Positions 1-64,000 of a stretch of DNA of 64,000 nucleotides are shown piece after piece. The translations under genes and the position numbers were made by a program. The notes under the pieces are model-generated. The model saw only the letters and a list, made by a program, of their open reading frames with translations. It did not search any database and was not told the origin of the DNA. Source of the stretch: Auanema rhodensis (lineage: Eukaryota; Animalia; Nematoda); NCBI GenBank assembly GCA_964057225.1, contig OZ059895.1, forward strand, positions 16,554,001 through 16,618,000, written 5' to 3'. Numbering within the stretch: the first letter of the stretch is position 1; every line of letters begins with the position of its first letter.

Positions 1-1016
1 TTCTTCTTTGGCACTCTCCCGTGATCTTTGTACTATTTATATATTTAACAGTATTCAGTGTTAATTATATTACAGTAATTGAACTGTATTCCACACAACA
101 GCAGAACCTAGTCAATTTCTTCCATTTTTATGTGCTCCAGAGCTCTCTCTTTCTCTCTCAAAATATAATAACGCTTTAATATCAAGTTCCGTAGATGAAG
201 TTTAATTCTCCGGCTTCAGTTCTTAAGGTAATTTGTATTGATGTTTTGCATTAGCGACTAAATCGAGGCAACTTTCTCTAGTCTTTGATATATTAGAAAC
301 GTTGCGTTCGTTTCACTCAAATTTTCTCATTCTCCCTCATTTCTATCGGTTTTGCGCCCTACTATCCTTGTTTTCCTCTTATTCTAGCGCATAGTTCTTA
401 TGCGCACAATTATTATCATATATAATATATTATTTTATAATTATTGAATAAAGTTTGTTTTGCTCCTAATTGAGATTATCTTGTATAAATCAAAAATATA
501 TAATCAGTATAGTCAAAGCGTATTGAAAAAAATTTAACTTGGTGTAGAAATTGAAATTAAATATTAAAAAATATATATATATTTATTTATTTATATTTAT
601 ATATATAATAGTTAAAAGCAAGTTTTCACAACATGATTCAAATTAGTGTTCCCCAAATTAAAACAAACATTCTAAGCTAGTATACATAGGCCGAGACGAG
701 TTTTCTCTCCAGAACGTACTGGCCTACCAAGCGCCCAGTTAAAGGGCGGTGGTCAAAAGGTCCCGCATCGATTGTCTTGGTACCTCTTAGCCGTGACGTC
801 ACGATGTTGTCACTTGAATCGATCGATTTTTATTTTATATTTATTTTTTTTAACGCTCGTACGAAGGCAAGAATTATTCAAGCTCACGATAATAACTAAT
901 CTGAAATGCAGTTTTAAATTGTCAAACTAATTCTCAAAAGATTCCCAAAAGTAACTTTGTAATTCGTATAAAGCTCTTTCCCAATATTAATTGCCTATCT
1001 GTTATTTTAGAAGTGT

Positions 1017-2854
1017 ATGGAGGGTGATCTTATATATCCTCCTATTGTTATTGGGGCCATTGAAGATATTCGACATCCTCCAGAGGTAGAAATAAGACGT
1101 CAACCTGAGATAGAAGCTAGACGTGCAGTCTTTGAATTAGATCATGCACGTCGTGCGATTTTAGAACGAAACGACAGTATTGCTGGCGATATATCACAAC
1201 AGAGTGGAGCTTCCGTTAATCGTTGTAAGTTATAAATATATTGAACTCATTTAATAAATATTTTACTCTTAGCCGATTCAGCACTATTTTCATCAAAGTT
1301 TAATAACCGGCAAAGAGACCACGAATGTGTAACTCATGTTGATCCTATAATTTTACATCAAAGATGGACTGTAAGTCAAAAAAAAAGATAATCATTGGTA
1401 TATATATTTATATATATATATAACTTTAGATAGCTAATTTCAACTCTCTTATCAAACTATCAACCCCTGGAAGCTGCCTACGGAGCTCGGTTTTTAGGTT
1501 AGTGATAATGTTAATAAAGACAAAAATACTTTTTTTATCAATTGTAGAGATCCTGGTCAGCCTCAATCATGTTGGCAATTATGTATTTACCCAGGGGGAA
1601 AGCGGCAAGAAAACGCTGAAAATGTATCCCTTTTTCTTAAAATGTCATCTACAGTTCCCAATAAAGAGGTGCCTAACATTTTTCATCAAATCGTGCATGA
1701 TTTTTTATAATTACAGGTCGTAGTCAAAGCAGAGTATCGTTTCTATTTTCTTGATGATAACGAGAAACCTCGCTTTACAAATGTAAATGTTGGAGATTTT
1801 CACGCTAAACCACCTAAAGGTGGTCACAGTTGGGGTTTAAGAAATATCCCCAAACAAAAGGCTTGTCTCATAGCTTAAGCACGTGATTAATTTAATTCTT
1901 TTAGGTATTGAACAGTATCAGATCTGATAATTCATTAGTAATCTCATGTATCATTGAATTAATGCCAGATGTATCTCGCATACCTTGTAAAAGAATTAAC
2001 TCTTCATCTGGTTTAACCACCGAAATGAGCTCGGTATCAAAAGCTCATCTTATGAATGGTTTTTTATCTTTTTCTACCTTTCGTATTATTATTTTTCTTT
2101 TTACAGAATTAAGAATGTTAGAAACGGGTGAACAATCGGATATGAAAATTATAATTGGGGACGGAGGGCACATATTTCACGTACATAGGTACAAACTTAT
2201 ATCTCAATCGGATGTTTTCCGAGCTATGTTGGAGCACGAGGAACTTTATGAAAGCAAGGTATTACCTTTTCAATTTATTCTGTTCTTTATTTATTTGCTT
2301 GAAGAACGGAGAACTAACTGTAAAAGATTTTTCTGAGACTGCTGTTCGAGCTATGTTAGAATTTATTTATTGTGGTTCAGTTCATAGTGATATTAATATT
2401 GATGTGAGTATTGTTTTAATTTGACTTTTCTAATTTATTGATGTCTCAGGAATACGCGGAAACAATGGAATTAGCCGAAAAATATAACGTAACCTCTTTA
2501 AAAACATTATGTGAAGATCAACTTATATCTAAGTCTGTTTTAAAATTGAATTTGTGTTGTTATTTTCATGATTTCAGAGTAAATGTACAAACAGTTGTTG
2601 AAGCTATCGTATTAGCAGATCGTCATATGGCCCATTCTTTATTTGATCATTGTATAGAAATTGTATGTTTATTTGTTGTATATTTTTTTATAATTCTACT
2701 TTCTTTTCAGATTATGGCTCAGCGGGGTAAGGTGGTTGAAACCTCTAATTGGAAATCACTTAAAGAACATAGTCCCCGATTAGCTAACACTATTTTGGAA
2801 ACGATTGTAAACTATGATCAAGCGGTACCTCCTGTAAAAAGATCTCGGTTGTAG
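1017..2854 (+). CDS. bath-40: MATH-BTB (SPOP-like) Cul3 adaptor, multi-exon
   Basis: Spliced translation gives a MATH domain (CWQLCIYPGGKRQENAENVSLFLKMSS..KAEYRFYFLDDNEKPRFTNVNVGDFHAKPPKGGHSWGLRNIP), a BTB domain (FHVHRYKLISQSDVFRAML..VRAMLEFIYCG) and a C-terminal NLS PPVKRSRL, closely resembling C. elegans BATH-40 as I recall it. Confidence 0.9.
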
Positions 2855-3226
2855 CCCGTGATATGTGATAGGTATCGTTAAGTTTATCAATTTAACTGGT
2901 TTATTTTTCGTATTAGATTTGCAATAATTACGAGATCTTTCTAGTTTTGTGATAATAATCATGTTAGTCTTTACAAACTTTAGCATTTCCGGTGTCATTA
3001 GGCACGTCTCTCCAAAGTCTTTGAATTACTACTTTTTTTGTTCACAACTCTCCAAAGTCTTTGAAATATCTTCATTTTTCTTGTCATTTTATGTATAATA
3101 TACACGAGCTTTCGTCCTTCAATAAATGATTGTGCATTTGAACTTGTAATTTGCTGAGGTTTTACGATTCCTGCTTATTTAAAAGACATAGTAATAATTC
3201 TAGTCAATAATATGCTTGTAGTCAAA

Positions 3227-5463
<2,237 letters not shown>

Positions 5464-5755
5464 TATTTTCTTTTCTTTTTTTGTTGTTTTTAGTGTAAAT
5501 GCATGCATGTTCGGATATTGTTGATTTTCTATTTTCACATCCAAATGTATACTTTTGTTGATTTGAATTGTTGTTTTTGATTTTTTTTTGAAAACTTTAT
5601 AAATCATATGACTTTTACCTTTTTTGGTTTTAATTGAAAGTTAAAGTAATACATTGTTTTATTTCTCAGTCTCATTTGATTTTCATGAAAAGTAAGGCTA
5701 TATTTGAAGATATGGTAGAAATGGGAAATACTAAAGAAGTGATGGAGCATTCCAT

Positions 5756-5940
5756 TGAAAACTTGCGATATATCTTTTAAACTTTCAAATTTTTGTTTAT
5801 TCAGGAACACCACATGGCTAAGGCTCACGCCATTATTCCTGACGACTTCGAGGTATTTGTTTTGACTTTTATAAACATTCAAAAAAATTCTTTTAAGTTG
5901 CCTGTTAATGCTTTTGACATCCCAAGATGCTATGAAGGGG
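5756..5940 (+). pseudogene. 185-bp duplicated fragment of the hprt-1 5' region (intron end, exon, intron, partial exon)
   Basis: Matches 7769-7953 at 183/185 positions; after ...CYEG the frame runs into unrelated sequence (VSVQNF*). Confidence 0.85.
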
Positions 5941-7420
5941 TTTCAGTACAAAACTTCTAATCAGCTCAAATCGGCCAGACTGATAAAGTCTAATACAGCA
6001 AGAATGACCACTTTTTAGTTAGAACTTGCCCTTTAGCAAGGAGTTAAGAACTGTCATGGTTTTGAGAATGAACCAGATATATCGAAAACTCAGCAATTTA
6101 AAACAGTCCGATATACTTGTGAAGGACATACTTCATGATTTCTGATGTAACGCAAAAAGTGATCTTGCTTTTGAACCTTAGGTTATTCTTTTGGATTCCT
6201 TTTTTCTTGAAATTACTTATCAAAAGTATTTTTAATGCTACATAAAACTAATTATTTTCAAATAGATAAGACTGGAAGCAAGTTGTTTGATTTTAAATCT
6301 CACAAGGTTCCACTTTCTGAACTTTGAGAACAAAATTCAGAAATGATTGATCAACTATGACATTTCAATTTTTAAAAATGTTTAAATGTCAATTGATTTT
6401 TGTAAGCCAATAAATGGCCCTCTTATCTCTTCAGTGAAATATTTTCTCAATTAAGAGCTGATTAAGATATGATTGATTCATTCTTGATAGAAAGTTTATT
6501 AATCCTTTTGCTGCTGCCAGTCTGACCCATTCAGAAAGCTATGTGCAAGTTCGAGAGTTCAAATCATTCTAATGGTTCTGAAAAAAAAAGAAATATTGTA
6601 ACGTTATCAAAGAATAATTTTTCGGGATTTCAATTCTGTGTAGTCAGCAATTCTGTGTGCGTTTACCTCTTGTCGTCTGCAGTCTGGCACTATTTGACTT
6701 TCTATAGTCCTTTCAGTTGTCTTTCCCTTTTAAAATTAATGATATATCTAATAGTAAAAGCATCGAATTGCCACTATCTCAGTTAATGATAGTATCAGTT
6801 AATCCTCTCGTGCATTAAAAGTTCCATTTCATTGAGTTTCATTAGTGTTGCCAATGGTCATTGACCAGATCTTAGTTCATTTTAATAAATTCCAACGCAT
6901 TTTCAATTTTTTTTTTAAAATTAGAATTTATCTTACATCTTTGCCATATTTCTACAAAGAAATTTCTATATATTTGCTAGAAAATGCTTTTAAATGACAT
7001 AAGACCTGCGATTTTTTCTTTGCATCATGTTTTAGTTGTAATTTTTTTTGCATGTATCATGCATTACGAACATGTTTTCCTAGCTAAGATAATAATTTTC
7101 TTTGAAAAAGGGTCGTCTCTGATTGACCTTTCAGAGCTCTCTCTATATCTGTCTATTTCCCATTTCAAATGGTTTTACAATTGATTAGTTTGTTACTCAA
7201 ATAATTTGATTTTTGATAGATGAGGACCAGATACTACAACATCAATCCCCATTATGTATATTTTTGAATTATTATTATATAATATTATGAAATGTTGATA
7301 AACCATCTTTGAATCACTACGCATTTCTGCTAAATTCGTTAATTAATGTATTTCTTCTTTAAATAATACATGAATGACCGAAATATTGTTATAATTCATT
7401 CTTATTTTAGGTTACGAACG

Positions 7421-8854
7421 ATGTCAGCAGAAGGATCGTCAAATCAGGTAGGCGGCCCTGTTCATGATTATCAACTACATTCAAAGAAAACAGTAAACGT
7501 AATCAATGAGAGTACTACCAACAAAACATGATAAAGATTATGTAGTTATGTTCTCACTTGCTCGTTCTCTTTATTTTGCATCCTAATGGCAAACCTGTTT
7601 TTTGGGGGGCAAAAAGATACATTATCAGGTGACCTATGTTTGAAAAATTTGCCATCACTTCTCCATACATATGTCATATATATGTTTGTTGTGTTTGGTT
7701 AGAACTACGACTTACTTCCTATTATGATTTTAGTTTGTATTCGTGTGAAGTTTAGCACTGTATTCCTCTGAAAACTTTCGATATATCTTTTAAACTTTCA
7801 AATTTTTGTTTATTTAGGAACACCACATGGCTAAGGCTCACGCCATTATTCCTGACGACTTCGAGGTATTTGTTTTGACTTTTATAAACATTCAAAAAAA
7901 TTCTTTTAAGTTGCCTGTTAATGCTTTTGACATCCCAAGATGCTATGAAGGGGATCTTAGTGCAGTAGTCATCCCAGAAGGCTTGATTAAAGATCGTGTA
8001 CGTAGATTGGCTAAAGGTTAGTTTAATTTATGAAATTCTTGGCAGTATTGTTTTTGAGATATCCATGATGTCGTTGGCGACGAGTCCTTGGCATTGCTCT
8101 GTGTCCTCAAGGGGTCCTACAAGTTCTTCACTCAGCTGGTTAGTACAATGAACTTCTTTCTCTTTTTAAAAATTGTAAATTCAGGTTGATGAACTTGCCA
8201 ATGCTAGATCAGCATGCTCTACTGCTATGACAGTTGATTTCATTCGTTGCAAAAGCTACGAAGATACTGCTAGTACTGGTAATATTCAGATTATTGGATT
8301 AGGTAATTTGGAAGAATTGAGAGGAAAGAATGTTTTGGTAAGTAGTTAATGCTGGTTTTGTGTTTTGTGCACACTGCGCAGTACACAAGATAGGTTGCTT
8401 TCCTGGCACTTTGGAACACAACCGGTCCATACGCCAATCATCATTAAAATAATTTGAAAATTCTCTTGTTAGTTATATGTTATTATAGGTTGTTGATGAC
8501 ATCGTTGACTCCGGACAAACTCTTTATAGACTATTGAAAACTTTGGATGATCATGGTAAGAGGGATATTTACAGTGAATATTTCAAATCTGCTTATTAGG
8601 CGTAAAGAGAACTTGGACTGCTTTACTCTTGGCAAAGCGCGTTAAACGCGTCATTGATGTAAAGGAAGATTTCGTTGCGTTCCAAATTCCTGACAAGGTT
8701 TGCACTCTTTATCTTCGAGGTGGTTCTTCAAAGAAAAATTAAAAACTTTCAGTTCATCGTTGGTTATGGCTTGGATTACAACCAGTGCTTCAGAGACCTC
8801 AACCATATTTGTGTGATGAGCGAGAGCGGAATCGAAAAATACAAAAACCGATAA
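7421..8854 (+). CDS. hprt-1: Hypoxanthine-guanine phosphoribosyltransferase
   Basis: Short exon 7421-7447 (MSAEGSSNQ) splices in frame to 7818; alternative start at 7827. Motifs [55 protein letters not shown]. Confidence 0.93.
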
Positions 8855-9136
8855 GCATCGAAAAGTGTACAACCTCAACTTTCTATTTTTTTCATATTAG
8901 ATTGTTCCTAATTATTTCTTTTAATAAAAGTCATAGCATTATTCATTAGTTTGAAATGGAAAGCAATAATTCGATCATGCTCACATCCGTATTTAAGAAT
9001 TCACTGATCGATTGACACTTGCGTAATTGATAAGAGAAGCCCATTATGAAGAATTCAAAGTTAATGTTATACCATTTGCTATCGTATTCAATGCCAAATT
9101 TACAATTACTTCAAATGGATTGAATTAATGTTTCAG

Positions 9137-10024
9137 ATGAAATCGCTTATCGTCATAGCATTAGTTCTGGCAAATGTAGCAGCTTTTACAACTCTTTCAA
9201 ACTTTGGCATGGAATCTCAAGTGGCACGTCAAATGATTTTCACAATTGAATCAAGGTTGGATTGTAAGAATATGATTAATTCTTGTTCTTAGAATGTCTT
9301 GTATGTTTGAGCCTCTTGAGCAGGGAATGTTCTTGAAAATCAAAGTGCAGGTAATGACTATTACTCAGCCAATGGGATGTAACATTGAGCTTGTTTAGCC
9401 ATATCCTTTGATCAAGTCCCGTTTCCCTCTCCAAGCTCGCCTAACTTCACCAAGCGGAGAATATTCAGAATGGGCTGAGGGAGATGGCAGCTTACGTTTG
9501 TTGCATAATACTACAGAATCCGGTATGTAGTTGGAGGAAAGTTAAGGATAGTAAAACTGAAGTCAATGTATAGGTCCTTATGAGATCTGCCTTTTCGCCA
9601 GTAGACCACATCAAATTCTTCTGGACCTGTTCTTCCATCATCCAGAAAAGGCTGAAAAAGGCCTGCAGCAATTTTTGGAAAATCATCAACTGGACAAAGA
9701 CATTCAGGTTAGACGAATAAGCTGTTTGTCTTGAACAAGTTATAATTTTAGAAAAGAGTTCAACGTCTATTTAACTTAGTCTATAATATACTTTATTCAG
9801 TAAAATATTATAATATGGTAAATTTATATAAATAATATATTTATATTAAAATAAATTTAAATATTCAGGCATCATTTGGTGATGAAAAACTTCAACTCAA
9901 AATTATGGATTACATTCAAACTTTTTCTCTTTCCTTCATGTTTATTTTTATATTTGTAGCTGTAATCAATGTTATTCTGGTTCGACGAATGTTTAATGTT
10001 AATACTCAAAGAATTCAAATTTAA
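9137..10024 (+). CDS. p24/emp24 (TMED) GOLD-domain family protein, paralog A
   Basis: Signal peptide, two GOLD cysteines (CMFEPL; GPYEICL), LTSPSG motif, helical stalk, C-terminal TM and VRRMF tail. Confidence 0.75.
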
Positions 10025-10476
10025 ACAAATCTTAATCAACTTTATCTGAATCTGAATATTTATTTCCTAACAGTTTTTTGAACGGGTAATAAAGTTTTAA
10101 TATGTTTCGCGCTTTTCCAAGTTGTTTTGAAGTTAAACGTATGTAAATTAGCAATCAACTTCTGAATTTTAATTATAACAGTGGCGTAATTTACTAAGAA
10201 ATATTATTCAACAAGCTGTACCTCTTGCTTTGAATTGATAAGACTGAAATCAATATTTGCACAATACTTGCTATTCCACACTTCAACCACAAATGGCTAA
10301 TATCACATCTATTTTCAATACATATTTCAATTTAAAATATTATTCAATACACCTCCATAGACAGGCTTTTTGATCATTTTTTCATAATCAATCGTTGAGT
10401 CAATACCATGCTTATTACAATCAATTTTTATATTTTGACCTAGGAATTGCTGCATCTTTCAATCAGAATTTTTCAG

Positions 10477-11809
10477 ATGAAAGCTTCTCTATCTTTAGGT
10501 GTAATTTGTTTTTTCCTTGTTCATCATGTGCAATCTTTCTCCAGTCTTTCAAATAGCCGCTCTGGACCAACGGGTAGACAGATGATTTTCGAATTGGAAA
10601 CTAAGTAAAAACTTTCTTAAATTGAATTCAACGAATATTTCTTGTATAGTAACTTTCTTCAGAATATATTGTATGTTTGAGCCATTATCAGCAGGTATGG
10701 AATTAGTTCTGGATATTGATGTATGTTCATAATATTTCCCGCCTTAATTGGAAAATATTTTCCAGACTTATCCAGCTGGAACTAGAGGTACTCCTTTACA
10801 ACTCAGATTAACATCTCCATCTACGGAATTCTCGGATTGGGCCAGTGGCGATGGCAATGCTCATATGCGTCAAAACATCACTGAGACAGGTTTGGGATTT
10901 GAAAAAAATTAACAAGAAAACTAATTTAAATTTAAATTTTCTATGATGAAAATCGATTACAAATTTCACACATAACCTTCTAATCTTATTAAATGATGAT
11001 ATAAGAAAACAATAAAATGATAAAATATTAAAAACAACAATAACAACATGATCATAAAATTGAATTAATTATTTATATTTTATAAATATTTATTATATAA
11101 TTTCTGTTTTTTTTCTATTTTCTTAATTTAATTTCAAACGGAAATCATATTACCATTTTTGAATTTCATTTCCGGTTATGTTAATTCAAACATGACGCTT
11201 TGTACTAATACTTCCGAGATTAGCTTAATTAGCATTTTTCAAATTTTCTTTTGCATCCTAATGAAGAATTCGAATAATTTTCGAAATTATGCTTCATATA
11301 ATTAGTTTTACACTTAATAATAAAAGAAAATTTCAAAAATGTTGTAGGTGATTATGAGATTTGTTTCTACTCTCCACAACAGATGAAGGTTACATTCAGT
11401 ATGTTCTTCCATGATCCTAAACAGCTTATTCAACAACTGGAGAAGCATCAAGAACTTAAAGATTCCCATAAAGCTATCGATGTAAATTTAAAATATTTCT
11501 AAAACTTAATTTCTTCTCTGCTTTTTCTCTTCAGACTGTTATTGGAGGTCTTTTTCAACAATTATATAAAATAAAGTATAGTATCAGATATTATAATCAG
11601 GTGAATAATATTGTTTTTGAAATCTTTTCTTTTGAAATTCATATATATTCCAGATTGTTAGTAGAGATGAATTGATTCAAGAGAAGAATTCCAATAATAT
11701 TCAACTGTTTTCCGTTTCATTTGTTGTTGCAGCCATCATCATGGCCATATTGAATGTAATACTTATCAGAAGAATGTTCAAAATTAACACTTCACGCATT
11801 CGAATTTAA
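10477..11809 (+). CDS. p24/emp24 (TMED) GOLD-domain family protein, paralog B
   Basis: Same architecture and exon layout as paralog A (RQMIF, CMFEPL, LRLTSPS, GDYEICF, IRRMF tail). Confidence 0.75.
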
Positions 11810-12456
11810 ATTTCTCCATCCTCTAATGATTATAGAATGAATTATAATTTTATTTATTTATTTGCTTTTTGTTTGTTCATGAATAAACCAATTTGCATCT
11901 CGTTTCATCTTATCGTTCATATACCTAAGAAACTTTAGTTATTGATTAGTTACAAAACACGGAGATAGCTTCCGATTCCATTGATCACCTTATTAGCATA
12001 CGCAGCTTCCGACCGCTTGGTATTTTTTGAATTTTTTTGAACTTCTTTTCTCATTTCATTGCATTATCAGTTAACGCAGTTTGCGGTTGATCTCTGTTAT
12101 TTATCTTTTATTATGTTTTAAAATACAAAATTCATTAATATTTGTATATATTTTCACATTTTTGGTCTAAATTTTGAATTATTTAATCACTTTCATTCCT
12201 AGCAATTTAAATTTTCGGATATAGCATGTTCGCGGTTATTCTGAGCTTTTGCCTCCACTTTATGCTAATATGAGCGTGCGCCGCCCCCCTTTCAACTAGC
12301 AGTTACTATAATACTTTACAGTAACTGTCATAACATGGCGTCTTTGTTTTTTAAACTTTGTTTTCAAACATTTGAATTATTTATTTTTTCATTTGTCTTC
12401 ATTTTCAGTTCATATTTTCAGATTATTTTGTATTTCGTTTAATTTGCCATAAAGTA

Positions 12457-14283
12457 ATGTATCTGGCGCAACAAGCAAATTTATTGTCATCGCAAACTCT
12501 TCCTTCCCAGGTATTTTCATCTGCCAATATGATCAAAATCATTTTATAATATAGGTAAACAGTTATAACAGCCCTTTCAATACACCTAAGAAATCTCAAT
12601 CCAATCAATCCATCATGAATTTTGGCATTACGGTAATTCTTTTTATTTGAGCTAATTTTTTAAAATAAATATTTTCAGACCTCCAATAATCTGAACGCAC
12701 TTGGGCAATTTGGACAAACTTCCTTTCCTGCTATACCTCCAGCATATTCTGAAGATTCTGGTTACAGTTCTTCCTTTTCATCAACAAAGGATTATCAACC
12801 CGATTTAAAAAACTTTTCTGTCTTCGATGCTCCTTCATTTAAAAGTTTGACTCCCTTCATGATTCTCTATTCATGAACTGATTCAGATTCTTTTTCTGGT
12901 ACTAGTTTCAATGGTGCCTCTGCTTTTGAGGGATACAATTCAAGTAATATCCTTCGTGGTAAGTTATAATTTTGTTTTCCCGCGAAATGAGATGTCTTTT
13001 AAGACTCAGCTGTACCAGTTACTCAGAGACGGCGTCATCAGGCTCTTACAGATACAAGTAGTGCTTTCACAAAATCAAATCAAGAAGTTTTTGCTCGTAA
13101 GGTTTTTGTTGGTGGTCTACCCATTGATGTAAGCGAAGGTACACTTTCTCCATTTAAACTTGTTGACAAACGACACAATTCAGAAGAAATCTGGCAAACT
13201 TTCAAAATTTTCGGTAATGTACTCGTAGATTGGCCACGTCGGCCAGATAATGGTGGACGACATGATGAACTTCCATCAAAAAGCGCTGGATGTAGGCTAT
13301 AGCTGTACATCCATCAACTTATGTTTTTAATTTTCAGCCAGATCAATGACCGGATATGTTTTCCTGGTTTTCGAGGAGGAGCTCTCTGTTAGAAAACTAG
13401 TACAACAATGTCATAAAGATGGTGACAGGTACTTGAATTCATTTAAAATTTGCTGCTCAGTTCATCTTTTCAGATATTATCTTTTTGTTTCTTCTCCTAC
13501 AATGCGATACAAGCCTGTACAAGTTAGGCCATGGAAATTAGCCGATATGGAATACATGCTTGATCCTACTATGCCGTTAGATCCCCGGAGAACTGTATTT
13601 ATTGGTGGAGTTCCTCGTCCTACCAGAGCTAGTATGTTTATTTTGATTGAACAGAACCAATCTGTATTTATTCTAGATGAACTAGCCGAATGCTTGAACA
13701 AATTATATGGTTCTGTATGCTATGTAGGCATTGATATTGATCCTGAACTCAAATATCCTAAGGGAGCTGCACGAGTAACTTTTTCTACAACTCATTCTTT
13801 CATTGCTGCAATTACGGGTCGTTTTGTACATGTTCATCATGCCGAAACTCAGAAAAGAGTCAGTTATCATCAATAAACAACTAGTATTATTCTATTCTTA
13901 AGGTTGAAATCAAACCTTATGTGATGGATGAACAAATGTGCGATGAATGCCAAGGAAAAAAGTGCCTATCTCGTTATGCTCCGTACTTCTGTGGAGATCT
14001 TGGTTGTCTTCAGGTATATCCACAGTTAGAAACATATTCTGATTCTCATCTTACTCTTTTCAGTATTTCTGTGAAACATGTTGGGATAAAATTCATCTAA
14101 ATAACGAAAAACGTGCTGATCATCGTCCATTGGTTAGAATGGGGGATCAAACAAAGGCATCCAATAGTATATAATTTGTGTTTAATTTTGTTTTTTTAGA
14201 TTCTTGCTCGGCCTCCTCATCATAACCCTCCAACAAGTAGATCGTCTTCTGGCCGGCAGTCATACTTTTCCCGCAACAATTAA
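12457..14283 (+). CDS. cpb-2: Cytoplasmic polyadenylation element-binding protein (2 RRM + ZZ finger)
   Basis: [11 protein letters not shown]; TGYVFLVF; VQVRPW; [15 protein letters not shown]; [19 protein letters not shown]; [39 protein letters not shown]. The 5' end is less certain. Confidence 0.88.
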
Positions 14284-15013
14284 TTGTACTGTACTATCTA
14301 ATATTTCAAAAACTGAATGTTTTAAGTGGTTTCAATATTACTTATATATTTTCATCTACACATCATCTGGTTTCTTTGACATGGCTTCTATTTATTCACT
14401 TTTCGAGTTGTCAATGTTTTCTTGTACAATTGGTTTGTTTTAATCTGTCTTTCCATGTATCAATGTAGACATGGTAATTTTCATGTGATTTTATAGTTTT
14501 TCTGAGTTTTGTTCGTTTTACCATGACTTGTATACGCAGTATAGCTTCTTGGTCTCAAATTGTAGTACGGTTGTGAGGTTTATCAGCCTGTTTATAAGGG
14601 TATAAATAATGATTGTCACCCACCGTTCGGATAATGTATGTCTAACAAAGTTCCATTGAAAATTAAAAATAAAGCATCATGAACATATTTACATAATTTA
14701 TTGCAGCCTTATAAGCTGCATCGCAGATACAGAAACAACTAGAGTACGAACCCATTGAAATAAGATATCACAACGACAGTTCCGTGACGATAGAGAGGAG
14801 AAAGTTGAAACAGATAAAAGACAACGAAGCACGGTACAGAACACCAAAACCCAACAACAAAAAGAAAATGATCACATAGAAATATAAAAATAAATAGAAA
14901 ATTATAATTACGATTGTTCAATAAATATTCTGCCAATTTCGTGTTTTGTTTAAAAACAATCATCAATTCCCTTCTATAATACACTTTGAAAAAGATTGAA
15001 AATGCCATAACGA

Positions 15014-18210
<3,197 letters not shown>

Positions 18211-18529
18211 TGTCGATCAGTAATTTCGAACAATCGTATACAATAATTTTTTCTTATATTGCTAATGGAACATCTATATATAAAAATGTTATAATATGTA
18301 TAAAAAATAGATAAAGTTTGTATTAGAAGCTGATGGAGCACCTTTGTTTGCTAAAGCAATGAAATTTTAACTAAATATACGTGAGTTGACGTGTGAAGAA
18401 GAGGGCCGCGTGTCCACCCCTTTTTGTACTGTAGTATAAACGGTTAAGTTTAGCTTGTATCCCTTTCATCGTTCGCTTTTAATTGTACTCAAGCTTAATC
18501 TTCGAAATAAGTTCTTGTGATTGTTTCAG
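18211..18529. promoter_or_regulatory. Probable bidirectional promoter between the ZnT5-like and erlectin genes
   Basis: Head-to-head start codons only about 320 bp apart, with a GC-richer core (gacgtgtg..gggccgcgtgtccacccc). Confidence 0.5.
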
Positions 18530-20241
18530 ATGTGTAGGATACGGGTTTTATCATCTTTAGTACTTTTTATATTATTAGTATCACAGTGTTCATCATTGAA
18601 AATAGATGACTCCGTTCACTTTAACTTCAAGTTTGACTATGATAGTGAAATAACACTTTCAAAAACTGAATTTGATGATAAGGAGGGCTTAGAACAAATT
18701 CATGTTCGGTCACGAAACAAGGAAGACTTTGTTTGTTATATACCTACAATAAATGAAAAGGTTGGTACATGATGAGCACACACAAATCATTTTTTTCTTT
18801 TTGGAACGAGGAAATACTACGGGATTATACTGGCCCATCACCAATAGAATTACTTGCTCCACTGTATCATGAGAATGTATGTTCAGTAAGAGGAGAAGGC
18901 TATTGGTCTTATGAAGTTTGTCATGGACGCTACATCCTGCAATTTCATGAGGAGAAAGTTGCCAACTCTAGAAACGAGTACTATCTCGGAAATATGAATT
19001 TAGAAAAATCTCATGTGGTTTGTATACAAGTAATTTATCTTCTTATGAAAGATTTTAGGAAATTGATTTTAAAAATCCACCCAAAATACGGCTTGAAAAC
19101 AATGAAATACCTTACTTCCCTGTAAAATACACACAAGGTACTACGTGTGAAGTAACAGAAAAACCAAGAACTGCTACTATTTTATATGTGTGTAATGAGG
19201 TTGTTTGTTTTATTTTTACTATTTGTTTTATTTTTCTTTTTATAGTATGTTCGGTCTCAAATCTATTCTATTAATGAAGTTAGTACTTGCGCATATGAAG
19301 TCGTCATTTTAACTAGATTAATTTGCAAACATCCCTTATTTAAACCACTATCTAAGAGTATTCACGATATTGTTTGCTATAATACTGAAAACAAGGACGA
19401 TCCTCGTCCTCTTGCTCTTGCAGATTTAGAAAAACATCACGCGGATACATTTAAAAGAGTAAGTTTCAGTTGTATATCTATTGAATTTCGAATTAATTTA
19501 TAGGAGTACTCTATTCCTCAAGGAACTAAAGAACGAAATCATAAAGCAGACACAATACAGCAAGTAGCTGAACGTATTTATCAAAAGTAAATATTTCCGC
19601 TTTGTCTTTGAATATCTAATCAAATAATTTAAGGCAAGAGATTAAGGAGCCTATTCGTGCTTCTCATAGTACTCTGGAATCTTGGCATGTATTCATTAGT
19701 GGCGAGCATTGTTTAGAAAGTGGTGGTAACGCTTATTGGAAATATAAGATTTGTTTCGGAAGTTCAGTAAGTTTTCTCACTTTACTGTCATAACTGATAA
19801 CATTCTTACAGGTTACTCAATTCCATGCGGAACCACAAGCAGAAAGAATCGAAATAGTCTTAGGAGAGTTTGATTATGAGATTCATCGAGTTTGGGTTGA
19901 CCAGGATAAAGAAAATCGTAAACCAAGAAGATCAGGAAAAGATATTATACAAATCAATTATATGTATGGTAAAGGAGAGATTTGTCAAGAAACTGGTGCT
20001 CATAGGTATGAATTTAGTCATTTGGAGTAATTCAAATCATTTCTTTCAATTCAGAAATGTGATTGTACGGATACGTTGTCACAGTGGGGCTAGTCCTGTT
20101 CTTAAATTCAGTATTGAAGAGCCAGAAACATGTAGCTATATTCTTGACATCGAGCACGCTTCGCTGTGCGAGCCTATGCAATATGCGGATGAATATGGTA
20201 TTATTCCAACTGACCCTACTGGTCAATTACTCGAATTTTAA
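18530..20241 (+). CDS. ER lectin (erlectin/XTP3-B, OS-9 family) with two MRH domains
   Basis: Signal peptide; MRH1 CSVRGEGYWSYEVCHGRYILQFHEE..YTQGTTCEVT..EVSTCAYE; MRH2 YWKYKICFGS..YMYGKGEICQETG..IEEPETCSY. Confidence 0.88.
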
Positions 20242-20463
20242 ATCTAAAACTACATTCCTTATTTAATATCCTAGTCGAACTGGAATTCTATAATAATGTT
20301 GTACATTTCTTTAATACGGGATTTTTACTTTGTAATTTTTTTTTAAAGTTTTGAATTAACTTTAACAATTCAACAAGTTTTACAACAATGAAACAACTAA
20401 ACTTCTGTAAACTATACAACGTGAAAAGCCATATATTAAAACAAATCCTACGCAAATGTTTAA

Positions 20464-21706
20464 TTAGTACCAAGAAGTTGGTTGAGGTACTCTGTCTTCT
20501 TTAATTCCATGAGATTCATTGATTTCATCTTCGAAAGAGCATAATTTTGGAACATAAGATCTCTCTAGAACAACTGCGGCGGTGGTATCTTTATTCTCAA
20601 CTTCTGAAATATGCAGTATAATATGTAAAATGATCAGAAGATTTGCACAGCCGGACGCAAGTTTGAAAATATTAAAATGGAGGCAATCGATCAATATTTT
20701 AAGGCTATATTAACGCACCTATATACTTATCGGGCAGGATATATTCATATGTTACTTTGGCTTGACTAGGTACAGGAATTTCAAAACCAGACTTTTCGGA
20801 TACTCTGATGTACTCAGATTGATCACTGTTCAGAATCCATCTACATTGTAATAATGATTAAAGGTTTTTGAATTTTAAATAAAAACATACTTAGCTGTGC
20901 AAGTTTCATTGTCGTTTGGATCAACGAGCATAACTTGATTCTTATCTACACTAAGAGGCTGTTCTTTCCATCTGAAGTTGCATTTTTATAAAACAAAATA
21001 ATTCTGGGAAAACATACGCTAAAACCTTATCGATACCAATTTTTTCAATTCCTTTCATTTCTTCTTCTAACTTGCAATGCATTCCTTCAACAAATACCTG
21101 CAAACAGTAATATTAGGAAAATGTAATCAATAAGACTTGCCTCATTAGTATCTCGGGAAACGCGAAGAACAGTTCCTTGTCGTCCCTTATCCTTACCAAC
21201 CATAACCTAAAATATTTAAATAAATTTTAAGAAAATAAATTGTTGAAAGTTACTTGAACTAGATCTCCAGGGAGAAATGTCCATTTTTCTTCTGGCATAC
21301 GTTTTACTTGAGATCTTCGCAACTCGATGAATTTGTTTGATAATCTAAGTTAGAATGTTTAGCTATAGAATTTATTGAAACTCATACTTAGCAGCTTGAT
21401 ACTGATTAGCTCTTTCTATGGTTTCTTGAACAACATCATGCTCCCAAGGTCTTTTGTGTGAAGGGACATGATCATCAGGATGTATAACCCATCTAGTTAC
21501 AGCAGGTGCTCCAAACCTACAACTTTTCTAATACTTGACGCAAACAACTGAAATTTCAACCTCCCTCCAAAAACTTTTCTAGGGACTGTTCTTTTTATTC
21601 TTTCCACATATTCTTTTGGCATATGTCGAGTATAATCCAATTCACTGAAGGGTTTTTTCGGTAATCTAGCAAACCTTGATAAGTACATAGCTACCCTGAA
21701 TAGCAT
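20464..21706 (-). CDS. mrpl-24: Mitochondrial ribosomal protein uL24m
   Basis: KOW motif WTFLPGDLVQVMVGKDKGRQGTV; C-terminal KDTTAAVVLERSYVPKLCSFEDEINESHGIKEDRVPQPTSWY. Confidence 0.9.
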
Positions 21707-22200
21707 ATCAATATTAATAAATCAAATTATCGTTTATCGTTCAAAGTAATAAGTGGCTGTATGACCAAAATGAATAAAATCTCAGAAAAATATTCAATCA
21801 TCTATTAATAACTAGCACTCCCGTTAACGAAAATTTTAAAATTGACAACATAGTCAAGCTAAAAATCATCAATAACACAATGTATAACAATATGAACAGA
21901 ACATCTACATCATTAATTCTTTTAACTTTCATGATAAAAATATGGATTAATTTTCATTTCTATCACAAGTACGAGAATCATGGTATCACGTTAGTATTGT
22001 GGATATACAAAAGGGAGTGAATACAGTAAAACGTTTAAAATGGACCGTATTTAAGAAATAAAATATAATTAATATGCTGTCTTATAATGCTCACAGAACC
22101 AAAACCCTTTGGAATAAATACAATGTTGCTAGCTTCGTTTCAACGAAGATCTTTCTCATGGCAAAACAATTATTAACAATAAATTCAACAACTCTTGAAC

Positions 22201-23601
22201 TTAACCTAACCCAACGTCTAAACTCATCATTACGAGAAATCCAACAATACAGAGAATGGAAGCCAATTTTCCATTTCCATTTCTTTGAGCTTCAGGGATA
22301 ATATCATCCATAACAACATAAATCATGGCACCAGCAGCAAAAGCTAAAGCATATGGTAGAACTGGCTCCATAAAGATTACAGCAGCAGCTCCAAAAAGAG
22401 CGGCAATAGGTTCAACCATTCCGGATAACTGTCCATACCAGAAAGCCTGCAAAACGAACAAATGAAGTGCCACACCACGAAAACTGACTTTAAGCTTTGA
22501 GTGACCAAAGGCAGCCAACGGAAGAGAAACAGCTAATCCTTCAGGGAAATTCTGCAATCCTATTCCAAGAGCCAAGTTGAAAGCAGTTTCAAAAGTAGCT
22601 GCTTCAGTCTTTCCAACAGAACCGAAACCAACGCCCACAGCAAGACCCTGTATCAGCACAACACATACAACAGGATCCTCAATTTGAGCAAACCTCAGGA
22701 ATGTTATGCACAGTCACAGCCAAAATAAGCAAAACAATTCTACGCCATGAGGTTTTCGTTTCGTCATCAATACGGGTAACAGTTATGTCACGATCCCCTC
22801 TGTTGATTGGAACAGGATGATCTTCTCCGATTTCTCTATCTTCCGCAGGAGGCCTAGATATTTAAACATCACACACACATAATAGGTTGATAATGATTCA
22901 AAGGGTTGAAATTAAGCGAGGAAAACTAAACACACGGCAACCACCGCCCAGGACATGACAAAACAATGTGCTAGTTAAATTGACAAAAAAAACGTGCCAA
23001 AAACAACGGACAAGCTCAAAACAAAGGAAGCAAGACGAGCACGATACAGGTGTCCACGGGCGGTGGCTTACCTAATGTTAGTATTCGTTCTAAGACGAAG
23101 ATTTCCGCTTTCGGAACTATTTTCGTACCGGCGAGTATTGTCTCCCCCAACAAGAGCTAGCTCAGTTTCAGTCTTTGATGGTCCCAAACCATCCACCACA
23201 CCAGCATCGGCTAGCACGCACCTTAACATAAACATTAAATAGCCAAAAATATAAATTCCTACGTTGGTAACATGCGATCAGCATAGTGAACAAAAGCTGC
23301 TCCAAAAGCAAATCCTATACCAACCGGTATAAAGGCCCAAGCACCGTGATCTTTTTCGGCAAAATCAATGGCAGGAGCAAGAAGTGACCAAAATGAAGCT
23401 GCAGTCATGACACCTGCGGCGAAACCAAGACTACCATCTAAACAATTTAGTATTAAAATTTCATAAAACCTTTTTCTTACCTAATAATTTTTTACTCTGA
23501 TGTTTCATAACAAAAACTAAAGAAGCACCTAATGCTGTTACCCCCCATGTGAAACAGGCGGCTAATAATGCCTGATATACCGGATGAATATCCCTAATCA
23601 T
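22201..23601 (-). CDS. zipt-11: ZIP11/gufA-type zinc transporter (SLC39A11)
   Basis: [26 protein letters not shown]; [17 protein letters not shown]; [17 protein letters not shown]; [17 protein letters not shown]; GQLSGMVEP. Confidence 0.93.
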
Positions 23602-25093
23602 GCTGAAAAAATATAAATTATTTTTTCTTAACATATAACAACAAAATAGTTTTTAAAAAGTGGCTAAAATTAAAAGTCCGTTTAGTTGCAATTTGACAAG
23701 CCGAGTCACACAAGACGTGTCAACTAGCATGTGTACGTAAATGTATGAACAATAGCTTTAAAGATTTTTGAACTTTTATCGGAACAATTTAAGCTTTGAA
23801 ACAATTAATTCCGATAAGCGAATCGATTTTACAAATTTCGGATTAAAAGTTTATGTCAAAAATATCTCTGATTTATAATAACGCTCGATCTTCAAGTTTA
23901 AGGCGTTCTCCGCACATGTGGATATAACTGATCATCATCTTTCTGTTTTTAAAAATAAATTATATGCCAGCATCATACAAATATCTACGCTTAATGCGTT
24001 ATTTGAAAGTGACGTAACAATAGAATGAATCATTATTAAAGTTTCAGCGAATTTTTTTTGGATTTTTTTGTTTTGTTTGATGGTTCAACCCTTTGAAAAT
24101 GGAGGTGCATTCAATTTTATTTGTTATGGCCTTTAATCATAAATATATAAATATTTGTGTCGTTATTTTTTTTAACACTCATCTTCGGAAAATCAAAAAG
24201 TTACAATTGTATTTTTCTTAGGATTATGGATAGGAATTACATTTCTTAATGGGTACACAAGAATGAGAATGATTGATTATTGATATTTAGGCGGTGTATA
24301 TGAATCTGAATATCATATTTTTTTGAAAAAATAACAACACCATCAATTTTACCTTTTCGATCTCAGTAAAGTCGATAGTGCTTATCAACAATTTCTTGTT
24401 TATCAAGTGAAACAGTGCTAAACAGTTCAAGTGTGTCCGAAAATATTGAATTTAATAAAACATCCTTTTGTCATTGTAATTTTATATTGGAAAGATTCTA
24501 AATTATGAAGAAAAGGTTACAGCATTATCTCATATATGCTTCGCTAGTAAAGCCTTAAGCAACTTAAGAACTTAAGACTTTTCGACATTCGCGCCTCGGT
24601 CAAATAGTCTTGACACGAAAGGGGCGGAGCGAAAAAAGAGCTGCTTTATTTAACTTCATGCTTTTCACCTTATATAAATATTTTAGAAAACATTAATTTT
24701 TAAACAAATTATTTAATTTACCTAACTTTGGATTCTAACATCGGGAAATTTGTTGTGAAAAAGGAATAATGTTTCAATTTAAGGTATTACATTCGATGAG
24801 GTTTCGTTGAATGATACTATCACATCAGCAGTAAATGATAAGGTGAGCTTCATGTATCTATATTTGGTTTCTGTTGCTATAATCGGCGATATTTCTCAGT
24901 TATACGGGAACGGGAATTCAAAAAATATAAACATGAGGCATATGTTTCGGCTTCCACATAACATTAAGAGCAATGCTTCCAATGATTATATTATATAAAA
25001 AATTTGACGCTCTTGGGAATTCAAATAGCTACAATCTGCTTCTGAAAAATCAAAATCGCTCTGTATTTGACAATACCATCCTCTTTTCAATTC

Positions 25094-25119
<26 letters not shown>
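25094..25119. repeat. (TA)n microsatellite
   Basis: About 13 TA units. Confidence 0.85.
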
Positions 25120-25124
<5 letters not shown>

Positions 25125-25214
25125 TTAATCCTCTCCTCTCAAAAAATAATAATGAAAAAGAGTTGTGAAAAACGTAGATCGTTTGCGTTTGGTTCCAATA
25201 AAGAAGCGCTGAAA

Positions 25215-27026
25215 ATGGGTAAAATATTTTTTTTTGAATTACTATGTTTTTTCTAATAATCATTTTCTTATAGATTCACAATCAGGAAGCAATAAACCTA
25301 GGAAATCTTCTCTTTTTCATAATTTTGTTTCACCTGTTCGGCCATCAACTCGTAGGTAAAACATAAATTGGCAACATGTAGTTTTATTGTATTTATTTCA
25401 GATATTCTCTTTCAACCCTTGTTCTAGGAAGTAATCTTTCTTCTATCTGTCGCTCGTTTGATCGTTCCACATCGCCAGTTGACAATTCAGGCAAGTATAC
25501 TTTTCAACTTGTTTCATGCGGCTAGATTTCGTAACCTTGTTTTCCTCCTCTGGCTTTTCTTACGTCAATTGTACCTTCCACTAAATTTCTACGTGGGGTA
25601 ATGCCATTATTCTTATTGTTGTTACTATACTAGCTACTATTGCGAGGTTCACAGTATTCAGTTTTTTTGCTGTCCAAGAAATGATTCAATAACTGTATCA
25701 ACTTCTGGGGGTTTCTGAAGCAAACAAACATATTATCAACATTTTTGAACGAAAATCATTCATTGTTTGCCGCCGACCCGATTCTTCACGGTTCCAAAGT
25801 TGAAACTATGGATATTAAAGCTTTTTTGACAACTAAACATTCCAATAAACGCTATTCCTTAAATGAAATCAAAAAAAGTTTATCTTCTATAGCCCTAGGG
25901 CGACGTAGCTTTGATATATCTATTCTTCGTAATGACGTAAAAAAGGGTTTGTTTCAATCATTCTGAATTTTCGAACATTTGGTTATTTTTTCGTTTTTTA
26001 GAAGCTGATTATATCAGTGAAATCAACAAACTCTTCGAAGAAGCATCTGTTACTCCTGGTCCATTTTTGAAAGATAGTAGACCTGTTTTTGCTACAGGAA
26101 GAGAAATTTTATCTGTTACAAGTATGTCCTTTTGCTTGATTTAATCAATGTTTAATTTGTCTTTAGGACGTGGCTCTACTATTAATAGGTCTTGTATGGG
26201 TCGAGCTATGAGAGTCATAGTCACTGGCTCTAAGAAGGTTGGTAAAACGTCTATTCTAAGGCAAGTAGCATGTATGGAAGATATAACATCTCAGGTAGTA
26301 ATTTGATTATTTTCCTGTTTCTACCTCCATTATTTAGACATACTGCCCTACCCTTGATGACACATATCAAGTTCTTCTTGAAGAAGGTGACAGGCCCAGA
26401 GAAAACTTAGTGTTTCATGATACAGGAGGAATTGCTGATTATGGCCCAGCTGAATTGAAAAAAGCATATTTACAAGTTAGACCTCTAAATAAGCATATTA
26501 TTATACAGTATAACATCTCAGGTAGCAGATGCCTTTGTCTTGGTGTACTCTGTCGTGGATCATGAATCATTTAACCGAGTTGACCTTTTGAAGAAATATA
26601 TCGAAAAACAATTTGGAAAAGAAAAAAAAGAGGTTAATTAAATTCAGAATCTTTTGTTTCACCAACTTTTCCCAATTCAGGTTCCTATTGTTGTATTAGG
26701 TAACATGCGAGATCTTCCTGGACGTAAAGTCGATCGGGAGTTTGCACAATCGTGGGCTACAAAAGAAAAAGGTAGCGGAAGATACGAATTTAAAATAAAT
26801 ATAGTATTGTTATTTCAGTAAAACTTTTTGAAGTAACAGCAACAGATAGATCTAGCCTTGTTGATTTCGTCCAATATCTCGGTATGAGGCATTTTCATCC
26901 AAGCAGTAAGTAAACACCCATAGCTATAAAGATAATTGTTTTTGTTTTTCAGAAGAATCCAAATTCTCTTTATCTAAAAAACTAAAATCTGAAAAATCAA
27001 ATGCTGCTATTGTGATGGATTTCTAA
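25215..27026 (+). CDS. kappaB-Ras (NKIRAS)-like small GTPase, with alternative 5' exons
   Basis: [17 protein letters not shown]; PTLDDTY; FHDTGG; [11 protein letters not shown]; [11 protein letters not shown]; no CAAX box. GTPase core is about 26197-27026; upstream exons are uncertain. Confidence 0.8.
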
Positions 27027-27362
27027 TCACTTACGGTTCCTTGAATTTTTTAACATTCTGTTTTATTTCACTTTGTGAGCATGATGTACAGGTTTTTTGA
27101 TCAGGTTTTTAATTGCTATATTAACAGATGCAGAAAAAACTATCGATAACATTTTTTTCAGAACTTACAAGCATTATATACTTTTATTGTATATTAATTA
27201 TATTTTATATTGTCATTTCCAAAGGGAATCTATTTTTTACTTGCTTCAAATTTGCCATAGTTTCAAATGAAAATATGACTATATAATATTCATTGCTCAA
27301 CAAGTAACAACAAAGATGCATAAAATGTAACAAAATTGTATAACAACACTAAGAAAATTCAC

Positions 27363-29031
27363 TCATTCATATGAGTGTGGGATATTCCGCAATTCGGTCA
27401 ACCGTTGATGACTCATATTTGTTCCAAATCTGAAAGAAATGAAATATAGTGGTAACGCCTGCGCATGAATTACCTCTTTGAGAATAAGGGACGATGTCAT
27501 AGAACCTGACTGAGTCGTGATCAGGTTTAGAATTAGTAAGCCGTCAGTACCCATAACCTAAAATTAGTTTTTAAACGATTTTTTATAATTAGCGTAATAT
27601 ACCGAACAAAAGAATTCGCGTGAAGTCTTGTACAGTTCAGATTGATCTCCCTTTAGATCCTGAATGAAATATGAAAAATACGAATCCGATCAATAACCTA
27701 CTTCGAGGTATGTAATAGAAATGTGTTCGGTAAAAAAACGTAAAAAGTACAGTATATTCAACAAAGTGCAGCAAGAGACCTGCAATATACTCGAATTCAA
27801 ATAACAAAATTGGATAACTTACAATAACAAACCAAACCCAGAGAATCGTAAGAATTTTTTCGTTATATTCGTTAATAGTAAGAAAACATTGAGAAGTATG
27901 AATATCACCTCCATCAATGTCAGAATGAGATGCCTGAAAGCAGTTGAATAATGATGACAGATTTTGCAAAACGTTCTACCATCTGATATGTGCAGTAAAC
28001 TTCATGAGGAAAATATACATAATTAGGTGGATCATTAGTAAAAAAAGACACGATAAGCTGAAAGATCAGAGACTAAAGTTTGAACTTGACTTAACTACGC
28101 TTACATCAACTACCCAGCCGCCTTGAAATCCAAGAAACTTAGTAACTAATGTTAGTTGAACTAATACATGTAAGAGATTGCACATTTTGATAGTAAAATA
28201 AAACCAAGCGAATACAGAAGGGTGAATCAAAGTTTTCTGCCAGCCTCGCTTAAAAATCATGAAACATATATGAGAGCTGGTGACAACTTACTGATTCCAG
28301 GGTTCGAAAGTAGAAATAATTCCATATGTATTCGGCAATTAATTGAGCCTAAACAATAGCATACATTACGAGCATAAGTGAAATCACACCTTTTGTTTTC
28401 TTATATTGGGATCAAAAGTTTTACTCAAAGAGTTTGATTCTTTCAAAATTGTTTTAACATCAATATCTATAACTCTCGATTCGTAGAGGATAACTTGTGA
28501 AACTTACATAATAGAGACTGTAACCATAACCAGAATAAGTGTAAAAAACGGAAACAAAAGATTTGAAAACAGAAAAATAATGGTAACCACTAAAGTAATA
28601 AAATCATTGAAGTCAGTTTAAATCATATGTACCTGATAATAATCCACTCTGTCTTCTCTTGTAGGCTCACTCGTGAGTGTCATATTACGAGTTGTTCCAA
28701 CAACATAACAATATCCAAGAATATAGGAAGACCAACCTCTTACTCCTTCAATATTTTAAAGACATTTGAATATTATTCTAAAAAATGTTACTATCAATGT
28801 GCGCAGCTATTATACATTGAAGAGGTTTGCCGAATAGCTGTCCTGATCCAACAAGTACAGAAAATGTGGACAAAATAATCACTGAATATAGGAAATGTCT
28901 GTGACCGAGAAATGCTCAAACTAACCAGAATAGTAAGAATGAAGTAAATCTATACTGTCTGTTACAGAAGAGAATCTTGTCTTTTTCACACTAGCTACTG
29001 CTGCCTTACTTATTCCCGCTGTATTTAACAT
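27363..29031 (-). CDS. Divergent innexin (gap-junction protein)
   Basis: DSIDLLHSYYS; QLFGKPLQC; YILGYCYV; DYYQWLPLFFCFQ..LFWLWLQ; QCFLTINEYNEKILTILWVWF; MGTDGLLIL. Confidence 0.85.
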
Positions 29032-30111
29032 CTGAAAATAATTGTCTTAAGTGTTAGCCTCTATTTCTTAAAAATTAAAACCGAGATTCAATATATAGTA
29101 TATTCGTCTTGAAAAAACCCCATCAAGTACTAGCTTTTCTCAAAAATATTTGTTGGGAGTATATATTGTAAAATGAAAATTGTTCAACCGTTTTGAAAAC
29201 CGCAATAACAAGAAATATTGTACTCACGCGCAGCATGAAAATACCCGCTATTATGCTAATTATATTCCCTATACACGCCGATAATTAAGAAAGTAATTTA
29301 AATTTTTTAATATAAATAATTCGCTTTTTTCTTTCAATAAAAGAGTTTTACATGATAGCAAGCACTAGTTTTAAGTTTCTTTAATTAGGGCATTGTTTTC
29401 CAAAGCCAAAATAAATTGAATGAACAAACTAAATAATCAAACCAAAACAACACAGTTCATTTTCAACATTCTATTCACTTACACTCTTCCTCTTAGATTT
29501 CCCAGCAATGCAATTTTTTCAAAGAATGAAGATAACAGTTTTTGATTACTTCTGCTAATTTAATGTACACATTATACCTTCCTATAGCGCTAACACTCCA
29601 TATTTTCCTTAATATATTCTACTTAACCAAACATTATATTTTCCCCAAAATAATTAAAATTAATTAATATTCAACATATCCTAACCTTTTGATACCTAAA
29701 AGCTTATGTAATGTTCATAAACTATTTTCATTGAAGTTCGGTCAACTAGAATATTGACAATGTAGCACATTTTCCTTTAGTTTTCACACGTGAAACAATT
29801 TTTGGTTTTTTTTAATAAATAGTTTGCAGTTTTTAGATGAAGTATGAAAAGATATCAAGAAATCAATAAACTGATGAAGTTTTGTATAAAACTATCATAA
29901 ACATTTAAGTCAGCTCATTTGTTTATCTATAACCTCGTGACAAATATAAAATAATTTAGAAAAATCGCTGCGTTGTTGCAATGATATATGTTTTTTTGTT
30001 TCTTCAAAAATTTCCTTTTCTGAAAACATTTGTAAACTAATTGATTTCATTATACTCTTCTTGTTTCCAGCATATTGGGAGTAATCAAATGTTTGTAAAT
30101 ATATAGCAAAA

Positions 30112-33100
30112 ATGGAAGAAAAGTGCACTTTCGATTTAGTAACTCTCTTAAGAGCTCATAAACCTATAACTTGTAATATTACTTGTAAGTTTCACACGTT
30201 TTTTTATCTTTAATCACTAAATTATTTCAAGATAAGGGTGTTGATAACTCATTTGGTGTTTATCAGCATGCATTGACGTCATATTTTTCTCATAATTCTT
30301 TAATATGGAAAAGGTGGTTATGCTTATATGGTTTTTTTCTTAATTGATACTTTTTAGAAACGGGAAAGCCTTTCCTTATCGTCTGACTATTCCTATTAAA
30401 TTCGTATCATTCGAGGAATCTTTATGTTGGAGACCGGATGCGGAAACAGAAAAATTATCAGATTTAGCTTATCTTCATATTTTCTTTATTAGTACTTCCG
30501 TAAGCATTGAATGAAACTTCTTAATCATAATAATTTTGTTTTAGTCGGTTGAAGATTATCGAACCACTGTGCGTCATAATGTTTCCGAATGGTTTTCAAA
30601 AGTGCGTTCTTCTTTCTATTGTTTTTCTTACAAAGCCACTTCATAGGTTTCTTCTAAAGCTGATGTTCAATGGTTTATTGTGGTTGATTCTACGAGAGCC
30701 AAAGAAAAGAAAAATAGAAATTCTTTAATGGAAAAATTGAAAAGCGATTTCAATAGGCATACCTCTAGGTATTTCTATTCTTATTTATAAATTATTGTCA
30801 TTGTTTTGAAGGCTGATTGAAGTTTCTGAATCGGTGGAACACGGTTCTTTCACTGGTCTTGCTCAAACTGTTCATACTGCACTTTTAAGCCATTTAGATT
30901 TAATTGTAAATGCTTGGGAGAATGACATGGGTAAATTAAATTTGATTTCAAGGGTTTCATGTTTTTTCTTTGTTGCAGGGAAAGCAAGAGATTGCAGTCA
31001 TGAATCAACGTGGAACATGTATAATTACTTTACTTCCACGGTAAATTCTTCATTAGACTCTTTTTCAACATAAGATTTTCTATTTAGACTGAATATGCTA
31101 GGTTTTTTTGGAGTCTTGGAGCACTTGAACATGCTCTAACGATATTTGATGATTTAGACCGATTTTTATCTACAATTGTACACTTCAGCTATGGTAAATG
31201 TTTTTTTGACGTCAAACTTATTTTTATTTTTACTTAGACGTTGTGCCTGACTGGTTGTTCTTATTGCGCTCATCAAAATTATCAACTTGTCCAACTATTA
31301 GTGTAACTATTAATCGAATTCTTTCTAATAATTCAGATAATTATACTTTATTAGGTAAGAAAAGTTGTTATTTAATGATTTTTATTGCTTATTTCTCTAG
31401 ACTTACGACATTACCTTTTAACACAACAAATATCTTTATGTCTTCATTTGAATCATATGAGAGCTAGGTATGGATTACATATAATTTTCTTTTTCAAAAG
31501 TTTTTGTTAAGATCTCGAGGTGCTGCACCATCTCTTAGGTCAGATTTTGCTGGATTAATCTTGAAATACACTCAACATGCTCATCAAACTATCAGGGAAC
31601 ATAGTGAACTTTTAAATGTTAGTGATGATATCAATTGTTAAATCGTTATCTTGAATCTTAAGCTTCCTTTGGATTCCAAACAATTATCCTGTTGGACAAT
31701 TCTTTTGGTTGGAGAAGCTCTGCACATTTCAGGGTTATTAGCCGGCTCGACGACGATTGAAGAAGCTGCATCACCGTCGTTATGCCAACTTCATACTTCT
31801 CGTTTCCATGCTGTTTGTTTCATTTTTTGTTATTTAAAAAAAATATTTATTTAGATATTAGCTTTGGACTCAGAAAACTCTCAATCTGACTTAGTTCAAT
31901 GGTTGCTAGATAGTAAACTGAAAGACAACTTCTTGTCTGATGTTCTTCAAAATAAGCAATTGTTTTCTACACAACTTCAGAAAGTAAGTGATTTGTGATT
32001 TTATTAAAATGAAATTTTTTTATTCCAGATTCATGACATTACCAATTCCATTTTAACTCAATGCGGTCGAAAAAGGACATGTGCGTATATAGGAGGATTA
32101 TATTCCCAATGGTTAAGGTTTTATAACTTCAGTTATTTTTTTTAAAAATTATTTTTTCTAATTAAGGAAGGAGAATCGAATAGATCCAGCTTTGCCATAT
32201 CATCTTCGTTTTGTTAATGAAATTATTGAAAATGGATGTACGTCTGCTAAAGCTCTAGAAGAGGTCAAGCAAGTGACTGCATTATTGAACCCTGAACATG
32301 ATTTCAATAGGTTTTATCAGAATTTTTGAAGATCTTTGTTATAGTTATATCTTTTCTTAGAATTTTATCATTGCTCTTCTTCGTTATTACTAACTCTAAC
32401 GATGAAGAGGAGCGTTTAGTTTATTCTCAAAAAATCCTTGACCATCTTTCCAATAAATCTGGAGGTCTTTTAAGGTAAAGAATTTATCTTTTTTCATATT
32501 ACGTTTGATGTATCTTCAGTGTTACTTCATTATCTCCTTCACCTTCTAGCTTATTCAAATGCTATGTTAAGAAATTCTCTCCAAATGTTCAACTACCTAA
32601 CGGCTTATTTGAAATTGGTAATTTTCGTTATAATTTTTTTCTTTATTCAAACTTTTTGTGTTATAGATGTTGAAGTAGAAAGCTTATTTCCACTTAGTAT
32701 TCAAGATTGTAAAATAACTGTTCAAATGAGGGAGATTGATGCCGGTTACATATCTCGTCGTCGAAATCCCGTTTTTCATCAAAATTTTAGTGTAGGAAGT
32801 TGACACTCTTGCTATTTAAAATTGAAATTTTTTTTAGAGCCGTGACAATGCTACCAGAGTTCTAGCTATTCACCGTGGTCATGCATTCGATAGGCCTACG
32901 CCAGCGACTCCTTCAGCTGCAGTTGTCGAACTGACGGAAACGAAGGAGTTAATTGAAGGACTAACCAAATTTGTTAGTCTTTTACCGTTTTAAGCCGCCC
33001 TAATCGTTGTGTCTTCAGTCTTTGTCGTCTTCGATTCCATCTCGCGGTTGCTATGCATTGGAAAATATTCGGGTCTCTATAGCACATGATTCACTATGCT

Positions 33101-34779
33101 TTGATTTTCCATCAGATTATTTTGATAATCATGTTCCTATATTCACATTTGTTCAAAGTTCACCTAGCTCAATAACAGTAATCGATGGAAGTGGTTTGTT
33201 TTTCTCATTAAATCTTTATTGTATAAAGAATTTCCAGATTTACTTGCTGGTGTTGTCCAGTCGGTTGATATAGTCTTGGAATCTGGGACTAACATTCAAG
33301 AGTCCACTATTCTGATAACCACGAGTGATGATTCTACTGCAGAATTCTTGGTATTTCGCGAAACTCAATTGATTTTTCAATTTTTTTTTCATTAGACACC
33401 CGAAGATAAATGGGAAAATTCACTTACTGTTGCTATTCCTCCTATTCAAACGGATCAGTCGTATAGGTTATTACATTAAGCGAGTTGAATTCGTAATCTG
33501 TGATGCTTAGGTTCACAATACAACTTTGCGTTCCTATGGATTCCGCTATGACAGAATCGCCCGCAGTTCGGAAAGTGAAAGTAATATTTCGCCGTTATTT
33601 AAGTTTTTTATTTTCAATTTAGTTTTCGTTTGAATGGCAAGGAAGAACATGGAGTTATGACTTATCTTTCGTAGCTCTTCTCATTCTCAGTTCCAAAACA
33701 ACACTCTTGGAAAACAAGTATGCTTGCTATTTCAAATTATTCTCTGAAGTTCAAATCTCTTTAGAGTACTCTACGAACTAGAAGTAACTCGAGCGTTAGC
33801 TGATGAATGGACCGTTATTTTCGAATCAGCTGTTTTGAGCATAGACGGTCCTGAATCCGAACCTCCCATTATAGCCAAGTTACTTAATAGCGAACTTGAG
33901 GACTTGATTCCTAACATTGTTTCAACTTTACTATGGGTATTACCACAAGAAGGAGAAATACCTATACTTCATAAATTAGATATAAAGTATAAAGTTAAAT
34001 CTAGTAAGGTAATGTTGTATAGCCACCATGTCATATCTCATACATACTTTTCAGAATGATCAGACAGACTTTGTTGATCACACATATTCTTATCATGCTG
34101 ATGTACAACTTAAAGTCCCAAAAGTATTATCATCTTACTATTTTAATCCTTTTACTATGCTAACACTTACAGATTGCCTACGAGCTTTGCACTCAAATGC
34201 TATCTCACCAACCTGGTGCCCAATTGTGCAGAGCTGGTTCTCCTTGTGATTTAGTTGTTTCGTTACGGTTTATATTCTATATTTAGCAGATATTAATACT
34301 TATTTTTAGATCGCTCAACCATTCTGTAGAAATGCTCTACATAGTTTTAGATGCTGATTCTAATCTCTGGACACTTAACGAACGGGCAAAAGGTATATCG
34401 ACCTTAATCGTCATTTCTATTTTTATTTATTTTTCAGTTCTTCAAGTGAAAGAGTCTGGCTTAGGTCAGATGGCTTTTAGTGTTGTTCCTTGTGCTGCTG
34501 GCTACTTGCCGTATCCATCTGTTTCCGTATATAGTTGTATCAACGTTGGGGTGTGTATTTCCGATTCTTCTATCAACTCCCTCAAATCTTCCTTTTCAGG
34601 GTAGAAGTTTAGAATCTGGATGGTCAGAAGGAATCGATATCGTCCCCGGTTGTCCGTTGATTTCCTTTCAACGAACAGCTGGTAAACAGATACGTGTACT
34701 GGCCGCAAGTCAAACGGAAACCCAGACCAATGAGCGAAAGGCTGGACTTAAACAGAAAATTGTTAAATTGTTTGATTAA
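30112..34779 (+). CDS. trpp-10: TRAPP II subunit TRAPPC10 (Trs130/TMEM1)
   Basis: LHIFFIST..VEDYRTTVRHNVSEWF..QWFIVVDSTRAKEKKNRNSLMEKLKSDF; C-terminal VVPCAAGYLPYPSV; many short introns. Confidence 0.8.
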
Positions 34780-35078
34780 TAGTCATTTAATTCTATTGTA
34801 CATATTGTATACTTTTTCTTTTGGAATTTCGATGTCTAACCAATTCGCATTTAACGAAAATCTAAGCCGATGTGATGAGCCATGTGCAATACTAGTTTTT
34901 TCCCGGATGACGAGTCTCATAGGTATCTTAACAGCTGTGATTTAATTTTTATCTTTTAATAATATATTTTTATTCTTTTTTTGCTGAAATTTGCAACAGT
35001 TTACTACTGAAGCTATTACTTGAACTGTTTTATTTTGTGTTTTTCCTCATTTAAAACTTTCAGAAATGTTTTTCAAGT

Positions 35079-37122
35079 ATGATTGTTAGAAAACAGAGAC
35101 ATACGATTGTTTTCATGCTTGTTGTTCTATTTATTCTATTTTCTACCGTTTTTTATACGAATATATCGTCTTATACTCTGAAGACTGATGGAAAGGTTCA
35201 CGGTGCCTTTGAAAAATCCCCATTTGCCAAAGTTTGTCAGTTTGTAGTTTTGTATTTGATAACAAGTTTTAAGGTTTTTATTCATCTCGACTTGAAGGGA
35301 GCCCCTCCAAAAGTATCCTATTTTGAACATTTATTCCCTATTTTGCGGCGATTGGGTGTGAACGGACTGTTAATAGAATATGAAGATACATTTCCCTATT
35401 ATGGGGTATTATCGCAGGTTAATCTGGACTTTTGCGTTCAAAAAGAATTTAAAATTTAGCTTCCGCGTAAATCTCATTACTCACGCGATGACATTGTCCG
35501 CATATTGCAGGTAAGATATGAAAAACCTGATTTAACTCTTCGATATTACGTGATTAGCTTGCACAAATGAACGAATTAGAGGTAGTTCCGCTGTTACAAA
35601 CATTCGGACATTTAGAGTTTGTGTTAAAACATGAAAAATTTTCTTCTTTGAGAGAAAATACTAAAGCGGTTAGTTCTTTAATTGTTCAGATATTTACTTG
35701 CAATTATGTATAATTATAGGATGATAGTATATGTCCATCAGATGGAGAATCAATATTTTTAATAAAAGAAATGTTACGTCAGGTTTATTCTTCCTTCTTA
35801 TAATACAATACTCTTATTTAATTTCTTTCAATAGACTAGAGAACTTCATCATAATTCCAAAAGAATACATATAGGTGCCGATGAAGCATACCATGTTGCG
35901 GAAGATAATAGGTTCAAGGAAGCTATTTTCTTTCTTATTTGAGATTCTTTTCTTAGATGCGAGAAACGATTAGATCTTCTAGGAAAACATTTAAATAGAC
36001 ATGATAGTGTGGAGAAATTGAAGTTGCAACACATCGCTAGGTTTTTTATTGTCTAGTATGATGTGATTTTAACATGCATGTTCTAGAGTAGCAAAACTTG
36101 CGTTAGAAGCAAATTTCACTGAGGTTTTCGCATGGAATGACATGTTTGATAAATCATCAGTTCGTGATATGAAAAAAGAAAAATTGGGTTTGTGTTTTTT
36201 GAATTTTCACGAATTTATATGATTTTTCAGGTAGCTTACTAACTCCTGTCGTATGGGGCTATGCTGAGAATGTGTTACGTGAAAACTATTTTCCTACAGG
36301 TTTATTTGATAGATTAGTTATGGTTTGTTATTAAGTTGTAGCAATCATGAATCTAAGCCTATATTTTCAGGTTTTTCCGCAAATGTGGTTTGCTAGCGCA
36401 TATAAGGGTGCTAATGGTGCTAATCAAACTTTTATCAATATTGATAGATATCTTGCTAATCAAAAGTCTTATGTGAAACTTTATGAGCAATTTGCGCCGG
36501 TAATTTTATATTTTAACAACATTCTGTTCTAAATCAACTCTTTTTAAGACAATTACCGGATATGTTGGTGGTATAGTTATTACTGGCTGGCAAAGATATA
36601 AGCATCACTTCCCGTTGTGTGAACTACTTCCTATTTCTGTACCATCTTTAGTATATAGCTTGGTTTATTTGAATGATGTAGAAAAAAGTCAATCAGAATT
36701 AGAACTTACTGTACAGGTAAACTTCATCTGACTTTATGTAATTGCTAAATAAATTCAGGACATCTTAAATTGCTCTGGTAAATATCACAGAAATGCCTTA
36801 CTCCCTTTGTCATTTAAAAACTTCACCTACTTTCCTGAGAAAGAAATTGTTTATTCCTTTTGTGATTTTTATGGAGCTGATGCTTTCAAGCTGGTATTTC
36901 TTCCTTCTCTTCATGTTCACATAGATTAATAAATTTTGATTTCAGGTTATGAAAGATCTGCGTTATTTGCGTTGGAAGAAAAGACATATCCGTCCACGTG
37001 ATACCGCAAAGTTTAAAGAAGAAGTTCTTAATCTAAAGAACAATATAAGATCTACTTTTCAGCGATATTTCTTTGAAGAAGATATAAATGAATTCATTCA
37101 ACAGAATATAGATCCTATTTAA
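35079..37122 (+). CDS. hex-4: GH20 beta-hexosaminidase (HEXD/hex-2..5 subfamily), type II membrane anchor
   Basis: [10 protein letters not shown]; [11 protein letters not shown]; [16 protein letters not shown]; IHIGADE; [11 protein letters not shown]; ITGWQRY..CELLP. The specific paralog name rests partly on recalled synteny. Confidence 0.85.
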
Positions 37123-37402
37123 ATTTACTTATCATGTTTTAAATAATACCCTCATTTTTACGAGTATTTTATTAAGTACTATAACCTCTCTCCCTTGCCC
37201 TTCACTTCTACGCTCTATAATCTCCTTAGATCTGCCATTATTGAATATAGATTTATTTATTTTTATAAATATTTATTCATCCATAAAACCATAATATTTA
37301 TGGTTTACGATTAAATCATTTTTAACTTGTCGTATGTTGTCGGTTGAATCCATTCAGTTATTTTGGATCTTTTGTGATTCCGTCTCAACTCCTATATTAA
37401 GC

Positions 37403-40034
37403 ATGAAGAAGAATGGGAGAGATAAAGACGATACTCAGCTGTTGATAAATAGGCACAGTAAGCTATTTCAGGATCAGAATTGTGATTGTGCTCTTGTTAA
37501 CCGTTTTCTAGATTCTGATGAAGATGTCGAAGCTGATGAACATATAGCGATTTCTGCTAGAAATTTCGATGCTATGCCTCATGTATTTAACTTAGCTAAT
37601 TGTATCGTAGGAGTATCTGTTTTAGCTATGCCATTCTGTTTTCAGCAGGTAAAATCTAGTGGCTAATATTGGTTAAGACCGAAAAACGTTTCAGTGCGGA
37701 ATATTACTAGCAGTTATTATGATTGCTCTTTGTTCTATACTAACTAAACTTACCTGTCATTTTCTCACAAAGGTTGCTTTCTCAGCCAGGTTCTAAAATA
37801 CTCATAAACGGAATAGATATAGAATATTTTAGAAAGCGTAGTTACGAAGCCTTGGCCTTAGCTGGACTAGGGTCAGCAGGTCGTCGATTCGTTGAAATTA
37901 GTTTACTGTTGTTTCTTGTATCATCCATTGTTGCTTTTATTGTTGTAATCGGAGATATTGGACCTCACGTTGTAGCCGAGTATTTAGAATTAGAGGCTCC
38001 TACTTCCCGATTAAGAAGCCTTGTTTTGGTCAGCAGAAATATTTTCTTCGTTAACCACTATATCCGATTTCAGATGGTCATCATTATATTTGTCGTTTTC
38101 CCGTTGTGTTGGATCAAAGATCTAGAAACATTTTCTGTTTTAAGTTCTGCTGCAGTTCTTTTCTATGCTATATTTGTTGTTAGAATGGTATTATTATTTA
38201 AAGTACATTATCGTAAATTGCAACTACTTTAGCTCGGCGAAGCTTTACCCGTTTTATATGATGGCAAATGGAGTATTAACGTTGTTTGGTGGAGACCAGA
38301 AGGTTTCTTAAAATGGTTAATTTAAATTTTTAATCTAATGCATCAAACAACATCTTTACTTTTTCAGTCTGCCTATTGTGGCTATGGCCTTATCCTGCCA
38401 AACACAACTTTTCTGTGTCATGCAATGTATTAAAGATGTAACTCCACAAAAAGTTGAATTAGTTGTTTCCAATGCCATTAATTTCTGCTCTGCTATGTAC
38501 GTTTTGTTTCAATTACCCTTACACTTTTGAGAAAACTTGAAAAAGTAAAAACAACCGGTATGTGTCATGCACGCGAGGAAAGTGAATTTGAATTTGACGT
38601 ATCGTCAAATGCGTTACGTGTTCTCATTTCAAATCAAGATCCGCTGATTTGGAAATAAAATAATTATTATGTTTTAGGTATGCAGCGGTCGGGTTGTTCG
38701 GTTATGTTGCTTTCAGTACTGAACGGTTACATGGTGATGTGCTAGTAGAACTAGGTTTGTGTAGTTTATTCAACTTCTCTATCCAACGACCATATTGTTG
38801 CAGAATCATCATTTTTAACTGAGATGTTAAAGTTGGCCTTTATGCTTTCAGTAGCTATATCTATACCTTTAATGCTTTTCCCTGCTCGTTCTGCACTTTA
38901 CAATTTACTACTACGAGATGTGAATATTATATTTTTCTTTTGCCTTGAATGTATAGTTGAATTTTAGAGCGGTTGTGATTTACCTGCCGCATTTATTGAA
39001 TCTCATACATTCCATATACTAACAGCAATTATACTGGGATCTACGTCAATGGTTGCCCTTTTCATTCCAAATGGTTTTGTTTTTCTTGGATTAAACCTTA
39101 AAGGAATATCCTAATTTCAGTTGAGTTCGTTCTTGGTTTAACTGGTTCTTTAATCGGTTCCATGGTAACTACTATAATACCTTCAATTTTATATCTCGCT
39201 TTAATCAGAAAAGGCTCAAATCTTCATTATGCCGCAAGAGTAGGCTGAAGAGTGATATAACGAATGTCATTGCTTTTGAAAATTTCAGATATGCTTGGTT
39301 ATTGGATTTTCGATTATGCTTGGAAGTACTTGGGCTACGTTAAGTGCGGATCAGCATAGTACCGTTGTTGAAAAGGTTTTTCAATCCATTAACTTCATTC
39401 ATACTCAATGAATACCACTTTTGTTATAGCCTATGCCAAAAGATTCTGTTGTTGATCAACCGGCATTGAAATCGTTGGAAAGATTAGAAGAGAAAGTTCT
39501 AGATTCAAATCTCAATATATCACATGTATGTTATTATTCATATGCTTGTCCAAACGAATATTTTTCCAGAAATTGGATGACATAGCGAATCTGGCCGCTA
39601 AGGGAGATCAGAAAGAAGCTGCAAGATTAATCGTTGAAATGAAGGAACAACAGGAGGAACAAGTGAGTTGTCATAAGGAATGTTATTCGCTTATGGTGCA
39701 TCCTTTAAGGTCAAATTGATTAAAAAGCAGGAGGAGATCGTTGAAGAGCTTAACAAGCATGTTGAAAAACATAAATTAGGTATTGAGAATTCAAAGTATA
39801 GCTGAACTATAAGTCATCTTTCAGCGAACGATGAGGTTCCGAAAGAAAAGAACGTAACAGCAGTTTTATCCGAAAATCAGGTAAAATCGCCCAATCTATC
39901 AAGAATACTCTTTTCAAAATATTTAGACAGCGGCAGAGAAGGTTCCTGTAGTAGTAGAAGAAGATGCGGCCAAGGCTGAACCGGTAGAAAATAAAAAAAT
40001 AGCAAAGTCTCATGAAGGAAGTGAAGTCAAATAA
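37403..40034 (+). CDS. SLC38A10-like amino acid transporter with charged C-terminal tail
   Basis: [70 protein letters not shown]. Start could be 37334. Confidence 0.88.
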
Positions 40035-40511
40035 GTTTTTACATATTCGATTCGATGGGTTTGAATTACGAGGAGATAATTATTTCGAGAATTGTATTTA
40101 TTTGAACGGGTTTTGATAAACAGGCATATATGTGCAGTCTGAAACTTTGGTGAACAATATGAACAATGCATGTACAGAAAAAATTAATAATTATCAATTA
40201 TTTGAAAAGGGAAAGTCCCTGAAAGAATGACAAGAAAAGCAAGTAATATCATGTTAGATGTATGTAAGATCTGGTTATTAAATCATGAGGTAAAGAAAGT
40301 GTTATGCATGAATTAGTAGTGTTAACCGTCGATATGGAAAGCAAATGAGAAAAACAATCTTGCAAGCCTTTGAAGTAAAATATAAATATCAATTGAGAAA
40401 TGATATGGGTCTATACTCTGTATGACAAGCTAAAAGGGGAATTGGAAAGCATGTCGTTTCGAATCGCGACTAGAAGTGGAATTGAAGAAAAATTTATTGG
40501 AAAAGCATAAC

Positions 40512-42163
40512 TTATCCATTGGATGAATCATTTGGCCGCACTCGTGTATCTGAATTATCTCGCCTCATAGGAACTGCTGGCTAAAATTGAGAGTAGGGGT
40601 TAAGCTAATACTTATAATAAGTGCGAACCTGAGTGTTGGAAGCATCAGAAGAGCTAACTACTAGGTTTTCTGAGTATCGAGGAGGTTCTGGGGGTACTGG
40701 GGCAAGCAAAGCTTGATCATAGCTTGGAGGAGGGTCAATATGCTTAGCAACAGCATCGGCATCAACTCCACCTATAAATAAATATACGTATATGAAATCA
40801 AAGGATATAATTGAATCTCACCAATCATATTTGGATTAAATGTAGGTATTGTGTCTAAACGAATAATATATGGCGGACCTCCTGGAGGTGGATAGGGTGC
40901 TGAACTTCTAGTCATATGACCCAATCCTAGACGTTGTCTTTCGCTGGGCAAGAGATATTCCTATACAATAAGTAGTGTCCACAGAAAATGACCAAGTTAT
41001 AGTTTACCTGAGCTTGATGATGGTTCCTACGATCGTTATATCTGCAAGGTTGTTGAGATGAACGCTGATTAGGCCTGCGTCTATCTCCATGCCTTGAAGA
41101 GTTCGATGTATGGTTACGTCGTTTCCGCGGACACCAATCAATTCTACATAAGGCACAGCACAATAGAAATATAATTAAACAAGCTATGGGAAGAGCTAGA
41201 ACACTATATGGAGCTGTGAAATTCTGCAACAATTCAATGAAAATAGAGTTCATTACTTGAAACATACTTCACAGAATTTTCCTGAATAAAATATACGACT
41301 GGAACAATCACAACTCCATGATCCATTTGATTCGATTAATGGAGCTTTGTGAGCACATCGTATAGTTTCACAATGGGTTCCTTCAATATATAAAGGATTT
41401 GGGCACCTAAAACAAGGAATAACAGATAAGATAGAATGATCAAATATGTCTTACTTGCACTCAAAAGCGACAGGGCCTACTTTAGTCTTTTGAAGCTCTC
41501 CATTATTCAAGCAAATTTTTCTTTCGCATGTTGCGCCCTAAATGAGTTGAAGGTTATCGGGATGAATATGATTTTACGATACCGCGAATAGCTTTGGACA
41601 TTCACATTTGCCACCAGGAACACGGATACCACCATTAACACAATTCAGTTGGCTTATCCCTAACATATCTCGAAAACCGGCCCATACATTATTGACCACT
41701 TTGAAAACTGAAGAGAAAAATTTTTAAAGGTTATTGATCAACTTGAAAATACTCTGAGGCTTTGCAGTTGTACTTGTAGTCGCCACGGTAGTAGATAGTA
41801 TAGAAACAGGTCGAGAACCTGAGAAATTTGGGGATGTATCCTTCTTCACAACTATGTTTGAAGAATCAACACTAGAAGAATTTGATAATACTATAGGAGT
41901 AGAAGCAGCAGACTGAACAGAAATGGATACGATTCATAATCAGGAAAGAATGAACAATACCTGTTGCCTCAATTTTTGTACTGAAGCCATTCTCTACGTG
42001 ACACGGCTCTTATCCTCACGCTTACGCAAGTGAAGAATGCCCCAACTTTGTTCCTAAACGAAAAACATAATAATCAAAAAATCTAGCAACTTGAACGAAA
42101 AGTTTTAAAGATAACGAAGGGTTGAATACCCAAAAGAACGAAACACGGAAGTATAAAAAACAT
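40512..42163 (-). CDS. Single-pass membrane protein: signal peptide, S/T-rich region, three EGF-like repeats, TM, cytoplasmic PPxY motifs
   Basis: MFFILPCFVLLG; CVNGGIRVPGGKCECPKLFAGATCE; CPNPLYIEGTHCE; CDCSSRIFYSGKFCE; TM LALPIACLIIFLLCC; tail GPPY and PPPSY. The 5' model needs a 20-nt micro-exon. Confidence 0.65.
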
Positions 42164-42495
42164 ATCTTATAGAAACAATGAAAGTATAGAAGCGTCATAG
42201 TTGACTAGAAATCTGAGCAAGAAAATTAGAAAAAAGGATTAAGCTACACAATAGACTAGAACAAAGAATTAATCCGTAATAAGTGAGTGAAACGCAAAAA
42301 AAATCGAATTAATTGTGACACCAGTTTATTTTATCACTTCAATTGGTTATAGTAGACCTGCTTGAAACACCCAATAAAAGTTAATAAAACTAATTATAAT
42401 TTTGATTTTAAGTGAGGAAACTCCTATGAGATTCGCTTTGTCTTCTCATTCTATTAGGAGTTTCAACATCCATTGGTAGTAAAGCAATTTGTTCT

Positions 42496-43903
42496 TCAGC
42501 AACGGTACTGGCCAATAATCGCCCACCTGTAAAGCAACTTAATAAAAGATATTATGCTATCAAAATCATGAGAATATGAAATCCTGAGCCAAAACATGCT
42601 TTTGGCACCTTCACGTTTTAAAGCTATGTAGGCAGCGACACAAAACTCTATATATATGGAGACAACAACAAGCGGGCCAAACATACCTACGACATCAACG
42701 AAGTCTGAATCTGTTTCTAAAGCATATTATTTGAACAAAAAAAGGGTATTTTCGCTAGCAGTTTGGCACTAAGGACAATTTTTGTGATGAAAGAAATCAA
42801 AACAATACCGTCACTTCCTCCGAACTTGGCCCGATTCCGCCGTTGTGATGAAGAGGGGTTAAGTTTGTGATAAATAGAAGATACAATGTTTTTAGATGGT
42901 GGAGGCTGCTCCACAGTAATATTATATTTGCTAACCCTGGAAACATAAAAATTATTTAGTAAAAAGAATGAAAAAAACCTACAATTTGACAAATTGATTG
43001 ATCATGGATCTCAGCTCCATGAGTTGTTCCACATCAAATTTCTGTAAAGAAAAGTTGAAATGCTATATATCTTATCTATATCTTCATAACCACAGATAAA
43101 ATCTATGAGTCATAAAAAAGCAAAAAATTCGCTTAAAATCGAAGTAGCGTTATATTTCATTGCTCATTCAAATTGAAGAAAAATGAAAAAACAAAAGTAA
43201 TACCTGGGGTCCTAATCTTGCTGCTTCATGTAAATAGGCAATACGATAGCAGAGAGAAGCGGGTAAAGCAGGAAATTTAACTTTAAGTCTTAAAGAAGAA
43301 ATAGTCCAGCAGAACAAGTGACTAAGCCTACCTTGTAAGATAATCCACTGTCTTTTCGCCCGGTTCACGACGGTATCCAAACTTACACATTAATCCATCT
43401 GAATAAATGATTTTGTAAAGAAGTTAATGGCATTCCTGATTATACCTATCTCTAAAGCGACTTCATCAATAGCTATCATACGATTTACATATGGCGTATT
43501 GCTGTCTGAACATGGAGTGAATAATGATTTTGAAAAAGGACAAGCGGAAGTTGCTTACGTTGACAAATAGTTGTACATTCCGTGAAGCGTGGTTGATAGG
43601 ATAGCCGAATGTTTTGAACTATATCCAATTTCGAGTCTATACCTGCCCTTGCTCTCCTGAATGCGTCAACTAACCGAAAAGTTGAAAATCATTAAACTTA
43701 CTTTGAGAATGGAAGGTTCACGTTGAGCTTATTCCGAGCATTGTTAGCACGAAGGCGAACTATTTGTCTGCGAGCAAAAATTCCCATAACAAGTGCTATC
43801 TAAAACAAACGACAATACTTGAAGACAGAAAACAGAAGGTTACCAGAACACAAGCCGTCACTCCATAAAAGAATTGGAAGAAATCAAATGGCATATACAA
43901 CAT
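42496..43903 (-). CDS. NICE-3/C1orf43 family protein (3' end approximate)
   Basis: FFYGVTACVLIALVMGIFARRQIVRLR; SKLDIVQNIRLSYQPRF; YVNRMIAIDEV; HEAARLGPQKFDVEQL resemble conserved NICE-3 blocks. Confidence 0.7.
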
Positions 43904-44075
43904 TTTTGCAAATAATGATACAATATCAATGACCTATTACCATCTAGAAAAAAATAAATAAAAATAAAAACATTATAAGAAGACAAAAATATTATATTTA
44001 TATAAAATATATAAAGATATATTTATAATCTAAAGGTTATAAAATTGATAATGAAATGCCCCCTTCCGTACTAAA

Positions 44076-44131
44076 TACACATACACAATACACACATATA
44101 TACACACACACACTCACACACACACACACAA
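44076..44131. repeat. Imperfect (CA)n microsatellite
   Basis: tacacatacacaatacacacatatatacacacacacactcacacacacacacaca. Confidence 0.8.
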
Positions 44132-45166
44132 CTACATTAGAGCGTGTTTAAAGAAGTGCAACTGACCGCCATATAACTAGCATTAGGTCAACACTTAAGT
44201 GAAATACAAAAATAATAATTTAGAACATGTTCATTATATATTAAAACTAAAAAAATACATATTGCAGTCATAGCACAGGCAAATGGAATGGAAACATAGG
44301 CGGCAGTTAGTCAGTGTTCCATATCCCCGAGTATTACGAGGGTCATTTACATAGTCGTGCGACAGAGAAACGAGAGTGGTCGCTAAGTGTAGGCAGAGAC
44401 GCAGATGTTACAAGTTATAGCAAAACCGTGTGTTGGTGTACCGAATAGGTCAACCGGGGACAGTTGGTCACATTTTCTTTTGACATGAACTGCTTGACCA
44501 AACATGAATATTAAGATATGTGTTTAGGCGCAAGTGAAAAAAGCTGAGATTGGAGGGAGAGAGGGAAACACATATATTATGTGGATAGAAGAGACAATAG
44601 AAGATTGGAGCTAGGTGACATCTCTTGATGGCTCTAAGTCGCTTATAGGAAGAGTCGGAAAATAAAGGGAAATGGGATGCTCTGAGGAGTATAAGGCAGA
44701 AGGGGAGATAGAGAAGTAGGAGGAGAAGGAGGGCAGAGCGTGATAGATAGATAGATAAAGATAGATGTAGAAAGCAAGTGATGAGAGAGAGAGAAAGGGA
44801 TGGCATCGTGTGTGAGAGAGGGAGAGAAAACGGGAAATATAATCATCTTGTTGAGTTTTTCTCATATATTTGGAAGCAAATGAGCTCACTTAAAAATTCC
44901 ATAAAGAGGAACTTGCGGAGGCTTAAATGATTCGCTAAGTTTCTCAATAATCTATTCAAATGCAACTTATTTGAAGAAAATAATCTTTTTCCGCTCTTTT
45001 CATGGATACTACTGAACACCTATCCTACAATTTTTCCAAGTTTCGTATAGCATTTCCTATTGTTGACACAGTAGTTCTAATATATACCTTTGAATGATTT
45101 AAAGAAAAATGAAAATTTGATTTTATTAAAGAACGTTTTGTGTCTTGAGTCTGTATGCCTTTTCCC

Positions 45167-45169
<3 letters not shown>

Positions 45170-45241
<72 letters not shown>

Positions 45242-45243
45242 CT
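45170..45243. repeat. (CT)n/(GA)n microsatellite
   Basis: About 26 uninterrupted CT units followed by a degenerate extension. Confidence 0.95.
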
Positions 45244-45349
45244 GTCTGTCCATAGGGTGTTGATGATGGCGAGTGAAGAAAAAAAAAGAATAAATTGCCA
45301 AGAAGTCTCGTCCATTCTTTACATCAGCAGTTGTTAGAGTATGTGTCAG

Positions 45350-46088
45350 AGTAGTATATATACGAGGGATTATAGCTGTTTTTTCAACATTTCCTCATTT
45401 CAACACATTTTCATTCTCTGAAGTCAGAGAATCACCTCATTTACAACACCTTTTTTGAAAAATAAGTGAATTTTCGAAGCACTAAAAAGTGCTTTTCTTT
45501 AATAATTTTTATACATTTTCGATCAATTTTCTGTTGAGATTTCGATTTCCTATTTTCATGTCATTTTCATACTTTTTACAAAATTGATGGATTTTCACCA
45601 AATGGTATTATAAAAATTTTTTATTTTTTATTTCTCTATTATTTGAAGAATCTAAATTTACAATTCCTACTTCTCTTGGTTGTATCCCTTGTGGTGATAA
45701 AGTGTCTCTCATAAAGATGCCACGGAAATTTTTGATTTCTAATGTGTTCACTAAAGCAAGAAGTTCAAGATTTGTAAGACTTGGTAGATCTTTCTTCAGA
45801 TCAGTCATTTATTAAGCTTAATTTTTATAATACCATTTGGTGAAAATCCATCAATTTTGTAAAAAGTATGAAAATGACATGAAAATAGGAAATCGAAATC
45901 TCAACAGAAAATTGATCGAAAATGTATAAAAATTATTAAAGAAAAGCACTTTTTAGTGCTTCGAAAATTCACTTATTTTTCAAAAAAGGTGTTGTAAATG
46001 AGGTGATTCTCTTACTTCAGAGAATGAAAATGTGTTGAAATGAGGAAATGTTGAAAAAACAGCTATAATCCCTCGTATATATACTACT
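45350..46088. mobile_element. Non-autonomous miniature Maverick/Polinton element (739 bp)
   Basis: TIRs 45350-45618 and 45820-46088 (269 bp, one mismatch); termini AGTAGT...ACTACT; 6-bp TSD TGTCAG at 45344-45349 and 46089-46094; core encodes an adenain-like protease fragment. Confidence 0.92.
45608..45808 (-). pseudogene. Truncated Maverick/adenovirus-like cysteine (capsid maturation) protease, N-terminal part
   Basis: LTNLEL..L.IKNFRGIFMRDTL..EVGIVNLDSSN matches the Polinton PRO N-terminus pattern (F.GVF.RD.LP..GIVNLD.S..GTHW) and breaks just before the catalytic His motif. Confidence 0.8.
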
Positions 46089-48500
46089 TGTCAGAGAGAT
46101 TGTTGTGAATTATGGCAGGAATTAAAAGAGAAACCCTTTCGTCTTGATATAACATTGTAAACGTCGAGGAGGAATTATTTAGTAAAAATGAGGAAAAATG
46201 TAAAAATATGATTTTTAGCCAGATAATAATCATGCGGACACTGAAAAATACTCAAAAGAGATTAGCTAGAGCGTGCATTATGACGAAAAATCAAGAAGAT
46301 GTGTGTGTATGTATGTGTGTGTGTCTGTATGTGTGTGCGGGAGGAATGAAGGGGAAGACTGAATGATAGAGAGAGAAAAGAGTGGATGATGAAGAAGAAA
46401 AGTAGGAGAAATGAGTGCGGGGAGAAGATGAGTGGGAAAGATGTCCAGATAGGTTGATAGATGTGTCAGACTTCGTTCCCCAAAGTTGGACAAGTTGAAG
46501 AGTCATCAACCAGTTTAAGCAATCAGTTATATGCAAGATTGTAGGGAGAATGATGAACATAATAAACTCAAAAAGTTGCATTTCGATAAAACCCTGGAGA
46601 AATCAAAGACATTTGCGTCAGTTCACAATATTCTGGGCATTTTGTAGATCATCAACTGAGACATAAGCTTGAATCAATTGGTCACAGAAAGAGAGAAGAA
46701 AAAAGCTTAAGCTCTTCAACATAAACGGCGTAAGTTGAGAAACGTTTGGTAATTTTGAACAGAAAAGATTGAAAAGCAAAGGAAATGGAATTCGATACGT
46801 GACATCTAAGGAGGTGTGTCGTTTACATCATGCTCTTGCTAAACATATACTAGAAATGAATGGAAAACCACCCTAGTGCACATGACGTATTGTTTTGTCC
46901 TTCTGAAGAAGTCGCGCTGCGCTTCAGACTATGCACGTTAGAGCTGCAAGACGCTGACAAAGTTGTCCTTTTCATCATGTAAAATCACATTATGTAAAAT
47001 TTAATTCTTTTTTTTTCTTTACTAAAGTTATAAACTGATTTGCAAGTTACGAGAAAAATGCTTGAAAAAAGAAAATAAAGTAAAGCAAAGAGAAGAGATG
47101 CTGTGAAATGGTGAGAGCCAACTTAAGCTTCATCAGAACCTGCTCAACGCCGACGTAAATGGCGTCTTTTTTCTTATGTGGCCGTTGTTCGGCAGCGAAG
47201 TAGCAGAGTAAGAGCAATGGCCAATCAGGATAAAGCCCATTTGAACTCGAAATCCTACGTATTTTTGGGATCAAGCCGTTATGTGGCCGCCGCGGTAGCT
47301 TTGGGACACAACTTATTTGGAGGAAATAACAAGAAAGAAGGGTTGGAGCAATAATACAAGAAGAGAAAAGAGATTGTTAGCCATTCATTTCAACTATACA
47401 TCTATCTCTCATTGCATATGGGTGTATAGACGTGTATATAGGGTGTCTATCTGTGTGTGTGTGTGTGTATGTGTATGGGTACGTCTGTCCAGAAGACACA
47501 TTGGTCCAATCCGTGTTTCTGTTAATTCATCTATTGTTGAACTCACCGAGGACAAAATGTAAAATAAAGATATTGAAAGTAAGAAATGGCATAAAGAAAT
47601 AGAAAGACGACAAGGAAGAAGACGAAGAACATAAAGAAGAAATGAGTGTTCTCTAGATATGTGAATATCTCTACTAAGTTCAACGTGTGATAGAAACGGA
47701 TTTCTTTTCGATCCTTGGAGTTTCTCATTGAGAAAGTGCAGTAATGTCGTACTAATTGGGAATTAGCCCAAGATATACTGGGAGCTGAACTCAATAACCT
47801 TGCAAATGTGACTAATCCAGCTCATGTCAGCCAATTTCTTCCGTTAAAGCTACGTCAGAAAGCATCATTATCTGAAACCAGGGTAAAAAAAAAACATGCA
47901 TAATCGAGATAAAGCTCTCTGTATAAAGCCAGATGTTTTAGATAAAATGAGCAGTAAAAAGGGCGACATGACCACAGTTAAAATCGACAAGAAATGTTTA
48001 AAACAACTTGGTTATACATTTTATTTGCTCACAGAGAATTTTGGATCCAAAAAATTACTAATTGCATGCGAATAGCGAAAGAAATTGTTATAAATTTGCA
48101 TTTTTTTCAATTTCAGCAACTATTTTGCGGCGGAAGACCGAATGTTTCTTATTTTACCCCATCTGCTACCCCTTCGTCTGCTCCTTCGTTGGAAAAAAAT
48201 ACTGGAAAACGAGTTTAGTGACAAGAGAAAGAAACAATTATGATCACATTTATTCATTTACAAATGACAATATTTCACATTTAATGCGAAAGTGAAAGCA
48301 TTTTGGCAAATGATTCGTACGGAAGAATCATGGATCATAAGGAGAATTTATGATATATATACATAGAAAACGGTGAATCATGATAGGAAATATAAATAAT
48401 AGTTTAGAAAAAACCCGTGATATACATTATAAGAGGTTGGTAAATGTAAAAGCTGAGCACTAGATAACCAGATTCGTTTCCAGAAGACTACGTCTATGCA

Positions 48501-51500
48501 CTAAACCCGGTTGGCATTATCTGACTCGTTGATGTGACATTGTGTCTGAAAAAAAAATATATTGAGAAGCAGCATTTCGTACGTGAAACGATTTATTTTC
48601 TTTCACACTGTGTTTTATCAACTTACAACTTTGTTCTTTTGATCCGTCCACATTCTTTGAGCAAAATCATGCTCATTACGGCGTTTGCAATGGTTCAACC
48701 AGCATGACTTATAAGCTTCAACTGTTCTAGGCATGGCACATTCTTCTGCAAAGAAAAAATTAATTAGAATGTATGGAAGAATAGTTGGATGGAAGAATGC
48801 AACCGATCAATGGACAAAAATATTTTAAAAATGAATGTGAACGACCGAACTGCTAAACTTGAAATTTAAAAATGAATGAGCACAACGTATGTCAATGCAC
48901 TACATGAGCTTATCGTGGGACGGTCGCACTTTTCATCAAAACAGTTAGCAAAACTAACATATAAACAATTTGCTCATAAATTAGAGACAAACCTGTTTCA
49001 ATTTTCAATCGATACTTTGTAATGCTCTTATTCTCTAAGCGACACTCATAGTTTCCGCTGTCATCTTCATTGACATCCAATAGGATGAGTCCTCCTTCAT
49101 TTGTAATTATAGCTTTTTCAGAATGTGAAACACTGTAAATTGATGATATAGTATATTAGTTCTGTTTAAAGCATTTACATCGAATCATCCTTATTCCATT
49201 GGCAGTTCAAATGTCCCTTGAAATGAACAGTATCCGAAGGATAATGTGTTAAATGAGCTGCTCGAGTAACAATCATGCAATCAGATGCACCTCTTCCAGA
49301 CCAAGATGAGATCCAACTGAAATATTCACTGATTATACATTGATATATGCGAATATGCAATGACAAGGTCATTGAGCTCAGTAAGGAAATGATATTCCTT
49401 ACCCTGCATTCTTAGAATGAACTTTCTCTCTTGGATGACATGAATCTCTGGCAGTATTCCAGCTACAATAAGGATCTACAGCACACAATGAACAAGACTC
49501 ATGCATATCACATGAAGATAAGGTGAACTGTGAAACAGCATTGTTAGTAGCTGTGAAGAAGAATTCTGAACGATAGCTTTTGTTTGGCAATTGTTATCAA
49601 AACAACGATACCTCCAGGCAAAAGAGTAGTTGCTCGGATAACACCATTAGTGTTCAAGTCACGAGTTTCGATCAAACTCCATTTCCATTGGTTTCCTTCT
49701 TTCCAATGAGATACTTTCCACATCTTTTGTTTTCTTAACATACGCATGATTATCATGTAAATGCTTCAAAGGAAAATCGTTAGTACCTTCCATCAAATGC
49801 AAAAATAACATTTTGCTCCGTTCTGACATCAACGAGAATGTGAGAGAAAACCACATCTCTAGTTGGAATGATGGGAACTTCTCCCGAAATAGGCTCAGCC
49901 ATTAGCAGATGTGATTTTGCGAAGTGCAAATCAGAATCAGAAAGTTCTTGAGAGTTGGAAACACACTAAATGATAAATTGCTATTTGATGAATCGCCAAG
50001 CATACCGTTCCGGGACGATGAGATGGAACAGCATCAGGAGGAAGTGGAAGCCAGCTAGATCCTGTGTTCTCCATAAAAGCACCGTTGTGGAATAACTGGA
50101 AAGTACAGAGTATGAAAACAATATATGAAACCCAAAATAGAATAAATATAAGCTTGTAGGGGGAAAAATACCTGATTTATAGATCTAAGAGAGAACACAC
50201 AAATGGCAGATGTTTGGAATGCAGTATCCGAAGTACTCATACCGGCGTAGAAGAGGGTGTCATCCACGGACTCCACGCGTGATACAGATTCTTCAGACAA
50301 AATTGATTACTATTATTCTTATTTCATAAGACTTACGGATGTGATCAAAGTAAAATGGATATTGAGCCGAAACTGAGCAGTTCAGTCTAGCTTTGACAAA
50401 TGAAGTCCATACTTGTCTCAAGACAATTCTACCACCCGTATCTTTCTAAAGGGTAAATGTGAAGATTTCGCCAGAATATTTAAAGAACTTACTTTACAAA
50501 TTCGAGCCACACGACTGCGAATAGCACGATCAGTAAGACCTGTCTCAACAGAAATCTCTCGGAAAAAGAAATAAACATATTCTCCAATGTCAAAGGATCC
50601 AACAAATTGAGGCTCTAGAAATAGCATGTTTCATTTAAAGATTTTGAGTTTTCATTATTTTTTTATTTTGTTTATCATATCCTGTATAGATTTCAGATTT
50701 AATCAACAATCATCCCACGAAAAATTCAAGGAGCTCTCGCACATTTTCTACAATTTTTCCGCTTCAGACAACGTTGATTCATCATTTCGGAAACCCCGAT
50801 TAGCTGTCAGCACAAAACTGGCTTGCTTGTGTTCAGATCCATGAATGGAAGTAATTTGGTGTGGCGGATGTGCTAAACTCGATTATGCTGTCCGAAGCAC
50901 AACGACAGAACCGATTGCTGGCGCACAAATGCCACCCGATAAGCACAAATTGGACATATGGGATACAGATTTTCATATTAGGCAAAGATATAGAGGAAAC
51001 ATTGGTTGAGAGATAGATATCCGTAGTCATATGGATGAATTTGACGTCAGCGTCCAAGTTGATTTGGAGTTAAAAAGAAGAAAGAAGGGACTAACGTTAT
51101 TTTGATCAAGCTAAGCTACTCAACGCATAAAAACAACACTCTAACTAACCATTAAGCCACTTGCTATCAGTATAGACTGTTCTCATGCTTGAATGGGCCT
51201 CTTTTCCCTTATTTACCAATGCAGGACGGTAAATCAAGTGATTTTCACCAGCCATACCAGTACGAATACCAGAGTAAATTGTTGAAACTTCTCCAGGATT
51301 TCCCCATTCTGAAGAGATGTATCATTGAAGTAGCTCACACGATAAACTGAATTATACCGACTAGCACAGCCGTAGAATTAACCATTGCATCAGGGGAACA
51401 AATTCCTATTTCAGTTCTGGGATCTTGCCTATCTTTCAATGTGTTAGCATCCAAAACCCGAATTTCAGGCTTCATTGCAACTGAAGAGCAGATCTGAAAA

Positions 51501-53575
51501 CAATTGGATTGGCTAAAGTTTGCTGGGGCAAGACATACATATAGGGACTCTTTTTGATCTTGTAGAGTCATAAAACGCGTTGAAGGTTGGCAATCTGCAT
51601 CTGTATTTCCTATTGAACGACATTCCGACAATTCAGATTCAGGGAGAGAAATATGCTTCTCAGCGAACTGAAAAAATAAAAAATTTCAGTATTAATACTA
51701 TAATATTTTGAATAATTGTCCAATGTAACTCGAATATGAATTTTAAGTAAGTAGAGTTAGCAGAAAGGCTTGAAGCAGCTGCCATTAAAATAGGATCGAA
51801 AGCCGAAAACGAAACAAAGAAACTTCTTGGATATTGAATTGTCATTCAGTTGTCCTTGTCATGCTCTTACTCTCTCATTCTTATTCAAGAAATTTGCAAA
51901 TGTTGACAACTCATCGATCAAAAGTTATATGAGAGTAAATTTGAAAATTGCTCCAAATTCTTTTGCCCGGGATTAGAGAGATAAACACAAAGGTGTGACT
52001 GGTCGTCCTGTAACATGTGAACAAAGAAGAAGTCAGGCAGCATAAAAGAGATTCGCACCGAAAGAACGACATGACTAACAAAGGTAGGTCGACAGATGTT
52101 GAATGACATTGGGAAATATAGAGACTAACACACGATTATTCTCATGCTTATAGGATAGTATAATATATAAGTGAAATACCAAAAACAAAAATGAAAATGT
52201 AGAACTAACCAAATTTTTCGATGTATCATTGATGTTGTAAGCCCAAAGCCTGTATATACGTCCACGTGCACCTACATACAAGGATCCTGAGTTTGAGTCA
52301 AGCACCAAATTTCGATAATCAAGATCTCCTCTAGCGAATACATTATCTGAAAGAATAACAATTATAATTATTAAGAAATTAAATTAGAGTGTCAAGATTC
52401 ATAACATGCGTGTGCAGACCTAATATGCTAATTTCACGTTGATAGGAACTTAAAGTCAAATTTCATTTTTGTTCATTTAGCCGGAGAGTGCGGTTGCATT
52501 CAAATAAAAATTTCAATTTGCAGTGTTTCATGTTTCAAATAAACAATAATTCTTCGTGTATAGCCAATGCTACTCGAACAAGGAAAGATTTATGTTTGCC
52601 CAGAGTGAAGATACTGCTGGGAATTCAAATTAAAGTACGACGAGCTGTCGAATTCATTGCCCCTATCGTGATCATCGTAGGTTTGCGAAAATCAAATTGA
52701 TCGAATAAGGTCGAACCACTTCAGATATGTTTCAACACTGATCACTCTAAACCATTCGATAATTATGGCAGCGGGCTGGATCTTTAGAAAGATGAATCGC
52801 ATAAGAGCTGTCACATGTGTCTTATCCCCTCATTCAGCCTATACCGCGTCCTCTCTCCCCTTCTCCTAACAACCTAATTGGAGTCGCTGGCCATATTCGA
52901 AGACAAGTGAGGTCAGTATAAAAGCTATGAAAGCGAAAAACAGCACAAACAGCAAAAACAACGTTAAAGTTGATTGACCTTATAACTATAACAAGTATAG
53001 AAGTTTTCAGTGACTTTCAAATCAATAGAAACGCTGTTTGCTAAAAAAATAACGCTTTTCGTAAAAAAGTAGTAGTTGAGAGGGAGATGATTCAAAAGGT
53101 AATATGATATTGATCGAAATAAAAAAATTAAGGGGATATTCTTTGAAATGTCCGGCATCAAAAACCATAAATCGGAGTTACGACTGGAATAAGGACGACT
53201 GTATAGCACAATGTAATATAAGTTGTCTAGCATTATAATCTTATGATATTCATAGCATTACTTTACAATTTAATCAAAGAAAAAATATTCGGGAATAAGA
53301 TTGAACAAAAAAATAACAAAAGAGTTCGGCGCAAATGAGTTTAGGATAGAAAGAACAAGTACTGGAAATTCTATTATTTGAACGGAGAACAGACAAACCC
53401 CCAAACTAAAATCTGCACACACAAAAAAAGATTTTACCAAACCATACAAATATGAAAATATAGAAAGAAAGCGTGAAATAAAAAAAAGGATTGAGTTCTT
53501 ACCTGGAATTCGTTGTTCAGCTGCTATACTGATAGAACATAACAGTAGGATGTAAGTAGTTAGTAAAAATAACAT
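48501..53575 (-). CDS. mab-20: Secreted semaphorin-2A (Sema-PSI-Ig)
   Basis: Signal peptide; [12 protein letters not shown]; [20 protein letters not shown]; [12 protein letters not shown]; PSI domain [12 protein letters not shown]; Ig domain; no TM. Confidence 0.92.
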
Positions 53576-54252
53576 TATGCAATCATGGAATAATAATTTA
53601 AGTTAGTGAAAATATGAAATTATTCTAGAAACAACTCCTTAGATGGAGAGGACTCTGTTTGTGAGGCGTATGGACCGGGTGGTCTATTCAAATGTGTTGT
53701 GGGCGGGACCCCCACAATGCCCTCTCCTAACAGAACCCAACACAATCGATCGTCCTCCAACGGACCCTCCTTTCCCTCTATTCTTCTTTGCACATAAAAA
53801 GTCTCTCAATAATTTTAGACAAGGAACACATTGAAAAGAACATCGACCAGCTGTTATAAAACATAAAACTATGTATTATATGTTATTAGTAGTCAACTAC
53901 TTCTCAAAACTTTAGCACATAGTCAAAAAGATTTTAGTTATACTGTCTCTGTGTGTCAATATAATAATGTATGTTCATATATTTTTATCCATAACAAGAC
54001 AATGAGAAAAAGATTTCGATTTGAAAATTCATTAAAAAATCTGTTGATATGAGCAATTTCTATGTTGTTATATCATATATCACAGTAAAAACATTTTAAC
54101 ACAAAAGTGAGTTAAAGTAGGCATGAGTTACAACAGTATTAGAACAGTACATATACAAACACACCGGAATGAAAAAAAAAACTGATACCGAAAACAAATT
54201 ATATCGGATTGAATATGACTAGAAGCATATCATAGGGCGCTATAATCAGTTA

Positions 54253-55754
54253 CTATTGAGATTTGTATTTCTCAAGACAACGCTTGAAAGCATCTTCAGC
54301 TGAAGATCCTTGTGAAATAGCTGAAGCAACTTCCTGTGACCTATCCAGCACAGCCTATAAAAATAATTATTATGTTTCATTTAAGGAAAAGTAAGATTTA
54401 ATATATTATGCTAAACAAATATTGCCATGTACATGCACATATGTCATATGCACATATATAGTAACAGAGATTTAAAGAGGTCTCACAAGCATTTGTTTGC
54501 AGATTATAAGCTCCAAAAGGTCCGAAGAAATAGATACGACATAAAGAAAATAATAAGTAATGCTATAGAGAAAAGAAGTAAATCAAATAAAATAATGCCA
54601 GCTAGAACGAAAAAGAGAGAGAGAGAGAACTAATCCAAAAATTAGAAGAAAAAAAAATATAAACCTGCTTATCAGTTAAATCACATTGGTTCAGAAAGCG
54701 CATAGATAAGGACGGCATGACACCTAGCTTCTGTAGTGTAGATAATGCTTTGATGTAATATTCAATCTGATAAAATTGTATAATTCATTCAAAAAATATG
54801 ACAAATAACTTACATGAACCCAACGACGACGTGGCAAATTCTCAAGAGTTTCCTCAACTAAATTTTCTCGATATCCTTTAGTTAACAGTCTGGACCTATA
54901 TAGGTCTTTAGTTGATACTTCGGTTCCCGAACCGGATGTTTGAGAAAGTGTGCTAGATGATAAAGGCCTTGGCATAGCTTTTGATCCTATAATAAAAAGT
55001 TTAAAAGCAATAAACACGTTGTGATTACCTTCCGGCACGGATCCATTTATTTCCGCATTTACAGTTTTATCCTGTGGAACCTTGAAAGATAACGAAGGGT
55101 ACGACGGTAATGCTTTGGGTGCTGTTAAATCGGGTGCAGGAGTAGAAGGCTCTGATGAAGCACTCAAGACCTAATGAATACAGTTGAATAAACCTGATCT
55201 TAGAATCTAACAAACCTGACTTAACGCAGTTTTATCATCAATAGTCTTCCATTCTAGCTCATCAAATACATTTCCTTTAAGTTCGAATTCTTCAAAATTC
55301 ATCAAGTTCGTTGTTGCTGGCAATAAAGGAACAGATCGACTTGTATCTCCTGTTATTCTAGTAGGTTGAAGTACTTCCTGAAAATATAGAAACAGATAAA
55401 ATGGTAAATCATAAACTTCATACTGATGATATCATTGAGTGGGCTGCTGAGTAACTATATAAGCTTTCAACAGCTACCTCCTTAGGAGGTGCAACTTCAT
55501 TTCTTTTATCATACATTTCCCTAGCTTGATTCTCAACGGCGAAGGTGTACTAAATAATATTGATTTAAAAAAACGGTTTTAAACTTAAGTTTACACTTGT
55601 AAATGAATGTATATTAGGTAATCTCATAGTAGGAATGCATATTTCTGGTCTTGGAAGAAAATTCCTACCTATTTCCATTGGAACGTCCAATATATACTCT
55701 AAATTGTTGGTAAGTTACCATATATCGTACTTAGTTACCTTCAACTCTTCTCAT
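54253..55754 (-). CDS. UBAP1-like ESCRT-I subunit (UMA domain + UBA repeats)
   Basis: YILDVPMEIGRNF..YTFAVE (UMA); MNFEEFELKGNVFDELEWKTIDDKTALSQVL (UBAP1 central motif); C-terminal UBA-like helices. Confidence 0.75.
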
Positions 55755-56100
55755 TTTGTTCTTGTAGTGAATAAGAAATACTCATAAGTTGAATTGGACA
55801 GAATATGTTATGTTTTCAGAAAAGGTAAACCATTACGTAACAGCCTATAACAACTATAACATACAGTTTCAGAAATAAAGTGGAACTATTATAAAAACGA
55901 AATGATTCAAAGACCCTAACAGATTACAAAGCATTAAGCAGTGAGTTTTTGCCAACGGTCGTAACAATAACAGTACGTGCATGCTGTTTACACACGTGCA
56001 TGCAACTAACGTTCTTCAAAAATCATTTTAGCTGTAATTACTCACATGATTCTGGAATAGTTCTATGCTTAATTCAACTTTTTAATTTTTTTTACCAAAG

Positions 56101-57075
56101 ATGAAGCTTTTGGAAAATTCGAATCTCGAAGCTCTTTCTTCAAGGATAAGTATATCTGCAGTAGATTGCATTTTAGACTTAAAGTGAGTTATGCCATTTA
56201 TTGGAAAATTAATAAGCATTTTTATTTTCAGGATTGAAGCCTACTCATGTAAAATGGTTCAAAGTGACAAAAAGCAATGGAAATATGTTGATAATAATCT
56301 ACCTGCTGACCGACAAGTAATCATTATAGGGGTATCCCTTTTGCGGATATTTGTTTTAGCCCCTGTCTCCACCAGATGATTTCTTGAGTCTCAGCGCTTC
56401 CCCTATAGGGCACTCAGCTCGGATGCGTCATCTTTCTGAACCTAGTTGCTCAAGTTCTGATAATGATGGGGAGGATGTAAACTTATTATAAATGTAAAAT
56501 GCATTAAGAAGCCGTCTTTTAGCTGTTAGTTGACTCGATTTCGATGAGAACATTGTTTGATCTGAGAGGTGTTTTGAGTTGCGCATACTCAGACTATGAC
56601 TTCAGTGAAGTCAAAAGCTGTTCTTTCTCGCTCATTCCAACTTTGGACGTATATTAATGTAGTTCTTATCTGAATTTTCATTATATATTCTTCAGATTGT
56701 ATGCGATGCAGTCGATGCTCGTTTCGCGGCTACTGTTCATGAATATCCCCACGTTAAAGAGGATTTATGGAGTGCCGTGGAAACAGAAATTGATCCACAA
56801 TCTTGTAAAATATATGGGTATTTTATACTTTGGTTGATTTGCGTATAGTTTCGTATTATAGCTATAAGTCAGAATTTAATGGTGATCCGTTTTCTGAAGA
56901 CGGTTGTATGTGGGGATTCAGTTTCATTTTTTTTAATAAGGTGTGCTCTTATATAAGAATAGTATATAAAAATATGTTATAGAATTTGAAAAGAGTTCTC
57001 TTGCTATCTTGTCGAGCTTTATCTCAAAATGCACATAATTCTTCCAGCGAGCTCTGGGATTTGGATGAAGATTAG
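56101..57075 (+). CDS. mafr-1: MAF1 repressor of RNA polymerase III
   Basis: MKLLENSNLEALS; IEAYSCKM; AYSDYDFS; LWSAVETEI; DPFSEDGCMWGFSFIFFNKNLKRV. Confidence 0.93.
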
Positions 57076-57390
57076 CTTTTCTTCTAGTTATTGCTTAGCA
57101 CCGATTACTAATGCATTTTATCTTTACTTTAATACGTTGGTCAGGATCCGCTAGTTTTAGGTTAAACTAGATTTGCCATAGTGCCGGTCAGTGTCCGGTA
57201 TGTATAATAGTTCTCAGTTTTTTCTTTTTTTCCCTGACTTTTCAGCATGTTTGTAATTATTTTGATTTACTAAGCACTTAGTCACAATGTATATAAATGT
57301 CAACATCACTTCTTTTACCTTGTTTGAAAGATCATCGGTTATGACCTATGTTTATTCAATATTTATGTTTTGATTTGTCAATTTGCTTAG

Positions 57391-58117
57391 ATGCATAGAT
57401 GTGCAGATAGTGAAGACAAAGTACCGTTGAAGAAATTGAAGATATCGTCAGATGTAAGCAGTTCATCAGAAACATCACCTACTGAGGTCTATGTAAGTTA
57501 TAAATTACACATATTTTCCTAATAAGTTTTGTTGTTTAGGGTACCTTAAAATGTGGATATACATATCATGATCATCCTGCTGATATTCAATTACATTCGT
57601 GGGGAACTACTATGTCAGATGCTTTAGAACAATTAGTTTTGTCTATGTATGGATATATGGTTGAACTAGATACCGTAGATGAAGTAATATTTGTTTATCT
57701 TTTCTTTGATTATGTTGAAATATTTCAGGTTTATGCGTATTACTTTACAGCTACGGGCCACGATGAAGATAGTTTGATATTCAGTGTTCTTGAAGAACCT
57801 CTAGTTGCATTCCAGTCTGAACCATTTTTTATCGGCAAACGAGTTGAGGTATTCACAGTTCTATTAACGTAACAACCTTTAACAAGAATTATTTAGGTTA
57901 TTGAAGTCAAGTACGATCCTTTTGAGGTTGTTTTTTGTGCTCATGGAGAATCATTTAAACAGGATAAACACAAGCAGGTACTTGAATCGTACAAAAGTTA
58001 GAGTTCTAATAAATGTCTTTTTTTCAGTTAACAGATATCAAAGCTATAACACATTCGAATATGCAGATTATAAAGAAAGATGATAGAGTTGATATATTTG
58101 TTATTGTTGATATTTAA
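57391..58117 (+). CDS. arch-1: Archease (RtcB tRNA ligase cofactor)
   Basis: YTYHDHPADIQLHSWG; LEQLVLSMYGYM; GESFKQDKHKQ; IKAITHSNMQI..DIFVIVDI. Confidence 0.92.
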
Positions 58118-58220
58118 TATTTAAAAAATTCAATATGTTTTCAATTACTTGGTTATTTCCGTGATATACCTGTTTTATTTGTAATTTTCTTCGTGTTAAT
58201 TATATTTTCGTTTTCTTCAG

Positions 58221-60393
58221 ATGCGGGCCGACGTGCAGAAAAGAGTAATGAAAAGAAAACTTGACAAACTCAAGGGTAGTCATGAACAAAAGAAAAAGAA
58301 GAACGAGAAAAAAGTAAATCAAGAAGAAGAAGAAGTTAAAGAAGAACTTGATGATGTTGAGCAAGATGTAGAAGAAGTGAATGAAGCAGAAAGTGATGCC
58401 GCTGAGGTTTGCATAAACGAAAGCTTGAAACTAATAACTTTGAAGTTGCAGGAGAATACTGATGTTGCCAGTTTTCTTGCTCAGACCACTTTCGCATCAT
58501 TGAAGGGCAAAGTAAATGATAAATTGCTCTCTGCTGTCGCAAAAATGGGTTTCGATACTATGACTGAAATCCAGGCTAAAAGTATCGGACCTTGTCTTGA
58601 GGTATGATTTCATTTTTATTATAGGTTAAGCCATGTAAATTTAGGGAAAGGATGTACTTGGAGCAGCCAAGACTGGTTCCGGAAAAACTTTAGCTTTCCT
58701 TTTACCAGCTTTGGAATTGCTGTATAAACTTGGTTGGAAGCAGCTTAACGGAACTGGAGTAGCTATTATTTCACCTACAAGAGAATTAGCTATGCAAATT
58801 TATGGAGTATTGGTTGAGCTATTAGATGGTTCGCAACGATTAATGATCATCTTTCTATTTTTCTATTTTAGGCTCAAGTTTAACACATGGTCTCATTATG
58901 GGAGGATCCAACAGATCAACTGAAAAGGAAAAACTAGGCAAAGGAGTTTCTGTTCTTGTTGCTACTCCTGGACGTTTCCTTGATCACTTACAAAATACTG
59001 ATGATTTCTTGATTAGAAACTTAAAATGTTTGATTATCGACGAAGCTGATCGTATTTTGGATATTGGTTTCGAAATCGAAATGCAACAGGTATCAAAATT
59101 TCTTTACAGCTCATTGTTGAAATGTTTTCCAATTAGATTCTTCGTCATTTGCCTAAAAAGAGACAAACTATGCTTTTCTCTGCTACACACACAAGTAAGG
59201 TTGATGAGCTTGTTAAAGCTGCTCTTCACTCTGAACCTGTAAAGATTTCTGTATCCGATAAGTGTTCGGTCGCTACTGTAGATGGTTTACAACAGGTATG
59301 GCTTTCAAGTAAACTATCATATTGTAACTTTGCTTTTCAGGGATATGTCGTTTGCCCATCTGAAAAACGGTTCTTGATTCTTTTCACATTCTTGAAGAAG
59401 AATGTCGGTAAAAAGGTCATGGTTTTCTTCTCTTCCTGCAGTTCCGTCAAATACTATGCTGAATTATTAAACTATATTGACATTAACTGCATGTCTATTC
59501 ATGTAAAGTTTCTGTTTCATTACGTTTTACTATTTTTATTTCCTTTCTAGGGCAAACAAAAACAACAGAAGCGTACTACAACTTTCTTGCAGTTCTGTCA
59601 AGCTGATAAGGGTATCTTATTGTGTACAGATGTTGCTGCTAGGTAAAATATTTTCTCAGTTATTCCTCACACTCATTATTACTTGTTTCAGAGGTCTTGA
59701 CATTCCTGACGTTGACTGGATTGTTCAATACGATCCTCCCGATGAGCCAAGAGAGTACATTCACAGAGTTGGACGTACTGCTCGTGGAAAGGACGGAAGG
59801 TAAGCTTAATTCTATTTAACCGAAACTGACTTCTTTTATTGTTCAGAGGTCATGCCTTACTTGTTCTTAGACCTGAAGAATTAGGCTTTTTGAGATATTT
59901 ACGTTCTGCTAAAGTAGTATTGAATGAATATGAGTTTTCATGGAATAAAGTAAGCTTGCTGATATATAAAATAACTCAAAGTATGTTTTCAGATTGCTAA
60001 CATCCAATCTCAATTAGAAAATCTTATCGAGAAAAACTATTACTTGAATAAATCAGCAAAAGAAGCTTACAAAGGATACGTGAGAGCCTACGATTCTCAT
60101 TCCTTAAAGGTATATTTAAGTTGTTTTCTATATGTCTCTTAAACTTATAAAATTTACAGGATATTTATGATGTCAATAAGTTGGATCTTGTAGCAGTATG
60201 TAAATCTTTTGGTTTCGCAGTTCCTCCATTCGTGGATCTTCCAATCAGTCACAAACCAAAGGTATGTTTAAGGCTCCTCCCTATGTACTTATTCTTTATC
60301 TTATTTCAGACTGAAGTGAAATCACAGTTATCTGGTGCTTCATACAGAAAACGACCTAATGAAATTGCTTTTAAACAGAAGAAGAAGCGTTAA
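58221..60393 (+). CDS. DEAD-box RNA helicase DDX18/Has1
   Basis: MTEIQAKSI; [11 protein letters not shown]; SPTRELA; [13 protein letters not shown]; DEADRILD; SAT; HRVGRTAR; [18 protein letters not shown]. Confidence 0.95.
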
Positions 60394-60657
60394 TTTTTTG
60401 TTTTGTTATTCCATTGTTATTCTTTCTTTTTATTTTTGAAATCTTTTTTTGTTATAGTTCCTGTTATGAATTGTGTTGCTTGTTATCGCTGCGGAAAATG
60501 AAGTTATATGATGATCAACTTTCAGTCTTCTGCTTACGATATATAGAGAAAATGATTTAAATGATGGATAAACTAGATCTGCACATGATGCCTTCATTTG
60601 AAGGCATTTAATTATGACCCGCCTCTTATCTTCAGTTTTCAATTTTCTAAGTTATTC

Positions 60658-62501
60658 ATGTGGATTTTAATATTTTTTCTTCAAATTCTGCTCACCGTTC
60701 ACTGTATTCCTGTGCCTAACGGTCAACTAGGTCAGATTCAAGTTATGATAACTGGTCTAAAAGTAGTATTCATGTTTCTAGGTAATGTTGAAGTTGAATG
60801 CGGTGAGGATACTATTGAAGCAGTGTTCTTAACAGAAGCACCTTTCGAAGGTGATAAATGTTGTTAAGCTTTTCCCTGTTCAACAACATTTTAAGGACGA
60901 ATTTTTGTAATTGGTCATGCTCAAGATCCTAACTGCGTTTCTAGAGATGTTGGTAGACGCACCACTTCTATCACAATCAAGAAAAGTGAATGTGGAGTTG
61001 TAACTACTAGATCCGTAAGTCTTCCGATATCCATGCTCTTGAGATTACTTCTGAATTTTCTTGAAGTCGGATCCCAATGGATTATTCTCAACGGTCAAAA
61101 TTATGATTTCTTTCCATACAGACTTTGTTACCAAAGTTGATCGGGTATGTTTTTCAAAAATCTCTTTTTTTCGTTTCTTTCATGTGTTTTCATCTTTTAA
61201 CTATTTTATTGATTTCATAAGCTAAGCTAAGCTATCTGATTAAGCATGATTACTTATAATAGTATTACTATGTCTAACTAGATCCAGTTAGCTGGTTCTC
61301 GTGAAAGTTCTAAGAACAACACAAATCTCATTTCAACTTAATAAAAATATTATTTCAGGGTTATGAAATCAGTTGTTTCTATATGGTTGCCGATAAAACT
61401 GTCACATATCCCTTGACTGTAGCTCCAGAAGTAAGTATATCATACTCATTCGATTCTAAGTTTCATCCTGTTTAAGCAAGTCGCACCTATTAATGAAATT
61501 GCTGAAATGCCTCGGTGCCGATATGAGGTTTAAAATCTGTATCACCTTATGAACCACTAACCAAAGGTTTTTAGGTATTAGATGTCAGAAATGGTAAACA
61601 AGCATCTGTTGTTACTGTTGGTACTCCTCTGCTTCACAGGTGGATCTGTGAAAGTTCTGCTCCAGGTGTGTTCAACTTTTCTTCTCTGTTCTTTTATTTC
61701 GAAATTAAAGAGCATTGGTGTATGACAGTTCACACGTGTGAGGTAGAAGACGGATCAGGAACTCATTTCAAAGTTTTGGATGACACAGGGTTAGCTTTAC
61801 GATGGTAAGCAGAAAAATATTTCTACTTCTATTGATAGGTGCTCCGTTGATCGTTTCCTTCTAAGTAATTTGGAATATCCAACAAATTTACAAGCTCAAG
61901 TTGAAGCTCATGCATTCAAATTCGCTGACAAGGTTTTCGTGACTTCATAGTTCATTTTCTACTTTCTATATTTAGGTTGTTACAAATTACCAATGCAGTA
62001 TTAGGCTAGACATTAAAAACGGAGAATGCCCTGTAAACATTACCTCATAGCTGATTGAGCCATCGAAATTATTTTCAGATTCCGACTTGTCGTGACTTAG
62101 CACCGAAAGCAACACAAGCTCCAAGACGAGGACGATCAGTAGGATCAGTCAAAGAAGTTTCATTCATTATATGATGCCATTCTCAAATAGTGTTTTAAGA
62201 TCCCTCTAACATACAACAAGTCTTCTAATTTCGTTGAAGTCGACGTTCGTGCTCCGCAACTTGATGTTATTGATGCTCGGACAGGTTTGCCAAAATCCAT
62301 TTTCAACTTATATTTCATGATATTGAAGACTTTGGCTATGTATCGAACGACGATGTTGTTCTCACTTTACGAGAAGTTAATTCGGAATTCTGTATTCCGC
62401 ACCACTTTTACGTGATTTCAACAGTTCTAGTAACCGGGACAATCCTGATTCTCTCTACAGCAGTTGTTTTACTTCTAAGATATCAGAAAAAGAGCCAGTA
62501 A
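60658..62501 (+). CDS. Cuticlin-like ZP-domain protein
   Basis: Signal peptide; VEVECGEDTIEAVFLTEAPFEGRIFVIGH; ISFHTDFVTKVDRGYEISCFY; MPRCRYE; GCSVDRFLLSNLEY; AHAFKFADK; furin-like RRGR; C-terminal TM. Confidence 0.9.
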
Positions 62502-63115
62502 CTCTAACTACAAGCTTACTTCACTAATCACAATATCATATCACCTAAATATCGATAGCTTATATCAATTTCCCAACATCTTCATGTGCAATATAACAAT
62601 AATGTTGTGACATTTTACGCTTTTTCTATCAATAAACTTATAATTATACTAAATATGTCTGTGGAACAGCTGTTGGCGGCATTTTGCTTTTGCTTCAAAA
62701 GAACTAGTTGTATCTGGTCATCATTAAGCAACTTTCCATGTTCATCAAACCTGTCCATATCAATATAATTAGGGATATTCGAAAATGAAAGCAGTGGCTA
62801 TTGCATAATAAGATGATTATATGCCCACATTGTCCTGATATCAAATTTACAACCGGAAAGACGATTGATCAACATGGAGTTTCGACAAGATGAGTTGTTT
62901 CAGCTTCTTCTAATCAACTTTTACGAAATTCAATTCACGTTGTCCAACTGAGTCATAACAACAAGGAAATTAGCTTAGCTTGCACCCTTACTTTTCGAGA
63001 AGAATTGTACCTACACTCAGACAAACACATTGAAACATGAAGATATAAGAAATATAACATAACAGAAAACAGCTGAGATTCAGTCTTGTACAGTTTGGGA
63101 ATAAGGCAAACTTGT

Positions 63116-63188
63116 GGCCGCGTGGCGCAATGGATAACGCGTCTGCCTACGGAGCAGAAGATTGTAGGTTCGAATCCTGCCGTGGTCG
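63116..63188 (+). tRNA. tRNA-Arg(ACG)
   Basis: GGCCGCG acceptor stem; TGGCGCAATGG A box; anticodon loop CTACGGA; GGTTCGAATCC B box; TTTT terminator just downstream. Confidence 0.97.
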
Positions 63189-63645
63189 TAACTTTTGGAT
63201 TTTTTAAACTAGTTATTGTTGAAAATACAGTTTTTAGGGAAAAACACTTTTCCAGAATACAATTTTTTGTGAAAAGGAGAATAGAATTGAAAAAGCAACC
63301 GTGCAACAAAGATGTTTAGAATAAAATGACTTAAATTTAAATGATTCATCAGAATCCTATTTCTTTGGACGTTTATATACATTGCAATGACAAAAACATA
63401 ACAAATATCAAAAACATACAGCTACTTGTAACATGATCAACATTCATGCAATATTTGTTATTTTATAGGAGTGAAAACACAATTCGAAAAATTGGAGAAA
63501 AACATTTCAGTAGAAGTTTTGAAAAGCGTACCAACGATAATTTAGCGCGCCATTGCTAACTAACATAGCCCTAATTATGATAGTCGAATTTTTTTGCATA
63601 TTTTTCTTTTAATGTTTTTTTTTTAATAGAGACGTTGTTTTTCAG

Positions 63646-63959
63646 ATGACTCGTGTAGCTAGATTAAAGACTAAAAAAGGAAAGAGAGTTTTGGAAGACA
63701 GAGCACCAAAAGTAATTGAAAATGATAAAAAAGCTCTATTTGTAAAAGGAGGAAAAACTACTCAAATTGTCAGTGACGCTTTGAAAGATCTTAATAATCT
63801 GAAGAAACCGTTAGTTGTTAGTTTAAAAAGGTATTTTTCTTGTTATATTGATAACTTAATATATTTTCTGTTGCAGAAGAAATCCTTATCACCCATTCGA
63901 AGATGAAACACCAATTGAAAGAATTTCTCTTAAATTTGACACTTCTATGTTTTTGTTTG
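63646..63959 (+). CDS. Ribosome production factor 2 (Brix domain), 5' part; continues past the window end
   Basis: KTKKGKRVLEDRAPKVIENDKKALFVKGGKT..LKDLNNLKKP..KNPYHPFEDETPIE..FDTSMFLFG. Confidence 0.9.
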
Positions 63960-64000
63960 GTGAGTTCTACTATCACTATTCATGCATTAACAATTTTTTA

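What the first reader, a model, noticed from the sequence alone, without database searches (positions are those of the whole stretch)
45344..46094. Recently inserted miniature Maverick/Polinton (a MITE-like derivative of a virus-like transposon)
Seen in sequence: a 739-bp element with 269-bp TIRs differing at one base, AGTAGT...ACTACT ends and a perfect 6-bp TSD (TGTCAG). Established: Polintons/Mavericks are roughly 15-20 kb, start with AG/AGT repeats, make 6-bp TSDs via a retroviral-like integrase, and in nematodes have been shown to carry cargo genes between species. Inference: this is an internal-deletion derivative keeping only the cis ends. It either collapsed in place or was mobilised in trans by an active autonomous Maverick, which would make it a satellite/defective-interfering element. 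Near-identical TIRs and an intact TSD suggest a recent event.
Basis: partly seen in the sequence, partly recalled or inferred. Interest (0 to 1): 0.9.

Follow-up and report, generated by a model that had tools for sequence, protein, structure and literature searches.

The report
Miniature Maverick remnant in a nematode
A 739-base insertion in a nematode chromosome is the stripped-down shell of a giant virus-like transposon (Maverick/Polinton): it keeps both ends and the first part of the viral protease gene, and it is a tidy but not unprecedented kind of relic whose mobility as a short element remains untested.

Summary
Window 45350-46088 is a 739-bp element with 269-nt inverted arms that differ at one base. 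It starts AGTAGT, ends ACTACT, and is flanked by a perfect 6-bp duplication, TGTCAG. It is the only inverted repeat of 40 nt or more in the 64-kb window.

The 201-bp core is almost filled by a 66-codon reading frame on the minus strand, whose ATG lies 11 nt inside the right arm. This frame is the beginning of an adenain-type cysteine protease, the PRO core gene of Mavericks:
- It has 58 database relatives, best E = 6e-13.
- Longer relatives pass Pfam Peptidase_C5.
- A relative's model matches adenovirus proteinases, and best of all an adintovirus adenain.

The catalytic part of the protease is missing, and so is every other Maverick gene. The Maverick origin is therefore well supported (about 0.85-0.9). 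The host is a nematode; the species is unresolved.

Still open: whether it integrated as a miniature using a helper's integrase (favoured, about 0.5) or collapsed in place (about 0.35). Copy number, the parent element and the empty site could not be tested.

It is a new member of a known kind, of moderate interest.

The parts
45344..45349 (.). Left copy of the 6-bp target-site duplication (TGTCAG)
   Evidence: chance of a 6/6 match is 4.4e-4.
45350..46088 (.). Whole miniature element, 739 bp
   Evidence: It is a single copy in the window.
45350..45618 (+). Left terminal inverted repeat (arm), 269 nt, 26.8% GC, starting AGTAGT
45820..46088 (-). Right terminal inverted repeat (arm), 269 nt, with one mismatch to the left arm. 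Its inner end lies upstream of the protease remnant.
45619..45819 (.). Core between the arms, 201 bp, 29.9% GC
45608..45808 (-). Remnant of the Maverick protease gene (PRO, adenain type), a 66-codon ORF including its stop. The gene is broken once, by a deletion that removed its 3' part with the catalytic residues. What remains has no internal stops or frameshifts. The ORF's last codons and stop are not protease-like and run into the left arm.
   Evidence: ORF. There are 58 relatives with E <= 1e-3 among 1.8 billion representatives, best 5.9e-13, nearly all matching at or near their own N-termini. Longer relatives P0043 and P0050 pass the Pfam Peptidase_C5 cut-off, and P0044 and P0010 match weakly. 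The family profile's best PDB hits are adenovirus proteinases. The model of relative P0050 matches adenovirus proteinases and an adintovirus adenain. Alignment A1 shows that the conserved blocks with the catalytic His and Cys of relatives are absent from the ORF.
45824..45829 (-). TATA-like motif inside the right arm, 21 nt upstream of the remnant's ATG. A mirrored copy lies in the left arm at 45609-45614 (+), pointing into the core from the other side.
   Evidence: Promoter function is inferred, not shown.
45413..45432 (.). Small palindrome in the left arm (9-bp stem, 2-nt loop). Its mirror at 46006-46025 carries the single arm-to-arm mismatch.
   Evidence: (D5).
45477..45494 (.). Second small palindrome in the left arm (7-bp stem, 4-nt loop), mirrored at 45944-45961
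45389..45573 (+). Three imperfect 29-nt direct subrepeats within the left arm (45389-45417, 45497-45525, 45545-45573; 66-79% alike), mirrored in the right arm
   Evidence: D1, D2, I3, I4.
46089..46094 (.). Right copy of the 6-bp target-site duplication (TGTCAG)

Best explanation
The element is a gene-less deletion derivative of a nematode Maverick/Polinton. It keeps both 269-bp termini, the short stretch between the right terminus and the protease gene, and the first part of that gene. The rest of the protease gene and all other genes (polymerase, integrase, packaging ATPase, capsid proteins, fusogen) are gone, so it cannot move or replicate by itself.

The 6-bp duplication is the footprint of a staggered cut by a retroviral-type integrase. 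I consider it most likely that the short form arose first and was then integrated here by integrase supplied by a complete Maverick in the same germ line. It could have arisen as a defective product while a complete element was being copied. That would make it non-autonomous and helper-dependent, like a MITE.

- Shown: the anatomy, the duplication, the protease homology, and the absence of other genes.
- Inferred: the integrase footprint, the order of events (deletion before insertion), and any present-day activity.
- Further inference: because both arms carry a TATA-like motif facing the core and the whole element is a near-perfect hairpin, any transcript through it would be double-stranded. 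It could feed RNA silencing against relatives. This is speculation and is not needed for the main claim.
For: Anatomy and duplication.

Protease remnant:
- The ORF is at 45608-45808.
- It has 58 relatives, best E = 5.9e-13, nearly all matching at or near their own N-termini, so the ATG is the authentic gene start.
- Peptidase_C5 scores above Pfam's curated cut-off in relatives P0043 and P0050.
- The four best PDB matches of the family profile are adenain-type proteases.
- The model of P0050 is confident (pLDDT 85, pTM 0.81). Its five best PDB matches are adenovirus proteinases, E = 5e-6 to 2e-5. Its best viral match is an adintovirus adenain, E = 3.5e-8, TM 0.71.
- No Ulp1/Peptidase_C48 family was hit.

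Contiguity of arm and gene: the ATG is 11 nt from the arm and a TATA-like motif lies 21 nt upstream.

Fit to the published definition: TIRs of 100-1,500 bp, duplications of 5-8 bp (6 in the lizard element), and PRO as a core gene (PMC10748475; PMC3014272; PMC4028283).

No other gene: the longest ORF in the whole window is 176 aa, and protease relatives hit only the core.

For 'integrated as a miniature': both arms are complete and nearly everything else is gone. That is expected if only forms with two good ends can be integrated. It would be a coincidence for a random deletion within an element of 13-25 kb.
Against: - Only one copy is in the window.
- No product more than 71% identical to the ORF is in the protein collections, so there is no positive evidence of a family.
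- An intact duplication and near-identical arms are equally expected if a full-length element inserted here and later lost its interior.
- The parent's terminal repeat is unknown, so it is not shown that 269 bp is its natural length or that PRO is its end-proximal gene.
- Non-autonomous Polintons seem rare. None was found in the lizard (PMC3014272), while in-place Polinton remnants, including repeat-only ones, are common in C. elegans (PMC11414722).
- The remnant alone gives no Pfam or PDB hit and folds poorly. Its family assignment therefore runs through its relatives.
Confidence: 0.85

Rival explanations
1. Collapse in place. A full-length Maverick integrated here and made the TGTCAG duplication. 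A later internal deletion in the chromosome then removed nearly everything between the arms. The 739-bp form has never moved.
For: An intact duplication and near-identical arms fit this as well as they fit the favoured account. There is a single copy in the window and no near-identical product elsewhere. In-place Polinton remnants of several sizes, including repeat-only ones, are documented in C. elegans (PMC11414722). About a quarter of database relatives of this protease (17 of 66) are themselves decayed before the catalytic part.
Against: A random deletion in an element of 13-25 kb would rarely spare both arms completely while removing almost all of the interior. That pattern is what selection for integrable ends produces. 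This is an argument from likelihood, not a test.
Confidence: 0.35
2. One-ended foldback. The short form was made from the right end only. Copying ran inward from the right terminus into the protease gene, then switched template and copied the terminus back out. The left arm would then be a fresh inverted copy rather than the parent's own left end, and 269 bp would be set by the switch point, not by the parent's repeat length. This is a variant of how the miniature arose, not of what it is.
For: The arms are almost identical. The core's recognisable content is right-end sequence only: the upstream stretch plus the start of PRO. A short A/T tandem (period 7, 2.6 copies) and local self-complementarity lie at the left arm-core transition. 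Protein-primed linear replicons are known to keep their terminal repeats identical by copying one end from the other (established knowledge, from memory).
Against: A few codons at the end of the ORF are neither protease-like nor arm-like, so a simple two-piece foldback does not account for every base. A/T-rich self-complementarity of this size is common by chance. The parent is unknown.
Confidence: 0.15
3. The arms belong to a cut-and-paste (DDE) family, for example Ginger2/Tdd, which also makes 6-bp duplications. On this view the protease piece is captured or coincidental, with no Maverick parent.
For: A 6-bp duplication is not unique to Mavericks (PMC2836005). Clan-CE (Ulp1-type) protease domains also occur in Ginger1 and some Mutator elements (same paper).
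Against: Ginger2 termini follow TGTNR and prefer RTATAY targets. Here the termini are AGTAG and the target is TGTCAG. The relatives match the adenain family (Peptidase_C5), adenovirus proteinases and an adintovirus adenain, not Ulp1/Peptidase_C48. The gene's own start lies 11 nt from the arm, with a TATA-like motif inside the arm, as expected for a native end-proximal gene and not for captured cargo.
Confidence: 0.03
4. Assembly artefact: an inverted duplication created by chimeric or foldback reads.
For: Long, near-perfect palindromes are a known product of some library and assembly errors (general knowledge). Reads cannot be inspected here.
Against: The element lies in the middle of a contig between unique flanks, with a clean 6-bp duplication exactly at its symmetric ends. 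It also has one arm-to-arm difference and a non-palindromic 201-bp core holding a recognisable gene start. Artefacts do not produce target-site duplications.
Confidence: 0.02

Closest known systems
Autonomous nematode Mavericks/Polintons (e.g. the Polinton-1_CB family of Caenorhabditis; PMC10748475, PMC11414722, bioRxiv 10.1101/2022.07.12.499685)
   Same: Long terminal inverted repeats, a 6-bp target duplication, an adenain-type PRO gene, and a nematode host.
   Different: This element is 739 bp against 13-25 kb. It has no polymerase, integrase, ATPase, capsid or fusogen genes, and its PRO is cut down to its start. Its arm is 269 bp, not the 744-bp repeat reported for C. elegans. No DNA comparison with any full-length element was made.
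Catalogued non-autonomous Polintons (e.g. Polinton-1N1_DR of zebrafish, named in PMC9341505)
   Same: A Polinton derivative that cannot encode its own machinery.
   Different: Only the name is available in the papers held. Its size, structure and copy number could not be compared. No such element from nematodes turned up in the literature searched.
Repeat-only and partial Polinton remnants at the C. elegans eri-6/7 locus (PMC11414722)
   Same: Polinton terminal repeats persisting without the coding interior in a nematode chromosome.
   Different: Those are products of rearrangement in place, some as direct repeats, without a symmetric element bounded by a duplication. Here the two arms, core and duplication form one clean insertion unit.
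MITEs derived from cut-and-paste transposons by internal deletion (e.g. Stowaway-like families born from a Tc1/mariner element, PMC3814204)
   Same: Small size, both ends kept, interior lost, and dependence on a helper's enzyme.
   Different: The parent here is a self-synthesising, virus-like element using an integrase, not a cut-and-paste transposase. The arms are far longer than typical MITE repeats. The multicopy status that defines MITE families is not shown.
Adenain (adenovirus proteinase, Pfam Peptidase_C5) and adintovirus adenain
   Same: Relatives of the ORF belong to this family by sequence and fold.
   Different: The window keeps only the first helix and two strands' worth of the domain and lacks the catalytic residues. 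It is not a protease.

Membership tests
Maverick/Polinton (element level) | Terminal inverted repeats of about 100-1,500 bp (PMC10748475) | tested here: met
   269-nt arms, 268/269 complementary.
Maverick/Polinton (element level) | Target-site duplication of 5-8 bp, typically 6 (PMC10748475; PMC3014272) | tested here: met
   TGTCAG on both sides; chance 4.4e-4.
Maverick/Polinton (element level) | Encodes protein-primed polymerase B and a retroviral-type integrase ('by definition', PMC5499653) | tested here: not met
   The core holds only a 66-codon ORF, and the longest ORF in the window is 176 aa. It is therefore a derivative, not an autonomous member.
Maverick/Polinton (element level) | Carries the adenain-type protease gene PRO (core gene; PMC4028283, PMC10748475) | tested here: met
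   Only the start of the gene is present. Homology. Fold of a relative.
Maverick/Polinton (element level) | Length 13-25 kb | tested here: not met
   739 bp.
Maverick/Polinton (element level) | Canonical AG at the 5' terminus (criterion recalled from memory; Kapitonov and Jurka 2006 is not held) | tested here: inconclusive
   The element does start AG and end CT, but the criterion could not be verified in any held paper.
Maverick/Polinton (element level) | The same terminal repeat found on a full-length element in the same genome (parent) | not tested
The host genome is not available in the tools.
MITE-like non-autonomous family | Small, with inverted ends and a duplication, and no coding capacity for its own movement | tested here: met
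MITE-like non-autonomous family | Many copies sharing the same internal junctions, at different sites with different duplications | not testable with these tools
   One copy in the window. The exact ORF is not on record, but neither are host ORFs of this window, so that null is uninformative. No relative is above 71% identity.
Adenain-type cysteine protease (Peptidase_C5, clan CE) | Sequence membership | tested here: inconclusive
   The ORF itself gives no Pfam hit. Its relatives P0043 and P0050 pass the curated cut-off, and the family profile hits adenovirus proteinases at E = 5e-3 to 9e-3.
Adenain-type cysteine protease (Peptidase_C5, clan CE) | Adenain fold | tested here: inconclusive
   The remnant alone has pLDDT 64 and only one helix, so no fold search was run on it. 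The model of relative P0050 is confident and matches adenains.
Adenain-type cysteine protease (Peptidase_C5, clan CE) | Catalytic His and Cys present | tested here: not met
   The conserved blocks that carry them in relatives are absent from the ORF.
Ginger2/Tdd cut-and-paste transposons | Termini TGTNR; 6-bp AT-rich target RTATAY (PMC2836005) | tested here: not met
   Termini AGTAG...CTACT; target TGTCAG (criterion).
Satellite / defective-interfering element of a live Maverick | Depends on, and interferes with, a co-resident autonomous element | not testable with these tools
   No parent was identified, and no expression or population data are available.

The most novel reading that the evidence does not exclude
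The element belongs to a currently mobilised family of miniature Mavericks that ride on a live autonomous Maverick in this nematode. That would show that about 270 bp of each end is all the integrase, and possibly the replication and packaging machinery, needs. Its hairpin or convergent transcripts might also feed RNA silencing against the parent's ends and protease gene, making it an interfering satellite.
Probability: 0.1. Interest if true: 0.8.

Novelty: new member of a known kind. Interest (0 to 1): 0.5.

Why it matters
How Mavericks/Polintons move is still inferred almost entirely from sequence. The excision step in particular is unknown (PMC2836005).

A clean, recent, gene-less derivative bounded by a duplication marks out the DNA that can suffice for integration: at most about 270 bp per end. 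If further copies exist, simple counting and presence/absence comparison across strains could show whether such elements are carried along by complete ones.

Surveys of nematode Polintons select for elements with at least five proteins (PMC10748475), so miniatures like this one are systematically overlooked.

If it is a single collapsed copy, it is an ordinary relic, useful only as a dated marker of past Maverick activity at this locus.

Tried and rejected
**Searches that gave nothing**
1. Direct Pfam and PDB searches with the 66-aa ORF gave nothing significant, and PHROGs gave only a weak hit (E = 0.061). The link to adenain runs through relatives.
2. The exact-identity look-up of the 66-aa ORF found no record. 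I judged this look-up allowable because the ORF's junction-specific tail can only occur in copies of this gene-less miniature. Two host ORFs from the same window are also absent. The window's genome is therefore not in that index and the null says nothing about copy number.
3. The founding papers and reviews (PMC1450207, PMC2167627, PMC5898198) are not held. The 'AG terminus' rule rests on memory.
4. Host species: the CPEB exon search shows a nematode, but the length filter excludes full-length orthologues. I ran no further search on it.

**Leads that failed**
5. P0062 (185 aa) looked like a full-length version of the closest hit, but it is similar only at its start.
6. The apparent extension of three protein alignments into the left arm would have meant a shared junction. 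It amounts to only 3-4 identities in 12-13 columns, so I rejected it.
7. P0004 and the ORF resemble each other a little further than either resembles a longer protease. The extra stretch is short and low-complexity, so this is unresolved.
8. The truncation pattern recurs: 17 of 66 relatives also lose similarity before the catalytic part. Their continuations are unrelated to one another, so these are independent decay events, not one family junction.
9. The fold of the remnant alone had low confidence, so I ran no fold search on it.

- It never entered a tool call, a note or this report.
- (b) In my reasoning, in the printed output, and in notebook entries 3-4, I recorded where the similarity of the window's ORF and of 17 relatives to longer proteases ends. 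That comes close to listing places of breaks.
Full report
**What is there**

Window 45350-46088 is a 739-bp unit built from two 269-nt inverted arms (45350-45618 and 45820-46088) around a 201-bp core. The arms differ at a single position, arm position 76. The unit begins AGTAGT and ends ACTACT, and the hexamer TGTCAG flanks it on both sides (45344-45349 and 46089-46094).

None of this is chance:
- The pair is the only inverted repeat of 40 nt or more anywhere in the 64-kb window.
- The terminal 29-mer occurs only at the two ends, against zero expected.
- A 6/6 flank match at fixed positions has probability 4.4e-4 for this base composition.
- The flanks share two more bases by accident, but only the 6-bp reading leaves the ends symmetric.

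A 66-codon ORF on the minus strand almost fills the core (45608-45808). Its ATG lies 11 nt inside the inner edge of the right arm, and a TATA-like motif lies 21 nt upstream of the ATG, within the arm.

On its own the ORF gives nothing significant in Pfam or the PDB. A HMMER search of 1.84 billion representative proteins with no length restriction found 58 relatives at E <= 1e-3, the best at 5.9e-13 and 71-79% identity. Nearly all of them match at or near their own N-termini, which makes the ATG the authentic start of a gene.

The family can be named from several results:
- The longer relatives P0043 and P0050 pass Pfam's curated threshold for Peptidase_C5, the adenovirus endoprotease. Two others match it weakly.
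- A profile of the family alignment has adenovirus proteinases and the ASFV S273R protease as its four best PDB hits.
- A confident model of P0050 (pLDDT 85, pTM 0.81) has adenovirus proteinases as its five best PDB matches, E = 5e-6 to 2e-5.
- The same model's best match in the viral structure library is the adenain of an adintovirus, the animal Polinton-type viruses (E = 3.5e-8, TM 0.71).
- No Ulp1-type family was hit.

The ORF is therefore the beginning of PRO, one of the core Maverick/Polinton genes (PMC4028283; PMC10748475).

**State of the genes**

PRO is broken once, by a deletion that removed its 3' part. The conserved blocks that carry the catalytic His and Cys in relatives are absent (alignment A1). 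What remains has no internal stop or frameshift. Its last few codons and its stop are not protease-like and run into the left arm.

All other Maverick genes are absent altogether. The longest ORF in the whole window is 176 aa, and the 60-odd protease relatives hit nothing in the window outside the core. The remnant alone folds poorly (pLDDT 64, one helix), as expected for a piece cut from a domain, so I ran no fold search on it.

**Host and setting**

The window is nematode DNA. Its exons match BTB/BACK, CPEB-type RRM, ZIP and amino-acid-transporter families. The CPEB exon's best hits are all nematodes: Cooperia 66%, Angiostrongylus and Loa 63%, and Ancylostoma 71-74% over part of the exon. 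The species is not resolved, because the length filter excludes full-length orthologues. G+C is about 34%. It is not human DNA.

The element lies about 2.8 kb from the nearest recognisable exons, which belong to a minus-strand semaphorin gene (Sema and PSI domains at 49.4-50.3 kb). A (CT)39 microsatellite ends about 100 bp to its left. I found no evidence that it interrupts a coding exon.

**What it is**

The combination points to a deletion derivative of a Maverick:
- long inverted ends in the published range (100-1,500 bp);
- a 6-bp duplication (published range 5-8 bp, 6 in the lizard element);
- a native-looking junction between the right end and the start of PRO.

The most concrete rival family with 6-bp duplications, Ginger2/Tdd, has TGTNR termini and RTATAY targets (PMC2836005). 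Neither is met here. By the strict definition (polymerase plus integrase, PMC5499653) the element is not a Polinton but a non-autonomous derivative of one. I put the Maverick origin at 0.85-0.9.

**How it got here**

Two accounts fit the window equally on hard evidence.

In the first, the short form existed before it was integrated here by a helper's integrase. It could have arisen as a defective product while a complete element was being copied. I favour this account at about 0.5. Both arms are complete while nearly everything else is gone, and that is what a requirement for two good ends would select. It would be a coincidence for a random chromosomal deletion inside an element of 13-25 kb. 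A sub-variant, at about 0.15, is a one-ended foldback in which the left arm was copied from the right.

In the second, a full-length element inserted here and collapsed in place (about 0.35). Remnants formed in place, including repeat-only ones, are common in C. elegans (PMC11414722). About a quarter of this protease's database relatives (17 of 66) are themselves decayed. Non-autonomous Polintons appear rare (PMC3014272).

The intact duplication and the near-identical arms do not discriminate between the two accounts.

**Age**

There is one difference in 269 nt (0.37%; Poisson 95% interval 0.009-2.1%). If the arms were identical at integration and mutate at 2-3e-9 per site per generation (a rate taken from memory for Caenorhabditis), that corresponds to roughly 0.7-0.9 million generations. 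A single event allows anything from very recent to several-fold older, and exchange between the arms could reset the clock. 'Recent' is fair; a number is not.

**Possible activity (inference only)**

The strand folds into one near-perfect 269-bp hairpin (-458.7 kcal/mol, z = -47). The TATA-like motif is mirrored in the left arm, facing the core. Any transcript would therefore be, or become, double-stranded. In nematodes, double-stranded RNA made from transposon inverted repeats is a known trigger of transposon silencing (reviewed in PMC3878927; original work recalled from memory). No expression data were available.

**Copy number and parent: not tested**

- The window holds one copy.
- The exact ORF is not on record, but host ORFs from the same window are not either, so that index does not contain this genome.
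- No product above 71% identity exists in the two protein collections.
- One lead remains. P0004 is an 83-aa product on a single unnamed 1,093-bp ENA contig. It is 65% identical to the ORF, and the two resemble each other slightly further than either resembles a longer protease. The extra stretch is short and K/N-rich, so this is not significant by itself.

I could not tell whether DNA of a nematode Maverick, or a fragment of one, counts. I therefore made no pattern scan of public collections with the arm or its junctions. I also made no related-loci search with the protease alignment and no contig look-up for any relative. The only look-ups made were of the window's own ORFs. The first of those could only have returned copies of this gene-less miniature.

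- (b) In my reasoning, in the printed output, and in notebook entries 3-4, I recorded where the similarity of the window's ORF and of 17 relatives to longer proteases ends. That comes close to listing places of breaks.

**Novelty and score**

Non-autonomous Polintons are catalogued at least by name (Polinton-1N1_DR, PMC9341505), and Polinton remnants in nematodes are described. I found no description of a MITE-sized, duplication-bounded Maverick derivative in a nematode in the literature I could search. The nematode surveys filter for five or more proteins, which would hide such elements.

I rate it a new member of a known kind, with interest 0.5. It is a clean and instructive specimen, made firmer by the protease remnant. 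It would become important only if it proves to be one of a family carried along by a live Maverick.

Noticed in passing
Proteins P0016 (Apolygus lucorum KAF6198118.1, 986 aa) and P0038 (ENA, 489 aa); not in the window: Two distant relatives of the ORF are predicted proteins made of head-to-tail repeats of just the protease N-terminal module. P0016 has about 12 units of about 51 aa in a higher-order period of about 234 aa, and P0038 has 7 partial units. This looks like satellite-like tandem amplification of the start of a Maverick protease gene in other animals, read through by a gene caller.
   Followed up: partly
Protein P0052 (166 aa; not in the window): One relative carries a Pfam Phospholip_A2_4 domain (PF08398, E = 4e-11) at residues 37-86, upstream of the protease-like stretch that the ORF matches (residues 98-144). 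This may be an unexpected domain combination or a gene-call fusion.
   Followed up: no
Relatives P0001-P0069 (not in the window): Most database records of this protease family are fragments: 44 of 64 are 110 aa or shorter. Seventeen of 66 lose similarity before the catalytic part yet continue with mutually unrelated sequence. Decayed copies dominate public data.
   Followed up: partly
window 45170-45247: A (CT)39 microsatellite, 92% pure, ends about 100 bp to the left of the insertion site. Degenerate GA/CT-rich tracts lie on both sides, at 44698-44774 and 46339-46402.
   Followed up: no
window 46300-46337: An imperfect (TG)n / 16-bp repeat lies about 200 bp to the right of the element.
   Followed up: no
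window 48913-50300 (-): Exons of a semaphorin gene on the minus strand: PSI at 49402-49590 and Sema at 50058-50300. A possible Ig-like exon at 48913-49080 has no Pfam hit. This is the nearest recognisable gene to the element.
   Followed up: partly
window 63115-63189 (+): tRNA-Arg (anticodon ACG), found by ARAGORN and Rfam.
   Followed up: no
window 1908-2854 (+), 13346-13876 (+), 22201-22659 (-), 37774-38232 (+): Host exons: BTB and BACK (SPOP-like), CPEB-type RRMs, the C-terminal part of a ZIP zinc transporter, and an amino-acid transporter. The best hits to the CPEB exon are all nematodes.
   Followed up: partly
window 45616-45633: A short perfect A/T tandem (ATTTTTT, 2.6 copies) straddles the transition from the left arm to the core. 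It could have helped a template switch or slippage when the short form arose, or it could be chance in A/T-rich DNA.
   Followed up: no
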